This document shows, piece after piece, positions 1-64,000 of a stretch of DNA of 64,000 nucleotides (positions are counted from its first letter, which is position 1; every line of letters starts with the position of its first letter). This DNA comes from Gammaproteobacteria bacterium. GTDB lineage: Bacteria > Pseudomonadota > Gammaproteobacteria > Competibacterales > Competibacteraceae. Where the stretch lies: assembly GCA_046347515.1 (NCBI GenBank), contig JAXMFZ010000007.1:49859-113858 (forward strand), given 5' to 3'. Under the pieces are notes generated by a model. The model saw only the letters and a program-made list of their open reading frames with translations, searched no databases and was not told where the DNA came from. Both the position numbers and the translations under genes were made by a program.

Positions 1-510
1 GAAGCGTTCGGCGCTGATGAAATAGCGACGCGCGTGGCGTTCGCCCATGGCCCGTATGACGTAGGGGCTGATCACCGCCGGGATCAGACCCAGTTTGACT
101 TCCGACAAGCAGAACGCGGCATTGTCGGCGGCGACCGCGATGTCGCAGCAGGCGACCAGACCGACGCCGCCACCGAACGCCGCGCCCTGCACCCGGGCGA
201 TGGTGGGTTTGCCGATTTCGTGGAGCAGGCGCATCAGTTCGGCGAGTTTACGCGCGTCGCGCAGATTTTCTTTTTCCGAGTAATCGGCCATGCGCTTCAT
301 CCAGTTGAGGTCGGCGCCGGCGGAAAAACTGTTGCCGTTGGCGGCCAGCACCAGGCAGCGCACCGAGGCGTCGGCATCGAGGTTGCGCAGTTCGGCGGTA
401 AGGCCCGCAATCAAGTCATCGTCGAATGCGTTATGCACCTCCGGGCGGTTGAGGGTCAAAGTCGCGACCCCGTTCGGTTTGATGGCGGTCAAGATAGTTT
501 CTGAGCTCAT
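1..510 (-). CDS. liuC: Enoyl-CoA hydratase family protein, probable methylglutaconyl-CoA hydratase (N-terminal 170 aa; 3' end beyond window start)
   Basis: Reverse-strand translation from the ATG at 510 gives MSSETILTAIKPNGVATLTLNRPEVHNAFDD..., a typical crotonase-fold N-terminus. It lies immediately downstream of the MCC beta subunit gene. Confidence 0.7.
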   Translation of the reverse strand, partial: MSSETILTAIKPNGVATLTLNRPEVHNAFDDDLIAGLTAELRNLDADASVRCLVLAANGNSFSAGADLNWMKRMADYSEKENLRDARKLAELMRLLHEIGKPTIARVQGAAFGGGVGLVACCDIAVAADNAAFCLSEVKLGLIPAVISPYVIRAMGERHARRYFISAERF

Positions 511-589
511 GAGACGCACAAATCCTTCAATATCGAGTCATTGAAACGGTCGGGCGGCGCCCCGACGCTTCGCCGCGCAAGCGCGGTCA

Positions 590-2197
590 TTACATGCGGA
601 ATACGCCGAAACGGCTGGCTTCGATGGGCCGGTTGAGCGCCGCCGACAGACATAAACCCAATACCATGCGGGTATCGGCGGGGTCAATCACCCCATCGTC
701 CCACAGCCTCGCGCTGGCGTAATAAGGATGGCCCTCGCGTTCATACTGGGCACGGAGCGGTTGCTTGAACGCCTCTTCCTCGGCGCTGCTCCAAGTTTGG
801 CCCTGGCGTTCCATGCCTTCGCGCTTGACCAGCGCGAGCACGGTGGCGGCCTGCTCGCCGCCCATCACCGAGATGCGTGCGTTCGGCCACATCCATAAAA
901 AACGCGGAGCGTAGGCGCGCCCGCACATGCCATAATTGCCGGCGCCGAAGCTGCCGCCGATGATCACGGTGAACTTGGGCACGCCGGCGCAGGCCACGGC
1001 GGTGACGAGTTTGGCGCCATCCTTGGCGATGCCGCCGGCTTCGTATTTTTGGCCGACCATGAAGCCGGTGATGTTCTGCAGAAACAGCAGCGGGATGTTG
1101 CGCTGGCAGCAGAGTTCGATGAAATGCGCGCCTTTCAGCGCCGATTCGGAAAACAAGATGCCATTATTGGCAAGAAGACCCACCGGGTAGCCGAAAATAT
1201 GCGCGAAGCCACAGACCAAAGTTGTGCCATATAGCGCTTTGAATTCGTCCAGACGGCTGCCGTCGACGATACGCGCAATGACCTCGCGTACGTCGTAGGG
1301 TTTGCGCGCGTCGGCGGGAATTACGCCATGCAACTCCAGCGGATCATAAAGCGGATACTCCGGTTCGCGCAGCGCGAGCATGGGCTGCTTGCGGCGGTTG
1401 AGGCTAGCGATGATACGTCGCGCCAGGCCGAGCGCGTGGGTGTCGCTCAGCGCATAATGGTCGGCGACACCGGAGGTGCGGGTGTGGACATCGGCGCCAC
1501 CCAATTCCTCGGCGCTCACGGTTTCTCCGGTAGCGGCTTTGACGAGCGGCGGGCCGCCCAAGAAAATCGTGCCTTGGTTCCTGACGATGATGGCTTCATC
1601 CGCCATCGCCGGCACGTAAGCGCCCCCCGCCGTGCACGAGCCCATCACGCAGGCGATCTGCGGAATGCCGAGCGCCGACAGGGTCGCCTGATTGTAGAAA
1701 ATTCGCCCGAAGTGGTCGCGGTCGGGAAAGACTTCGTCCTGGTTCGGCAGGTTGGCGCCGCCGGAATCGACGAGATAAATGCAAGGCAAGTGATTGTCAC
1801 GCGCGATGTCCTGGGCGCGCAGATGTTTCTTGACCGTGAGCGGGTAATAAGTGCCGCCTTTCACGGTGGCGTCGTTGCACACGATCATACATTCCGTTCC
1901 CGCCACCCGGCCGATGCCGGTGATGATGCCCGCCGCCGGCACTTCCTCGCTGTACACTTGGTAGGCCGCAAGCTGCGAGAGTTCCAGAAACGGCGAGCCG
2001 GGGTCGAGCAACGTGCGCACCCGCTCGCGTGGGAGCAGCTTGCCACGCGCCAAGTGGCGCTCGCGGGCTGTCGGTCCGCCGCCTTGTTTGATCGCCGCGA
2101 TTTTTTCTTTGAGGTCGGCGACCAGACCCGCCATCCGTTCGGCGTTGGCGCGGAAATCTTCGGCGCGCGGCTTCAGCTTGCTCTGAATAATGCTCAT
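590..2197 (-). CDS. liuB: 3-methylcrotonyl-CoA carboxylase beta subunit (carboxyltransferase)
   Basis: The 535-aa ORF has strong similarity to MCCC2/LiuB carboxyltransferases (…[12 protein letters not shown]…, …[20 protein letters not shown]…). Start chosen at MSIIQSKL rather than the longer upstream extension. Confidence 0.85.
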
Positions 2198-2207
2198 GCG
2201 CTGGGCG

Positions 2208-3392
2208 CTATGGTCTCTCGATCGCCATCGCGATGGCTTCGCCGCCACCGATGCAGAGGCTCGCCACCCCGCGTTTGAGGCCGTACTTTTCGAGCGCGTA
2301 CAAGAGTGTGACCAGAATCCGCGCGCCGGATGCGCCGATCGGATGGCCCAAGGCGCAGGCGCCGCCGTGGACGTTCACTTTGTCGTGCGCCAGATCGAGT
2401 TCGCGCATCGCCGCCAGGGTCACTACGGCGAAGGCTTCGTTGATCTCGTAGAGATCGACATCGCGCGCTTTCCAGTTCACTTTTTCCAGGAGTTTTTGGA
2501 TCGCCCCTACCGGTGCGGTGGTGAACCGGGCCGGTTCCTGGGCATGGGTCGCATGGCCGAGTATCCGCGCAAGCGGGGCGATGCCGCGCCTTTCCGCTTC
2601 CGAGCGACGCATCAACACCAGGGCGGCGGCGCCGTCGGAGATCGAGCTGGAGTTGGCCGGGGTGACAGTGCCGTCTTTGCGAAACGCCGGTTTCAGTTGC
2701 GGAATTTTGTCGAGCCTGGCGGTGAGCGGCTGTTCGTCGTGCTCGATCAGGCTCTCACCCTTCTTGTCCTTGACCGTGACCGGCGTCACTTCGGCTTTGA
2801 ACGTGCCGTCTTCGATGGCGCGCCGGGCGCGGGTGAGCGAGGTAATGGCGAAGGCATCTTGGGTTTGCCGCGTGAATTGATAAGCCTCGGCGCAATCTTC
2901 GGCGAACGTGCCCATCAAGCGGCCTTTGTCGTAGGCGTCTTCCAGACCATCCAGGAACAGGTGGTCGTACAACTGGCCGTGGCCGAGCCGGTAGCCGCCG
3001 CGCGCCTTGGCGAGCAGATACGGCGCGTTGCTCATGCTCTCCATGCCCCCCGCCACCATGACCTGGGAGGAGCCGGCGAGCAGGCTGTCATGGGCCAGCA
3101 TCGCCGCTTTCATGCCGGAGCCGCACATTTTGTTTACCGTGGTGCAGCCGGCGGCGAGCGGCAGACCGGCGCCCAGGCTTGCCTGGCGCGCCGGCGCTTG
3201 GCCTTGACCGGCGGGCAGCACGCAGCCCATGACGACTTCTTGCACCGCGGCGGGATTGATGCCCGAGCGCTCGACGGCGGCACGGATCGCGGTGGCGCCC
3301 AGGTCGGGCGCGCTCAGACCGCCGAGCGCGCCTTGCAATCCGCCCATGGGGGTGCGAGCGGCGCTGACGATGACGACAGGATCGGTATTCAT
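2208..3392 (-). CDS. Acetyl-CoA C-acetyltransferase (thiolase II)
   Basis: The 394-aa ORF has thiolase hallmarks: an N-terminal [11 protein letters not shown] motif, the active-site region [10 protein letters not shown] and a C-terminal [13 protein letters not shown]. Confidence 0.85.
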
Positions 3393-3408
3393 GACGCTGT
3401 TATCCTGT

Positions 3409-4575
3409 TCAAGCGGTTTCGTTGAAGAGTTCGCGGCCGATCAGCATGCGGCGGATTTCCGAGGTGCCGGCGCCGATTTCATAGAGCTTGGCATCCCTGA
3501 GCAACCGCCCGGTGGGGTAGTCGTTGATATAACCATTACCGCCCAGGCACTGGATCGCTTCCAGCGCCATCCAGGTCGCTTTCTCGGCGGCATAGAGGAT
3601 CGCGCCGGCGGCGTCCTTGCGCGTGGTTTCGCCGCGGTCGCAGGCGGCGCCGACCGCGTATACGTAAGCCTTGCAGGCATTCATGGTGGTGTACATATCG
3701 GCCAGCTTCCCTTGCATGAGCTGGAATTCGCCGATCGGCTGGCCGAACTGTTTGCGTTCATGGACATAAGGAAGCACCACATCCATGCAGGCTTGCATGA
3801 TGCCCAAGGGGCCGGCGGCGAGCACCGCGCGCTCGTAGTCGAGGCCGCTCATCAGCACGCGCACGCCCTGATTGACCGTGCCCAGAATATTGTCCGCGGG
3901 CACTTCGCAGTCCTGAAAGACCAATTCGCAGGTGTTGGAGCCGCGCATCCCGAGTTTGTCGAGCTTTTGCGCGGTGGAAAACCCCTGGTAGCCCTTCTCG
4001 ACGATGAACGCGGTGATGCCCTTGGAGCCCGCTTGCGGGTCGGTCTTGGCGTAGACCACCGCGACGTCGGCGTCGGGGCCGTTGGTGATCCACATCTTGT
4101 TGCCATTCAGCACATAAGCCGAGTTGCCCTTTTTTTCAGCGCGCAGGCGCATGCCGACGACGTCGGAGCCGGCGCCGGGTTCGGACATGGCGAGCGCGCC
4201 GACGTGTTCGCCGGTGATGAGCTTGGGTAAGTACTGGCGCTTTTGCGCCTCCGTGCCGTTGCGGCGGATCTGGTTCACCGCCAGGTTCGAGTGCGCACCA
4301 TAGGAAAGCCCGACCGCCGCCGAGGCGCGGCTGATCTCCTCCATCGCGACAATATGGGCGAGGTAACCCATGCCGGTACCGCCGTATTCTTCTTCGACGG
4401 TGATGCCGAGCACGCCGAGGTCGCCGAATTTACGCCACAAATCCTGGGGGAATTCGTTATTCTGATCGATGGCGGCGGCGCGCGGCGCAATCTCCTTGGC
4501 GGCGAAGCCTTGCACAGTGGCGCGCAGCATGTCGGTGGCCTCGCCAAGGGCGAAATTGAGGGTGGATGATCGCAT
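3409..4575 (-). CDS. liuA: Isovaleryl-CoA dehydrogenase
   Basis: Near-identical motifs to characterised IVDs ([72 protein letters not shown]). Start set at MRSSTLNF. Confidence 0.85.
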
Positions 4576-4681
4576 GGTAACGGCTCCCCGCAATAGCGAA
4601 TCGAATGGGCAGCGCCTACGTTAAAGAGCCTGCATGCGCGCGTCAATGCGCGAGGCGCATGCTAAAGCGCCAGACTCGCCT

Positions 4682-6316
4682 CTAACTTCGGCAGTACGCC
4701 AGCAGCCCCAAGGTTGAACCGTCGTGCGCGCCAAATGGCTGCTTGCCCTGCAATTCGGGCAACAGGGTGGTGGCGAGCTGTTTACCGAGTTCGACGCCCC
4801 ACTGATCGAAGGAGTTGATGTTCCAAATGACACCTTGCACGAACACTTTATGTTCGTAGAGCGCGAGCAGCGATCCCAGGGTGCGCGGCGTGAGGCGGCG
4901 ATACAAAATGGCGGTACTGGGGCGGTTACCTGCGAAAGTCTTGTAGGGCAACAGCGCTTCCAGCGCCGCGCCGCTCATGCCCTGGGCTTCCAGTTCGGCG
5001 CGCGCTTCGCCAGGGGTTTTGCCTTTCATGAGCGCTTCGAGTTGCGCGAGATAGTGGGCGATCATGATGGCATGGTGATCGCCGAGCGGATCGGGGGTTT
5101 CGACCGGGGCGAGGAAATCGCAAGGGATCAGCCGCGTGCCCTGATGGATGAGTTGATAAAACGCATGTTGGCCGTTGTTGCCGAGGCCACCCCAGACGAT
5201 CGGGCCGGTGGCGTAGGTGACGGGGTGGCCATCGCGATCCACTGCTTTGCCATTGCTTTCCATGTCAAGCTGTTGGAGGTAGGCGGGCAGCGAGCGCATA
5301 TACTGATCATATACCAGCACCGCGAGGGTGTCGGCACCGAGAAAATTGATATTCCAAATGCCGACCAAGGCCAGAATCGCGGGGATATTCGCTTCGAGCG
5401 GCGCGGTGCGGAAATGTTCATCCAGCGCATGGGCGCCAGCGAGCAGTTCACGAAAGCGCTCGTAGCCGAGATACAGAGCGATGGGCAGTCCGATCGCCGA
5501 CCACAGCGAATAGCGTCCGCCGACCCAATCCCAGAATTCGAACATGTTGTTGGGGTCGATGCCGAACGCCCGCACCGCCGCCGTGTTGGTGGAAACCGCA
5601 ACGAAGTGCTTGGCGATGGCGGCTTCGTTGCCGAGCGCGGCGAGCAGCCAGTCGCGGGCGCTGTTGGCGTTGGTCATCGTTTCCTGGGTGGTGAAGGTCT
5701 TGGAGGCGACGATGAATAGCGTGGTTTCCGGGTCGCACTGGGTCAGCACCGGGTAGATGTGCGCACTATCCACGCTGGAGATGAAGTGCATACTCAGCTG
5801 CGGATCGCCGAAGGGTTGCAAGGCCTGGCATACCAATCGTGGACCGAGGTCGGAGCCGCCGATGCCGATGTTGACGATATGGCGCACCGGCTTGCCGGTG
5901 TAACCGGTCCACGCGCCGCTGCGCACTTTTTCGGAAAAGCGGCGGATGTGTTCGAGCACGCGATTGACGGCGGGCGTTACGTTTTCGCCCTGCGCGAGAA
6001 CCGGGCGGTTACCGGTATTGCGTAGGGCGACGTGCAGCACCGAGCGATGCTCGGTGTGGTTGAGTGGCTCGCCGGCGAACATACGCTCGATCCAAGCCGG
6101 TACCTCGGCTTGGCGCGCGAGTTCCAGCAGCAACGCTAGGGTTTCAGCGGTGATGCGCTGTTTCGAGGCATCGATCAAGAGTTCCTCGAAGCGCCATGAC
6201 AAACGCTGGAAGCGTTCCGGGTCCAACGCGAACAGGTCGCGCAAATGCAGCGTACTGGTGGCGTCGCGGTGTTCGCTGAGCGCCTGCCAAGCGGGCAAGG
6301 TGATAGGCGACGGCAT
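4682..6316 (-). CDS. pgi: Glucose-6-phosphate isomerase
   Basis: The 544-aa ORF carries the PGI signatures (…[10 protein letters not shown]…, …[11 protein letters not shown]…, C-terminal …[12 protein letters not shown]…). Confidence 0.9.
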
Positions 6317-6343
6317 GGCTGCGCTCCGCTATGAATACAAGAG

Positions 6344-7186
6344 TTATTCGGGACGGCCGGTGCGGCGCATCAAGCCGCGCTGAGGGTCGTAACCCCAGGC
6401 CGCCACCGCGAAGAAAACCAGCAAGCTCACCAGCACGACGGCGAGCGAAGTGGCGTTGAACTGACCATAAAGCGCGAAGCGGATCAGCTCCACCGCGTGG
6501 GTAAACGGGTTCCAGGAAGCGAGTTGGTAAAGCCACTCGGCGCCGGACTCGCGCAGCTTCCACAGCGGATACAGCGCCGAGGAGATGAAGAACATCGGAA
6601 AAATCACGAAATTCATGGTGCCGGCGAAGTTTTCCAGTTGTTTGATGCGCACCGATAGCAAGAGTCCCAATGCGCCCAGCATCATACCGCCCAGGATCAG
6701 CGGAATCAGCGCGTAGAGCCAGCCGCTCCAAGGGATATCGACCCTGAACAGCGCGGCAATGGCAAGAAAGGCATAGGCTTGCAGCACCGACAGCAGGGTG
6801 CCCGCCATCAGTTTGGCGAACAGCAGATACCAGCGCGGCAGCGGTGCGGTGAGGAGGAGGCGCATCATGCCCATCTCGCGGTCGTAGACCATGGCGAGCG
6901 ACGATTGCATGCCGTTGAACAGCAACACCATGCCCAGCAGCCCGGGAATGATGTAGACCTGATATTCGATATAGGTTTCGTAGGGCGGGATGATGGATAC
7001 GCCGAATACATTCTGGAAGCCGGCAGCGAATACGATCAGCCACAGGCTGGGGCGCACCAGCGCCGAGAACAAACGCCCGGTCTGGCGCACGAATTTGGCG
7101 ACCTCGCGTTCGGTGACGGCGAGCAGGGCTTGAGAATAATGACTGAAGCTCAAAGTGCGGCGTTGGGATTCGATTGCGATAGCCAT
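6344..7186 (-). CDS. ABC-2 type transporter permease
   Basis: Six predicted transmembrane segments and an ABC-2 family composition. Start taken at MAIAIESQ. The long N-terminal extension in the ORF track is Arg/Pro-rich, non-membrane and overlaps the upstream ATPase, so it was not used. Confidence 0.7.
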   Translation of the reverse strand: MAIAIESQRRTLSFSHYSQALLAVTEREVAKFVRQTGRLFSALVRPSLWLIVFAAGFQNVFGVSIIPPYETYIEYQVYIIPGLLGMVLLFNGMQSSLAMVYDREMGMMRLLLTAPLPRWYLLFAKLMAGTLLSVLQAYAFLAIAALFRVDIPWSGWLYALIPLILGGMMLGALGLLLSVRIKQLENFAGTMNFVIFPMFFISSALYPLWKLRESGAEWLYQLASWNPFTHAVELIRFALYGQFNATSLAVVLVSLLVFFAVAAWGYDPQRGLMRRTGRPE

Positions 7187-7191
7187 GCTGT

Positions 7192-7938
7192 TCACTTGGT
7201 GAGGGATAGGAAGACGTCGACCAGACGGTTGGCGCCGGCGGCTTGCACCAGCGCGGCGGGTGCGCCTTCGCGCAATACTTTGCCTTGGTGCAGGATGATG
7301 ACGCGGTCGGCGTGCTCGGCTTCGTCCACCAGGTGGGTTGCCCACAACACGCCAACCTGGCGCTCGCGGCACAAACTCAGCACATTGTCGAGAAGCTGGC
7401 GGCGTGAAGCCGGATCGAGGCCGACGGTGGCCTCGTCCATCAATAACACCGAGGGTTCATGTACCAGCGCGCGGGCAAGCTCCACTTTGCGCCGATTGCC
7501 GCCGCTCAGGTTGCGCACCGGCTCGCGGGCGCGCTCGCTGAGTTCCAGGCGCGCCAATTCTTCGGCGATACGCGCTTTGGCTTGCGCGCGCGGCATGCCG
7601 TGCAAGCGCCCATGAAACAGCAAATTGGCGTTGACCGACAAGTCGAGATCCAGGGTAGGCTGTTGAAACACAATGCCAATGCCGGCTAGCGCCTTGACCG
7701 GACTCACGCTGATATCGTGGTCGAGTACCGAAATGTGCCCGCCATCGGCCACGAACAAACCGCTCAACAGCTGGAACAGGGTGGATTTACCCGCGCCATT
7801 CGGACCCAACAGCGCGACGAATTCGCCGCGGCGGATCGCAAGATTGACTTTATCCAGCGCTTTACGCGGGCCGTATGACTTGCTGACATCGGTCACGGAC
7901 AGGATGGTTGCAGCGGGGGCGAGAGCCGTTTCGATCAT
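7192..7938 (-). CDS. ABC transporter ATP-binding protein (ABC-2 exporter type)
   Basis: Walker A (GPNGAGKST), ABC signature (LSGGNRRK) and Walker B (LLMDEATVGLD). Translationally coupled to the permease at 6344-7186. Confidence 0.8.
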   Translation of the reverse strand: MIETALAPAATILSVTDVSKSYGPRKALDKVNLAIRRGEFVALLGPNGAGKSTLFQLLSGLFVADGGHISVLDHDISVSPVKALAGIGIVFQQPTLDLDLSVNANLLFHGRLHGMPRAQAKARIAEELARLELSERAREPVRNLSGGNRRKVELARALVHEPSVLLMDEATVGLDPASRRQLLDNVLSLCRERQVGVLWATHLVDEAEHADRVIILHQGKVLREGAPAALVQAAGANRLVDVFLSLTK

Positions 7939-7946
7939 GGGTTTTG

Positions 7947-8738
7947 CTAAACCGTAGTGTTGTTATGTTGGGCCGGTTCGCGGATGGTGGCGGCGGGTTC
8001 GCTGTATGCCGGCGAGCAAATCAGGTGTTCGCCGAACAGCCGGGTTTGCAGGGCATAAATTTCAGGGTCGTCGGGATAACGCGGGCGCGGCAGCAGGATG
8101 GGCACTTCCATCACCACGCGGCCCGGACCCGCCGACATGAACAATACCCGATCACCCAGCGCCAGCGCTTCGCGCATGTCATGGGTGACGAACAACACAG
8201 TGGTGCCTTGCCTGCGCCACAACCATTCAGCATCGCACGCAAGCGGTTGGCGACCGGGGCGTCGAGCGATACGAACGGTTCATCCATCAGCAGCAGGCGC
8301 GGCTGGATGGTGAACGCGCGCGCCAGCGCCACCCGCCGCTGCATGCCGCCGGACAGTGCTGATCGGGTAGGCGTCGAGCACATCGCCGAGTTCCATCGCG
8401 GCAAGCAACTCGCGCGCCCGCGCCGTGGATTCGGGGCTGTCGTCCAGCACCAGGCGTACATTGTCGAGCACACTCAGCCATGGCATCAGGCGTGGGCTCC
8501 TGAAACATGTAGCCGATGCCGGCGGTCGAAGTCGAGCCGTCCAGCGTGACGGAGCCTTGGTAGTCGCGATCCAGCCCGCCGATGATATTGAGGGAGCGTG
8601 CTTTTACCGCAGCCCGACGGCCGACCAGACAGGCGAATTCACCGCGCGCGACCCGGAAATTCAGACCTCCAGGGCTAGATGCGCCAAGCCCGAGGTGCGG
8701 CTCGGATAATATTTGCGGATGATATCGACGGCGAGCAT
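7947..8738 (-). pseudogene. Sulfonate/nitrate/taurine-type ABC ATPase (SsuB-like), disrupted by at least three frameshifts
   Basis: ATPase segments are spread over three reading frames: N-terminus MLAVDII... (stop-interrupted); [10 protein letters not shown]... (8280-8486); ...[15 protein letters not shown]...[12 protein letters not shown]... (8111-8473); and the C-terminus [10 protein letters not shown]... (7947-8222). Confidence 0.6.
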
Positions 8739-8740
8739 AT

Positions 8741-9508
8741 CTAAAGACGCCAAGCGGTGAGGCGGCGTTCCAGGGGCCGCATCAGCAGGGCCTCGATCAC
8801 CAACACGACGACCGCGAACACCAGGGTATAGGCGAGCACTCCGGTGATATCGAACAACTGAAAAAATACATTCAATTCGAAACCGATGCCATTGCTGCGC
8901 CCCAATAGTTCCACCACCAGGACGATTTTCCAGATCAGCGTGACAGCCCGCCGCGCGCGGCGGCCATCAGGTAGGGGTAGAGTTGGGGCAGATAAACTTG
9001 GGTGAGGGTGCGCCAGCGTGCCACCCGGAATGCCTCCGCCACTTGCATGAGGTCGCGATCCACGGCGCGCGAACCCTCGCGCACGGTGACGATGACGGTG
9101 GGAATCTGTTGACCGCCACGGCGATGATCGCGGCAAGCTCCGACAAACCGAACCACACATAGCACAGGATGATGGTGACCAAGCGCCGGAATATTGAGGC
9201 CGATGATCAGCCAGCCGTCCAGAAACGTGTCGGTGCGCCGCCAGCGCCCCATGACGATGCCGATGATCGCACCGATCAGCATGGCGACGATGAAGCTCAC
9301 CACTACCCGTAGCAGCGTGATGCCGAGATGCCAGAGCAGCGTGCCGCTGATGATTTCGGACAACGATGCGCTGGACCACGGCGGCGGGAGAGGGCAGGGA
9401 CGAACTGGCGGCCAACATCGCGGCGGTTTGCCAGAACGCCACGAACAAGGCGAAGGACAGCAGGCGCAGCCCGGATTCACTGCGGCGATTGGCGACGGCG
9501 ACCATCAA
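8741..9508 (-). pseudogene. Sulfonate-type ABC permease (SsuC-like), disrupted by at least two frameshifts
   Basis: The N-terminal segment (LRLLSFALFVAFWQTAAML) and the C-terminal segment (AVTLIWKIVLVVELLGRSNGIGFELN...) lie in one frame, while the central transmembrane core (VVSFIVAMLIGAIIGIVMG...) lies in another frame (8935-9480). Confidence 0.6.
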
Positions 9509-9517
9509 GGCGACGGA

Positions 9518-10501
9518 TCAGTACGAATAGCCTTCCCAGAACGTACCGGGGCTGAGCACCTTGCTCTTGCCTATGAGGTCTTCGCCTCCCAGTTCCGCGA
9601 GGATCCCGAACACTTGACCGGCGGCTTCGATCTCGGCGTTACCGAAATGTTCCGGTATGCCGGCGCGGTAGTCGCCGCGCAGCGCCGCCAGGATATTGTC
9701 GTTTTCGGCCTTGGTCAGGTCTTTGACCGCATCCCAGGCTTCATTAGATTCCTTCAGGAGCTGTTTCGCTTTGCGTGACGCGCGCAAAAAACCTTCGACG
9801 GTGGCGCGATTCTGCTTGGCCCAGGCTTCATCGAATACCCAGCCCAGCAATGGCGGATTGGCTTTGACGCCGAGCGCGGGCAGGATGTCGCTCACTTCGA
9901 CGATGGATTTCATACCGGCGGCTTTGAGGCGCGCCGAATGCCAGAAGTTGAGGACGGCGTCGAGTTCGCCTTTGCCTATCAATTCGTTCAGCAGCGGTGG
10001 CGCGGCAAAGTTTGGTTGCAACGTATCCACGATATCCTTACTGGCGGTTTTGCGGCTGTAAGCGCGCAACAACAGCCAACTCTTGTCGATAGGGCCGCCG
10101 GCCACGCCCAGGCGTTTACCAGCCAAGCTGGCGAGGTCTTTGACGCCGCTGTCGGGGCGGGCGATCAACGCGCCTACCGTCAGCGAATACGGGGCGAACG
10201 TGAGCGGATGGCCTTCGGCGCGCTGGCGCGAAACCCACAGCCAGTCGCTGACGATCATATCGACCGCGCCGCCCTGGATGGCGACCTTGGTCGCTTCATT
10301 GTTGGCGAGATCGACGATCTCCAGATCGACGCCTTCGGCCTGGGCAAGCCCCTTCTTTTGGATCACCGCGACTTCCCAGTTGACCGTGCCGAATTTGACC
10401 AGACCCAAGCGTATTTTGCCCGCCTGCGCGGCGCTTGGCAGCGCCAGGGTGGTCAACCCAATTGTCAGCGCGGCCAATAGCACGCGCGCGATAGCCTGCA
10501 T
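9518..10501 (-). CDS. ABC transporter substrate-binding protein, NitT/TauT (sulfonate-binding) family; apparently intact
   Basis: Signal peptide MQAIARVLLAALTIGLTTLALPSAAQA followed by a periplasmic binding fold. First gene of the operon with the disrupted permease and ATPase. Confidence 0.7.
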   Translation of the reverse strand: MQAIARVLLAALTIGLTTLALPSAAQAGKIRLGLVKFGTVNWEVAVIQKKGLAQAEGVDLEIVDLANNEATKVAIQGGAVDMIVSDWLWVSRQRAEGHPLTFAPYSLTVGALIARPDSGVKDLASLAGKRLGVAGGPIDKSWLLLRAYSRKTASKDIVDTLQPNFAAPPLLNELIGKGELDAVLNFWHSARLKAAGMKSIVEVSDILPALGVKANPPLLGWVFDEAWAKQNRATVEGFLRASRKAKQLLKESNEAWDAVKDLTKAENDNILAALRGDYRAGIPEHFGNAEIEAAGQVFGILAELGGEDLIGKSKVLSPGTFWEGYSY

Positions 10502-10572
10502 GGGATTCCTCCTGAGGTTTATTCGAATATGCTGGGATTCAGCGGCTTTGAATTGTAATCGCAAGGCTGGGC

Positions 10573-11319
10573 TTAGGCCACCGAACAAGCCGGGCAGCGC
10601 GAATTTTTCTTGACGGTCAGCACCCGCCATTCCATGCGCAAACCATCCAGCACCAATAGCCGCCCGCTCAGCGTCACCCCGGCACCGGTGACGAGTTTGA
10701 TCGCTTCCAGTGCCTGGATGCTGCCCACGATGCCGAGCATTGGCGCCATCACGCCCGCCTGGCTACAGGTTTCGGCGACGTTCTCGTCGCTGCGGTATAG
10801 GCAGCGGTAGCAGGGAGAGTCCGGTTGATCGGGACGATAGACGAGCACCTGGCCCTCGAAGCGGATCGCCGCCCCGATGACCAGCGGTTTGTAGGCGCGC
10901 ACGCAAGCGCCGTTGATCGCGAGTCGGGTGGCGAGATTGTCGCTCGCGTCGATCACCACATCGGCGCGTTCGACCTCGCTGGCGAGTTCGGCATCATCCA
11001 GCGCGTGACCGATGGTGGCCACTTGAATCGATGGGTTGATGGCATGGATCGCATCGCGCGCCGATTCGACTTTGGCGCGGCCCAAATCCGCCATGCCATG
11101 AACGATTTGGCGCTGTAGATTGGAAACTTCGACCGCATCGAAATCGACCAGAGTCAGATGTCCCACGCCGGCGGCGGCGAGGTAAAGCACAATCGGCGAT
11201 CCCAGTCCGCCGAGGCCGATGATCAGAGCGCGCGCCGCGCCGAGGCGCTCCTGTCCGGCAATGTCGATCTCCGGCAACAAGATCTGCCGGCTATAGCGCA
11301 ATAGCGTTTGGTCGTCCAA
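10573..11319 (-). CDS. moeB: Molybdopterin-synthase adenylyltransferase
   Basis: ThiF/MoeB fold with GLGGLGSP nucleotide-binding motif and a C-terminal CxxC pair (CYRC...CPAC). Confidence 0.85.
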   Translation of the reverse strand: MDDQTLLRYSRQILLPEIDIAGQERLGAARALIIGLGGLGSPIVLYLAAAGVGHLTLVDFDAVEVSNLQRQIVHGMADLGRAKVESARDAIHAINPSIQVATIGHALDDAELASEVERADVVIDASDNLATRLAINGACVRAYKPLVIGAAIRFEGQVLVYRPDQPDSPCYRCLYRSDENVAETCSQAGVMAPMLGIVGSIQALEAIKLVTGAGVTLSGRLLVLDGLRMEWRVLTVKKNSRCPACSVA

Positions 11320-11372
11320 CAGGGTGTGATTTTTACGGTCAATAACAAGAGAGCGGGCGGCGTTTGGTTTTT

Positions 11373-12395
11373 TCAGCCACCGGTGACGTTCATGTGGCGA
11401 AACAGCACGGGCTTGGCTTCGAGATTGAATTCATGCCCTTGTGGTTTGATGTCCATGGCTTTGATGATGGCCTGCTGCAATTTATCCATGTCGCCCGGAT
11501 GGGCGCGCATGACATGGCGCAAATCCACCGAATGTTCCTGGCCCAGGCAGAGCAGCAGGCGCCCTTCGGCCGTGACCCGCACGCGGTTGCAGGTATCACA
11601 AAAGTTGTGGCTGTGCGGCGAAATGAAACCGATCTTGGAATTGACACCCGGCACGCGGAAATATTTAGAGGGGCCACCGGTGCTTTCGGCGGTAGGGATG
11701 AGTTCGAAGTTGGTTGCCAAGTCGGTACGGATCTGGTCGCTGGAATAATAGGCCTCGGCGCGGTCGTGATCGCCGATCACGCCGAGCGGCATTTCCTCGA
11801 TGTAGCTGATGTCCATACTGTTATCGATGGCGAAGCGAGCAAGGCTCACGACTTCGTCATGATTGCGATTCTTGAGAATCACGGTGTTGAGCTTGATACG
11901 CTCGAACCCGGCTGTCTGCGCGGCGCGAATGCCCGCCATCACCTTGGCAAGGTCTCCCGTGCGGGTGATGCGCCGGAAACGCTCGGGGTCGAGGGTGTCG
12001 AGGCTGATATTGATGCGCTTGACGCCGGCATCGCGTAACTCCTGGGCATAGCGTTCGAGTTGGGAGCCGTTGGTGGTCAGCACCAGTTCTCTCAAGCCCG
12101 CTAGCTGCCCGAGTTGACGGAACAGCCAGAGCACGTTATTGCGCACCAGCGGTTCGCCGCCAGTAACGCGGATTTTACGCACACCCAATGCGCTGAATGC
12201 TTTGCCGACCAGGGCCAGTTCTTCCAGGGTCAGTACTTTGGCGCGGGGCAGGAAGGTCATGTCTTCGGCCATACAATACACGCAGCGAAAATCGCAGCGA
12301 TCGGTGACCGAGATGCGCACATACGTCACATGGCGCCCAAAGCGGTCGATCAACTTCACGCTGGGCGGGGTTTGTGGAATGTCGGCGGCATGCAC
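11373..12395 (-). CDS. moaA: GTP 3',8-cyclase (molybdenum cofactor biosynthesis protein A)
   Basis: Radical-SAM CDFRCVYC motif plus the C-terminal Cys cluster ([18 protein letters not shown]). GTG start at 12395. Confidence 0.9.
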
Positions 12396-12486
12396 GGTGT
12401 TGTCGTCCTCGCGTTCGCTCAGGTCGATGGCCTATCCGCTGGGGCGGTGAGCCATGGGCCTAGAGTAGGATGGAAATTCATCGAAG

Positions 12487-12810
12487 TTAGTGGTTGTGAT
12501 TCTCGCCCGTGGCGGCTTGGTAAGCCGCCTGTTGCGCCGGGCTGGCTTCTTTTTGATAGCGGGCTTTCCATTCCGAATAGGGCATGCCATAGACGATGGT
12601 ACGCGCTTCGTCGTCGCTCATGGCGATGCCCTTGTCGCTGGCGGCGGCGCGATACCATTTGCCCAGACAGTTACGGCAGAAACCCGCCAGATTCATGAGA
12701 TCGATGTTTTGCACATCGGTGCGATCGCGCAAGTGCGCGACCAGGCGACGAAACGCCGCCGCTTCCAATTCGGTGCGAGTTTGATCGTCCACGGCGAACT
12801 TCCTCCTCAA
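12487..12810 (-). CDS. DUF1244 family protein
   Basis: The 107-aa ORF has the conserved DUF1244 core (AAAFRRLVAHLRDRTDVQNIDLMNLAGFCRNCL). It is co-directional with and immediately upstream of moaA. Confidence 0.6.
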   Translation of the reverse strand: MRRKFAVDDQTRTELEAAAFRRLVAHLRDRTDVQNIDLMNLAGFCRNCLGKWYRAAASDKGIAMSDDEARTIVYGMPYSEWKARYQKEASPAQQAAYQAATGENHNH

Positions 12811-12895
12811 TCTATGACTGCCAACAAGGCCATCGATAGGATCCTATGATACGTGCCTTTAGCTTTCCCTGTGGCATAGTGCGAAGCGAGGTGCG

Positions 12896-13216
12896 CTAAT
12901 CGGCGTTTTGCGGGTCTTCCGCACGGGCGATGGCGCAACCGTAACCGAATTGATAGTCCTTGTGGAGTGGATGGATCCGCACGATATTGGCGGTGATCAC
13001 GATGGCTGGCTCAGCCGGATCGCTCGATTCGATCACCATTTGCAGTTCGGTGCCGATCGAGAGCTTTTGATCCGCCCAGATCATCGCTCCGGTTTCGCTC
13101 AGATTGTCCAGTTCACCTTCCGCATCCGCCATGATCCCTTTGATGTGGTAGTGGATTTTGCTGTTGATGGGAAGGCGCGAACTAATGCGGCGATCATCAT
13201 CTGTGGTGTCCATCAC
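12896..13216 (-). CDS. PilZ domain protein (c-di-GMP receptor)
   Basis: RRISSR (RxxxR) and DNLSETG (DxSxxG) c-di-GMP-binding motifs within a 106-aa ORF. Confidence 0.65.
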   Translation of the reverse strand: MMDTTDDDRRISSRLPINSKIHYHIKGIMADAEGELDNLSETGAMIWADQKLSIGTELQMVIESSDPAEPAIVITANIVRIHPLHKDYQFGYGCAIARAEDPQNAD

Positions 13217-13408
13217 TGCTCTCCGTGTTTCGTACGTCTCGAAATTTGCCCTACAAAGATTGCCTTGGCACGGTTAGCGACACAACCAACAAAGTCTGCC
13301 ATCCGTGCAGGTTTAGATTCCTTACTATTGAGACTTTACCACGCGCCAACCGTTCAAGCCAGGCTCTAGTCCCGACAAAATATTGAAGCTGAAGCCGGCG
13401 TCGAGAGC

Positions 13409-13435
13409 AAAAAAAAGCCCCTGCGGAGCAGGGGC
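13409..13435 (-). terminator. Rho-independent terminator, minus-strand orientation
   Basis: Hairpin GCCCCTGC-GGAG-CAGGGGC is preceded on the plus strand by eight A (eight T downstream when read on the minus strand). It lies about 270 nt downstream of the stop of the 954-aa gene. Confidence 0.5.
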
Positions 13436-13705
13436 CAAGAAGAGCTAGGAGGAGGTCATACGAAGAGTTGAGGTGCAGTTACTGATGCGCCGCTTTCCGT
13501 AGACGATTATTATATTGCATCAATGATGCCAAATAATTTATATTATTGAATTTATTAAAAATAAATAAAAAAGTAATAGTTCCATCGCCACCGACATGAC
13601 AATATCTGCGCATTTTGGACGGTTCAAGGCCATAGTGAACCGGCTCAAAATGGCCTATGAGCCGCTGCCATTAGTCGCGGTCCTATCGCCGTCTCAGAAT
13701 AATTC

Positions 13706-16570
13706 TTAAACCTCTGTTTTATTGAATAAAGGCGAGTCTTCCGCCGACAGGTCGGGTTCGCCGCAATAGCGCAGAATGGTGGCGCGGGCGCAATCACGCA
13801 GGGCGATCGCCGCACCCCAGTCTGCACCCGTCGGTTGAACGGATTCGCCCACGATAACCCTCAGCATTTCGCGGCGTGGAAACCAGGAATCGGCGCGCAG
13901 CATGGAGCGGGTGCCGCGCAGCGTCACCGGCACGACCAGCACTTGCGCCTGCGCGGCGGCTACGAACGCCCCCATGCGAAACGGCAGCAAGCCGGGCGTG
14001 CGTCCGAACGTGCCCTCGGGGAAAAACACCAGCGAGTCGCCAGCGCGCGCGGCCGCGGCGGCGCGTGCGCCATCCGCAGCGCTGCGGTGCGGATCGAAGC
14101 GTTCCACGAACAAGGTGCCGAAGCGTTCCAGCAAGAAACGCAACCAGGCAATGTCGGCGAGTTCACGCTTGGCGATGAAGCGCAAGCGGCGGGGCAGGGC
14201 TATGATCAGGATCAGGCTGTCCAGGTAGCTGGCGTGGTTGGCGACGAGCACACAAGGCGAAGCGTTGGGCAGGCGCTGCAATCCGTCAATCTGCAAATGG
14301 ATTCTCAGCAGACGCAGCGCCCAACGCCCCGCCGTGCGGCTGCCGCTCCAGCGCGCATGGGGCCAAGGCAGCAGCGCCAGCAAGCCGACGATCAGCGCGC
14401 ACGCACCAAACACCAGCCAGGCAAGCCCAGCGAACAGCGCCTCGCGCAGGTGGCGCCAGAACTTGCGCAGCGCGGGCTGGGTGCTTGCCAGCGCAAGCCC
14501 GGCGATCTGCCGCCACAGTGCGCGCTCGCTGCCCAATGCCTTGCGTTCATAGAGGTCGCGCACCGCGGAACGGCGGATTTTGCCGCTGGAGGTCTTCAGT
14601 ACGCTATGCGGTGGAGCGAGCACCACGTCGTCCGGGGCCATGCCGAGCACATCAAGTGCGGCATCGCGGATACGCGCTTGCAAGGCTTGTAAGGCCGCGG
14701 GGGCGCGTTCACGGGTCTCGGCGACGACGACCAACTGCTCGCCGCCGTCGGCTTTCCGGCTCGCGAACACCGCCACGCAACCTTTGCGCACGCCGGCAAT
14801 ATCACCCACCGCGAGTTCCAGCTCATAAGGATAGAAATTGCGCCCGCCGCGGATGATCATGTCTTTCATCCGCCCAGTGAGGTAAACATCGCCCGCGACG
14901 ATGAAAGCGCGGTCGCCCGAATTGAGCCAGGGGCCGGCGAACAACTGGGCGCTGGCCTCGGGGTTACGGAGATAGCCGATGGTCGCCGACGGCCCTTGGA
15001 ATTGCAGCAAACCCTCGCGGCGCTCGGGTAGTTCACGCCCCGCTTCATCGACGACACGTATCTGGTGGCCGGGCAATGCGTGTCCGCAAGCCACCGCTTC
15101 CAGGGCGTCGGGCTCGGCGGCGGTGGCAGGCACGGCTTGCCCGCTGCTCATGAAGCGACTGCGGCTGATGCGTTCCACTTTCAGCCCGCGTCCGGGCGCG
15201 GGTAATGCGAGTCCCACCGAGCATTCCGCCAAGCCGTAGACCGGCGCCAGTGCGGCGCTATCGAATCCGTAAGGATGGAAGCGCTCGGCGAAACGGCGCA
15301 TGGTGGTAGCGCTCACGGGCTCGGCGCCATTGAACGCGAACCGCCAGGAACTCAGATCCAACCCCTTGATGGCATCGTCCTGAACATTGCGCAGGCAGAG
15401 TTCGTAGGCGAAATTCGGCGCCGCCGACAGCGTGCCGCGATGACGGTGGATCGCCCATAGCCAACTGGACGGCTGGCGCAGGAACCGCAGCGGCGACATC
15501 ACTGCCAGCGGAATGCCGTGATACAAACTGCCCAGCCACGCGCCGATCAGCCCCATATCGTGGTAGAGCGGCAACCAACTGACGAATACATCGCTGGCGT
15601 TCAAGGCGATGCGATTGCCCATCGCCCGGATGTTGGCAAGCAGATTGGCGTGGCTGAGCATGACCCCTTTGGGGTCGCCGGTGCTGCCGGAAGTGTATTG
15701 CAGAAAAGCGATATCCGTCGGCTGCGCGTTGTGGTCGATTGCGGTGGCGATGGCGTGCGACAGTTCCGGGACGGTAGCGACATGGCGTAGCGTTTCCACC
15801 TGGGCGCGCAGCCAGTGGGCAACGGTCGCCGCTTCCGGCACCGTGATCAGCACCACGCTGCGGGCGCTGGTCAGGATGCGGGCGTGGCGCCGCAAATGCT
15901 CTTCGATCTGGGACGGGCGCAGTGGCGGATAAATCGGCACCGGTACGCCGCCGGCCAGCAGTATGCCGAAAAAGCTCGCGAAATAGTCGTGACCGGTAGG
16001 CAGCATGATGGCCACACTCTGGCCCGGTTCCAGGCCGCGCTCGCGCAATCCTGCCGCCAATGCACGGGCGTCTCGCTGGAGTGCGCCGTAGCTAATAGAC
16101 TCGCTTTGCTCGGTGTCGCCATAGAGGTGGATCGCGGTGCGATCTGGGTTGTGGTGGGCGTGCCAGGTCAAGACCTGAATCAGGGTGGTGGCGTGGCGAG
16201 GAAGCGCCTGCGCCGTTGGCGCTTGTGCGCCAGATTCATGGATACTGGCGACGCTGCCGGGGTCGGCGGCCGGCATTCCATGCGCCGCCAGCAGATCGCG
16301 CAAGAGTTCCCGCGGCGTTTCCGCGGTCAACGCCTGCTGCGGCAGGCTCAGGTGGAACGCGCGCTCGATCCGTTGCAACAGTTCGGCGCGCGTCAGACTG
16401 TCGAAGCCAAGGTCGCGTTCGAGTCGACTATCGAGGTGTAGTGGCGCGCTTGGCGGAGCTGGCGGGCGCGTTTCCAGCGCCAGTTCCGTAATGACTTGCA
16501 ACAGCGCAGCGGCGGAAGCAGCCTCCGGCGCGGTGCTCATGGCGGGCGCCGACGCGGCGTAGAGGGGCAC
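13706..16570 (-). CDS. Tri-domain fusion: N-terminal acyl-carrier (PP-binding) domain, fatty acyl-AMP ligase (AMP-binding) domain, transmembrane segment, C-terminal lysophospholipid acyltransferase (PlsC/LPLAT) domain
   Basis: Domain order and motifs are: a phosphopantetheine attachment motif (LGFDSLTRAELLQRIE); an AMP-binding core (LQYTSGSTGDPKGVMLSHANLLAN, ...YPYELE...); a hydrophobic stretch (LAWLVFGACALIVGLLALLPWP); then acyltransferase motifs NHASYLD (HX4D) and FFPEGTF. Confidence 0.8.
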   Translation of the reverse strand: MPLYAASAPAMSTAPEAASAAALLQVITELALETRPPAPPSAPLHLDSRLERDLGFDSLTRAELLQRIERAFHLSLPQQALTAETPRELLRDLLAAHGMPAADPGSVASIHESGAQAPTAQALPRHATTLIQVLTWHAHHNPDRTAIHLYGDTEQSESISYGALQRDARALAAGLRERGLEPGQSVAIMLPTGHDYFASFFGILLAGGVPVPIYPPLRPSQIEEHLRRHARILTSARSVVLITVPEAATVAHWLRAQVETLRHVATVPELSHAIATAIDHNAQPTDIAFLQYTSGSTGDPKGVMLSHANLLANIRAMGNRIALNASDVFVSWLPLYHDMGLIGAWLGSLYHGIPLAVMSPLRFLRQPSSWLWAIHRHRGTLSAAPNFAYELCLRNVQDDAIKGLDLSSWRFAFNGAEPVSATTMRRFAERFHPYGFDSAALAPVYGLAECSVGLALPAPGRGLKVERISRSRFMSSGQAVPATAAEPDALEAVACGHALPGHQIRVVDEAGRELPERREGLLQFQGPSATIGYLRNPEASAQLFAGPWLNSGDRAFIVAGDVYLTGRMKDMIIRGGRNFYPYELELAVGDIAGVRKGCVAVFASRKADGGEQLVVVAETRERAPAALQALQARIRDAALDVLGMAPDDVVLAPPHSVLKTSSGKIRRSAVRDLYERKALGSERALWRQIAGLALASTQPALRKFWRHLREALFAGLAWLVFGACALIVGLLALLPWPHARWSGSRTAGRWALRLLRIHLQIDGLQRLPNASPCVLVANHASYLDSLILIIALPRRLRFIAKRELADIAWLRFLLERFGTLFVERFDPHRSAADGARAAAAARAGDSLVFFPEGTFGRTPGLLPFRMGAFVAAAQAQVLVVPVTLRGTRSMLRADSWFPRREMLRVIVGESVQPTGADWGAAIALRDCARATILRYCGEPDLSAEDSPLFNKTEV

Positions 16571-16573
16571 GGC

Positions 16574-17851
16574 TCAACTGGGCGGGCGCGCGCCGTACAG
16601 ATGCTCACGGGTCAAGGGTATGTGGTTGTCGTCATAGCGATTGAACAGGACCTGAAACAGCTGCAATTCGCCTTGGCTGAAGGCCGCGATAGAGCCAGCC
16701 AGATATAGCCGCCAAGCGCGCACAAATTGAGCATCGAACATATTGCCGATCTGCTCGACATGCGCCTCGTAGCGCGCCAGCCAATGGCGCAGGGTTTCGG
16801 CGTAGTGCAGGCGCAGGTTCTCGACGTCGAGAATGGAAAAGCACCAAGGTTCGAACAAGTCCGCCATCTCGCTCAGAGCGGGAGGGTAAGCGCCGGGGAA
16901 GATGCGCTTCTCGATCCAGGCGTTCATCGGCGCCGGTCGATTGCGGCCAATGGAATGAATCAGCCCCCGGCCTTGCGGTTTCAGGCAACGGTCCATGACC
17001 GCACCGAGCGTGCGGTAATGCTTCAAGCCGACGTGTTCCAACATGCCGACCGACACGAAGACATCGAACTGGCCTTGGATCTCGCGATAATCCCCCTCGA
17101 TGTACTCGACTCTGTCGGCCATGCCCTCGCGGGAGGCGCGTTCGCGCGCATAAGCGAGCTGCTCTTTGGAGATGTTATAGGCTTTGACTCTGACCCCGTA
17201 ATGCTGGGCCATGTGCAGGGCGAGCGCGCCCCAGCCGCAGCCGGCCTCGACCACCTCATCGCCAGGTTGCAGGCGCAGTTTACGGCTGACGTGATCCATC
17301 TTGGCGATTTGCGCTTGTTCCAAGGTAGCACTGGCCGTGGGGAAATAAGCGCAGGTATAGAGCATTTGCGCGTCCAGCCACAGGCGGTAGAAATCGTTGC
17401 CGATATCGTAATGGTGGTAGATATTGTGGCGGGCGCGGGATAGCGTATTGCTACGCAGGAGATAAAGGCTGGACAAGAGTCGCGACCACCCCAGGGCCTT
17501 ATGTTTGGAACTGGCGCGGGTCACGGTTTCGATCAGGCTGAGCAAATCGCCGTCGACACGGACTCGGCCCGTCGTGTACAGCTCACCGAATTCGAGATCG
17601 GGATGGAACATCAAGCGCAATAGCGCATTGCGGTCGGCAATACGCAGCCGTGTGCACGGTTTGTCGGGCGTGACCTTGATTTCCTGACCATCCCAGAGTT
17701 CGACGCTGGCGGCGGGATTACCCGCAGCCAACAGAAATTTGCTCAATAGCCACTTTTCGATGGCGAGTGGTTTGCTGGCAGACGGTTCCAAGGCGTCCTG
17801 CGGTTTGTCATCCAAGGTTGCCAGGCCGAGGGGGGCCGCTTGGCGTTTCAT
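16574..17851 (-). CDS. Cyclopropane-fatty-acyl-phospholipid synthase family SAM-dependent methyltransferase
   Basis: The 425-aa ORF has SAM-binding motifs (VVEAGCGWGALALHMA, VFVSVGMLEHVG) and the Cfa-type C-terminal region. It is translationally adjacent to the fusion gene (stop 16574, next start 16570). Confidence 0.8.
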   Translation of the reverse strand: MKRQAAPLGLATLDDKPQDALEPSASKPLAIEKWLLSKFLLAAGNPAASVELWDGQEIKVTPDKPCTRLRIADRNALLRLMFHPDLEFGELYTTGRVRVDGDLLSLIETVTRASSKHKALGWSRLLSSLYLLRSNTLSRARHNIYHHYDIGNDFYRLWLDAQMLYTCAYFPTASATLEQAQIAKMDHVSRKLRLQPGDEVVEAGCGWGALALHMAQHYGVRVKAYNISKEQLAYARERASREGMADRVEYIEGDYREIQGQFDVFVSVGMLEHVGLKHYRTLGAVMDRCLKPQGRGLIHSIGRNRPAPMNAWIEKRIFPGAYPPALSEMADLFEPWCFSILDVENLRLHYAETLRHWLARYEAHVEQIGNMFDAQFVRAWRLYLAGSIAAFSQGELQLFQVLFNRYDDNHIPLTREHLYGARPPS

Positions 17852-18035
17852 TGCTCGATCTCCGCTACTAAGTTTTTCGTTTTCATTGTCCGCAAAGGGT
17901 ACAACTCAATATTAAAGCCAAATTGTAACCCATGGGGCGGCGAAGCAAACAGCGGCGGCTGCGCGCGGCGGTTTAATTGCGCGCAACCGCCCCTATATTA
18001 AACACCGAGCATTGTTACAATAGTGGTGGATTGCA

Positions 18036-18341
18036 ATGAGAGGCTGGATGATGAAGCGCTTGAACGTCACCGTGCGGTATTGGCTGATGCGTATTCTTGC
18101 GGCCCTGATCGCGGTGCTTGGATTGGTGGCGGTGTTTGCACTGTCGGCTTTTATCCTGTCGCTGTTTCTGGTGCTCGCCGCCGCTGCCAGCATCTGGTTG
18201 GTTTGGCAGCGCTGGCGCGGAATGCGTTACCGCCGCTCGAACTCGAGCGCCATCATGAATGTCGAGTACGAAGTGTTGGACGAAAATGGGCGGCGTTCTT
18301 GGCGTGTGGGTAAATTTCATACAGGCCGCTCGTCCGATTGA
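18036..18341 (+). CDS. Small membrane protein, hypothetical
   Basis: The 101-aa ORF has two hydrophobic helices (ILAALIAVLGLVAVFALSAFILSLFLVLAAAASIWLV). No recognised family. Confidence 0.4.
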   Translation: MRGWMMKRLNVTVRYWLMRILAALIAVLGLVAVFALSAFILSLFLVLAAAASIWLVWQRWRGMRYRRSNSSAIMNVEYEVLDENGRRSWRVGKFHTGRSSD

Positions 18342-18368
18342 TATCTACGGTTTTTTTGGGGATTCATT

Positions 18369-19466
18369 ATGATGCTTGCAAAGTATATGCGCTCGGCTTG
18401 GATGGCGGGTGCGCTGGCGGGTTTTATCCTGGGATTTGTGCCCGTCTCATGGGCCGGCGATCAACCGGCGCCGGCCGCGCCCGCCAACGCCGATGAGGCG
18501 CCGGCCAAGAGAATGCCAGCGCCACTGGATCCGGCCACCAAGGAGGCGCTGATCACCTATACCCAAGGCTTGGCGGCTTTGAACAACGGTAATACGGACA
18601 AAGCCATAGAGCTATTGAAGAAAGCGATTATCCTGAAACCCCTCAATCCGCAGTTCCATATGCAATTGGCGCGTGCTTACCAGCAGGCGGGTAAGCCGCA
18701 GGGCAGGTGGTTGGAGTTGCGCAAAACCGTGGGTCTGGACCCCAAACATGCAGAGGCGCTTGCAGAATTCCAACAGATGTGGCAGGTGGCGGGTGCCAAG
18801 GGCGCGTTGGATGTCGGCACGACCATGGATAAGATAAAAGCCGGCTTGGGCGACCCCGACGCGCAACAGAGTGAAGGCGATCGGGCGCGTTGGCAGTACG
18901 GCTTCATGATGATTGATTTCCTGGGCGGTAAGCTTGATTCCGTGTCCGATTTGCGTGGGTTGGAGGCGCTCAAACCAGCCGCCGAAGTGCTAGAGTTCAG
19001 CCTCGGCGGTGGCGAGTGGCAGATCAAACAGCGCAGCTACAGTCGTACCGAGAATTTGCTCGAGTATCGGACGCCCGACACCGCCCAAGTCCAGCAACGG
19101 ATTGCTGTGCAACGCTTGGCCGGGCTCAAAAAGTCATTCAGCGCCAAGCAATTGATGGAAAAAATGGAAGCCAATCTGAAGCAACAGTTTCCAGACGCGA
19201 CCTGGCAGGTATTGCGCGCTGGCGACGATGACCTGCTCTACGAATGGCGACTGGGCGGCGAGGGCAAGCCCGGGGAGCATGAAATCACCCGGCTCATGAG
19301 TGGCGCCGAAGACATCCATCGCTTGAGCTATAGCGCCAAAGTCGCGCAGCTCGGGGACGAGGAGCGCAAACGCTGGATCGCGCTGCTGGAGCAGGCCAAA
19401 CTGGTGGCCGAGCCACTGCCGGCCGCGCCGGCCCAGCCGCCTGCTAGCAATGCGCCGAAGCAGTGA
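18369..19466 (+). CDS. Secreted TPR-repeat protein, hypothetical
   Basis: Signal peptide (MMLAKYMRSAWMAGALAGFILGFVPVSWA), a TPR-like region (AIELLKKAIILKPLNPQFHMQLARAYQQAG) and a Pro/Ala-rich C-terminus. Confidence 0.55.
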   Translation: MMLAKYMRSAWMAGALAGFILGFVPVSWAGDQPAPAAPANADEAPAKRMPAPLDPATKEALITYTQGLAALNNGNTDKAIELLKKAIILKPLNPQFHMQLARAYQQAGKPQGRWLELRKTVGLDPKHAEALAEFQQMWQVAGAKGALDVGTTMDKIKAGLGDPDAQQSEGDRARWQYGFMMIDFLGGKLDSVSDLRGLEALKPAAEVLEFSLGGGEWQIKQRSYSRTENLLEYRTPDTAQVQQRIAVQRLAGLKKSFSAKQLMEKMEANLKQQFPDATWQVLRAGDDDLLYEWRLGGEGKPGEHEITRLMSGAEDIHRLSYSAKVAQLGDEERKRWIALLEQAKLVAEPLPAAPAQPPASNAPKQ

Positions 19467-19484
19467 TGGTGCGTGGCGTCGCGA

Positions 19485-20460
19485 TCAGCGCGGGTCGCCG
19501 ATGAGGACGGTGGTTTCCAATTGGTGGGTGTTGACCGGCCGATACGGAAGGCGGCCGGCATAGAGCTCGTTCAGGTAGCGCGCGAGCTTCACGATGGTCG
19601 GGCCATAGCCCTTCGAGTACATCAGCATTTCCAAGGCCGTACACATCTCGCTGGCGCTGGCGTAGCGGTCGGCGGGATAAGGCGCCAGGCTTTTGTTGAG
19701 GATATCGAGCATTTCCGGCGGAATATCGGGGCGGTAGCTGAGCGGATCGAGTTCGAGGCCGTGGCAGCTCGCCTCGAAGCGATTGGTCTTGGTGAGTAAT
19801 TCGAAATAGACCAAGCCCAGGCTGTAGAGGTCGCTGCGTTCATCGGTGCGGTGGGCTGCCGCTTGCTCGGGTGAACGGTAGGCTTTCTTTCCCACCAGAT
19901 ATGAGCCCTCTAGGCTGCCCATGTAATTCTTGACCTTGGCGACGCCGAAATCGGTCAGTTTCACCTCGCCTTCCCGGTTGATCATGACATTGTTCGGGCA
20001 CACGTCGCGGTGGACGATCCCCAGCAGCTTGCCGTTGCGGTCGCGTTTGTTATGGGCGTACTCCAGACCCCGACACACACGGCTCACGATGAAGCTTGCG
20101 AGATCTGCCGGAATCGGACGATCGAGTTCGCGGTGACGCTGGATGAAATCGGCCACGGTGACGCCTTCGATGTATTCCATGGCGATGAAATAGCCGTCGT
20201 CGTAGCGGTCGAATTGATAGATCTGCACGATATTCGGATGGACGAGGTCGGCGACCAGCTTGGCTTCTTCGATGAACAATTCGACGAAAATCGGTGTGCG
20301 CGAGAGTTGCGGCAACAGCGTCTTCAGTGCGAGCGTTTTGACGAAGCCCTCGGCGCCGTATTGTTCAGCCTCGTAAACCGTTCCCATGCCGCCGGAGGCG
20401 ATCTTGCGCTTCAAGTGATAGCATGTGTGAGTACGGATGGAACGGATCGCTTCGCTCATA
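19485..20460 (-). CDS. Serine/threonine protein kinase (Hanks-type)
   Basis: Gly-rich loop (GGMGTVYEA), catalytic loop (HRDVCPNNVM), DFG motif and SPE motif. Start taken at MSEAIRSI; the longer N-terminal extension in the ORF track is not kinase-like. Confidence 0.75.
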
Positions 20461-20643
20461 ATCGACAGGTTTCCTGGCTCCGAGAACGGGTTGTCGCGGT
20501 CGGGTGATCTCCGCAGTGCGATTCGCATGTTTTGCCCAATATTATACTGGCAAGCTGGGCGCGCCTCACAGCGCCAGCCGCAACGGGAATTGCGGCCAGC
20601 CTGGCGCAGACCGAGCGACGACGCCCCGGCTGTTGTAGGATAA

Positions 20644-21690
<1,047 letters not shown>

Positions 21691-21693
21691 ACC

Positions 21694-22515
21694 ATGGCCG
21701 TATCCGACGCCGACCAGTACGCGGTGATGGGCAATCCCATCGGCCACAGCAAATCGCCGCGAATCCACGCTGTTCGCCGCGCAAACCGGCCAGCGCCTCG
21801 AATACCGCGCCATTCTCGTGGAACTGGGCGGGTTCGCGGTGGCGGCGGAGCGCTTCCGTGCTGCCGGCGGTAAAGGCTCAATGTGACGGTGCCGTTCAAG
21901 CAGGATGCCTGGCCTATGCCGATATCTAGCGCGCGCGCGGAGCGCGGAAGGACCGTCAACACGCTGGTCATGCGCACGGACGGTGTGCTGGGCGATAACA
22001 CCGACGGCGTGGGATTGGCGCGCGACCTCGAACACAATATCGGCGTCAAACTCCGCGCCCGGCGCATTTTGCTGCTAGGCGCGGGCGGCGCCACCCGCGG
22101 CGTGATCGAGCCGCTGATGGCGGCGCTGCCGGCAAGTCTGGTGATCGCTAACCGCACCCCGGAAAAAGCGGTGGAGTTGGCGGAATTGTTCGGTGATCTC
22201 GGGGGGGTGAGCGGTTGCGGTTTCGCTGATCTCGCCGGGCGGAGCTTCGATCTCATCATCAACGGCACTGCCGCGGGGCTCGATGATACCGTGCCGGTGT
22301 TGCCCGAGGGCGTGCTGGCCGAAGGCGGGGTATGTTACGACATGGTATACGCCGATCAGTCGACGGCGTTTGTACGCTGGGGCCGGATCCAAGGCGCAAC
22401 GCACGCGGTGGATGGGCTCGGTATGTTGGTCGAGCAAGCCGCCGAGTCGTTTTATGTGTGGCGCGGGGTCAGACCGGATACCGCTCCGGTGATCGCTGCG
22501 CTGCGGCCTGCCTAA
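21694..22515 (+). pseudogene. aroE: Shikimate dehydrogenase, interrupted by two frameshifts near the 5' end
   Basis: Frame 1 gives MAVSDADQYAVMGNPIGHSKSPRIHA and then runs into a stop. The AroE sequence continues in the other two frames (LFAAQTGQRLEYRAILVE...AGGKG / NVTVPFKQDA...; then from 21883, ...GDNTDGVGL...ILLLGAGGATRGV... through the C-terminus). Confidence 0.65.
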
Positions 22516-22527
22516 ACATTTTTACCC

Positions 22528-24978
22528 TCAACACTGGCTAAAGTTGTAGCTCATCTCCGCCAGCGGCTTTTGCAACACATAGCCTTGCACGAATTTGATC
22601 CCGCTCGACCAGAGCGTGGGTAAGGTATGCAAATCTTCGACACCTGAAGCGACCGGTGCTATACCCAACTTATCCAGGCTGCGTGCGAGTGCCGACAATT
22701 GTTTGGCGGCGACGCTCTTGGGGCTGTGTAGGTCCTGGAGGAGATGGGTGTCGAGCTTGACGTAGCTGATCATCAAGCCTTCGAGCATCGTCAGTGAATC
22801 CAGGCGCTGGCCGAAGCGCTCCAGTGAAAAGCCGCAACCCAAGGCTTTCAAATGGTTGACGAAGGCTCGAAATTTATCCGAGTGACACCGCGCGGTATCT
22901 TCGGAGACTTCGAAGATCAATGAGCACCCTGCTATGCCGGCTTTATCCATACTCTCCTTGAGCCAGGCCGGGAAATCACCGTCCTCGATGGTTGCCAGCG
23001 TGATGTTGACGAAGAGTGTCGTTTGCTGCTGTGCCTCCCTGCGTGCGCGTAGCTCCTGCAGGCATTGGATGATCACCCAGCGATCCAGATACGCACCCAG
23101 GCGGTGTTGCTGGATGGCTTTGAATACGGTTTCAGGAAACAAATCGTGGTTTTGTTCGTCCTTCAGCCGCAATAGCGCTTCGTAGCGCTGATTGGATTCG
23201 TCCAGGCCGACGATCGGCTGGAACGACAGCTCCATGCGCGCGTGCTTGATCGCATCGGCAATGCGACCGACCAGTGCTTGTTGGGAAGCGGCGGTGGCCT
23301 GCTGGTCGCGCTCGGCCAGGTACAAATGGATGCCACTGTCGCGGTTATTGCGCGCCAGCGCGCACGCTGATTCGGCTTGCTGGATGAGGTCGAAATGATC
23401 GCGCTCGCCGGGCGCGGCTGCGCTGATGCCGACGCAAGCCTGGAGTCGCACGCTTTGCGCGCCTTTGCTATACATATACACGACTTCGTGCAACTGCTTG
23501 CGGATGTTCTGTGCGACGGTCTGTAATTTGCCGACATCGGCGGTTTTCACGAATACCATGAAGCAAGCATCGCCAAAACGGGCGATGGGGGCTGCGGCGC
23601 CCAGCACTCTATGCAGGCAATTGCCGGCCTTGGCTACGCTGTCGTCGGCGGTGGCGAAGTCGGTGGCCTCACGCAGCGCCTGCAAATTGTCGATCGCGAT
23701 CATGAGCACGGCGACGCGCATACCGTCGTCGCTGGATGCCAGGACGCGCTCCAACTGATTCATGAAATAGCGGCGATTGAAAAATCCGCTCAGCGGGTCT
23801 TCATTGCGCAGGGCGCTGAGTTTGGTGCCCACTGCTCGGCTACGCCGCAGGCGCTGGAGTACGGTCCAGCCCAGGTGCTCGGCATTGACCGGCTTGGTAA
23901 GAACGTCATCGGCGATGCCAGCGAGAGCAGCGAGATTACGCTCGAAATGGTGCTCTTGACACAGCGCCAGCATCGGCAGTGCGTAGCAGCTCTGGTGCTG
24001 GCGCAACGCCTTGAAGAGTTCCAGGCTATTGACCGTTTTCAGATCGATATCGATGATCAGAATTTCGGGCTGGAAATCCTTGATGGTTTCCAGGACCCGC
24101 AGCGGGCGGCTTACCACCGTGGTGTTAATGCCGCTGTGTTCCAGGGCGTTGGACAAGCGCTGTGATTCGAATGGATCGTCATGCACGATGAGGGCGCGCT
24201 TGGCGCCTTCGTCCGCCGGATTGAACAGCAGCTTGTCGAGTTTCTCGACCAAGGCGCGGGTGTCGACCGGCCGGGTGAAATAGCCCTTGCCGCCCGCTTG
24301 GATGGCGGCGAGGCGGGTGGTGATGTCTTCTTGGTTGGCGATGAAAAACACAGGGATGATCAGTTCCAGCCGCTCACGCAACCGATTCACCATGTGGATG
24401 CCTGCTTGCGGGCCTTCGGGCTGATCCGCCTGGACGATGAGCGCGAGCGGATAGTGTTTCTGCAACTGCGCTTCGGCGGCCGCCAGGCTGTGCAGTGGCC
24501 GCACCCGAAAACCGGCGCGCTCGAGGTGGTTCGGCAGATCGGCAGGAAGCTCGGAGCCGACTACAAAAATTTCTTCGACTTGGAGCAGGTTTTTGGGTGC
24601 TAGCGGCACGGATTGCGCACTCGCGGCTGCGATCAGGTCGGCGTTGACGAAGCTGAAACGCACTTGCTCCAGCAACGCGCGTAGCCGTGCCCGTTGCGCG
24701 GGCTGCAGATCGCGTCCCGACGCCAAGCATACCTTGGCGTGATTGGCGAGTTGGAATGCAAGCTGAGCCTGTTCCGGGTAGTGGCCGAGTCGCTGCACGA
24801 GTTTGCCAAGTGATTCAGCCAAACCGACCAATTGCGTGACGGCGTCTGGCCGGGGGTCGGTATTGAGGTTGGCGATGTATTGCCAAAGTTTTTCGAGGAT
24901 TTCCAGTTTTTCGGCAAGTTGCTCGCGGTAGTCATCTTGCGCGGGTGGTTCCATTATGGCGACGACTTTATTCATCAT
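22528..24978 (-). CDS. Signalling protein with tandem receiver-like domains plus GGDEF and EAL domains (c-di-GMP turnover)
   Basis: The 817-aa ORF has REC-like regions (ALIVHDDPFESQRL..., EILIIDIDL...), a GGDEF region (RRYFMNQLERV...GDACFMVF...) and an EAL region (ELSFQPIV...YEALLRL..., ...FEVSE..., ...IKFVQGYV...). Confidence 0.8.
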   Translation of the reverse strand: MMNKVVAIMEPPAQDDYREQLAEKLEILEKLWQYIANLNTDPRPDAVTQLVGLAESLGKLVQRLGHYPEQAQLAFQLANHAKVCLASGRDLQPAQRARLRALLEQVRFSFVNADLIAAASAQSVPLAPKNLLQVEEIFVVGSELPADLPNHLERAGFRVRPLHSLAAAEAQLQKHYPLALIVQADQPEGPQAGIHMVNRLRERLELIIPVFFIANQEDITTRLAAIQAGGKGYFTRPVDTRALVEKLDKLLFNPADEGAKRALIVHDDPFESQRLSNALEHSGINTTVVSRPLRVLETIKDFQPEILIIDIDLKTVNSLELFKALRQHQSCYALPMLALCQEHHFERNLAALAGIADDVLTKPVNAEHLGWTVLQRLRRSRAVGTKLSALRNEDPLSGFFNRRYFMNQLERVLASSDDGMRVAVLMIAIDNLQALREATDFATADDSVAKAGNCLHRVLGAAAPIARFGDACFMVFVKTADVGKLQTVAQNIRKQLHEVVYMYSKGAQSVRLQACVGISAAAPGERDHFDLIQQAESACALARNNRDSGIHLYLAERDQQATAASQQALVGRIADAIKHARMELSFQPIVGLDESNQRYEALLRLKDEQNHDLFPETVFKAIQQHRLGAYLDRWVIIQCLQELRARREAQQQTTLFVNITLATIEDGDFPAWLKESMDKAGIAGCSLIFEVSEDTARCHSDKFRAFVNHLKALGCGFSLERFGQRLDSLTMLEGLMISYVKLDTHLLQDLHSPKSVAAKQLSALARSLDKLGIAPVASGVEDLHTLPTLWSSGIKFVQGYVLQKPLAEMSYNFSQC

Positions 24979-25045
24979 AGTCCTTCTCGCGTGGTGTCTT
25001 CCATACGAAATTCGGTGGTAGTGCAAAAAAAATGTACAGCGCTGC

Positions 25046-25933
25046 TCACTCCAAACCCGGCCGCGCGCGTTCCAGCAACAAGCCATCCGCTGTTTGCCGG
25101 AACCGGGTCTGGAGTAAAAAACTCATGCCAAGCAGAACCGTATCCTTAGGCGCGGGCACCAAGGCTGCTTCGACGTCATAGAGCACGATGGGGCCGAGTT
25201 TGATGGCATCAACAATCGTTTGGCGGGCGACCGCTTCGCCAGTGGCGGTGTTGACCGGGAAAGAACGGCCCGCTTGCAGACCCAGATCCTTGCGCAGATG
25301 CGAGGGAATCATGACCATGGTGGCGCCGGTGTCGATCAAGGCTTCTACCGGCAGACCATTGAGCCAGATCTGCGTTACGTAATGGCCGCGGCTGTCGCGT
25401 GGGATGACGATGTTATGCTCGGGTTCGCCCTCGCCGCGCAACACGATGCGCTCGGCGACGGTGGAAGGAAGATGGGTGCGCAGGCTGAGCGCCAACGCTT
25501 CGGCGTAGCCCACGAATTGCGATTGGCGCCACGCCAGTCGGTCGGGTAGCACGGTATGGTGGGCGAGCACGACGATGAGGGTAATGACCAGCATCCCGCG
25601 CAACGCGCCGAACAACAGGCCGAGCAATGGGTCGTGGCCACCCCAGCGCGTGTGTTCATGCACGCGTCGCAACTTGCGATCCGCGGCGGCAAGCAGAGTT
25701 GCGGTTACCAGCACGACCAGAAAAGCGACTACCCAGGCTCGTAGCACTTCGTCGGGCACCAGGTTGCGCAACCAGGTGCTGAAGTATTCGTAATTGACCA
25801 GTGCGAGTCCGCCCGCCAGCACCCATACGACTAACGACATCATTTCACGCAATATGCCGCGGCTAAGCCCGGTCGCCGTCGCCACCGCCAGCAACACTGC
25901 AATCATGAGGTCGATCAGCAAGCCATCGTACAT
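25046..25933 (-). CDS. Fusion of a CvpA-family membrane domain and a retropepsin-like (clan AA, TIGR02281-type) aspartic protease domain
   Basis: The N-terminal 160 aa has four predicted helices typical of CvpA. The C-terminal domain carries the DTGAT catalytic motif (ALIDTGATMVMIP) and a retropepsin fold signature. Confidence 0.65.
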   Translation of the reverse strand: MYDGLLIDLMIAVLLAVATATGLSRGILREMMSLVVWVLAGGLALVNYEYFSTWLRNLVPDEVLRAWVVAFLVVLVTATLLAAADRKLRRVHEHTRWGGHDPLLGLLFGALRGMLVITLIVVLAHHTVLPDRLAWRQSQFVGYAEALALSLRTHLPSTVAERIVLRGEGEPEHNIVIPRDSRGHYVTQIWLNGLPVEALIDTGATMVMIPSHLRKDLGLQAGRSFPVNTATGEAVARQTIVDAIKLGPIVLYDVEAALVPAPKDTVLLGMSFLLQTRFRQTADGLLLERARPGLE

Positions 25934-26001
25934 CGCGTGGTGTTAGTATCCTGGTTCAGGCTAGTTTACGCAGCGCGCCCAAATCTGACGCTTAGTGTCA
26001 G

Positions 26002-27402
26002 TCAATAATCCGCATTCTTGGGCGTTCTCGGAAACGGAATGACATCGCGCACATTGCTCATGCCGGTAACGTAACTCACCGTGCGCTCGAACCCCAAGCC
26101 GAAGCCCGCGTGCGGAACCGTGCCGTAGCGACGCAGGTCGCGATACCAGCCATAAGCCGCTGGGTTGAGCCCAAGTTCGGCCATGCGTTGGTCGAGTACG
26201 TCTAAGCGCTCCTCGCGTTGGCTGCCGCCGATGATTTCCCCTATCCCCGGCGCCAGCACATCCATAGCCGCCACGGTTTTGCCGTCGTCGTTCAAGCGCA
26301 TATAAAAGCTCTTGATTTCCTTTGGATAATTGATCACCACCAAGGGCCGGCCAAGATGATCTTCGGTCAAATACCGTTCGTGTTCGGATTGCAAATCCAA
26401 GCCCCAGCGCACGGGGAATTCAAAGGTTTTACCGGACTTTTCGAGGATCGTGATCGCTTCGCCATAGTCGATGCGCTCGAATGGCGAATGGATGACTTTC
26501 TCCAGGCGTTCGATGCAAGTCTTGTCGATCCGCTCGGCGAAAAACGCCATATCATCGGCGCGTTCCTCCAGAACCGCTTTGAATATGAATTTAAGCAAAT
26601 CTTCGGCCAGATCGGCGTTGCTATTGATGTCCGCGAACGCAAGCTCGGGTTCGATCATCCAGAATTCGGCTAAGTGCCTGCTAGTATTCGAATTCTCAGC
26701 GCGAAACGTAGGGCCGAAAGTATACACTTTGGAGAGCGCTAGGCAATAGGCTTCGACATTGAGCTGGCCAGAGACCGTGAGGAAGGTCTCGCGACCAAAA
26801 AAGTCCGCGTTGAAATCGACGGCCCCGGTTGTGGTGCGCGGCAGATTGGCGAGATCCAGCGTACTCACCCGGAACAAGGCGCCGGCGCCCTCGGCGTCGC
26901 TGGCCGTGATGATCGGGGTATGGATCCAGAAGTAGCCGTGCTGGTGAAAAAACCGATGGATCGCCTGCGCCAAACAATGGCGCACGCGGGTGACAGCGCC
27001 GATGGTGTTGGTGCGTGGCCGCAGATGCGCCACCGAGCGCAAATACTCGAAGGTGTGGTGCTTGGGGGGCACGGGATAGGTATCGGGATCATCGACCCAG
27101 CCAACCACTTCGATGCGCTCGGCTTGCAGTTCCAGGCTCTGGCCCTTGCCCTGTGACGCGACCAGTGTGCCGCTCGCAATCACCGAGCAGCCAGCGTGCA
27201 AGTGCAGTACTTCACTCTGATAATTCGCCAGGGTGCTGGGGGCGACGACTTGCAGAGGCGCGAAGCAGGAGCCGTCATGGACGGCGATGAACGAGACACC
27301 GGCCTTGGAATCGCGGCGGGTGCGCACCCAGCCCTGAACGGTGGTGGTCGCGCCGACGGCCAAACGGCCATTGAGAATATCGGTGATGGCGATGCTAGGC
27401 AT
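26002..27402 (-). CDS. asnS: Asparagine--tRNA ligase
   Basis: The 466-aa class II aaRS has an N-terminal anticodon-binding OB fold and motifs 2/3 ([31 protein letters not shown]). Confidence 0.9.
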
Positions 27403-27470
27403 GGCGGAGTTCCTTATGTTGAATAGCGCGAAGTCGATGGTGGCACAAACGCTGACCGGAGCAAGAGCGA

Positions 27471-27899
27471 TCAGGGTCCGGGCGCGATACCCTCGAATAC
27501 GGCAAGCGCCTGGCGCAGGGATGAGGGCAAGGGTGCCGAGCGCCCGCTGGCAAAATCGAACCAGACCAGGATTGCATGAGCGGTTGCCGCGGGTGCCGGT
27601 TCGCCTTTCATGAAAATGGCAGCCTCTACTTGCAGGCTGCTGTTGCCAAGGCGCGCCACGCGGGTGGCGATTTCAAGTACCCCTGGATAGTGCAATTGGC
27701 GCAGGAAGCGGCACTGCATATCGGCCAACACCAACTGGGCGACGGCCTTGTATTCCAAGGGTGCGCGATCGCTGAAGTAGGCGATGCGCCCGGATTCCAG
27801 ATAGCGGAAGTATTGGACATTGTTGACATGGCCCAGGGCATCCATGTCGCCCCAGCGGATCGCGAGTTCAATAACGTGTTTAAAGTCGGTGCGTTGCAT
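27471..27899 (-). CDS. Acyl-CoA thioesterase, YbgC/4HBT hotdog family
   Basis: The 142-aa hotdog fold has the catalytic region ([21 protein letters not shown]). Confidence 0.7.
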
Positions 27900-27960
27900 T
27901 GCCTTATCTGTTTATACTGGCGAAAGCCATCACGATACCAGCACCCCACCAAGAGGCGTT

Positions 27961-28386
27961 ATGAAATTGTCGATGATTTTTTGCGCGATTACATTATCGG
28001 GATGCGCGGCGCTGCCCGTGCCTTCTTCCAATCTTCCGTCCACGGGCGCCGCTCCGGGCGCGGACGCTTTGCCCAGCTTCCAGGCGCGCGATGGCGACGA
28101 CCGGCGGTTATTGGATCAGATTCGCGCCAAACCCGATGATTCCGATCTCTGGTATCAGCTTGGCAATCACTTCGCCAAAAGCGATCGGCTGGATGATGCC
28201 GAGCAGGCTTATCGCGAAGCGCTGAAACGAGGCCCCAATCCGCACGCGCTGAACAATCTGGGTTTGGTGCAGATCAGACTGGGCGTGCAGGCGCTCAAAG
28301 AGGCGCGCCAACAGATGCCGCAAAACCCCGCGGTACGCGCCGAGACCCAGCGCTTTGTTCAATTATTGTTGAAATCCGCGCTGTAG
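27961..28386 (+). CDS. TPR-repeat lipoprotein, hypothetical
   Basis: Lipobox (ITLSGC) followed by TPR-like repeats (WYQLGNHFAKSDRLDDAEQAYREALKRGPN). Confidence 0.5.
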   Translation: MKLSMIFCAITLSGCAALPVPSSNLPSTGAAPGADALPSFQARDGDDRRLLDQIRAKPDDSDLWYQLGNHFAKSDRLDDAEQAYREALKRGPNPHALNNLGLVQIRLGVQALKEARQQMPQNPAVRAETQRFVQLLLKSAL

Positions 28387-28901
28387 GGAGGGTACGCCAG
28401 TCCCTCGACCACGGTCGTGTTCGGCGTACTGAGGAACAAAGAGGGCGCGGCTTTGATTTTGCAATCGCGGCTGCCGCCGCCGAGGATCACATAAGGCCGC
28501 TGCATCACTTGGCTGTCGACCCATAGTGGTACGTCGTCCGGAAGCGCGAGCGGCGTTACGCCGCCGAGTTCCATCCCTGTCAGTTCGCGCGTTTCCTCGG
28601 GCGCTGCGAATGACAGCCGCCGTGCGCCCATGCGTTTGCGCACGATACGGTTGACGTCGAGCCGGGTCGAACCCAGCAACACACAAGCAACATATTGCTT
28701 GACGCCGGTCTTGGAGGTGACGATCAGCGTATTGGCGGAGTTGTCCAGGTCATAGCCATAATGGTCGCAGAACACCGCTGTATCGGAAAGCTCGGGCGTA
28801 CAGTGCAAGACTTCATAGGCGACGCCTAGGCTATCGAGAAACCGGCGCACGCGTAGCGCCGGTGCGATATCGAAAGCGTCGCCGGCGGCGGTATCCCTCA
28901 T
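28359..28901 (-). CDS. YbaK/prolyl-tRNA editing (aminoacyl-tRNA deacylase) domain protein
   Basis: The 180-aa ORF has the YbaK-family pattern (...KTGVKQYVACVLLGSTRLDVNRI...). Confidence 0.7.
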   Translation of the reverse strand: MRDTAAGDAFDIAPALRVRRFLDSLGVAYEVLHCTPELSDTAVFCDHYGYDLDNSANTLIVTSKTGVKQYVACVLLGSTRLDVNRIVRKRMGARRLSFAAPEETRELTGMELGGVTPLALPDDVPLWVDSQVMQRPYVILGGGSRDCKIKAAPSLFLSTPNTTVVEGLAYPPYSADFNNN

Positions 28902-29716
28902 AGCGGGTCCGCTGCCTCGACGATACGGTGGTCCATTTGCCGCGCGGGGTTGTCGCAGCCGACGCAGCCGACCACTTTGGCAGGCACGCCGACGACCGTG
29001 CAGTGCGGCGGCACATCCGCGAGCACCACGCTGCCGGCACCGACGCGGCTGCCCTCACCGATCACGATATTACCGAGGATTTTCGCGCCTGCGCCGATCA
29101 GCACGCCACGCCGCACTTTGGGGTGGCGGTCGCCGCTTTCTTTGCCGGTGCCGCCCAGAGTGATTTCTTGCAGCAGCGAGACATCATCATCAATGACGAC
29201 GGTTTCGCCAATCACCAGGCCAGTGGCGTGATCGATCATGATGCCGCGGCCAATGCGCGCCGCTGGATGGATATCGACGGCGTAGATTTCCGAGATGCGA
29301 TTTTGCAGATACAAGGCCATGTGATTGCGCCCCTGTTTCCATAGCCAATGCGCGACCCGATACGATTGCAGCGCCTGAAAACCCTTGAAATACAGAAGCG
29401 GCACCAGATACCCCTTACAAGCCGGGTCGCGGTCGTTCACGGCGACGATGTCGGCGCGTGCAGCGGCACCGATGTCGGGATCATCGCGCAGGGCCTCGTC
29501 GAACACCTCGCGTAGCAACATGGCGCGCAACTCCATGCTGCCGAGCTTCTGCGCCAAGTGATAGCTTAGCGCGGCTTCCAGCCGTTCGTGCTTGAGTACC
29601 GTGGTGTGAACGTAACTCGCGAGAATCGGCTCATCGGCCACCAGGGTCGCGGCCTCTTTTTGTATCCTAGACCAGACAGGATCATGCGGCGATAATTTGG
29701 GCGCGGTTTTCAACAT
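28898..29716 (-). CDS. cysE: Serine O-acetyltransferase
   Basis: N-terminal SATase helical domain plus left-handed beta-helix hexapeptide repeats (IDHATGLVIGETVVIDDDVSLLQEITLGG...). Start at MLKTAPKL. Confidence 0.85.
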   Translation of the reverse strand: MLKTAPKLSPHDPVWSRIQKEAATLVADEPILASYVHTTVLKHERLEAALSYHLAQKLGSMELRAMLLREVFDEALRDDPDIGAAARADIVAVNDRDPACKGYLVPLLYFKGFQALQSYRVAHWLWKQGRNHMALYLQNRISEIYAVDIHPAARIGRGIMIDHATGLVIGETVVIDDDVSLLQEITLGGTGKESGDRHPKVRRGVLIGAGAKILGNIVIGEGSRVGAGSVVLADVPPHCTVVGVPAKVVGCVGCDNPARQMDHRIVEAADPL

Positions 29717-29779
29717 GGGTTCTGCTCCGGAGCTTACGGGATGTCCGCGTTGTCCAATGGACACAATACGGTTATATAA

Positions 29780-30649
29780 ATGATAGCACTGAACATGGGT
29801 ATGTTAGGTACGGCTGTGCTGAGCCTGGCGGCGGTGCTTGGCAGCATCGGAATTTACGCGATTTTCTGGCCGCGCAGCCAGCTTTTCGGCAGAGTGCTGT
29901 ATGGCGACCCGAGTAAACCGCCGCGCGTGGCGCTGACGTTCGATGATGGTCCATCGTTGGACGTCACCCCGCGCATCCTCGACATTCTCGCGGAACAGCG
30001 TGTGAGGGCCGCGTTTTTTGTCATTGGCCGGAACGTCGAACGCCATCCCGCGCTGGTCCGGCGCATGGACGCCGAAGGCCATCTCGTCGCTAGCCACGGT
30101 TATGACCATTCTCCGCTCGGACTGTTTCGCCGCCGCGCTTATTGGGAGCGCCAAGTCGCGAGCACCGACGCCGCGGTCATCGCGGCCATCGGCAAGCGGC
30201 CATGGTTGTTTCGTCCTCCCTGGGGTTGCAAGCAGTATTTCATGACGGCGGCGCTGGCGGCGCAGGGGAAAACCATCGTGACCTGGCGGGTGCGGGGGCT
30301 GGATGGCGCGCCCACCACCGCCGCGCGCATCCTACGGCGCATATTATCCCGTGTGCGAGGGGGAGATGTGCTGACCCTGCACGATGGTCATCAGCTCAAT
30401 GAGCAGGTGGGCAGAGATGCCACAGTCGAGGCTTTACGCCCGTTGATCTTGGCGCTGCGCGCGCGCGGCATCGAGCCGGCGCGGCTGGATGAGTTGTTGC
30501 ATATCGAGCCGTATTGCGCAAGCGCGGCGTCCGCCGCATCATCCTCTTTGACTCGCATTCAACCGCTAGGGAGTAAGAATAACGATGGCAACCGTGAAAA
30601 TGGTCGAGTACGACGACGCCAGCCCCGAAGTGCGGGCAATCTACGATGA
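29780..30649 (+). CDS. Polysaccharide deacetylase family protein
   Basis: N-terminal TM segment followed by the NodB-type motif TFDDGP and the His-containing motifs (ASHGYDHS, LTLHDGH). The 3' end overlaps the next gene by 65 nt. Confidence 0.7.
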   Translation: MIALNMGMLGTAVLSLAAVLGSIGIYAIFWPRSQLFGRVLYGDPSKPPRVALTFDDGPSLDVTPRILDILAEQRVRAAFFVIGRNVERHPALVRRMDAEGHLVASHGYDHSPLGLFRRRAYWERQVASTDAAVIAAIGKRPWLFRPPWGCKQYFMTAALAAQGKTIVTWRVRGLDGAPTTAARILRRILSRVRGGDVLTLHDGHQLNEQVGRDATVEALRPLILALRARGIEPARLDELLHIEPYCASAASAASSSLTRIQPLGSKNNDGNRENGRVRRRQPRSAGNLR

Positions 30650-30983
30650 CATCATGAGAACCAAGAACAGCAGCCGGGTGCCGGATTTCTGGCGCACGAT
30701 CGCGAGCCACCCGCCGACCCTGGCGCGGGTATGGAACGACTTGAAGCAGATTATGGCGCCAGGCCGCCTGGATACGCTCACCAAGGAAATGATCGCAATC
30801 GCGGTGAGCGCCACCAATGGTTGCGCGTACTGTGTGAACTCGCATACGGCAGCGGCGAAGAAGCTCGGCATGGACAACGAAATGCTGGGCGAATTGATGG
30901 CGGTGATCGGTATGTTCAACACCACCAATAAACTGGTCGAGGGCTACCAAGTCCAACCCGATGTATTTCCGCCGTTGGAGTAA
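30585..30983 (+). CDS. Carboxymuconolactone decarboxylase (AhpD-like) family protein
   Basis: The 132-aa ORF has the CxxC-containing motif (SATNGCAYCVNSH) of the CMD/AhpD family. Confidence 0.7.
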   Translation: MATVKMVEYDDASPEVRAIYDDIMRTKNSSRVPDFWRTIASHPPTLARVWNDLKQIMAPGRLDTLTKEMIAIAVSATNGCAYCVNSHTAAAKKLGMDNEMLGELMAVIGMFNTTNKLVEGYQVQPDVFPPLE

Positions 30984-31032
30984 GGATAAGCCTTGTGCCT
31001 GCCGTGCCTATCGTGCAGCACAAGGATTGGTC

Positions 31033-31527
31033 TTATTGCGATTGAGGACTGCTGGCTATGGCTTCCTTGAGTTCGCGGTATTCCTCGCAATCGGCGCAAA
31101 TAGATGCCAGGATTTTCAAGCGTTCCTCGGCTTTGGCGAGTTGCTTGGTTTCGACGTACAGTTCACCCAGGTATTCATTGGCGCCCTTGTGCTTTGGGTC
31201 GAGCGCGAGGGCACGTTGATAGTAATCGAGGGCGATGTCGTATTGGCCGAGCTTACGGTGGCTGAATCCAAGCAAATTGAAGACATCGGCGTCGGCCTTA
31301 CCGGCATCCGCCAGTGGTTTCAATACGGCGATGGCCTTGGCGAAATCCTTGGCTTCGATGGCTTGTTCGGCCATCTGCAAATCCACTTTATTGGCGACGG
31401 CTTCGTCGGTGGCTTTGTCATCGGTTTCGCTCACGCTGTCATGGTTGGCGAACAGAGGCGAGGCGCTGATCAGGCTGGCGCTCAAGCCTATGGCAGCCCA
31501 CAGCCGGTTAGGGTTCGATGATTTCAT
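31033..31527 (-). CDS. Secreted TPR-repeat protein, hypothetical
   Basis: Signal peptide ([27 protein letters not shown]) then TPR repeats ([31 protein letters not shown]...). Confidence 0.55.
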
Positions 31528-31606
31528 CCGGGTTTGTCTCCTGAAGTGCGCGAGGCTAGCTTACAATAGTTTATATCGACCTTTAACGACTGCACGGCGA
31601 ATACCA

Positions 31607-32623
31607 ATGTCTTTACATCACAAGACCAAAACCGAACACCATGCCAACGACCATCATGACCGCGGCCTGCCGGATGGCAAAGTGGCGGTGCGCGATGCGT
31701 TCGGCATCGACATCGATTTGCAAGTGCCGGCGTTCAGCCGCGCCAGCGAACATGTGCCGACTATGGATGACGCCTACCGTTTCGACCGCGACACCACGCT
31801 CGCCATCCTCGCCGGTTTTGCCTACAACCGCCGGGTATTGATCCAAGGCTATCACGGCACCGGCAAATCCACCCACATCGAACAGGTCGCGGCGCGCCTC
31901 AATTGGCCTTGTATTCGGGTCAACCTCGACAGCCATATCAGCCGCATCGACCTGGTGGGGAAGGACGCCATCGTCATCCGCGACGGCTTGCAGGTGACCG
32001 AGTTCAAGGAAGGCATCCTGCCGTGGGCGTTCCAGAATCCGACCGCACTGGTGTTCGATGAATATGACGCGGGCCGGCCGGATGTGATGTTCGTGATCCA
32101 GCGCGTGTTGGAAGCCGAAGGCCGGCTTACGCTGCTCGACCAGTCGCGGGTGTTGCGCGCCCATCCGTCGTTCCGTCTGTTCGCCACCGCCAACACCATT
32201 GGTTTGGGTGACACCACCGGCCTCTATCACGGCACCCAGCAGATCAACCAGGGGCAGATGGACCGCTGGAACATCGTCGCCACCCTCAATTATCTGGAGC
32301 ACGACGCCGAGGTCGAGATCGTGCTCGCCAAGGCACCCACCTATGCCGGCACCGCAGGGCGCGAACAGATCAGCGCGATGGTTAACCTCGCCGAACTGAC
32401 CCGCACCGGGTTCATCAATGGCGACATTTCCACGGTCATGAGCCCGCGCACCGTCATCACCTGGGCCGAGAATGCCTCTTTGTTCAAAGACATCGGCTTC
32501 GCATTTCGGGTCACGTTTTTGAATAAATGTGACGAAGTCGAGCGTCCGATCATCGCCGAATACTATCAGCGCTGTTTCGGCGTCGATCTGCCGGCGAGCG
32601 GATTCCAGGCCACCTTGGCGTGA
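31607..32623 (+). CDS. cobS: Aerobic cobaltochelatase subunit CobS (AAA+ ATPase)
   Basis: The 338-aa ORF has Walker A ([15 protein letters not shown]) and Walker B (LVFDEYD). CobS-specific length and layout. Start at MSLHHKTK. Confidence 0.8.
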
Positions 32624-32630
32624 GTCGGCC

Positions 32631-34472
32631 ATGAGCGAAACGGTCAAGGCGACCGAAATCTTCCGGCGCGCCACCGAAGCTACCATGCGGGCATTGTCCG
32701 AGTGCCCTGATGTCAGCCTGGAGTTCGTGCCCAACACCGCGGGCATGAGCGGCGCCAGCGCCCGCCTTCCGACACCTTCGACCGATCTGCCCGCGCGCGA
32801 GGTGCAAGCCGTGCGCGGTGCCGCCGACACCCTGGCGCTACGGCTCAAACACCACGACGAGATCATCCATCAACATTACGCGCCGACCGACGCCAACGCG
32901 CGCGCGGTGTTCGACCGCCTCGAACTGGCCCGTTACGAGGCCCTCGGCGCGCGTCGTTTGGCGGGGGTCGCCGAGAATCTGGCGGCTGGATTGGAGGATT
33001 ACTGCCGCTCCCAGGGTTACGGCGCCACCCACGACCGCAATCCCATGCAATTGGCGGACGTGGTGCGCCTGCTCGCGCGTGAAGCGCTGACCGGCGCCGC
33101 CCAGCCGGACAATGCCGCCGGCCTCCTCGCCCTGTGGCGCGGGGAATTGACCGATAAACTCGGCGCCGATCTGGCGGCGCTGGGTGAACATATCCGCGAC
33201 CAAAATGAATTTGCCCGCATCAGCCGTCACTTGCTGGAAGTGCTCGGATTCTTCATCGATCCCATGGTGGATGACGAAGGCCGCGCCGACGATGCCGAAG
33301 AAGAAGGTGAACCGGGCGAAGCCGACGACAGCGAGAGCGCCGAAGCGGGGCGGACGGCCGCCGAGGCCGATGGCGAGGAGGGCGACCTGGAGCCCGGCGA
33401 TGAAAGCTCGAGCGCCGCCGAGGATGACACCCAGATCGGCGCGAGCGCCGCCGCCACCCGCGAGGGACAATGGTCCAACAGCCTGGGGGGCAACAGCGCC
33501 CATGAGCGCTATCATCCTTACACGACCGCTTTCGATGAAGTCATCAAAGCCGAAGATCTTTGCCCCGCCGAGGAATTGCAGCGCCTGCGCCAGCAACTGG
33601 ATCAGCAGGAGGCGCATCTACAAGGCGTGATCGCTAAACTCGCCAACCGCCTGCAGCGGCGGCTGATGGCGCAACAGACTCGCACCTGGCTGTTCGACCT
33701 CGACGAGGGGTTGCTCGACGCCGCCCGCTTGGCGCGGGTGGTCGCCAATCCACAGCACGCGCTGAGCTACAAGCGCGAGAAGGAAACCGAGTTTCGCGAC
33801 ACGGTCGTCACCCTGCTCATCGACAACTCCGGTTCGATGCGCGGGCGGCCCATCATCATGGCGGCGATCAGCACCGACATCCTTGCCCGCACCCTGGAGC
33901 GCTGCGGCGTCAAGGTCGAAATTCTGGGGTTCACCACGCGCACCTGGAAGGGCGGTCAATCGCGCGAGCGCTGGTTGGCCGACGGCAAGCCGGCCAACCC
34001 GGGTCGCCTCAACGATGTGCGCCACATCGTCTACAAATCCGCCGATACGCCCTGGCGGCGCGCGCGGACTAATCTGGGCATCATGCTGAGCGAGGGCATA
34101 CTGAAGGAAAACATCGACGGCGAGGCGCTGTTATGGGCGCATCATCGTTTACTGGCGCGACGCGAGGAGCGGCGGATTTTGATGGTCATCAGCGACGGCG
34201 CACCGGTGGACGATTCCACGCTCTCCGTGAACGCCAGCAACTACCTCGACCAACATCTGCGCGATGTCATCCATTACATCGAGAATCGCAGCCCGGTGGA
34301 ACTCCTCGCCATCGGCATCGGCCACGACGTGACGCGCTATTACCGGCGCGCGGTGACCCTGGTCGATGCCGAGCAATTGGGCGGTGCGATCATGGAGGAA
34401 CTCGCCGATTTGTTCGCCAAGGAGTCGGAGAAAGAACTGAAACGGACAGCCTCATGGCGGCGCGCCGATTGA
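32631..34472 (+). CDS. cobT: Cobaltochelatase subunit CobT (acidic linker plus C-terminal vWA domain)
   Basis: The 613-aa ORF has an Asp/Glu-rich low-complexity stretch and a vWA/MIDAS motif ([11 protein letters not shown]). Translationally adjacent to cobS. Confidence 0.8.
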
Positions 34473-34493
34473 GCGCGGCAAGCGCTGAAATTT

Positions 34494-34523
34494 TGCTTGC
34501 GTTTCACAAAAACAATCTATAAA
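34494..34523 (+). promoter_or_regulatory. Candidate sigma70-type promoter (TTGCTT, 18-nt spacer, TATAAA)
   Basis: Near-consensus -35 and -10 hexamers sit in an AT-rich patch immediately after the cobT stop, oriented toward the terminator at 34765-34800. Confidence 0.25.
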
Positions 34524-34764
34524 ATTCGCCGCCCTGATGTCATCACTCGTCTTCACAATAGTCACGATAGGCTAGGAAGAATGCTTAGAACTCGATCCAA
34601 CAAACCCTCGCGCTCAGCGCATGCGCTCGCGCCGTGTTTGCACGCTGTGACCCGCGTGTTCGGGTTCGATTGCGCGGGTAACGCGAAGAATCGCATGTTG
34701 CCGATGTAGACCGATTTCCTAACGGAAGGTCTGCGCGGCGGGCCTTCCGGAGTCAGTACCGAAA

Positions 34765-34800
34765 CCCCGGTTGGTCTCCCCAACCGGGGTTTTTGTTTTG
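34765..34800 (+). terminator. Rho-independent terminator
   Basis: Perfect 10-bp stem CCCCGGTTGG / CCAACCGGGG with loop TCTCC, followed by TTTTTGTTTTG. Confidence 0.6.
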
Positions 34801-34957
34801 TTGACGATTTTGGGGCGGTAGCCTTGGGCTTCGCCCCATACCGATGTTGACGGCTGAAGCCAACGATCAGCGGTGCAGGTTCTGGATGCCTGCCTGGCGC
34901 GCCCACGCCTGCAATCGGCAAAGCGTGTACCGATCGTGCGCTCGGCCTCGACAGCCA

Positions 34958-35033
34958 GCGATGATAGCTCATTGGGTAGAGCAGCTGACTCATCATCAGC
35001 GGGTAGCGGGTTCGACTCCCGTTCATTGCACCA
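34958..35033 (+). tRNA. tRNA-Met (anticodon CAU), elongator-type by structure; encoded CCA end
   Basis: A manual cloverleaf fold fits: acceptor GCGATGA / TCATTGC (7 bp, one G-U); D arm GCTC-ATTGGGTA-GAGC with G18G19; anticodon stem GCTGA / TCAGC with loop CTCATCA; variable loop GGGTA; T arm GCGGG-TTCGACT-CCCGT; discriminator A; then CCA. Position 37 is C rather than the usual purine. Confidence 0.75.
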
Positions 35034-35372
35034 GACTTGGAATCTGGCGGTAAGCAGTACCCCGGGACGTGGGTTAACGTCCCGCCACGGGGACAGCCCC
35101 AGTGAACGTTAGCGTGCGGGTTTGGCGGCAGTAGCGCCAGGCCCGGCGCGGGCGAGTCACAACGCCTGGTGTGCTTTGCGCGCTGGATGCTTGCCATGGC
35201 CGCGGTCGTTTGCCGCGCGCCCGGCTGGGCACCGATGGCGCCGGTCTTGACGACGGCGCCGGACGTGTTCGGCGGGGTGCAACGCAGACGCGCCAAAACC
35301 TGGCAAACGCCGACGCCCGCGCGCCGGGCGCGGGGCTGTACCCAAATTGTCACGTTGTCAGAGGGAAATGCC

Positions 35373-36527
35373 ATGTTCGGATACAAAAGAGTCGTGATTG
35401 CCAAGCACGAGCGCGGCCTGTTGTTCAGAGACCGCAGTTTCGAGAGGTTCCTCACGCCGGGCGTGTACCGCTTCTTCGATCCGTTCAACCGTTTGAGCGT
35501 CGAGCGTTATGACCTGGCGATTCCGGAATTCAACCACGCGCGGGCCGATATGCTGATCAAGGAACACGGCGCGGCCTGCGCCCAGCACTTGCAGATCGTC
35601 GAACTCGGCGAGCGGCAGGCGGGCTTGGTTTACAAAAACGACAAGCTTGCTGGCATTCTCGCGCCGGGCGCGCGTCAGCTCTATTGGAAAGGACCGGTCA
35701 CGGTGCGGGTCGATGCGGTCGAAGTCGCCGACAATGCGCGGATTCCGCGCGAACTTGCGGTATTGCTGATCAAGCCGCGTGATAGCGCGCTCTTGCAAGC
35801 AGCGGCCAATGCCGTTTATGCGTGCGAAGTCAGCGATCACCAAGTGGGGCTGCTCACCATCGACGGCGAGCTGAAGGAAGTGCTGAAGCCGGGCGCTTAC
35901 GCGTTCTGGAAATTCCAGCGCAATCTCGGCGTCGAGTTGGCGGATCTGCGCTTACAGACCCTGGAGGTGTCCGGCCAGGAGATTCTCACCAAGGATAAAG
36001 TGAGCTTGCGTCTGAACCTGGCGGTGAGCTTTCGGCTGATCGATCCGGTGAAGGCGCGTGTAGAATTGCCGAACGCCAAGGATTTTGTCTATCGCGAAGC
36101 GCAGTTTGGGTTGCGCCAGGCGGTCGGTGTGCGGACGCTGGATGAGTTGCTGGCCAATAAAAGCCAGTTGGATGAGGAAGTGTTCGCCCATGTCGGCGGC
36201 AAGTCCGCCGCGCACGGTCTGGAAGTGAGCAGTGTCGGCGTCAAGGATGTGATCCTGCCGGGCGATATGAAGGACATCCTCAACCAGGTGGTGGAGGCCG
36301 AGAAGGTAGCGCAGGCGAACGTGATCAAGCGTCGCGAGGAAACGGCGGCGACGCGTTCCTTGCTGAACACCGCCAAGCTCATGGAAGACAGCCCGATTCT
36401 GCTGCGCCTGAAGGAGCTGGAGATGCTCGAGAAGGTGGTCGGCAAGATCGACAAGCTGACGGTATTTGGCGGCCTGGAAGGCGTATTGCAGGAGTTGGTC
36501 ACCATCAAGGCCAAGCAGGCAAGCTGA
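35373..36527 (+). CDS. SPFH/band-7 (stomatin/flotillin-like) domain protein
   Basis: The 384-aa ORF has an SPFH core (...ILTKDKVSLRLNLAVSFRLIDPVKA...) followed by a coiled-coil-like C-terminus (...EAEKVAQANVIKRREETAATR...). No obvious N-terminal TM segment. Confidence 0.7.
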   Translation: MFGYKRVVIAKHERGLLFRDRSFERFLTPGVYRFFDPFNRLSVERYDLAIPEFNHARADMLIKEHGAACAQHLQIVELGERQAGLVYKNDKLAGILAPGARQLYWKGPVTVRVDAVEVADNARIPRELAVLLIKPRDSALLQAAANAVYACEVSDHQVGLLTIDGELKEVLKPGAYAFWKFQRNLGVELADLRLQTLEVSGQEILTKDKVSLRLNLAVSFRLIDPVKARVELPNAKDFVYREAQFGLRQAVGVRTLDELLANKSQLDEEVFAHVGGKSAAHGLEVSSVGVKDVILPGDMKDILNQVVEAEKVAQANVIKRREETAATRSLLNTAKLMEDSPILLRLKELEMLEKVVGKIDKLTVFGGLEGVLQELVTIKAKQAS

Positions 36528-36550
36528 GCCTTGTCGATAGCAACGGAACC

Positions 36551-36578
36551 GCAGCCCGGCTACGGATGGCCGGGCTGC
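36551..36578. terminator. Perfect 10-bp inverted repeat hairpin between convergent genes
   Basis: GCAGCCCGGC-TACGGATG-GCCGGGCTGC sits between the + strand SPFH gene and the - strand YHS gene. Weakly T-rich on the plus side. Confidence 0.35.
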
Positions 36579-36584
36579 TCCTGC

Positions 36585-36848
36585 TTACTGCTTCTTGATC
36601 TTGCTATAGTTTTCGATGGCTTTCGCCAACATGCCCTTGGGATCTTTGTCGAACATGCCCTTGGCATCGGCGCCGCTGAAGCAATAGGTTTTGCCATCGA
36701 TGACTTCATTGAGGGAACAATCGGTGGGAACCTCTTTGCCAAAGGAAAGGCCGGTGACGCAGAGCTTGCCGAATTCACCGTCGGCGGCGAAGCTGGCTAA
36801 GCTCATGGTTAGTGCGGCAGCCGAAATCATCGTTGTCAGTAGCTTCAT
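36585..36848 (-). CDS. Periplasmic YHS-domain protein (putative metal-binding)
   Basis: Signal peptide (MKLLTTMISAAALTMSLASFA), then the YHS-like signature (DGKTYCFSGADAKGMFDKDPKGMLAKA). Confidence 0.55.
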   Translation of the reverse strand: MKLLTTMISAAALTMSLASFAADGEFGKLCVTGLSFGKEVPTDCSLNEVIDGKTYCFSGADAKGMFDKDPKGMLAKAIENYSKIKKQ

Positions 36849-37016
36849 GGAACTCTCCTCGCTATCAGTAAAAGGTCGGGCTGTCACGACAGCCTTTCGT
36901 TGACGCGCCCCAATATTGCGTTCAGCGGGGCCGCCGTAGTTCCTATACGGCCAGGACAGGGTGGCGGATGCGCTGAACGAGATAAAGTGTTGGCGGGAGA
37001 GTTGACCGCAACGGTT

Positions 37017-37520
37017 TCAGGGGATTTCAAATTGCCCGTCGTCTGCGGGGATGGCCGCCTCTTCGAACAGCTCGGGGCCGAGTTCCGACATCCAATCCCC
37101 CTTGCACGCCAGGTAAGCCACGCGTTTGCTGCCTTTTTCCACGACTACGCCTTGTTTTTCCCAGCCTTTGCCTATGCCCGTGAACACGGTATAGGTATAC
37201 GCGCCGTTATCGAATCTGAGATAAGCGCCACCGCCACCGGAAAACGCCAGCGTGCCCGAGCGGAAGTGGCTAGCGGGATGTTCGGGCTTTGCCGGATAAA
37301 CGAGTTCGGGATCTTCGCCCAGAACTCCGAATCGATATTGCAGATAGCCGTCGGTCGCGGTCAAGGAATTCGATGCGCAAAGTGACACGGCTTTGGTTTT
37401 GCTCGTCATGCAGGTGAAGATGACTTGCTCATCATCGCAGTGGGAAGGGAGCGGGCCTGCCGTGGAGGGCGTCTGGGTTCCGGCCAACAGGGTCAACAGT
37501 AATACAGCGTAGCGTTTCAT
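37017..37520 (-). CDS. Secreted hypothetical protein (four Cys residues)
   Basis: Signal peptide (MKRYAVLLLTLLAGTQTPSTA). No recognisable family. Gly-rich segment SGGGGAYLRFDNGAY. Confidence 0.45.
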   Translation of the reverse strand: MKRYAVLLLTLLAGTQTPSTAGPLPSHCDDEQVIFTCMTSKTKAVSLCASNSLTATDGYLQYRFGVLGEDPELVYPAKPEHPASHFRSGTLAFSGGGGAYLRFDNGAYTYTVFTGIGKGWEKQGVVVEKGSKRVAYLACKGDWMSELGPELFEEAAIPADDGQFEIP

Positions 37521-37533
37521 GGGCGATGGGCGG

Positions 37534-37860
37534 TTAGAGTTTTTCTCTGATGGCGTCGGGGTTGTAGCCGAAGATGGGCTGGCCTTTCACCAGAACCAGC
37601 GGCACGCCTCTGCCGCCCAATTCTTCGAATTGATCTTGACCTTCTTCGGATTTTTCGATGTCGTATTCAAAGTAGGGAATATCGTTCTGGGTCAGAAACT
37701 GACGGGTTTTAGCGCAATAGCCACACCAGGAGGTCGCGTAAAGCACCACTTTTTCCGTATGCAAGGCGGCGTATTGTTTCCCCGCGCCGGCGGCATGATG
37801 CCATTTCGTCCAGCCTAGATACATCGCGAAAATGGCGAGCGCCAAGAATAATTTCCGCAT
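37534..37860 (-). CDS. Membrane-anchored glutaredoxin-like protein
   Basis: N-terminal hydrophobic anchor (MRKLFLALAIFAMYLGW), then a thioredoxin-fold with a CGYC active site (VVLYATSWCGYCAKTRQFL). Confidence 0.6.
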   Translation of the reverse strand: MRKLFLALAIFAMYLGWTKWHHAAGAGKQYAALHTEKVVLYATSWCGYCAKTRQFLTQNDIPYFEYDIEKSEEGQDQFEELGGRGVPLVLVKGQPIFGYNPDAIREKL

Positions 37861-37945
37861 CGTCTTTCGACTCCCTGAAAGTTGGATACGGTTGACGACG
37901 CAATTTTTCTGCCAACGGGCGGTTACCAGTGGAGAGTTCCCAAGA

Positions 37946-39139
37946 TCAGGCCACTGCCGGCAGGCAGGCCGGGCCGATGGGCTCAAAGGTTTTGTAAGTC
38001 AAGATGAATTCCTGATGGCCGAGTTCCTCGGATTTGCTCTGTTTACCGGCGGCGAGCGCCAGGATCAGGTCGTAGATTTCCCGGCCCACTTCATCCAGGG
38101 TGGCGGCGCCTTCCAGGATGCGCCCGGCGTTGACGTCCATGTCATCGGCCATCCGGGCGTAGGTCTTAGGGTTGGCGCACACTTTGATGACCGGTGCGAT
38201 CGCCGACCCCACCACCGAGCCGCGCCCGGTCGAGAACAGGATGACATGACTACCGCAGGCGATGAGTTCGGCGATCTCGGCATTATCGTTGATGTTCGGG
38301 AAGCCGAAACGCGGCTCGCCGTCTTGCACGACATCGAGTAGATACAGCCCGCCGCGCGGGGGTAAATCGCCGGGTTTGAGGATGCCGGCAATTTTGGATT
38401 GCCCGCTCTTGGCGTAAGCGCCCAGCGATTTTTCCTCGATCGTGCTGAGGCCGCCGTCGGCGTTGCCGGGCGCGAAGCTGGCGTGGCCCATGATCGCGTA
38501 ATAACGTGCTGCCTTGGCGACCGCGTTCTTGAGTTCCTCGCCGAGTTCGGGAGTGACGGCGCGCGCCGCCATCCAATGCTCCATGCCGATCAGTTCGCCG
38601 GTTTCCTCGAAGATCGTCGCCGCCTTTTGTTCGACTAGCAAATCGAAAGCGCGGCCCATCGCCGGGTTGGCGGTGAGGCCGCTGGTGGCGTCGGAGCCGC
38701 CGCAAATCGTACCGACCACGAGTTCGGAGACGGCCATGTCCACCATGGGCGTAGCGGCGAGCGCGGCCAATTGTTCTTCGATCCAGATTTTGCCGTCGGC
38801 GATGGTTTTGCGAGTACCGCCAATCGCCTGGATGCCGATGGTCTTCACCGGCCGCCCGCTGTCCGCCACCGCCGCCGCCAGGCGATTCTTGTTGAAACTC
38901 TCGCAGCCGAGCGACACCAACAGCGCCGCACCGACGTTAGGATGGGTGCAGAGCCGCTGCATCATGTGTTGGGCGTAGTCGTTCGGATAACAGCCGGGAA
39001 AGCCGATCAGATGCACGCCGCGCTCGCGGTAGGGGTAGACGATCTCGCGCGCGACGTGGTGGGCACATTCGACTAAATAAGCGACGACGATGACGTTGCG
39101 GATGCCTTTACGGCCATCGGCGCGCGGATAACCTTTCAT
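37946..39139 (-). CDS. UxaA-family (altronate/galactarate dehydratase-like) hydro-lyase, large catalytic subunit
   Basis: The 397-aa ORF matches the C-terminal catalytic portion of UxaA/GarD-type sugar-acid dehydratases (...VAYLVECAHH..., ...GGTRKT...). Confidence 0.7.
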   Translation of the reverse strand: MKGYPRADGRKGIRNVIVVAYLVECAHHVAREIVYPYRERGVHLIGFPGCYPNDYAQHMMQRLCTHPNVGAALLVSLGCESFNKNRLAAAVADSGRPVKTIGIQAIGGTRKTIADGKIWIEEQLAALAATPMVDMAVSELVVGTICGGSDATSGLTANPAMGRAFDLLVEQKAATIFEETGELIGMEHWMAARAVTPELGEELKNAVAKAARYYAIMGHASFAPGNADGGLSTIEEKSLGAYAKSGQSKIAGILKPGDLPPRGGLYLLDVVQDGEPRFGFPNINDNAEIAELIACGSHVILFSTGRGSVVGSAIAPVIKVCANPKTYARMADDMDVNAGRILEGAATLDEVGREIYDLILALAAGKQSKSEELGHQEFILTYKTFEPIGPACLPAVA

Positions 39140-39504
39140 GAATGTTTCTCCTGATGGTATTCATGGCCTTTGTCGAACGTATACGTCGGCAGATAATCGC
39201 TCGCCATGTTGTGGGTATGGACGTATTCACCGGCTTTGATCACTCGGCTGGCGCTGCCGATCGGCGCCTGATATTTGATGATCTTTTCGCTCGCTTTGAT
39301 GTCGCGCAGGGCGAATTTATGGCCGATATCGATGCGCTGAGCGAGCATGACTTGGCCGTGCGGCAGGTTCAGTACCGTACCGGCGGCGAGTTCGCGGGTG
39401 GCGACGCCGATATTGTCAGCGGAATCGAGAATCAGTACGCGGTGGTCGGACGCAGGGGCGGTGGTCATGGCGTTTGTTCCCGGATTGCAAACGAAGACGG
39501 TCAC
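39136..39504 (-). CDS. UxaA-family dehydratase small subunit (SAF domain)
   Basis: The 110-122 aa ORF corresponds to the SAF/N-terminal domain of UxaA. It overlaps the start of the large subunit by 4 nt. Confidence 0.6.
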   Translation of the reverse strand: MTVFVCNPGTNAMTTAPASDHRVLILDSADNIGVATRELAAGTVLNLPHGQVMLAQRIDIGHKFALRDIKASEKIIKYQAPIGSASRVIKAGEYVHTHNMASDYLPTYTFDKGHEYHQEKHS

Positions 39505-39507
39505 AGT

Positions 39508-40410
39508 TTAACCGATTCGATAGTAGCGCCTAGCATTATCGTGGAATAGGCGCGCTTGGTCGGCGCTGGACAGATCGTGGACAATGTCTTGAAAGCCCGC
39601 GTAAATCGTGGCGAAATTTCCCACCAGGCCATCGACCGGAAAATTGCTCGCGAACATGCAACGCTCGACGCCGAATAAGGCGATGGTGTCCTGCACCACG
39701 CGGCGGTTGTCGGCGGTACGCCAGGGCTGGCCGCGAATGCCGAGCCCGGAGATTTTCACCGCCACATTGGGCGCTTGCGCGAGGGTTTTCATGGCGACAT
39801 ACCAAGCGCTCAAATGCTCGGGGCTGCGATCCACCGGCAGCCCGGTGTGGTTGAGAATGATGGTGATGCCTGGAAAGGCTTCCGCGAGTTCGCGCGCCTC
39901 GGCCAGATGCCAATAGGGTGTTTGTAGATCGAAAGACAGCCCCAGGCGTTCCAGCAGCGCGAAACCCGCGCGCCATTTCGGATCGCCCATGGAGCCCGGC
40001 GCGCCGCGCTGGACCCTCGCCGCCGAGGGCGCCGCGCGCGGCTTATGGCGGATGCCCCGCACCAGAGGAAAAGCGGCCTGCTTGCCCAGGACTTCCGCCG
40101 CGTCGTCACGATCCAGCCAGGCTTGCGCGACGATCACGGTCGGCAAGCCGTAGCGGGCATGAAGATCATGTAGCCAGCGCGTCTCGCCGACCGGATCGGC
40201 GGGATTCCATTCGGCCTCGACGTGGACGGTGTTGGCGACGCGAAATCCGGCGCTGTCGGCGGTGTAGTCGGGCGGCAGGTAATTCCTGCGGATCGCACGG
40301 TAATCGCCATAACGGAATGGGATGGGCGGCTCAATGCGCAGCCACGGATAGTCGTTGCGCTGTAAGTCCCAGAAATGCTGATGGGCGTCAACGATGGCAA
40401 GATCGGCCAT
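39508..40410 (-). CDS. Amidohydrolase-2 family protein (sugar-lactone/LigI-like lactonase type)
   Basis: The 300-aa ORF has the DAHQHFW N-terminal metal-binding motif and the ...ILNHTG... motif typical of amidohydrolase 2. Confidence 0.7.
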   Translation of the reverse strand: MADLAIVDAHQHFWDLQRNDYPWLRIEPPIPFRYGDYRAIRRNYLPPDYTADSAGFRVANTVHVEAEWNPADPVGETRWLHDLHARYGLPTVIVAQAWLDRDDAAEVLGKQAAFPLVRGIRHKPRAAPSAARVQRGAPGSMGDPKWRAGFALLERLGLSFDLQTPYWHLAEARELAEAFPGITIILNHTGLPVDRSPEHLSAWYVAMKTLAQAPNVAVKISGLGIRGQPWRTADNRRVVQDTIALFGVERCMFASNFPVDGLVGNFATIYAGFQDIVHDLSSADQARLFHDNARRYYRIG

Positions 40411-40593
40411 ACGTGAATCGTTGCCTCAATGGCGATTACCGACAGATGCGGCGGAGTTGATTTTACAGGGGACGATGAGCCACTGTTTATTGTAAGTAAA
40501 AAGATAGTCAACATCCGTGCAAAATTAAACCGCGCGTCAATACTGATATTATGATCGCTTACCGACAAACCTAGTTCCGATTCCTTCGCGCCC

Positions 40594-41088
40594 ATGAGCC
40601 GTGCATTCATTAAAGAACCCGATGGTGACCAGGAAGAAGCGCCACTACTCGAGCGGCCCATCAGCCCGCATCCGAATTACGTGACGCCGCGGGGTCTGAG
40701 CCTGCTCAAAGCCAAGGTCGAGCAGCTTCAGGCCGAGCGGGATGCCATCAAGACCGCGCCAGACCTCGCGGCGCGCAGCCGTCTACCCCAAGTGGAGCGG
40801 GACCTCCGTTACTTTCAACGACGACTGTGGGACGCCATCGAAGTCCATCCGCCCATGTCGTCGGAGACGCCAGAGGTTCGTTTTGGCAGCAGCGTCGAGA
40901 TGGTAGACGCGCAGGGCAGGCGTTATCGCTATCGCCTCGTGGGCGAAGATGAGGCGGACGCGGGACAAGGCCTCATCAGTTGGATATCGCCGCTCGCCAA
41001 AGCGCTCATGGGCAATGGCGTCGGCGCTGAAGTCTACTGGCGGAAACCCAGCGGGGAATTGGCGGTGACGATCGTCAAGATCGATTAA
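40594..41088 (+). CDS. GreA/GreB family transcription elongation factor-like protein
   Basis: The 164-aa ORF has an N-terminal coiled coil (LSLLKAKVEQLQAERDAIK) and a C-terminal FKBP-like domain (RFGSSVEMVDAQGRRYRYRLVGEDEAD...ISWISPLAKALMG). Confidence 0.65.
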   Translation: MSRAFIKEPDGDQEEAPLLERPISPHPNYVTPRGLSLLKAKVEQLQAERDAIKTAPDLAARSRLPQVERDLRYFQRRLWDAIEVHPPMSSETPEVRFGSSVEMVDAQGRRYRYRLVGEDEADAGQGLISWISPLAKALMGNGVGAEVYWRKPSGELAVTIVKID

Positions 41089-41117
41089 GAAGGCATCGAT
41101 TACGCCGAACCGCGATG

Positions 41118-41966
41118 TTACAAGGCGGCGATTTGGTGAGGGTGCGGACGCAGGTCCGTGCTCACGTCGGATTCGTCGAAATCACGCGCTCGGTATCGTA
41201 TTCCGCCTGTTCCTACTCCGCGGCGAGGCGGCAAGCTAGTGATATTGTCAAGACCCAAGAACTCGCCTACGAAAGGGGTAGCGGGGTAGCGGCAGATTTC
41301 CTCGGGCGTGCCGATCTGCTCAATCTGTCCATCATTGAACAGAGCGACGCGATTGGCGATTTCCAACGCTTCATCCTGGTCATGGGTGACAAATATGGTA
41401 GTGACATGAATGTTGGCGTGCAGGCGCCGCAACCATCTCCGTAATTCCTTGCGTACTTTGGCGTCCAGTGCGCCGAAAGGTTCATCGAGCAGCAAAACCT
41501 TGGGTTCGACCGCCAGCGCCCTAGCCAGGGCCACGCGTTGCCGCTGGCCGCCGGAGAGTTGGTGAGGATAGCGTCCGGCAAGCCCGGTGAGCTGAACCAA
41601 TTCGAGCAATTCTTGCACTTTGGTGCGGATCTGGCTTTTTCCAGGCCGGAGGTGACGGGGGCGTACGCGCAGGCCGAACGCGACATTCTCGAAGATCGTC
41701 ATGTGCCGGAACAAAGCATAGTGCTGAAATACAAAGCCCACGCCGCGCTCCCGCGCGGGGCGATAGGTACAATCCTCGCCGTGGAACAGAATAGAACCCG
41801 TATCAGGTGTTTCCAGACCGGCGATACTGCGCAACAAAGTGGTTTTACCGGACCCGGAAGGGCCAAGCAGCGCCACTAATTCACCAGTGTTGAGCTCGAT
41901 GCTGACATCCCGCAGCGCCATGAAACTTCCGAACCGTTTGGAGACTTTGCGTACCTCAATGCTCAT
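41118..41966 (-). CDS. cysA: Sulfate/thiosulfate ABC transporter ATP-binding protein (short; C-terminal regulatory domain apparently truncated)
   Basis: Walker A (GPSGSGKTT), ABC signature (LSGGQRQRV) and Walker B ([11 protein letters not shown]). Only about 40 aa follow the nucleotide-binding domain. Confidence 0.75.
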
Positions 41967-41969
41967 GGC

Positions 41970-42827
41970 TTACTCCTCGCGGATATGCGAATGAATCAAT
42001 GATTTTAGCGTCAGGGTCAACAACGCCAGCAACGCCAGCAGCGATGCCACCGCGAACGCAGCGGTGAAATTGTATTCGTTATAAAGAATCTCGACATGTA
42101 GCGGCAGGGTATTGGTAAGGCCACGAATATGCCCGGAAACCACCGACACCGCGCCGAATTCACCCATCGCCCGGGCATTGCAGAGCAGCACGCCATACAG
42201 TAGCCCCCATTTGATATTGGGCAGGGTGACGCGCCAAAACGTCTGCCAGCCCGAGGCCCCCAGCACCAGCGCTGCTTCCTCGTCTTCCGTGCCTTGTTGC
42301 TGCATGAGCGGGATCAATTCGCGGGCGATGTAAGGAAAAGTGACAAACACGGTCGCGAGCACGATGCCCGGCACCGCGAAGATGATCTTCAGGTCATGCT
42401 CGGCGAGCCACGGCCCCAACCAGCCTTGGCGGCCGAGCACCAGCACGTAGATGAGCCCGGCGACCACCGGCGAAACCGAGAACGGCAGGTCGATCAGAGT
42501 GGTGAGTATACTCTTGCCGCGAAACTCGAATTTGGCGATGGCCCAGGCGGCGGCCACGCCGAACACCAAGTTGAGGGGCACCGCGATGGCCGCCGTCAAG
42601 AGCGTCAACTGGATAGCCTCCAGGGCGTCCGCCTCGGCGATGGATTCGAGATAAACCGTAAAGCCTTTCCTGAACGCTTCGGCAAAAATTGACACCAGCG
42701 GCACGAACAGGAACAGGGTTAGAAAAGTCAAGGCGAGGACGATCAGCACCCAGCGCAAAAAAAGCGGTTCGCTGCGCGCGATCGTCTGCGCAATGGGAGC
42801 GGGAGTCCGAGTCGTCAAGGCGTTCAT
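41970..42827 (-). CDS. cysW: Sulfate ABC transporter permease
   Basis: The 285-aa ORF has six TM segments and the EAA-like loop motif of CysW. Coupled to cysA. Confidence 0.8.
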
Positions 42828-42834
42828 CGGCGGC

Positions 42835-43692
42835 TCAATAGGCGGGCCGATCGCGCCAGCGCCGCGACCGGATTTGCAGCAAGTTGATCAGCAGCAACAA
42901 CGCAAACGACACCACCAACATGACCACGGCGATAGCGGTAGCGCCAGTATAATCGTATTGCTCCAACTTGGTGATGATCAATAAGGGGGTAATCTCGGAA
43001 ACCATGGGCATATTGCCGGCGATGAAAATCACCGAACCGTATTCGCCGATCGCGCGCGCGAATGCCAACGCAAAACCGGTCAGCAACGCCGGCAGCACGG
43101 CCGGCAGGATCACCCGCGCGAAGGTTTGCCAACGGCTGGCGCCGAGCGTGGCGGCGGCTTCCTCGACCTCGGCTTCCAGGTCTTGCAGCACGGGTTGCAC
43201 GGTACGTACGACGAATGGCAGGCCGATAAAAGTGAGCGCGACCAGCACGCCGAGAGGAGTGTACGCGACCTTGATGCCGAGCGGCTCCAAGAACCGGCCG
43301 ATCCAGCCTTGCGGTGCATATAAACTGGTGAGCGCGATGCCGGCTACCGCAGTGGGGAGCGCGAAGGGTAGATCGACCATTGCGTCCACCAAACGTTTAC
43401 CGCTGAACGAGTAACGCACCAGCACCCAGGCCACGAGCAGGCCGAAGAATGCATTGATCAAGGCCGCCACGAAGGCGGCGCCGAAACTCAGGCGATAGGA
43501 AGCCAATACACGCGGTGTGCTGACCGTCGCCCAGAAGGTGGACCAATCCAGGGTGGCGGTTTTGATGAACGTGGCGGATAGCGGTATCAATACGATGAGA
43601 CTGAGATACAGCACCGCGAATCCCAACGCTAATCGGAAGCCGGGCAGGATGCTAGGCTGCCCGAACCGAAACAGCGAGGAAGTCCTGCTCAT
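42835..43692 (-). CDS. cysT: Sulfate ABC transporter permease
   Basis: Start at [10 protein letters not shown]. Close similarity to CysT/CysU (...[18 protein letters not shown]...). Confidence 0.75.
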
Positions 43693-43721
43693 GGCGATTG
43701 CATTCATGGCGGCAATCCCAC

Positions 43722-44717
43722 TTATTGACCGGGACGGTAAATTGTATCGAATGTCCCATGATCGGCAAAATGGGTCTGCTGGGCTTTCTGCCAACCCCCG
43801 AATACTTCATCGACGGTAAACAATTCCAAGTGCTGGAATTGGCTGGCGTATTTTGCCGCCGCTGCCGGCAGAACCGGACGATAATAATGCTTACCGATGA
43901 TGTCTTGCCCTTCGGGTGAATAGAGAAATTCCAAATAGGCTTGAGCGACTTTGCTGGTGCCATGCTTGGCGGTTATTTGATCGACCAAAGCGACCGGCGG
44001 CTCAGCCAGTATGCTCACCGAAGGCGTCACGATCTCTACCTTGTCTGGCCCAAGCTCCTTGACGGCCAGGAACGCCTCGTTTTCCCAGTTGATCAGCACA
44101 TCGCCGATGCCGCGTTCGACAAAAGTCGTGGTCGCGCCGCGCGCGCCAGAGTCCAGCACCGGCACATTCCGAAAAAGTCGCGCAACAAAAGCGCGCGCTT
44201 TATCGTCATCGTTAGCGTTGGCCTTGAGCGCGTAACCCCATGCAGCCAAATAATTCCAGCGCGCACCCCCCGAAGTTTTCGGGTTGGGCGTGATCACCGC
44301 AACGCCAGGCTTGGCCAGGTCGCCCCAGTCCTTAATGCCCTTCGGATTGCCCTTACGCACCAGGAATACGATGGTGGAAGTGTAGGGGGAACTGTTGTTC
44401 GGCAAGCGTTTCTCCCAATCCTCGGGAAGCAATTGGGCGCGCTTGGCGATTTCGTCGATGTCATAAGCGAGCGCCAGGGTCACGATATCGGCTTCGAGGC
44501 CGTCGATCACCGCGCGCGCCTGTTTGCCGGAGCCTCCATGCGATTGCTTGATCGTGACTTTTTCTTGGGCGACGTCTTGCCAATATTGGGCGAATGCGGC
44601 GTTGATGTCTTGGTACAGTTCGCGGGTGGGATCGTAGGAAACGTTCAATAAGCTGACGTCGGCGCGCGCTGCCGTCGTGGCTAGCAAGGCGAACAGCAAG
44701 ACAATGATGATTCTCAC
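43722..44717 (-). CDS. sbp: Sulfate/thiosulfate-binding periplasmic protein
   Basis: GTG start; signal peptide ([19 protein letters not shown]) then the Sbp/CysP fold (...[28 protein letters not shown]...). Confidence 0.8.
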
Positions 44718-44784
44718 ATTAAGCACTGGCCCGGCTCCTCGATATAGTAAAAAGCGGTGTCGTGCATGCCGCCAACGCTTCGGC

Positions 44785-45486
44785 TTAAACCTCGCCAACC
44801 AGCAAAGTCGCCGGACCGCTGAACTCTAGCGGCGGTACATCGCGCAATTGCGCCAGCGTGCTGAGCCAGCGCCGCGCTTCGGGAAGCGAAGCGTTCTCGA
44901 CGATGGCGACCGGTGTTGCCGGCGCTTTGCCGTTGGCGATCAGAGCCGCGGCGATACGCGCCGCCTCATGGCTCGCCATGTATAACACCACGGTATCGGC
45001 GGCCAGCGCGCCGCGCAGCCAGGCATTGGCGGGAGATTCGTCGGCGCCCGCTCTGGGGGTGAGGAAAGCGACGCTGCGGCTCAAACCGCGCCAGGTGAGC
45101 GGGATGCCGAGTTCGGCACTGGCGGCGAGCGCGGCGGTGATGCCGGGCACGACCTCGTAGGCTATCCCCGCCGCGGTCAGCGCCGCGATTTCTTCCTGGG
45201 CGCGCGCAAATAACATGGGGTCACCACCTTTGAGGCGCACCACGGTGGTGTATCGCGCGGCGGCCGCGATCAGGCGTTTGTTGATGAAGCGCTGCGCGGT
45301 GGCGTGACGCCCGCAGCGCTTGCCGACTGCCACGCGCACCGCGCGTTCCGCGAGGGCGAGGGTGTCAGGATGCACCAGCGCATCGAAAAACACGATATCG
45401 GCGCGTTCCAGCAAGCGCGCCGCGCGCAGAGTGAGAAGGTCAGGCGCGCCGGGGCCGGCGCCGACCAGGTAAACCGTGCCGGTCAC
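44785..45486 (-). CDS. cobA: Uroporphyrinogen-III C-methyltransferase (SUMT domain only)
   Basis: The 233-aa ORF has the SUMT signature ([18 protein letters not shown]...[12 protein letters not shown]). No CysG N-terminal dehydrogenase/ferrochelatase domain. Confidence 0.85.
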
Positions 45487-46754
45487 AGGATCATCCCGGC
45501 GCCCACCGTATGATGGGTGGTTTCGTCGATGACGATGAAACTACCGGTCGCGCGGTTGTCGCGGTAGCTATCGGCCACCAGCGGTTGCTGAAGCTTGAGC
45601 GCGATCTGGCCGATATCGTTCAGGCGCATCGTGTCGTGGGCGGGCGCGTGCTCCAGGGTTTGCACATCGATACGATGGCGCACCGCGCTGATGACGGCGC
45701 GCACCGTGCGGGTGGTGTGCTTCACGAGATAGCGCCGCCCTAGGGTCAGCGGTTCGCTGTCCATCCAGCACACCTGCGCTTCCAAGGTTTTCTCGACGCG
45801 CGGCAGTGCGTGATCGTGGACCAGCATGTCACCACGCGAGATGTCGAGTTCGTCCTCCAATACCAACGTCACGGGTTGCCCGGCATGCGCCAATTCCAGG
45901 CGCCCATCGTGGGTGATGATCTCTTTGATCCGGCTGGATAAGCCAGAGGGTAACGCGGTGACCACATCGCCGACGCAGACATGGCCGGATTCGACGCGCC
46001 CGACATAGCCGCGCAGCGCGCCTTGCAAGTGCGGCAACGGGCGACTGATGAGTTGCACCGGAAAACGAAAACTGCTCGCTTCCGCCGAAGGAATGGGTAC
46101 GTTCTCCAGCCATTCCAGCAACGTGGGGCCTTGATACCAGCCCAGATTCGTACCGCGTTCGACCACCATGTCGCCGTGCAGCGCCGCCATTGGTACGAAG
46201 CGAATATCGGCTACGCCCAGGCGCGCGCAAAACGCCGCGAATTCTTCGTGGATGCGCGCGAATGCCGCTTGCGAATATTCCACCAAGTCCATCTTATTGA
46301 CCGCCACCACGAGCTGGCGGATGCCGAGCAGGTGGACGATCAGTGCATGGCGGCGTGCCTGCGGCGAAACACCTTTGCTGGCGTCGAGCAACACGATGGC
46401 GAGTTGCGCGGTGGACGCGCCGGTGACCATGTTGCGGGTGTACTGCTCGTGGCCGGGGCAATCGGCAATGATGAATTTGCGCTTAGGGGTGGCGAAGTAA
46501 CGATAGGCAACATCGATGGTGATCCCCTGCTCGCGCTCGGCGCTCAGGCCGTCGGTGAGCAGGGCGAGGTCGATCCCCGCGCCGCCACGCCGTTCGGTAC
46601 TGCGCCGGATGGCGTGCAACTGGTCGTCGTAGGTGGATTTCGAATCGTATAGCAATCGCCCGATCAGAGTGCTTTTGCCGTCGTCCACGCTGCCACAGGT
46701 GATGAAGCGCAACAGGTCGCCGTTGACCGGCGGGCTCAGGATCGCCATGTTCAT
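45483..46754 (-). CDS. cysN: Sulfate adenylyltransferase subunit 1 (GTPase)
   Basis: GTPase G1 (CGSVDDGKST), DCPGH and NKMD motifs. 423 aa, so no fused APS kinase domain. Confidence 0.9.
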   Translation of the reverse strand: MNMAILSPPVNGDLLRFITCGSVDDGKSTLIGRLLYDSKSTYDDQLHAIRRSTERRGGAGIDLALLTDGLSAEREQGITIDVAYRYFATPKRKFIIADCPGHEQYTRNMVTGASTAQLAIVLLDASKGVSPQARRHALIVHLLGIRQLVVAVNKMDLVEYSQAAFARIHEEFAAFCARLGVADIRFVPMAALHGDMVVERGTNLGWYQGPTLLEWLENVPIPSAEASSFRFPVQLISRPLPHLQGALRGYVGRVESGHVCVGDVVTALPSGLSSRIKEIITHDGRLELAHAGQPVTLVLEDELDISRGDMLVHDHALPRVEKTLEAQVCWMDSEPLTLGRRYLVKHTTRTVRAVISAVRHRIDVQTLEHAPAHDTMRLNDIGQIALKLQQPLVADSYRDNRATGSFIVIDETTHHTVGAGMIL

Positions 46755-47761
46755 CAGAAATAACCCTCTTTCTTGCGTAGCTCCATCGAGGCTTCGGTGG
46801 TGTGGTCGTCCAGGCGCGTCGCGCCGCGTTCACTGATGCGGGTGGTGATGGTTTCGCGCAGAATGGCGGCGATGTCGCGTGCTTCCGAAGCGACCGCCGC
46901 CGTGCAGGTGATGTCGCCCACGGTGCGAAACCGCACCGAGCGTTCCTCGACCCATTCGCCCTCGCGCGCTGGGGTGAGGGGAGTGACTGGCACCAGCGCC
47001 TGGCCGCGGTTGACCACCGGGCGCTGGTGGGCAAAGTAGATCGACGGCAATGGCAAGCGCTCGCGGGCGATGTATTGCCAGACGTCGAGTTCGGTCCAGT
47101 TGCTGATCGGAAACACCCGCAGATGCTCGCCGGGGTGGACGCGGGTGTTGTAGAGGCTCCACAGCTCGGGGCGCTGATTTTTGGGGTCCCACTGGCCGAA
47201 CTCGTCGCGCAGCGAAAACATGCGCTCCTTGGCGCGCGCTTTTTCCTCGTCGCGGCGCGCGCCGCCGAAGCAAGCGTCGAAACCGAATTCCTGGATCGCG
47301 TCCAGAAGCGTCACGCTCTGGTGAGCATTGCGGCTCTCGTCCGGGCGGCGCAGCCGCACCCGGCCGCGGGCGATGGAGTCTTCGACCGAACGCACGATCA
47401 GGCGCTCGCCGAGTTCAGCGGCGCGGGCATCGCGGAACTGGATGACTTCCGGATAGTTATGGCCGGTGTCGATGTGCAGGAGCGGAAACGGGAAACGTCC
47501 TGGGCGGAATGCTTTTTCGGCGAGCCTCAGCAGCACCACCGAATCCTTGCCGCCGGAAAAAAACAGCACCGGATTGGCGCATTCCGCCACCACTTCACGC
47601 ATGATGTGGATGGCTTCCGATTCCAACCAATCGAGGTGGGAGAAGGGGGCGGGGGCCAGATGATCGTCCACCGTGCTGGCGCCGGCGCGACTGTCCAGTG
47701 GGTAGTCTGCCGGCGTGGAATGTAGGGCGAATGCGGCGTTCATGGCGTAGTCGAGGGTCAA
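46754..47761 (-). CDS. cysD: Sulfate adenylyltransferase subunit 2
   Basis: PAPS-reductase-fold ATP pyrophosphatase motif (FSGGKDS) and ...HIDTGHNYPE... Overlaps cysN by 1 nt. Confidence 0.9.
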   Translation of the reverse strand: MTLDYAMNAAFALHSTPADYPLDSRAGASTVDDHLAPAPFSHLDWLESEAIHIMREVVAECANPVLFFSGGKDSVVLLRLAEKAFRPGRFPFPLLHIDTGHNYPEVIQFRDARAAELGERLIVRSVEDSIARGRVRLRRPDESRNAHQSVTLLDAIQEFGFDACFGGARRDEEKARAKERMFSLRDEFGQWDPKNQRPELWSLYNTRVHPGEHLRVFPISNWTELDVWQYIARERLPLPSIYFAHQRPVVNRGQALVPVTPLTPAREGEWVEERSVRFRTVGDITCTAAVASEARDIAAILRETITTRISERGATRLDDHTTEASMELRKKEGYF

Positions 47762-48474
47762 GATGGAACCATTGCGATATTGTTAACCGAATTTTGCGCG
47801 GCGACGTGCAGGCCGCATTCCTTGTGGGTTTCACCCTCCCACCACCAGCGTCCGGCGCGGCTATGGTCGCCGGCCTGAACGGCGCGCGTGCAAGGGGTGC
47901 AGCCTATGCTGGGGTAGTTCTTATCATGGAGCGCGTTATAGGGCACCGCATAAGTCCGGATATAAATCCACACCTCGGCCTCGCTCCAAGTCGCCAAGGG
48001 GTTGAATTTGTGCAGGCCATGGTCAGGGTCGTAGGCAGACTCGCTCACCGCTTGGCGTGACAGGGCTTGCTCCTGGCGCAGCCCGGTGATCCAGGCTTTC
48101 TTGCCAGCCAGCGCGCGTTGCAATGGCTCGACCTTGCGCACCTGGCAGCATTCCTTGCGCTGCACGATGCTGTCGTAAAAGCCATTGATGCCATTCAGCT
48201 TGACGTAGTGTTCCACCGCTTCCGTACGCGGGAAATAAATCTTGATCCGGCGCCGGTAGTGCTCGCTGGCGCGCTGCATGAGTTCGTAGGTTTCCTGCGG
48301 CAGGCGGCCAGTGTCCAGGGTAAAGATCTCGATGCCGCGAAAATGCTGGGCGATGAGGTCGGTGAGCACCATGTCCTCGGCACCGAAGCTATTGGCGAAC
48401 GCCGCCGGGGCGTAGTCGCGTTCGATGGCGCCGAGCAGAGCCTTGGTCTTGCTGATTTTGTCATTCAAATCCAT
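47758..48474 (-). CDS. cysH: Adenylyl-sulfate (APS/PAPS) reductase, Cys-cluster type
   Basis: The 238-aa ORF has the C-terminal CC...C pair and the ECGLH motif typical of Fe-S APS reductases. Confidence 0.85.
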   Translation of the reverse strand: MDLNDKISKTKALLGAIERDYAPAAFANSFGAEDMVLTDLIAQHFRGIEIFTLDTGRLPQETYELMQRASEHYRRRIKIYFPRTEAVEHYVKLNGINGFYDSIVQRKECCQVRKVEPLQRALAGKKAWITGLRQEQALSRQAVSESAYDPDHGLHKFNPLATWSEAEVWIYIRTYAVPYNALHDKNYPSIGCTPCTRAVQAGDHSRAGRWWWEGETHKECGLHVAAQNSVNNIAMVPS

Positions 48475-48485
48475 GACATGAATTC

Positions 48486-48992
48486 CTATGCCAGACGTCG
48501 GCGGAACAAGGGTAACGGCTCGTTGACCGTGGCTTGATAAGCGTCGCTGAAATCGGCGAAAGCGCGCAGCGCAACCGCGCTGTCTTGGTCGGCGCGCAGC
48601 ACCATGGCGTCGAAGCCGCAGCGCTGCAGAAATTGCATCTGGTCGGGAAGGATGTCGCCAATCGCGCGCAGTTCTCCGCCATAGCCATGGCGTTCGCGCA
48701 GCAAGCGCCCGATCGAGTAGCCGCGACCATCGGCGAATTTCGGGAAATTGACGGCAATCACCGCGAAATGGCTGAGATCGGCGGCGATATCGCTCGGTTC
48801 TTGGTGATTATCCAGCCATACGCCCAAGCCGCCGTCGCGCGCCAGCAGCGCCGCGCGCGCGCTTTGCCACAGTGCGAGCGGCACGATCGCGTCGCCCGCG
48901 GGCGGCAAGGCAGGCAGTGCGCCGTCGGCGCCCGGCTTAAGCAACAGCCAGGGGTCGGGCACTACGCGCCGATTTTTGATGAGAATTGCCAT
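48486..48992 (-). CDS. DUF934 family protein
   Basis: The 168-aa ORF is a conserved partner of assimilatory sulfite reductase operons. Confidence 0.65.
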   Translation of the reverse strand: MAILIKNRRVVPDPWLLLKPGADGALPALPPAGDAIVPLALWQSARAALLARDGGLGVWLDNHQEPSDIAADLSHFAVIAVNFPKFADGRGYSIGRLLRERHGYGGELRAIGDILPDQMQFLQRCGFDAMVLRADQDSAVALRAFADFSDAYQATVNEPLPLFRRRLA

Positions 48993-50646
48993 ACACTTGT
49001 TCCTTGAAGGGTTCGATGCCGAGGCGCTGCACGACGTCGACGAAACGTTCGGCTTCGCTGTCGCGGCGGGCGAGATAGGCCGAGATCAATTGCTCGATGA
49101 CGTCGGGGATTTCCTCTTGCGCCACCGAGCGGCCAATCACCTGGCCGAGCGCGGCGTGCCCGCCCTGCGAGCCGCCGATGGTGATCTGATAGAACTCCTG
49201 ACCCTGCTTGTCGACGCCGAGAATGCCGATGTGGCCGACATGATGGTGGCCGCAGGCGTTCATACAGCCGGAGATATTGAGGTCGAGTTCGCCGATGTCG
49301 TAAAGGTAGTCGAGGTCGTCGAAACGGCGCTGGATCGCTTCCGCGACCGGAATCGAGCGGGCGTTGGCGAGCGCGCAGAAATCGCCGCCGGGGCAGGCGA
49401 TGATATTGGTGAGCAGGCCGAGGTTCGGGGTGGCGAGGCCGAGCGCCTTGGCCTGTTCCCAGACCGCGAACAAATCCGCGTGGCGGACGTCGGCGAGGAT
49501 CAAGTTCTGCTCGTGGCTCACGCGCAGTTCGCCGAAGCTATAGCGATCGGCGAGGTCGGCGATGGCGTCCATGTGATCGGCGGTCACATCGCCCGGCGGC
49601 ACGCCGGTTTTTTTCAGCGACAGCGTGACGCTTGCGTAGCCCGGCACTTTGTGAGCGCGGACATTGCGCCCGAACCAGCGCTGGAAGGCTGGGTTGGCGG
49701 CCAGCGCGGCATCGAGTTCCGGGCTGGCGGCGGGTAGCGCGGCGTAAGCTGGATGGGTAAAGCGCGCTCCCAGGCTTGCGATTTCCTCGGCGGTGAGCGT
49801 CGAGGGGCCGTCCTTGAGGTGTGCCCATTCGGCCTCGACCTGATCGCGGAAGGCCTGGAAGCCGCGCTCCTTGATCAGGATTTTGATGCGCGCCTTGTGG
49901 ATATTGTCGCGCCGGCCGTAGCGGTTATAGATGCGCAGGATGGCGTCGAGGTAGGTGAGGAGGTGCCGCCATGGCAGGAACTCGCGAATCACCGAGCCGA
50001 TGTAGGGCGCGCGCCCGAGGCCGCCACCCACCAAGATACGGAAGCCGATTTCGCCATCGGCATTGCGCTGTGCGTGGATGCCGATATCGTGTACTTGCGT
50101 GGCCGCGCGGTCTTCCACGGCGCCGTTCACCGCGATCTTGAACTTGCGCGGTAGATAGCTGAATTCCGGGCTGAATGTGGACCATTGGCGCAGCAGTTCG
50201 CACCAGACCAGCGGGTTTACGATTTCATCGGGGGCAACGCCGGCGAACTGGTCGGTGGTGATGTTGCGCACGCAGTTGCCGCTGGTCTGAATGGCATGCA
50301 TTTGCACGGTTGCCAGTTCCGCGAGCATCTCCGGCACGTCTTCGAGTTTCGGCCAGTTGAGCTGCAAGTTCTGGCGCGTCGTGAAATGGCCGTAGCCGCG
50401 GTCGTAGGTGCGCGCCAGGTAGGCGAGCTTGCGCAGCTGATGCGTCGCCAGCATGCCGTAGGGAATGGCGATGCGTAGCATCGGCGCGTGGCGCTGGATA
50501 TAGAGCCCATTGCGCAGGCGCAGATGGCGGAAGTCGTCTTCGGTCAGTTGACCGGCCAGGAAACGCCGGGTCTGGTCGCGGAACTGCGCGACCCGCTCAT
50601 CCACCAACGTTTGATCGATGCTATCGTATTGATACATGGCGTTCAC
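48937..50646 (-). CDS. cysI: Assimilatory sulfite reductase hemoprotein (ferredoxin-type nitrite/sulfite reductase family)
   Basis: The 569-aa ORF has siroheme/Fe-S binding Cys clusters (...ACPGGDFCALA..., ...GCMNACGHH...). The 3' end overlaps the DUF934 gene by 56 nt. Confidence 0.85.
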   Translation of the reverse strand: MNAMYQYDSIDQTLVDERVAQFRDQTRRFLAGQLTEDDFRHLRLRNGLYIQRHAPMLRIAIPYGMLATHQLRKLAYLARTYDRGYGHFTTRQNLQLNWPKLEDVPEMLAELATVQMHAIQTSGNCVRNITTDQFAGVAPDEIVNPLVWCELLRQWSTFSPEFSYLPRKFKIAVNGAVEDRAATQVHDIGIHAQRNADGEIGFRILVGGGLGRAPYIGSVIREFLPWRHLLTYLDAILRIYNRYGRRDNIHKARIKILIKERGFQAFRDQVEAEWAHLKDGPSTLTAEEIASLGARFTHPAYAALPAASPELDAALAANPAFQRWFGRNVRAHKVPGYASVTLSLKKTGVPPGDVTADHMDAIADLADRYSFGELRVSHEQNLILADVRHADLFAVWEQAKALGLATPNLGLLTNIIACPGGDFCALANARSIPVAEAIQRRFDDLDYLYDIGELDLNISGCMNACGHHHVGHIGILGVDKQGQEFYQITIGGSQGGHAALGQVIGRSVAQEEIPDVIEQLISAYLARRDSEAERFVDVVQRLGIEPFKEQVYGNSHQKSARSARPLAVA

Positions 50647-50973
50647 CGGCCCTCATGGGCATGTTCTTCCTTCAGAACGAAATGCTTGCAAGCCGCTTTC
50701 AGCGCCCGAAGAATGACCGTCTAGCATCTTCTGGGAGCCATATGAAGCGAGTCTATCAGGTTCGTTTTCAAGCGTTTACCCTGGTCTTCGTTCTATATAA
50801 AAAACGATATGTATTTTATGGCATACAAAGGGGTAGATGTCAATCATCGCGCGCCGCTTCCCCGCGCAATCGCGCTTTGCGCTGGCCGCACGGATAACGA
50901 GGTTTTCCTAACTTCCAGGGCTACGCTGGGCTATTATTAACGGTACGATAAATCAGACTCGGCGAGGGAGTCC

Positions 50974-51951
50974 ATGCTATTGCACCGCATCGCGAAACGG
51001 TTGGGTTGGCTAGCAGTGTTGGTTGGCGCAATATCCGCGGCGCAAGACTATCCGAGCAAGGCCATCACCATGGTCGTGCCGTTCGCCGCCGGCGGCCCGA
51101 CCGACACGGTAGGACGCTTGATCGCTCAAGCCATGGGCACGACGCTTGGCCAGCAGATCATCGTGGAGAACGCCGGCGGCGCCGGTGGAACCTTGGGCGC
51201 GGGCCGGGTGGCGCGGGCGGACGCTGACGGCTACACGATTTTGCTGCACCACATCGGCCAGGCGACCAGTGCGACTTTGTATCGCAAGTTGCCGTACCGC
51301 CCGGCGGATGGTTTCGAACCGATCGGTTTGATCACCGATGTGCCGATGACGCTAGTGGCGAGAAAGGATTTTCCCGCCGACGACCTCAAGGGCTTGCTCG
51401 CCTACGTCAAAGCGAACAAGGATAAAGTCACGCTCGCCAACGCCGGCGTTGGTTCGGCGTCGCACCTGTGTGGTCTGTTGTTCATGAGCGCCATCGACAC
51501 CGCCCTGACCACCGTGCCGTACAAGGGTACCGGCCCAGCGATGAACGATTTGCTCGGCGGCCAAGTCGATCTGCTATGCGACCAGACCACCAATACCACC
51601 GGCCAGATCAAGGGCGGCAAGATCAAAGTCTATGGCGTCACCGCTAAAACGCGCGTGCCGGCGCTGCCGGAGGTGCCGACCCTGGGCGAGGCGGGTATGC
51701 CTGGTTTCGAGATTGCCGTCTGGCACGGACTCTACGCGCCCAAAAATACGCCCAAGGAAGTGATCGGCAAACTCGCCGGCGCTTTGCAAGCGGCGCTCAA
51801 GGATCAGAACGTGATTCAGCGCTTCGCCGAACTCGGCACCGCACCGGTGAGCCCGGAGCGCGCCACCCCGGAGGCGCTCGCCGCGCACTTGAAGGCCGAG
51901 ATCGAACGCTGGGCGCCGATCATCCAAAAAGCCGGTGTCTATGCGGATTGA
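50974..51951 (+). CDS. tctC: Tripartite tricarboxylate transporter substrate-binding protein (Bug family)
   Basis: Signal peptide then Bug-family core (...MVVPFAAGGPTDTVGRLIAQ..., ...NAGGAGGTLG...). Confidence 0.8.
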   Translation: MLLHRIAKRLGWLAVLVGAISAAQDYPSKAITMVVPFAAGGPTDTVGRLIAQAMGTTLGQQIIVENAGGAGGTLGAGRVARADADGYTILLHHIGQATSATLYRKLPYRPADGFEPIGLITDVPMTLVARKDFPADDLKGLLAYVKANKDKVTLANAGVGSASHLCGLLFMSAIDTALTTVPYKGTGPAMNDLLGGQVDLLCDQTTNTTGQIKGGKIKVYGVTAKTRVPALPEVPTLGEAGMPGFEIAVWHGLYAPKNTPKEVIGKLAGALQAALKDQNVIQRFAELGTAPVSPERATPEALAAHLKAEIERWAPIIQKAGVYAD

Positions 51952-52004
51952 AGGGTGATTTTTCCCGCGCTCCGGCCCTCTCGAAAAGGGACAGGGAAAA
52001 CCCC

Positions 52005-52457
52005 ATGATACGCAACCCCAAGGATTTTTGGAGCGGATTGATATTCCTCGCGTTTGGGATGACGGCGGTGGTGCTGGCGCGCGATTATGGCATGGGTTCG
52101 GCCACCAAGATGGGGCCGGGTTATTTTCCGACCGTACTGGGCACACTGCTCGCGCTGATCGGCCTGGCGACAGCGACCCGCGCGCTGTTCAGCACCGGCA
52201 CCGGCATCGGGGCTTTCGCGCTTCCGGGGATGTTGCTGGTGACCGGCGCGACCGTGCTGTTCGGCCTGTTGTTGCGCGGCGCGGGTCTGGTGCCGGCGCT
52301 GATCGTGTTGGTGCTCGTCAGCGCGTTCGCCAGCCGCTATTTTCGCTGGGGGCCGGCGCTCGCGCTGGCCGCGGGGTTGGCCGCGTTCAGCGCCCTGGTA
52401 TTCGTGCAAGCCTTGAAGTTGCCGATGGCCTTGTTCGGCCCATGGTTGCGCGCTTAG
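52005..52457 (+). CDS. tctB: Tripartite tricarboxylate transporter small membrane subunit
   Basis: The 150-aa ORF has four TM helices. Start at MIRNPK. Confidence 0.65.
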   Translation: MIRNPKDFWSGLIFLAFGMTAVVLARDYGMGSATKMGPGYFPTVLGTLLALIGLATATRALFSTGTGIGAFALPGMLLVTGATVLFGLLLRGAGLVPALIVLVLVSAFASRYFRWGPALALAAGLAAFSALVFVQALKLPMALFGPWLRA

Positions 52458-52466
52458 GCGCAGACT

Positions 52467-53966
52467 GTGGACTTGCTCGCCAATCTTGCCCTGGGCTTCA
52501 GCGTTGCCCTAACACCTTGGAACCTGTTGTATTGCCTGGTCGGCGTATTGCTCGGCACGCTGATCGGCGTGCTGCCAGGCTTGGGGCCGGTGGCGACCAT
52601 CGCCATGCTGCTGCCAGCGACTTTCGCCCTGCCGCCGTTGTCGGCGCTGATCATGCTCGCCGGCATCTACTACGGCGCGCAATACGGCGGTTCGACCTCG
52701 GCCATCCTCATCAACCTGCCGGGCGAGTCGTCGTCGGTGGTGACCGCCCTCGATGGTTACCAAATGGCGCGCCAGGGTCGGGCGGGGGCGGCGCTCGCCA
52801 CCGCCGCCATCGGCTCGTTCAGCGCGGGCACTGTCGCTACTCTGCTGCTGGCCTTGTTCGCCCCGCCGCTTGCCGACATCGCGCTCAAATTCGGCCCCGC
52901 CGAATATTTCTCGCTGATGGTGCTAGGGCTGGTGGCCTCGGTGGTGCTGGCGCAAGGTTCCCTGTTGAAAGCGTTAGGGATGATCGTGCTGGGGCTACTG
53001 CTCGGTTTGGTCGGCACCGATATCAATTCGGGCCTGCCGCGCTATACCTTCGATCGGCCTGAGCTCGCCGATGGCATCAGCTTCGTGGTGGTGGCGATGG
53101 GTATGTTTGGCCTCGGCGAAATCATCCGCAACCTGGAGCACGCCGAGGCGCGCAGTTTGCTGATGAAGCGGGTAACGGGTCTGTGGCCGACGCGCGACGA
53201 TTTCAAGCGCATCGCCGCGCCCATCGCCCGCGGAACTTTACTGGGGTCGGCGCTCGGGATTTTGCCGGGCGGCGGCGCGATGCTGGCTTCGTTCGCGGCG
53301 TATTCGCTGGAAAAGAAAGTTCATCGCGGGCCGGTGCCGTTTGGTCAAGGCGCGATCGAGGGCGTGGCGGCGCCGGAGTCCGCCAACAACGCCGGCGCAC
53401 AGACCTCGTTCATCCCGATGCTGACCTTGGGCATTCCGTCCAACCCGGTGATGGCGCTGATGATCGGCGCGCTGATCATTCATGGCATCCAGCCCGGCCC
53501 GGCGGTAATGAAGGAACAACCAGAGCTGTTCTGGGGCATCATCGTATCGATGTGGATCGGCAACCTGTTTCTGGTGGTGCTCAATCTGCCGTTGATCGGG
53601 CTTTGGGTGAGGCTGGTCAGTGTGCCTTACCATTTCCTCTATCCTGCGATCCTGGTGTTCTGCGCCATCGGTGTGTACAGCCTCAACAACAACGTCTTCG
53701 ACGTGTATCTGATGGCCTTGTTCGGCCTGCTCGGCTATGTGCTCGTCAAGCTCGACTGCGAGCCCGCGCCGATGCTGCTGGGGTTCATACTCGGGCCGAT
53801 GATGGAGGAATACCTGCGCCGGGCGCTCTTGCTGGCGCACGGCGATCCGCTGGTGTTCGTGCAACGCCCGATCAGCGCGGCGCTGTTGATCATGGCGGCG
53901 TTGGCGCTGGTGGCGGTGCTGAGTCCGGCGATCCAGGCGAAGCGCGAGGAAGCGTTCCAGGAGTAG
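52467..53966 (+). CDS. tctA: Tripartite tricarboxylate transporter large membrane subunit
   Basis: The 499-aa polytopic membrane protein has the TctA family motifs (...GVLPGLGP..., ...GIPSNPVMAL...). Confidence 0.8.
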   Translation: MDLLANLALGFSVALTPWNLLYCLVGVLLGTLIGVLPGLGPVATIAMLLPATFALPPLSALIMLAGIYYGAQYGGSTSAILINLPGESSSVVTALDGYQMARQGRAGAALATAAIGSFSAGTVATLLLALFAPPLADIALKFGPAEYFSLMVLGLVASVVLAQGSLLKALGMIVLGLLLGLVGTDINSGLPRYTFDRPELADGISFVVVAMGMFGLGEIIRNLEHAEARSLLMKRVTGLWPTRDDFKRIAAPIARGTLLGSALGILPGGGAMLASFAAYSLEKKVHRGPVPFGQGAIEGVAAPESANNAGAQTSFIPMLTLGIPSNPVMALMIGALIIHGIQPGPAVMKEQPELFWGIIVSMWIGNLFLVVLNLPLIGLWVRLVSVPYHFLYPAILVFCAIGVYSLNNNVFDVYLMALFGLLGYVLVKLDCEPAPMLLGFILGPMMEEYLRRALLLAHGDPLVFVQRPISAALLIMAALALVAVLSPAIQAKREEAFQE

Positions 53967-53987
53967 ATTGCCCGTTCTAGCGCAACC

Positions 53988-55310
53988 TTGATGAATCCTA
54001 CCGCTATCGAAGCCCATCTCAAACTGGTGATGATCCAATGGCTGATCATCATCTTTTGCGCGCTGGTGTTTGGCCGGCTTGGCAAACGCCTCGGTCAGCC
54101 GCTGGCGGTGGGCGAAATCCTGGCCGGGCTCCTGCTGGGGCCTTCCGCGCTGGGGCTGATTTGGCCCGTCGATTGGCCGCCGCTGTTCCCCGCCAAGACC
54201 CAGGAGTCGCTGCAATTGCTTGGCAAAATCGGGTTGATTCTGCTGCTGTTTCAGGTCGGTATGGAATTCGACTACCACCATCTGCGCTCGCGCTCGCGCA
54301 TGGTGGGCGCGATTTCGTGCATGGGCGTGGTCGGGCCGGTATTGGCCGGGCTCGCGCTCGGGCCGTGGCTGCATGCGCATTTCGCGCCGCAGATCCATAT
54401 GCTCGGATTCATGATGTTTCTGTGCATCGCGCTGTCGATCACGGCATTGCCGATCATGGGCCGCATTTTGCTGGAAATGCGCCTGGAGCGCACCGCGCTC
54501 GGCGCGGTAGCGATCAGCGCCGCCGCCATCGATGACGTAGTGGGTTGGATCGGACTGGCGGTGATTACCGCGTTGGCGCAGGCCCGCTTCAGTTGGGCGC
54601 CGATGCTGGCCCAGATCGCTGGCGTCGCCGGCCTACTGGCGGTGCTGCTCGGGGTGGTGGGGCCGCTGCTGCGGCGCTGGTGGCGCCGTATCGCCCACAG
54701 GCGCGGCGGCGCAGAACTGACGCCGCTCTACCTCGCGGTGCTGCTGTGCGCGTTGTTTCTGTGCTGCATCGCTACCAATATGCTCGGCGTGTTCTCGATT
54801 TTCGGTGCGTTCCTGCTCGGCGTCGCGCTCCATCAGGAACGGGGCTTGGTAAACGCCTGGCGGGCGCGGTTCATGGATTTCGTGCTGGTGGCGCTGGTGC
54901 CGATTTTTTTCACCAACACCGGCTTACGCACCGAGATCGGCGCGCTCGATTCGGGCCTCGCCTGGCTCGCGTGCGCGCTGGTGCTGATCGGCGCGGTGGC
55001 GGGTAAATTCGGCGGCTGTTTTCTCGGCGCGCGCTTCACCGGCGCGTCCCTGCGCGACAGCCTGTGTACTGCCACCCTGATGAATACCCGCGCCCTGATG
55101 GCGCTGGTGGCGATCAATGTCGGTTATGACTTGGGGTTGCTCACGCGCGAGTTGTTCACCATGCTGGTGATCATGGCGCTGATCACGACCGCCATGACCG
55201 GCCCCCTGCTCAGGCTCTGGCTGCCGCCCGAACTGCGCGTGTTGGAGCGGGGAGAGGTGCTTCTTCATGACCCCACAAGCGCCTTGGCGGCGCGAGCTTC
55301 TCGCAGATGA
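53988..55310 (+). CDS. Cation:proton antiporter (CPA1/CPA2 Na+/H+ exchanger family)
   Basis: The 440-aa ORF has about 12 TM segments with KefB/NhaP-like N-terminal motifs (...LGQPLAVGEILAGLLLGPSALGLI...). Confidence 0.7.
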   Translation: MMNPTAIEAHLKLVMIQWLIIIFCALVFGRLGKRLGQPLAVGEILAGLLLGPSALGLIWPVDWPPLFPAKTQESLQLLGKIGLILLLFQVGMEFDYHHLRSRSRMVGAISCMGVVGPVLAGLALGPWLHAHFAPQIHMLGFMMFLCIALSITALPIMGRILLEMRLERTALGAVAISAAAIDDVVGWIGLAVITALAQARFSWAPMLAQIAGVAGLLAVLLGVVGPLLRRWWRRIAHRRGGAELTPLYLAVLLCALFLCCIATNMLGVFSIFGAFLLGVALHQERGLVNAWRARFMDFVLVALVPIFFTNTGLRTEIGALDSGLAWLACALVLIGAVAGKFGGCFLGARFTGASLRDSLCTATLMNTRALMALVAINVGYDLGLLTRELFTMLVIMALITTAMTGPLLRLWLPPELRVLERGEVLLHDPTSALAARASRR

Positions 55311-55378
55311 CTCAGCGTGCCACATTCTCCCTGTGCCACACTGATCCTGTGTAACACAGCCAGCGAAGCTAAGCCGTC

Positions 55379-55615
55379 ATGGCCAATTTAACCATTACCA
55401 TTGATGTTAATGATCAAGTCCTGCAACAAGCCCGGCGCCGCGCCCTGGAGCAGGGCACGTCGGTAAACGCTGTTGTGCGCGAATACTTAGAGGGTTATTC
55501 CGGCGTCGAAACGCGCTATCGAACCGCGACCGTTCGCCTCCTGGAATTGGCTAAGCAATCACAGGCAGCCAGCCGGGGCAGAAAGTGGACGCGGGACGAA
55601 CTGTATGAGCGCTAA
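55379..55615 (+). CDS. Type II antitoxin, probably a ribbon-helix-helix (VapB-like) protein
   Basis: The 78-aa ORF is immediately upstream of, and 2 nt from, the PIN-domain gene. Confidence 0.55.
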   Translation: MANLTITIDVNDQVLQQARRRALEQGTSVNAVVREYLEGYSGVETRYRTATVRLLELAKQSQAASRGRKWTRDELYER

Positions 55616-55617
55616 AG

Positions 55618-56037
55618 GTGTTCGCCGACACCAAGGTATTGGTTTATGGTTATGATGCCAGCGAACCTGAAAAGCAAACCGCAGCGCAGGCGCTGATCGA
55701 GCTCTACGGCGCCACGGGCGATTTGGTGATCAGCACCCAGGTGTTGCAGGAGTTTTTCGTTACGGTCACCCGTAAGTTGGCGCAGCCCTTGACGACCGAT
55801 AACGCCTACGAAATCGTCCAAAATCTTGCCGAATATCCACTGGTTCAGTTAGATAAAGCCATGATACTGAGTGCGATCCGGCGTTCCAAAGTGGATAAGC
55901 TGGCGTTCTGGGATGCTTTGATCGTCGAGGCAGTGCTCGGCGCTGGATGTGAAACGCTGTTTAGCGAAGACATGCAAGCGAGTCGTGAGATTCAAGGTCT
56001 CACCATTCGCAATCCGTTTAGCTCGGATACGCATTAA
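55618..56037 (+). CDS. vapC: PIN-domain toxin (VapC family ribonuclease)
   Basis: GTG start. The 139-aa ORF has conserved acidic residues in ...FADTKVL..., ...FWDALIV... and ...SEDMQ... Confidence 0.7.
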   Translation: MFADTKVLVYGYDASEPEKQTAAQALIELYGATGDLVISTQVLQEFFVTVTRKLAQPLTTDNAYEIVQNLAEYPLVQLDKAMILSAIRRSKVDKLAFWDALIVEAVLGAGCETLFSEDMQASREIQGLTIRNPFSSDTH

Positions 56038-57036
56038 GCTTGTGTTTTCAGCTTCACCTGGATCGCCGCTGCATTCGGCAGATAACCCAGCGCGCCGCGC
56101 GCAGTGGTCGAGAGCGCCGCCGCAATCGAGGCTCTGTGGGCGGCTGCCATGGTATCCAGGCCATTCAGCCAGCAGGCGAGGAAGGCCTGCGAAACAGTCC
56201 CCTGCGCCGGTGCTGTCGACGGTCGCGACCGGCGTTGCAGCGATTGCAATCGGCGCTTGCTGGGGCGTGATCACGATACAGCCCTGGCTGCCCAGGGTCA
56301 GCAGAAACAGCGTACCGGTGCGGGCGGCGAGGGCACTGAGTTGCGTCTGCCAGGCCGCGCGGTCGCCGCCGAATACGGTGGCCGCGCAGCCGCGATTGAT
56401 GAACACCACATCGAACCCCGCAGCCAGCGCTGCGAAGCGGGTGGCTTGCAGATAGGCCGCTGGCAATTCATCGACATCCAGCGACACGGTCCAGCCCGCC
56501 TGGCGCGCGCGTTTCAGCATCAGGATCGCGCCCGGCGCGTGGAAGCCGTCGGCGTGGATATGCCGGCGGCCTGGCTCTGCGCGCGCGGCTTCCACACGCT
56601 CACCGATACGGCCGTAATCAAGCCGGCTAGGCTCGCTCAGGATGGCGCGTTCACCGCTGGCTTCGACCAGGATCAGGCACAGGGTCACGCGCGGTCTAGA
56701 GGTGCGATCCAGCCAGGCGGTCACGACGCCATGCCGTTGGATTTCTGCTTCCGCCCAGACGCTGTCGGCATCCTCGCCCAGCGGCGCGATCAACTCGGCT
56801 CGCAGCGCCCACGGCGGGCCGAGCGCGGCGGCGGCGCAGGCGACATTGACCGCCATCCCGCCCAGGGTTTTGGAGAAGCCGGTGGTCATGATACGGTCGT
56901 CGCGCTCCGGAAGGCGCGGCACCGGCGCGATGATATCGACGTTCAAGCAGCCAACCGCGACGAGCAGCGGGTGTACGCTGGCATGCGGGGGGAACAACGC
57001 GAGGTTTCTCGTGGCTGGCGCCTGATTTGCACGCAT
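56034..57036 (-). pseudogene. PfkB-family carbohydrate kinase (ribokinase-like) with a C-terminal frameshift
   Basis: The N-terminal 300 aa are in one frame through ...TGAGDCFAG. The genuine C-terminus (FLACWLNGLDTMAAAHRASIAAALSTTARGA...) lies in another frame (56034-56249). Confidence 0.6.
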
Positions 57037-57108
57037 CGATTTCTAGTATATGCTGAAATAGCAATGACCTTGTAAGCCTGCATCTGCGGCGGGCAAGTTT
57101 TTGATTAC

Positions 57109-58053
57109 TTGAGGAGCAACAATAACATGAAGAATATGACGTCAGTATTAACGGGTGCTTTGATCGCGCTGAGCGGGTTCGCCGCCGCGCCGGTTTTGGC
57201 CCAGACCATCGCGCTCGTGCAATACAATCAGCAAGCCCTGTTTTTCACCGAAATGACCAAAGGCGCGCAGGAAGCCGCCGACAGCGTCAAGGCCAAGCTA
57301 GTGGTGTTCGACGCCAACAGCGATCCGGCGGCCCAGAACAACGCCATCGAAACCTACATCCAGCAGAAAGTCAACGCCATCGTGGTCGAGGCCATCGACA
57401 CCAATGGCATCATGGCGGCGGTCAAGCAGGCGGCGGCGGCCGGTATTCCGGTGATCGCGGTGGATGCGATCCTGCCCGAAGGCCCGCAGCTTGCCCAAGT
57501 CGGCGTCGACAACTACAAAGCCGGGGAACTCATCGGCAAGACATTCTTGGAATACGTCGACAAGAGCATGGGTGGTAAAGCCAATGTGGGCATCGTCGGC
57601 GCGCTCAATTCCACCATCCAGAATATCCGCCAGAAGGGTTTCGAGGACACCATCGCCGCCAACAAGAACGTCAAGGTGGTCGGTGTGGTCGACGGCCGCA
57701 ACGTCCAGGAAAACGCCATGTCCGCCTCCGAGAACCTGTTCACCGCCAACCCGGGCATGAATGCGGTCTACGCGACCGGCGAACCGGCGCTGATCGGCGC
57801 GGTGGCGGCGGTCAATGCCCAGAACATGGGCGACAAAATCAAAGTCTTTGGCTGGGATCTCACCCAGCAATCCATCGATGGCATCGACAAAGGCTTCGTC
57901 ATCGCCGTGGTGCAGCAATCGCCCTATGGCATGGGCAAGGCGGCGGTCGAAGCGGCGCTCACCGTCATCAAAGGCGGCAAAGTGGACAAGGTCGTCGGTG
58001 TGCCGGTGACCATCGTCACCAAGGATAACGTAGACAAATTCCGCAGTAAGTAA
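57109..58053 (+). CDS. Sugar ABC transporter substrate-binding protein (RbsB-like)
   Basis: Signal peptide then a type I periplasmic-binding fold (...IPVIAVDA..., ...VFGWD...). Confidence 0.75.
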   Translation: MRSNNNMKNMTSVLTGALIALSGFAAAPVLAQTIALVQYNQQALFFTEMTKGAQEAADSVKAKLVVFDANSDPAAQNNAIETYIQQKVNAIVVEAIDTNGIMAAVKQAAAAGIPVIAVDAILPEGPQLAQVGVDNYKAGELIGKTFLEYVDKSMGGKANVGIVGALNSTIQNIRQKGFEDTIAANKNVKVVGVVDGRNVQENAMSASENLFTANPGMNAVYATGEPALIGAVAAVNAQNMGDKIKVFGWDLTQQSIDGIDKGFVIAVVQQSPYGMGKAAVEAALTVIKGGKVDKVVGVPVTIVTKDNVDKFRSK

Positions 58054-58081
58054 GTCAGTCAGGCGACACGATTCTCAGCCG

Positions 58082-58895
58082 TTGGTTGAGGAGGTTTCCC
58101 GCGTGGCCATGCCGGCCGGCGCTGACCCTGATCTAATGCGTTATCGGGTGGCGATGCGGGGTATAACAAAACATTACGGCGCTATCCAAGCCTTGCGCGG
58201 GGTCGATCTCAGCCTCGCGCCAGGCGAAGTGCTCGGTTTGGTGGGAGACAACGCCGCCGGCAAGTCCACTCTCACCAAGATTCTCGCCGGCGCGGTCCTA
58301 CCCGACGCCGGCGAGATTTTCATCGATGGTGCGCGCGCGCACTTCACTTCACCCGCCGATGCGCGGCGCCGTGGCATCGAGATGGTCTATCAGGATTTAT
58401 CGCTGTGCGACACCATCGACGTCGCCGGCAATCTGTTCCTCGGTCGCGAGCCGCAGCGCAACTGGCTCAGTTTGCCGATTGCTCGACAACCCGCCGCATG
58501 CCACCGCGCCGCCACCGCCATTTTGCGCAACCTCGACATTCACATCGCCTCCACCCCGGTTCAAGGTCGGCAATCTGTCCGGCGGCCAGCGCCAGTCCAT
58601 CGCCATTGGCCGCGCCGCCGCGTTCGACCCCTCGGTGTTGATCATGGATGAGCCGACCTCGGCGCTGGCGGTGGCCGAAGTGGAGGCCGTGCTCAGGCTG
58701 ATCCGCCGCGTCAGGGACGCGGGCGTGGGCGTCATTCTGATCACCCATCGCCTGCAAGACATCTTTCGGATTTGTGATCGCGTCATGGTGCTGTACGAAG
58801 GCCAGAACGTGGCCGAGCGCGCCATCCACGACACTAGCCTGGAGGATTTGGTGCGCCTGATCGTGGCCGAGCGCCACGCCGTCGCCGCGCACTGA
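58082..58895 (+). pseudogene. Sugar ABC transporter ATP-binding protein (single ABC domain), disrupted by frameshifts
   Basis: Walker A (GDNAAGKSTL) lies in the 58082 frame. The ABC signature LSGGQRQSIAIGRA and Walker B (LIMDEPTSAL) lie in the 58326 frame. Confidence 0.6.
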
Positions 58896-58900
58896 TCGGC

Positions 58901-59887
58901 ATGATCGAAGTTGTCAGCGCGCGCGCAGCCCCTGACCGCTGGCGCGTATTCGTGCTGGAGAACGCACCGGTGCTCAGCATCGCGCTGTTTTTCCTGCTGG
59001 TGTGCGGTTTTTTCACGGTGACCGCCGAGGCTTTTCTGAGCGAGGGCAATGTCCTCAATCTGCTGCGCCAGAGCGCACCCATCCTGATCGTCGCGGTGGC
59101 GATGACCTTCGTCATTACCACCGGCGGCATCGATCTTTCCATCGGCTCCACGCTCGCGCTGATCAACGCATTGTGCGCCATCGCCATCGGCGCCGGTATT
59201 GCGTGGCCGCTGGTCATCGTGCTGATGCTGGTGGCCGGCGCGCTGATCGGCGCCATCAACGGCTATTTCACGGCTTACGAACGCATCCCGGCATTCATCG
59301 TCACCCTGGCGAGCTTGAGCGCGGTGCGCGGCTTCGCGCTCCTGCTCACCAAGGGATTCTCGATACCCATCGCGGCCAGCGGCTTTGTCGAATTAGGGCG
59401 CGGCTGGGTTTTCGGCGTGCCGCTGCCGGCCCTGATCGCGGTCGTCATCGCGCTGATCGCTTTCATCGTGTTGCGCGCGACCCGTTATGGTCGCTACGTC
59501 ACCGGCATCGGCGCCAACCGCGAGGCGGTGCGGCGCGCCGGCGTCAACGTCAAACGCTTAGAGCTTACGGTTTATGTACTCACCGGCGTCGCCGCCGCAC
59601 TCGGCGGCGTGATCATCGCCGCGCGCCTGGGGAGCGGCTCCAGCAACGCGGGTGTCGGCTTCGAACTCGATGTGATCGCGGCGGTGGTGCTGGGGGGAAC
59701 CAATCTGTTCGGCGGGCGTGGCACTATCATCGGCACGGTGTTGGGCGCGCTCACCATCGCGGTGATCGGCAACGGCCTCATTCTTGCGCATATCTCGCCG
59801 TATTTCACCCAGATCGTCGCAGGCGTCATCATTCTGACCGCGGTCTGGTTGAACACGCGCTTGTTCCAACCAGCGCGGCGAGGTTGA
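58901..59887 (+). CDS. Sugar ABC transporter permease (RbsC-like)
   Basis: The 328-aa ORF has about 9 TM segments and branched-chain/sugar permease family motifs. Confidence 0.75.
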   Translation: MIEVVSARAAPDRWRVFVLENAPVLSIALFFLLVCGFFTVTAEAFLSEGNVLNLLRQSAPILIVAVAMTFVITTGGIDLSIGSTLALINALCAIAIGAGIAWPLVIVLMLVAGALIGAINGYFTAYERIPAFIVTLASLSAVRGFALLLTKGFSIPIAASGFVELGRGWVFGVPLPALIAVVIALIAFIVLRATRYGRYVTGIGANREAVRRAGVNVKRLELTVYVLTGVAAALGGVIIAARLGSGSSNAGVGFELDVIAAVVLGGTNLFGGRGTIIGTVLGALTIAVIGNGLILAHISPYFTQIVAGVIILTAVWLNTRLFQPARRG

Positions 59888-59901
59888 AGAAGGGTGAAGA
59901 G

Positions 59902-60952
59902 ATGACGACACAGCCAGCTACGGTCATGACCGTGCGCGGCCCGATTACCATCGACCGGCTTCGGCGTCACCCTGATGCACGAGCACATCCTGCTGGATGC
60001 CTCCAGTTGATGGCATTGTCCGAGTTGCGCCGAGCGCCTGCGCATCGCCGAGCAAAAAATCGCCATGAACATTCTCGGCGAACTGCGCATGGACCCGTTT
60101 CTCAACAAGGACAATTGCATGCTCGACAATCCCGACCTCGCCGTCGCCGAACTCGCCAGTTCAAGGCGCTCGGCGATGCTACCGTGGTCGATCCGGCCAA
60201 CGTCGGCATCGGGCGCAATCCGCAGGCACTCGCCGAGATCAGCGCCAGGAGCGGCCTCAATATCGTGATGGGCGCCGGCTTTTACTTGGAAGGTTCGCAT
60301 CCGGCGCGGGTGAAAGACATGGACCGCGCGGCCATCGCCGATGCCATCGTCCGCGAGGCCGAAGTGGGGGTAGGGGACAGCGGCATCCGCATCGGCATCA
60401 TCGGCGAGATCGGCGTCAGCGCCCAATTCACGGCCGCGGAAGAAAAAGTCTTGGGTGGCGCGGCGCGCGCCGCGGTGCCTGAAGTTGCCGTTATCGGTGC
60501 ACTTGCCGGGCTGGGAGCGCCACGCCCACCGCGTGCTGGACGTGGCCGAGGCCGAGGGTTGCGATCCGCGCCAGATCGTGCTGTGCCACATGAACCCGAG
60601 CTTCGCCGACCCTCAGTATCAGCGGGCATTGGCGCGGCGCGGCGCGTTTCTCGAATACGACATGATCGGTATGGATTTTTTTTATGCCGACCAGCAAGCG
60701 CAATGTCCCTACGACGAGGACAACGCCCGTGCAATCCGCGCGCTCATCGATGATGGTTACATCGATAAACTGCTGCTGTCGCAGGATGTATTCCTGAAAA
60801 TGATGCTGACCCATTATGGCGGTTTCGGCTATGCCTACATCCTGCGCCATTTCGTCCCAAGATTGAAACGCCACGGAGTGACGGACGAGCAGGTCATGAC
60901 CCTCATGACCGCCAACCCGCGGCGGGTGTTCAGCGCACCTTACCAGAGTTAG
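59902..60952 (+). pseudogene. Phosphotriesterase-family (PHP/YhfV-like) metal-dependent hydrolase, disrupted by at least three frameshifts
   Basis: Segments MTTQPATVMTVRGPITIDRL / (G)VTLMHEHILLDAS / ...GRNPQALAEISARSGLNIVMGAGFY... / C-terminal ...LSQDVFLKMMLTHYGGFGYAY... are in different frames. Confidence 0.6.
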
Positions 60953-60970
60953 GCGTTGCGCGATGCCTGC

Positions 60971-61561
60971 TCAATCGTCCGGGCTGTTGACCAGCTCGAT
61001 GATGCCACAGGCGATGCGCGCGCCGCCCGCACAACCGGCCACCGCGCCATCGGGGCAATAAGTATCGGGGTTGGCGTGGATAATGATGGCGCTGCCGTCC
61101 GTATCGAAAATACTGAGCGGCCCTGGCGCAAGCGTCACCCGCGAGGTGACAGTGTTCAACTGGCCTCTGCCGTCACGGCCACGCGCTTCGAGGTTGACGA
61201 GATCGCCAGAATGATAAGGATGGTTGCCATCGGGGCTGGAGGCGCCGAACGGACCGGGGTCGAAATGGCCGCCGGCGGCGCCGCACGGCGTGCAGTTGCC
61301 GACCTCGTGGATATGCACGCCGTGCTGGCCGATCGGCAGGCCGCGCACGCGGATATTCACCCGCACCTGTTTGACGCCCTCGTCGGAGGGTTCCTCGAAC
61401 AGAAAAGCCCGTCCCGTAATATTGGGGTCGGTGCAGCCGTGGATTTCGGCGACCGCCCGCAACGGTTGCCGGTCATCGCCATGTTCGCCCGCCAATACCA
61501 GCGGGCTTGCGCCCAAGAGTGCGACGGTAGTGATCACTTTCATCAACGACGATTGCATCAT
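60971..61561 (-). CDS. sodC: Superoxide dismutase [Cu-Zn], periplasmic
   Basis: Signal peptide then Cu/Zn ligand motifs (GVHIHEVGNC, ...GGHFDP..., ...HSGDL..., CGII). Confidence 0.85.
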   Translation of the reverse strand: MMQSSLMKVITTVALLGASPLVLAGEHGDDRQPLRAVAEIHGCTDPNITGRAFLFEEPSDEGVKQVRVNIRVRGLPIGQHGVHIHEVGNCTPCGAAGGHFDPGPFGASSPDGNHPYHSGDLVNLEARGRDGRGQLNTVTSRVTLAPGPLSIFDTDGSAIIIHANPDTYCPDGAVAGCAGGARIACGIIELVNSPDD

Positions 61562-61780
61562 TGTGACCTCATTGTGAGCAAGAGAATGGCCCATCCACTG
61601 TCATCTCGGACAGGGATCAGCCAACGGCTGGGATCGGGGTCATGTCGCGCTCACCCTTGCCAATGCGGATGGCCCGATGACACCGATACTCGCTATTACA
61701 CTATGCACGTCGAATGGCGGATTGGGCAGTAAATAATTACCTGCGGATTGCCGGCCTCTCGCGGCGATGACGTGAATACC

Positions 61781-62494
61781 ATGGCAGATCATTCGGTTGT
61801 CTTCCAAGCCTGTGGCCTTACCAAAGTTTACGAACTCGGTGAAGTGCGGGTAGAGGCGCTGCGCGGCGTGGACCTGGAATTCTACGCGGGGGAATTCGCG
61901 GTGTTACTGGGCGCTTCGGGCAGCGGCAAATCGACGCTCCTCAATATCCTCGGTGGCCTGGATACCGCCAGCTCGGGCCAAGTGCTTTATCAAGGTCGTG
62001 ATTTGACCAAAATCGGCGAGCGAGAACTCACCAATTATCGGCGGTTTCATGTGGGATTCGTATTCCAATTCTATAATCTGATACCCAGCTTGACCGCGCG
62101 TGAGAATGTCGCCATCGTCACGGAAATCGCCGACCATCCGATGCAGCCGGAAGACGCTTTGCGCCTGGTGGGTTTGAGTGACCGGCTGGATCATTTCCCC
62201 GCCCAACTCTCCGGCGGCCAGCAGCAGCGGGTCGCCATCGCCCGCGCCATCGCCAAGAATCCCGCCGTGTTGCTGTGCGACGAACCGACCGGCGCGTTGG
62301 ACTCCGCGACCGGGGTGTTGGTGCTGGAGGCGCTGGAGCGCGCCAACGGTGAACTCGGCACCACCACCGTGGTGATCACCCACAACGCGGTGATCGCCGA
62401 GATGGCCGACCGCGTAATCCATCTGAGCGACGGCGCGATCAGCCGGGTGGAAACCAATACCCAGAAACGGCCGCCGCGGGAACTGCGCTGGTGA
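61781..62494 (+). CDS. ABC transporter ATP-binding protein (MacB/LolD/FtsE-like)
   Basis: Walker A (GASGSGKST), ABC signature (LSGGQQQRV) and Walker B ([11 protein letters not shown]). Confidence 0.8.
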
Positions 62495-64000
62495 GGGCGC
62501 TCGATCGCAAACTGCTGCGTGATTTGTTGGGCTTGTGGGGTCAGGCGCTGGCCATCGCGCTGGTCATCGCCAGCGGCGTCGCCACTTTCGTGATGTCGAT
62601 CAGCACCGTGGACGCGCTGCGCTCGACCCAGGCGGCGTTTTATCGAGATTATCGCTTCGCCGATGCGTTTGCCTCCTTGAAGCGTGCGCCCGCGAGCCTC
62701 GAACGGCGCATCCGCGAGATTCCGGGCATCGACCAGGTGGAGACGCGCGTGGCCGCGGCCGTCACCCTCGATATCCCCGATTTTCCCGATCTGATCAGTG
62801 GGCGCTTGCTGTCCATTTCCCGACCACCCGGCCAGCCCCAGCTCAACCAACTCTATCTGCGCCAAGGACGATTGGTAGAGCCGGGGCGCGACGACGAGGT
62901 CGTGGTGAGCGAGGCGTTCGCCGAGGCCCACGGTCTGGCGCCCGGCACGCAGTTGCGCGCCATCATCAACGGCCATCGCAAAATACTGACCATCGTCGGC
63001 ACCGCGCTGTCGCCAGAATACATTTATCAAATCCAACCCGGGGCCTTGTTTCCCGACTTCAAACGCTATGCGATTTTGTGGATGGGGCGCAGCCCGCTCG
63101 CCACGGCTTATGACCTGGAGGGCGCTTTCAATGATGTGACCTTGACGCTGTTTCCCGGGGCGCAACGCGCGGCGGTGCTCGAACGCCTGGATGATCTGCT
63201 GGCGCCTTATGGTGTCGGCGGCGCTTATCTGCGCGCCGACCAGCTTTCGCATCGCTACCTCGATTCGGAATTACAGCAACTGGCGCAGATGGCGGCGCTG
63301 TTTCCGACGATTTTTTTGAGCGTTGCGGCGTTTTTGCTGAACGTGGTGGTAAGCCGCTTGCTCGGCCTACAGCGCGAACCGATCGCCATGCTCAAAGCCT
63401 TCGGCTATCGGCAATGGGAAATCGCTTGGCATTACCTCAAGCTGATCTTCGCCATCGTGCTGATCGGTGTGCTGATCGGCCTCGTCGGCGGCGTTTGGTT
63501 GGGGCGCGGCCTCGGTTCGATTTATCAGGATTTCTTCCGCTTCCCGTTCTTGCATTTCCACTTGTCGCCAGCCACCGCGCTGAGCGCGGCTTTGATCAGC
63601 GTGGCCGCGGCCGCGCTCGGCACTCTGCGCGCGGTACGCCGCGCGGCGCGGTTGCCGCCGGCGGAGGCCATGCGTCCGGAAGCGCCGGCGCGCTATCGGG
63701 AAACCTGGGCAGAGCGCCTAGGCCTGAAGCGCTTTCTGTCGCAACCAGCGCGCATGATTTTGCGCAACCTCCAGCGCCGACCCGGCAAGGCATTGCTATC
63801 CATCCTCGGCATCGCGTTTGCCTGCGCCATTCTGTTGACCGGCTCGTTTCAGGAAGACGCGGTGGATTACATGCTGAGCGTGCAGTTCGGGCTCGCCCAG
63901 CGCGAGGACATGAGCATCGCGTTCGCAGAGCCCACGGCGCGCCGCGCATTCTACGATTTGAGCCGACTGGAGGGGGTGCGTTATGGCGAGCCGTTCCGCG
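62491..64000 (+). CDS. ABC transporter permease, FtsX/MacB family with large N-terminal periplasmic domain (5' part; continues beyond window)
   Basis: GTG start overlaps the ATPase stop. The ORF has an N-terminal TM segment, a long extracytoplasmic domain, FtsX-like TM helices and then a second periplasmic domain beginning. Confidence 0.7.

Follow-up and report, generated by a model that had tools for sequence, protein, structure and literature searches.

A pair of adjoining genes on a contig of a Competibacteraceae bacterium raises the question of what a protein joining an acyl carrier, a fatty acid-activating and an acyltransferase domain may do, and whether it works with the Cfa-like methyltransferase encoded next to it. 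Both ORFs were found where a preliminary description had placed them in the 64,000-nucleotide stretch of DNA that was analysed (hereafter the window), adjoining on the minus strand with a gap of 3 nt. The features of the pair and its borders are:

16574..17851, minus strand: CMAS-family SAM methyltransferase (TmpB/Cfa-like), 425 aa (ORF list, Pfam)
13706..16570, minus strand: carrier-FAAL-anchor-LPLAT fusion, 954 aa (ORF list, Pfam, NCBIfam, motifs, family alignment)
17860..17863, minus strand: Shine-Dalgarno-like GGAG, 8 nt ahead of the methyltransferase start codon (sequence reading)
13416..13436, minus strand: GC-rich hairpin with T8 (consensus scan: stem of 9 bp, 7 of them GC, followed by TTTTTTTT)

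The methyltransferase gene starts with ATG and lies upstream of the fusion gene, for which a GTG start gives 954 aa. The NCBI copy of the fusion protein (P0001) has 944 aa, which implies a start at the ATG of Met11; with that start, the stop-to-start gap is 33 nt. A consensus terminator scan found no strong terminator between the two genes, and the hairpin, about 270 nt past the fusion stop codon, is likely the intrinsic terminator of the unit. The methyltransferase and fusion genes are a real two-gene unit.

The larger product had been described as three activities in one polypeptide, and this reading held: the profiles proposed at the time matched the carrier, AMP-binding and LPLAT domains of the large ORF and the CMAS domain of its partner. 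On the fusion, Pfam PP-binding (residues 43-91, 34.6 bits for a gathering cut-off of 20.8), AMP-binding (residues 135-534, 248.9 bits) and Acyltransferase PF01553 (residues 759-884, 98 bits) all passed their gathering cut-offs, with E-values far beyond what chance would give. The motifs named earlier were present as well, namely DSL at Ser58 (LGFDSLTRAEL), HX4D at 779-784 (NHASYLD) and FPEGT at 850-854. The domains run in the order carrier, adenylation, hydrophobic anchor, LPLAT, which is indeed unlike that of E. coli Aas; a carrier placed N-terminal to an adenylation domain is atypical.

16283..16531, minus strand: N-terminal acyl carrier domain, residues ~14-96 (Pfam PP-binding, NCBIfam, AF2 model)
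14969..16168, minus strand: FAAL N-terminal (large) adenylation subdomain, residues 135-534 (Pfam, NCBIfam, PDB, Foldseek)
15122..15208, minus strand: FAAL-specific insertion, ~residues 455-483, LPAPGRGLKVERISRSRFMSSGQAVPATA (pairwise alignment, motif spacing)
14534..14863, minus strand: FAAL C-terminal (small) subdomain, residues 570-679 (alignments to FAAL models and structures reach ~678)
14357..14440, minus strand: single hydrophobic segment, residues ~711-738 (hydropathy peak 2.65, AF2 helices)
13919..14296, minus strand: PlsC/LPLAT acyltransferase core, residues 759-884 (PF01553, NCBIfam, PDB)

The carrier domain is matched weakly by NCBIfam ACP models; the AF2 model gives it four helices, with the phosphopantetheine Ser58 (codon 16397-16399) opening helix 58-72. 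Ser58 is invariant in 30 close members of the fusion family and in 25 diverse ones, each of the latter 33-50% identical to the query, and in these the P-loop, Lys664, His779, Asp784 and Glu852 are invariant too. All three activities are therefore under joint selection. Since every catalytic residue is conserved across so diverse a family, the self-contained module proposed at the outset, which would activate a fatty acid, tether it and transfer it, is the natural reading, with loading presumably in cis. The AF2 linkers have low confidence (pTM 0.59), so the reach of the domains stays hypothetical.

The adenylation domain carries the ANL core motifs TSGSTGDPK at 293, YGLAE at 445, SGD at 551 and SSGK with the catalytic Lys664 (codon 14579-14581). 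Its best full-domain NCBIfam match is the FAAL model PRK09192 (412 bits), its PDB sequence matches are the FAALs 7r7g, 3pbk and 3kxw (E 1e-92 to 1e-84), and the top Foldseek matches are all FAALs. The insertion, of about 26 residues, is missing in a FadD-like acyl-CoA ligase on pairwise alignment, and the A5-to-A7 spacing is 106 residues in the fusion versus 80 in that ligase; it is 105-110 in every family member in which the motifs were located. Given the insertion and these best matches by profile, sequence and fold, we assign the domain to the FAAL (fatty acyl-AMP ligase) type.

Arg, Lys and His flank the hydrophobic segment on either side, and the AF2 model has helices at 685-731 and 737-754. 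The alignment to the Thermotoga maritima PlsC (PDB 5kym, E 8e-14) begins right after it, at chain residue 53, and the segment is probably a membrane anchor, the counterpart of the PlsC N-terminal helices. Were this single segment truly membrane-spanning, the LPLAT domain would be periplasmic, beyond the reach of the carrier. This domain, with its HX4D pair His779 and Asp784, is closest to generic AGPAT (TIGR00530, 95.7 bits, just under the cut-off of 102.95), and next to the LPLAT domain of LplT-Aas fusions (Aas-type PRK08633, 82.6 bits) and T. maritima PlsC; OlsA models gave 62.8 and 53.3 bits, and the E. coli PlsC model only 34 bits. With TIGR00530 just below its cut-off and OlsA-type models matching as well, the acceptor lipid lies, as had been stated, beyond what the sequence can tell.

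In the partner protein, Pfam recognised CMAS (PF02353, 278.6 bits) and an N-terminal DUF7884:

17510..17743, minus strand: DUF7884 N-terminal domain, residues 37-114 (Pfam PF25371, 31.1 bits)
16649..17440, minus strand: catalytic CMAS/SAM-methyltransferase domain, residues 138-401 (Pfam)

DUF7884 matches the N-domain that full-length CFA synthases have, and alignments of the partner with 7qos, 5z9o and 6bqc, all full-length, extend over it. Against 6bqc the partner keeps Cys, Glu, His, Ile and Tyr at the positions of E. coli C139, E239, H266, I268 and Y317, the bicarbonate-binding residues of the E. coli CFA synthase. Part of this list comes from PMC7791843. The partner is a CMAS enzyme with both domains at full length, of the type that acts on phospholipids, and its bicarbonate site is intact. 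Every NCBIfam Cfa equivalog model stayed under its cut-off on this protein. It is 61% identical (484 bits) to Thiohalospira halophila TmpB and 54% to M. hydrocarbonoclasticus TmpB, both sequences taken from PMC7791843, whereas solved cyclopropane synthases gave 192-257 bits; in E. coli, both TmpB enzymes produce 10-methylene palmitate (PMC7791843). It had been suggested earlier that the partner could methylate or cyclopropanate the acyl chain; cyclopropanation is not the default, as TmpB is the closer relative. No TmpA homolog was found within the 64-kb window, which leaves the predicted product between 10-methylene and cyclopropane.

The domain identities, the intact catalytic residues, the FAAL type, the gene order and the distribution are read directly from the data. 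We lean, with moderate confidence, towards a membrane-anchored, self-contained, CoA-independent, Aas-like lipid acylation enzyme, co-expressed with an acyl-chain methyltransferase. The FAAL domain would adenylate a free fatty acid with ATP and, being a FAAL, would bypass CoA as acceptor and load the acyl group on the phosphopantetheine arm of its own carrier at Ser58. The hydrophobic segment would keep the PlsC-like domain at the cytoplasmic face of the inner membrane, where the His779/Asp784 dyad would move the chain onto the hydroxyl of a lyso-lipid, most likely a lysophospholipid or 1-acyl-glycerol-3-phosphate. Free fatty acids would in this way be salvaged into membrane lipid without CoA, amounting to repair or remodelling. 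The TmpB/Cfa-type enzyme would take a carbon from SAM and add it across the cis double bond of unsaturated chains bound in phospholipids, yielding 10-methylene or cyclopropane chains, and in the paired lineage both genes may be co-transcribed as an acyl-chain editing unit. As the fusion gene stands alone almost everywhere else, the link would be one of co-expression and a common substrate pool, not an obligatory pathway.

Among known systems, E. coli Aas (with the LplT flippase) and the LplT-Aas fusions (NCBIfam PRK08043, PRK08633) likewise pair an ANL adenylating domain with a PlsC-family LPLAT domain in one polypeptide. Acyl-ACP is the donor for the acyltransferase domains of bacterial PlsC and Aas, and Aas itself produces the acyl-ACP first; the acyl group travels as a phosphopantetheine thioester on its way to the lysophospholipid (PMC11416262), as we propose for the fusion. 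In Aas, however, the LPLAT domain precedes the synthetase and free cellular ACP is used, whereas the window protein has the reverse order and an N-terminally fused carrier; its adenylation domain scores 412 bits with the FAAL model versus 200 bits with PRK08633, and holds the FAAL insertion. Aas is also peripheral, lacking any predicted TM helix (PMC11416262), while the fusion has a hydrophobic anchor and no lplT neighbour. ElbD of Myxococcus xanthus, described as reductase, synthetase, thiolation and acyltransferase (PMC9426513), resembles the fusion in joining acyl-activating, carrier and AGPAT-like domains in one lipid-synthesis protein, and its ACS and ACP activities were demonstrated in vitro (PMC9131029). 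As described, ElbD is set apart by its N-terminal FAR-type reductase, its elbA-E cluster and its purification as a soluble protein; the fusion is anchored and has no reductase, its carrier precedes the adenylation domain, and no elb genes neighbour it at the window locus. FAALs (L. pneumophila and E. coli 3kxw/3pbk, the Synechococcus olefin synthase 7r7g, FadD32) are the best matches over residues ~130-678, and share the insertion and the logic of adenylating, then loading a carrier and not CoA (PMC8460268). Known FAALs deliver to PKS/NRPS machinery or to a separate ACP, and any carrier fused to them comes after the FAAL, whereas here the carrier comes ahead, with an LPLAT domain as the partner downstream. 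That domain shares HX4D, FPEG, the PF01553 fold and preceding hydrophobic helices with T. maritima PlsC (5KYM), but PlsC stands alone at ~250 aa and uses free acyl-ACP or acyl-CoA, and the window domain stays under the TIGR00530 cut-off and reaches just 34 bits with the E. coli PlsC model.

At 50% identity the fusion family falls into over 100 clusters with exactly this architecture and no added domains, spread over many phyla. We found no experimentally studied member in the literature; the family is widespread and apparently untouched by experiment. Two FAAL surveys had already touched briefly on the architecture, with FAAL-LPLAT fusions as an uncharacterised 'unique domain organization' (PMC8460268) and in an 'LPAT_AGPAT_like' context (PMC12820801), and 'ElbD-like homologues lacking FAR1' are reported from other phyla (PMC9131029). 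The last of these, together with ElbD itself, whose domains serve ether lipid synthesis (PMC9131029, PMC9426513), could mean that the fusion is dedicated to a specialised lipid and not to phospholipid repair, esterifying a particular fatty or other carboxylic acid to a non-phospholipid acceptor such as a lyso-aminolipid (as with OlsA), a glycolipid, diacylglycerol or an intermediate of an ElbD-like route. The matches to OlsA lyso-ornithine-lipid acyltransferase models point the same way, as do the classical role of FAALs in feeding acids into specialised products (PMC8460268, PMC11837247) and the occurrence of the family in the lipid-rich Acidobacteriota, Entotheonella and Planctomycetota. We nevertheless find this unlikely: generic AGPAT and Aas-type LPLAT models outscore OlsA, no scanned member has a reductase or other tailoring domain, and specialised pathways usually cluster, whereas 167 loci showed no conserved partner gene. 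The fusion gene usually stands alone in genome and metagenome loci, its commonest neighbour being an ATG22-type MFS transporter gene (only 17 of the 167), which fits a self-sufficient enzyme using common metabolites.

The conservation of the pair bears on its meaning. No cfa-like gene adjoined the fusion gene in 67 informative GTDB loci or in 48 informative metagenome loci (0/115 combined), and the 'two-gene lipid operon' is not a general system; the part of that claim which stands is its conservation within one Competibacteraceae-like gammaproteobacterial clade, at six loci (the window, L004, L087, L089, L091 and L092). That the adjacency carries no functional meaning, two independent housekeeping membrane genes having become neighbours by chance in a single lineage, is doubtful, though a serious possibility, as the pair is absent from a Competibacter sub-clade nested inside the paired grade, and L090 has a close methyltransferase homolog without the fusion. 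Against this, the fusions of the six loci are only ~52-60% identical, order and strand are kept while all flanking genes differ, and the window genes lie 3 nt apart with no terminator between them; the pair looks ancestral in the clade. Such a tight arrangement (3-17 nt in the window, L004 and L091), surviving deep divergence, could also reflect tailoring on the carrier, in which the TmpB-like enzyme would methylate the chain tethered to the fusion and the LPLAT domain would install it, giving mid-chain-modified lipids in the paired clade. Mycolic-acid methyltransferases are thought to work on ACP-bound chains in an analogous manner. We regard this as very improbable, because the partner keeps DUF7884, typical of phospholipid-acting CFA synthases, the two genes are mostly found apart, and the gap widens to ~170-200 nt in L089 and L092; its closest characterised relatives, moreover, modify phospholipid-bound chains (PMC7791843). 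The partner shares the two-domain layout and bicarbonate-site residues of CFA synthases, and TmpB/TmpA (of the ten-methyl-palmitate operon) and BfaB/BfaA are, with Cfa, its nearest known systems. In tmpBA operons, as in L173 and L174, the geranylgeranyl-reductase-like tmpA follows the tmpB-like gene, so that the position downstream of tmpB serves a functional partner there, a point in favour of tailoring on the carrier; in the window it is the fusion gene that comes next.

Both open reading frames of the lipid unit were confirmed on the minus strand, at the positions that the preliminary description had assigned to them. The unit consists of the following elements:

16574..17851, minus strand: methyltransferase gene, 425 aa, ATG start preceded by GGAG.
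13706..16570, minus strand: fusion gene (carrier, fatty acyl-AMP ligase, anchor and acyltransferase), 954 aa, GTG start.
13436..13416, minus strand: GC-rich, terminator-like hairpin with a T8 tail, ~270 nt past the fusion ORF.

Only 3 nt separate the stop codon of the methyltransferase gene from the GTG of the fusion gene. The identical NCBI protein (P0001, “AMP-binding protein” of a Gammaproteobacteria bacterium, from the source MAG) has 944 aa, meaning that the start retained there is the ATG of Met11, which gives an intergenic gap of 33 nt. No sigma-70 promoter site was found in a scan of 12800-18400, and the sole match of an Rfam scan of 12400-18500 (E ≤ 1) was a chance miRNA. The flanking genes have no link with lipid metabolism: PilZ, DUF1244, MoaA and ThiF/MoeB are encoded downstream, and a small membrane ORF, a TPR protein and a Ser/Thr kinase upstream.

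The ~490 nt between the fusion and PilZ genes (13217-13705) contain the hairpin (13416-13436); no convincing ORF was found there in a small-ORF check, nor any Rfam match. GC content is 0.556 in the segment 12001-14000, compared to ~0.61 elsewhere. The PilZ protein is a stand-alone protein of 106 aa (12896-13216, minus), and its gene and that of the DUF1244 protein (12487-12810, minus) are bounded by the lipid-unit terminator on one side and by moaA on the other. The gene at 22528-25086 (minus) encodes a GGDEF-EAL response regulator. On the other side, a 101-aa hydrophobic ORF without Pfam match (18036-18341, plus) is divergent from the methyltransferase gene. Beyond it are the genes of a 365-aa TPR protein, whose N-terminal hydrophobic stretch is a possible signal peptide (18369-19466, plus), and of the Ser/Thr protein kinase (19485-20690, minus).

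Domains for the three activities proposed for the fusion protein were all recovered with Pfam: a PP-binding domain at residues 43-91 (34.6 bits, for a cut-off of 20.8), an AMP-binding domain at 135-534 (above the gathering cut-off), and an acyltransferase domain (PF01553) at 759-884 (98 bits, for a cut-off of 23). The DSL phosphopantetheine site is present, with Ser58 in FDSL, and this serine is invariant in 55 aligned members of the family of homologous fusions. In an AF2 model of the fusion, the N-terminal region is a four-helix bundle (helices 14-34, 58-72, 78-82 and 86-96), the second helix of which opens with Ser58. The model has a mean pLDDT of 76, a pTM of 0.59 and disordered linkers, and no inter-domain geometry is argued from it.

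The nature of the adenylation domain was examined in several ways. Its ANL core motifs, TSGSTGDPK at 293 (A3), YGLAE at 445 (A5), SGD at 551 (A7) and SSGK with Lys664 (A10), are invariant across the family alignment. Fatty acyl-AMP ligases (FAALs) possess an insertion of ~20-30 residues in the large subdomain that acyl-CoA ligases do not have. In the fusion, YGLAE and SGD are 106 residues apart, compared to 80 in a FadD-like ligase encoded at locus L077 (L077:6078-7853), and the extra ~26 residues, which face a gap in the latter, form the FAAL-specific insertion. This distance was 105-110 residues in all family members with locatable motifs. Among NCBIfam full-domain models, the best was the FAAL model PRK09192 (412 bits), followed by FadD32 (282 bits), with Aas-type models at 200 bits or less, all these matches being under the whole-protein cut-offs. 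Sequence matches in the PDB were led by FAALs (Synechococcus olefin-synthase 7r7g, E. coli 3pbk, Legionella 3kxw, and FadD32), aligned in one continuous stretch with E values of 1e-92 to 1e-65, whereas CoA ligases matched at 1e-31 or weaker, and were split into two stretches. A Foldseek search of the AF2 model against the PDB gave the same ranking, its top 30 being FAALs or related loading domains; among the 50 matches listed there were only FAAL or adenylation domains, none with a PlsC-type acyltransferase (LPLAT) alongside. Judged on its sequence, the adenylation domain is a FAAL, neither an acyl-CoA synthetase nor an acyl-ACP synthetase of the Aas type. FAALs load holo-carrier proteins, not CoA (PMC8460268).

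As for the acyltransferase, the HX4D and FPEGT motifs reported initially were found at 779-784 (NHASYLD, 778-784) and 850-854 (FFPEGT, 849-854), and residues H779, D784 and E852 are invariant in the family alignment. The closest model was the generic AGPAT TIGR00530, at 95.7 bits just below its cut-off of 102.95, and next came the LPLAT part of the LplT-Aas fusion (82.6 bits) and OlsA (62.8 bits). Assignment as a dedicated 1-acyl-sn-glycerol-3-phosphate acyltransferase was not supported, given this missed cut-off and the score with the E. coli PlsC model (PRK15018, 34.3 bits for 501). One hydrophobic segment, and only one (~711-738), lies between ligase and acyltransferase. The sole PDB sequence match of the LPLAT domain, T. 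maritima PlsC (5kym, E 8e-14), aligns from immediately past the hydrophobic helices, and the segment, with basic residues on both sides, is at the place of the membrane-embedded N-terminal helices of PlsC. Because of these basic flanks and of this position, we take it to be an anchor of the monotopic or re-entrant kind and not a spanning helix; this is the weakest structural point of the proposal.

An exhaustive HMMER search over 1.84 billion cluster representatives returned well over 100 clusters (50% identity level) matching the fusion over its full length (~910-1000 aa), with identities as low as ~35%. Seven longer members analysed with Pfam contained the identical three domains and no further domain. 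Ser58, the P-loop, Lys664, His779, Asp784 and Glu852 were invariant in an alignment of 25 members (33-50% identity to the query), meaning that the three chemistries are maintained together. When one genome per GTDB species was scanned, the gene was found in Gamma-, Beta- and Alphaproteobacteria, Desulfobacterota, Acidobacteriota, Actinomycetota and Nitrospirota, as well as in Planctomycetota, Gemmatimonadota, Entotheonella and Bdellovibrionota. Cultured carriers include Thiocystis violacea, Methylocystis sp. JAN1, Paraburkholderia phenoliruptrix, Mesorhizobium delmotii, Halospina denitrificans, Photobacterium minamisatsumaniensis and Malikia granosa. In databases, these proteins are named only “AMP-binding protein” or “1-acyl-sn-glycerol-3-phosphate acyltransferase”. 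Some gene calls start too late, so that the carrier domain is lost, and several members are listed without PF00550; at L087:4001-6724 (P0115), for instance, tblastn aligns the locus from query residue 23 on, a match that opens ~100 nt before the called start. Surveys that count the three-domain architecture will therefore come out too low.

FAAL fusions “with lysophospholipid acyltransferases” have been singled out as a unique organisation (PMC8460268), and “ElbD-like homologues” without the FAR1 domain have been reported (PMC9131029). Our literature search found mentions in passing, all bioinformatic, and no experimental work on any carrier-FAAL-LPLAT member. The architecture itself had already been noticed in surveys.

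Two known enzymes had to be considered as models for the fusion. By function it resembles Aas, the E. coli acyltransferase/acyl-ACP synthetase, and the opposite domain order, already pointed out in the preliminary description, was borne out by Pfam (in Aas, an N-terminal LPLAT precedes the acyl-ACP synthetase). Aas uses free ACP, whereas the fusion carries its own carrier domain, and the Aas-type models score far from their cut-offs (PRK08043, 36 bits for 886; PRK08633, ~200 for 1221). No lplT gene is present near the fusion gene. A bifunctional Aas was rejected on domain order, model scores, type of adenylation domain and the fused carrier. ElbD of M. xanthus (Q1DC43), as depicted in secondary descriptions, likewise joins activation, carrier and AGPAT-like domains. 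The ElbD type has in addition a FAR/thioester reductase, and elbB and elbE as neighbours, whereas no NAD-binding or reductase domain was found by Pfam in the fusion or in the 7 longer family members, and the genes around the fusion encode PilZ, DUF1244 and TPR proteins. By this absence of reductase domain and elb context, the fusion differs from an ElbD-type ether-lipid enzyme. We regard the fusion as a variant of the association of an adenylate-forming enzyme, a carrier and an LPLAT for lipid acylation.

A carrier with its serine, an intact FAAL, an anchor and an intact PlsC-type acyltransferase are present on one chain, and conserved as a unit. Acyl-ACP is the donor for bacterial PlsC and Aas acyltransferase domains, and in the case of Aas it is first produced by the enzyme itself (PMC11416262). 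From this property, and from the loading of carriers by FAALs, we infer a sequence of steps in which a free fatty acid would be adenylated, its acyl group would be passed in cis to the phosphopantetheine arm, and the chain would then reach the LPLAT site, at the cytoplasmic face of the membrane, and form an ester with a lyso-lipid. A lysophospholipid or LPA is the most likely acceptor, being favoured by the generic AGPAT and Aas-type similarities and by the absence of pathway neighbours. Such a route would correspond, in a single protein, to Aas/LplT or FakAB-PlsX/Y.

Recycling of fatty acids into phospholipids permits the bypass of synthesis inhibitors, the repair of phospholipase damage and the retuning of membrane fluidity, and the known routes are FadD with PlsB/C, Aas/LplT, AasS and FakAB-PlsX/Y. 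A role of the fusion in fatty-acid salvage is plausible, in a widespread family, with a chemistry predictable from known parts. If true, this one-polypeptide, CoA-independent version would be an additional recycling route, spanning more than 100 clusters (50% identity) in Proteobacteria, Desulfobacterota, Acidobacteriota, Actinomycetota, Nitrospirota and others. With it, FAALs would also have a clear role in primary metabolism outside PKS/NRPS, which recent FAAL surveys have flagged as unexplained. Since the fusion is self-contained, it lends itself directly to tests in vitro and by expression in E. coli.

The partner contains a CMAS domain (PF02353), as expected, plus an N-terminal DUF7884. 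It was compared with the TmpB and TmpA reference sequences of Additional file 3 of PMC7791843, where tmpB-tmpA is the “ten-methyl-palmitate” operon of Blitzblau et al. Identity was 61% over 389 aa with Thiohalospira halophila TmpB (484 bits), 54% with Marinobacter hydrocarbonoclasticus TmpB (445 bits), and 33% with the Desulfobacter and Desulfobacula TmpB. The first two enzymes lead to 10-methylene palmitate in E. coli (PMC7791843). Solved cyclopropane synthases gave only 192-257 bits, and all NCBIfam Cfa equivalog cut-offs were missed (NF053839, 339.5 for 600; CfaB, 285.5 for 650; PRK11705, 283.9 for 400). By these matches, the partner is closer to TmpB than to Cfa. [quoted passage not shown] Assignment as a cyclopropane synthase on the basis of this site was rejected, as the methylene-forming BfaB and TmpB share all these features, the bicarbonate residues included (PMC7791843), and the product is therefore not decided by them.

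With two TmpA proteins as tblastn queries, no TmpA homolog was detected in the 64-kb window, and none in the paired loci, i. e. those where methyltransferase and fusion genes are adjacent. The same search did match three other loci, L173, L174 and L060. At L173 and L174, homologs 61-62% identical to the window methyltransferase are followed by a geranylgeranyl-reductase-like flavoprotein. These are canonical tmpB-tmpA pairs (L173:4001-6410 and L174:4001-6398, in a Sulfuricella-like MAG and a gammaproteobacterial MAG), the flavoprotein being 52-56% identical to validated TmpA. At L060:4175-6221 (minus), a tmpA-CMAS pair is found 2-3 kb upstream of a fusion gene.

The methyltransferase, a CMAS enzyme closest to TmpB, has a product that is not assignable from sequence. 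The enzyme would act on unsaturated phospholipid chains, and the product could be a 10-methylene lipid, a 10-methyl lipid, provided that a reductase gene is present elsewhere, or a cyclopropane lipid. The 10-methyl C16 chain serves as a lipid biomarker. If the partner is a TmpB without TmpA, these uncultured gammaproteobacteria of the wastewater type may make 10-methylene or 10-methyl C16 lipids.

Conservation of the two genes as neighbours had been proposed as a test of the system; it failed across the family, and succeeded within one lineage. Tblastn with the window methyltransferase found no adjacent cfa-like gene in the 67 informative loci (at least 1.5 kb upstream) among 80 GTDB loci, and the pair was present in none of the 48 informative loci among 80 from metagenomes. 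The sole match outside the clade, a remote one, was a distant CMAS gene at L060, ~3 kb off and on the other strand. Neighbouring ORFs, up to 3-5 kb away from the fusion gene, were clustered by BLASTP, for 82 then 167 loci, and no widely conserved partner gene emerged across the 167. The commonest neighbours were an ATG22/UMF1-type MFS transporter (17 loci), a second AMP-binding ligase (14) and a FimV_N protein (9, confined to the Competibacter clade). With neither an adjacent cfa nor a conserved partner, the fusion gene is normally a stand-alone module.

Through the closest homologs of either protein, five further loci with methyltransferase then fusion on the same strand were found (L004, L087, L089, L091 and L092), and the genes on their flanks differ throughout. 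The fusion is alone at four Competibacter-type loci (L001, L085, L086 and L088), and the methyltransferase alone at L090. In a neighbour-joining tree of the fusion proteins, the unpaired Competibacter clade is nested within a grade made up of the six paired loci, window included, a topology that fits one ancestral origin followed by loss. That the pair was kept at ~52-60% protein identity while its flanks were shuffled argues for some selective link in this lineage. It does not argue for an obligatory two-component system; both genes are probably co-expressed in the paired clade as acyl-chain editing functions. Pairing of the fusion with a TmpB-like gene is lineage-specific, and we found no description of it; a two-gene system is a valid frame only locally. 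In a coupled version, a salvaged unsaturated chain would be turned into a mid-chain methylene, methyl or cyclopropane form after its installation, or would be modified on the carrier. We think it rather unlikely that the whole proposal holds, namely a widespread carrier-FAAL-LPLAT route from fatty acid to membrane lipid, free of CoA and FASII ACP, together with a mechanistic coupling to the TmpB-like enzyme in the window lineage.

Some features of the neighbourhoods are worth reporting. The ATG22/UMF1-type MFS gene (PF11700, 183 bits; e. g. L047:4318-5610) is the most frequent immediate neighbour, at a median distance of ~60-110 nt. The arrangement is reminiscent of lplT next to aas, although the transporters are of different MFS families. 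At L087, an MFS_1 gene is directly downstream of the fusion. In two paired loci, a glutathione-peroxidase (GSHPx) gene lies just downstream of the fusion on the opposite strand (L089:9908-10387 and L092:9416-9889), and a methionine sulfoxide reductase is also near at L089; these neighbours could reflect a context of oxidative stress or of lipid repair, or a coincidence. Finally, in the Competibacter sub-clade, a gene for a large FimV_N protein always precedes the fusion gene, in divergent orientation (L001:5817-7838, L086:1473-3842 and L088:1843-3870), and occupies the position held by the methyltransferase gene in the paired loci.
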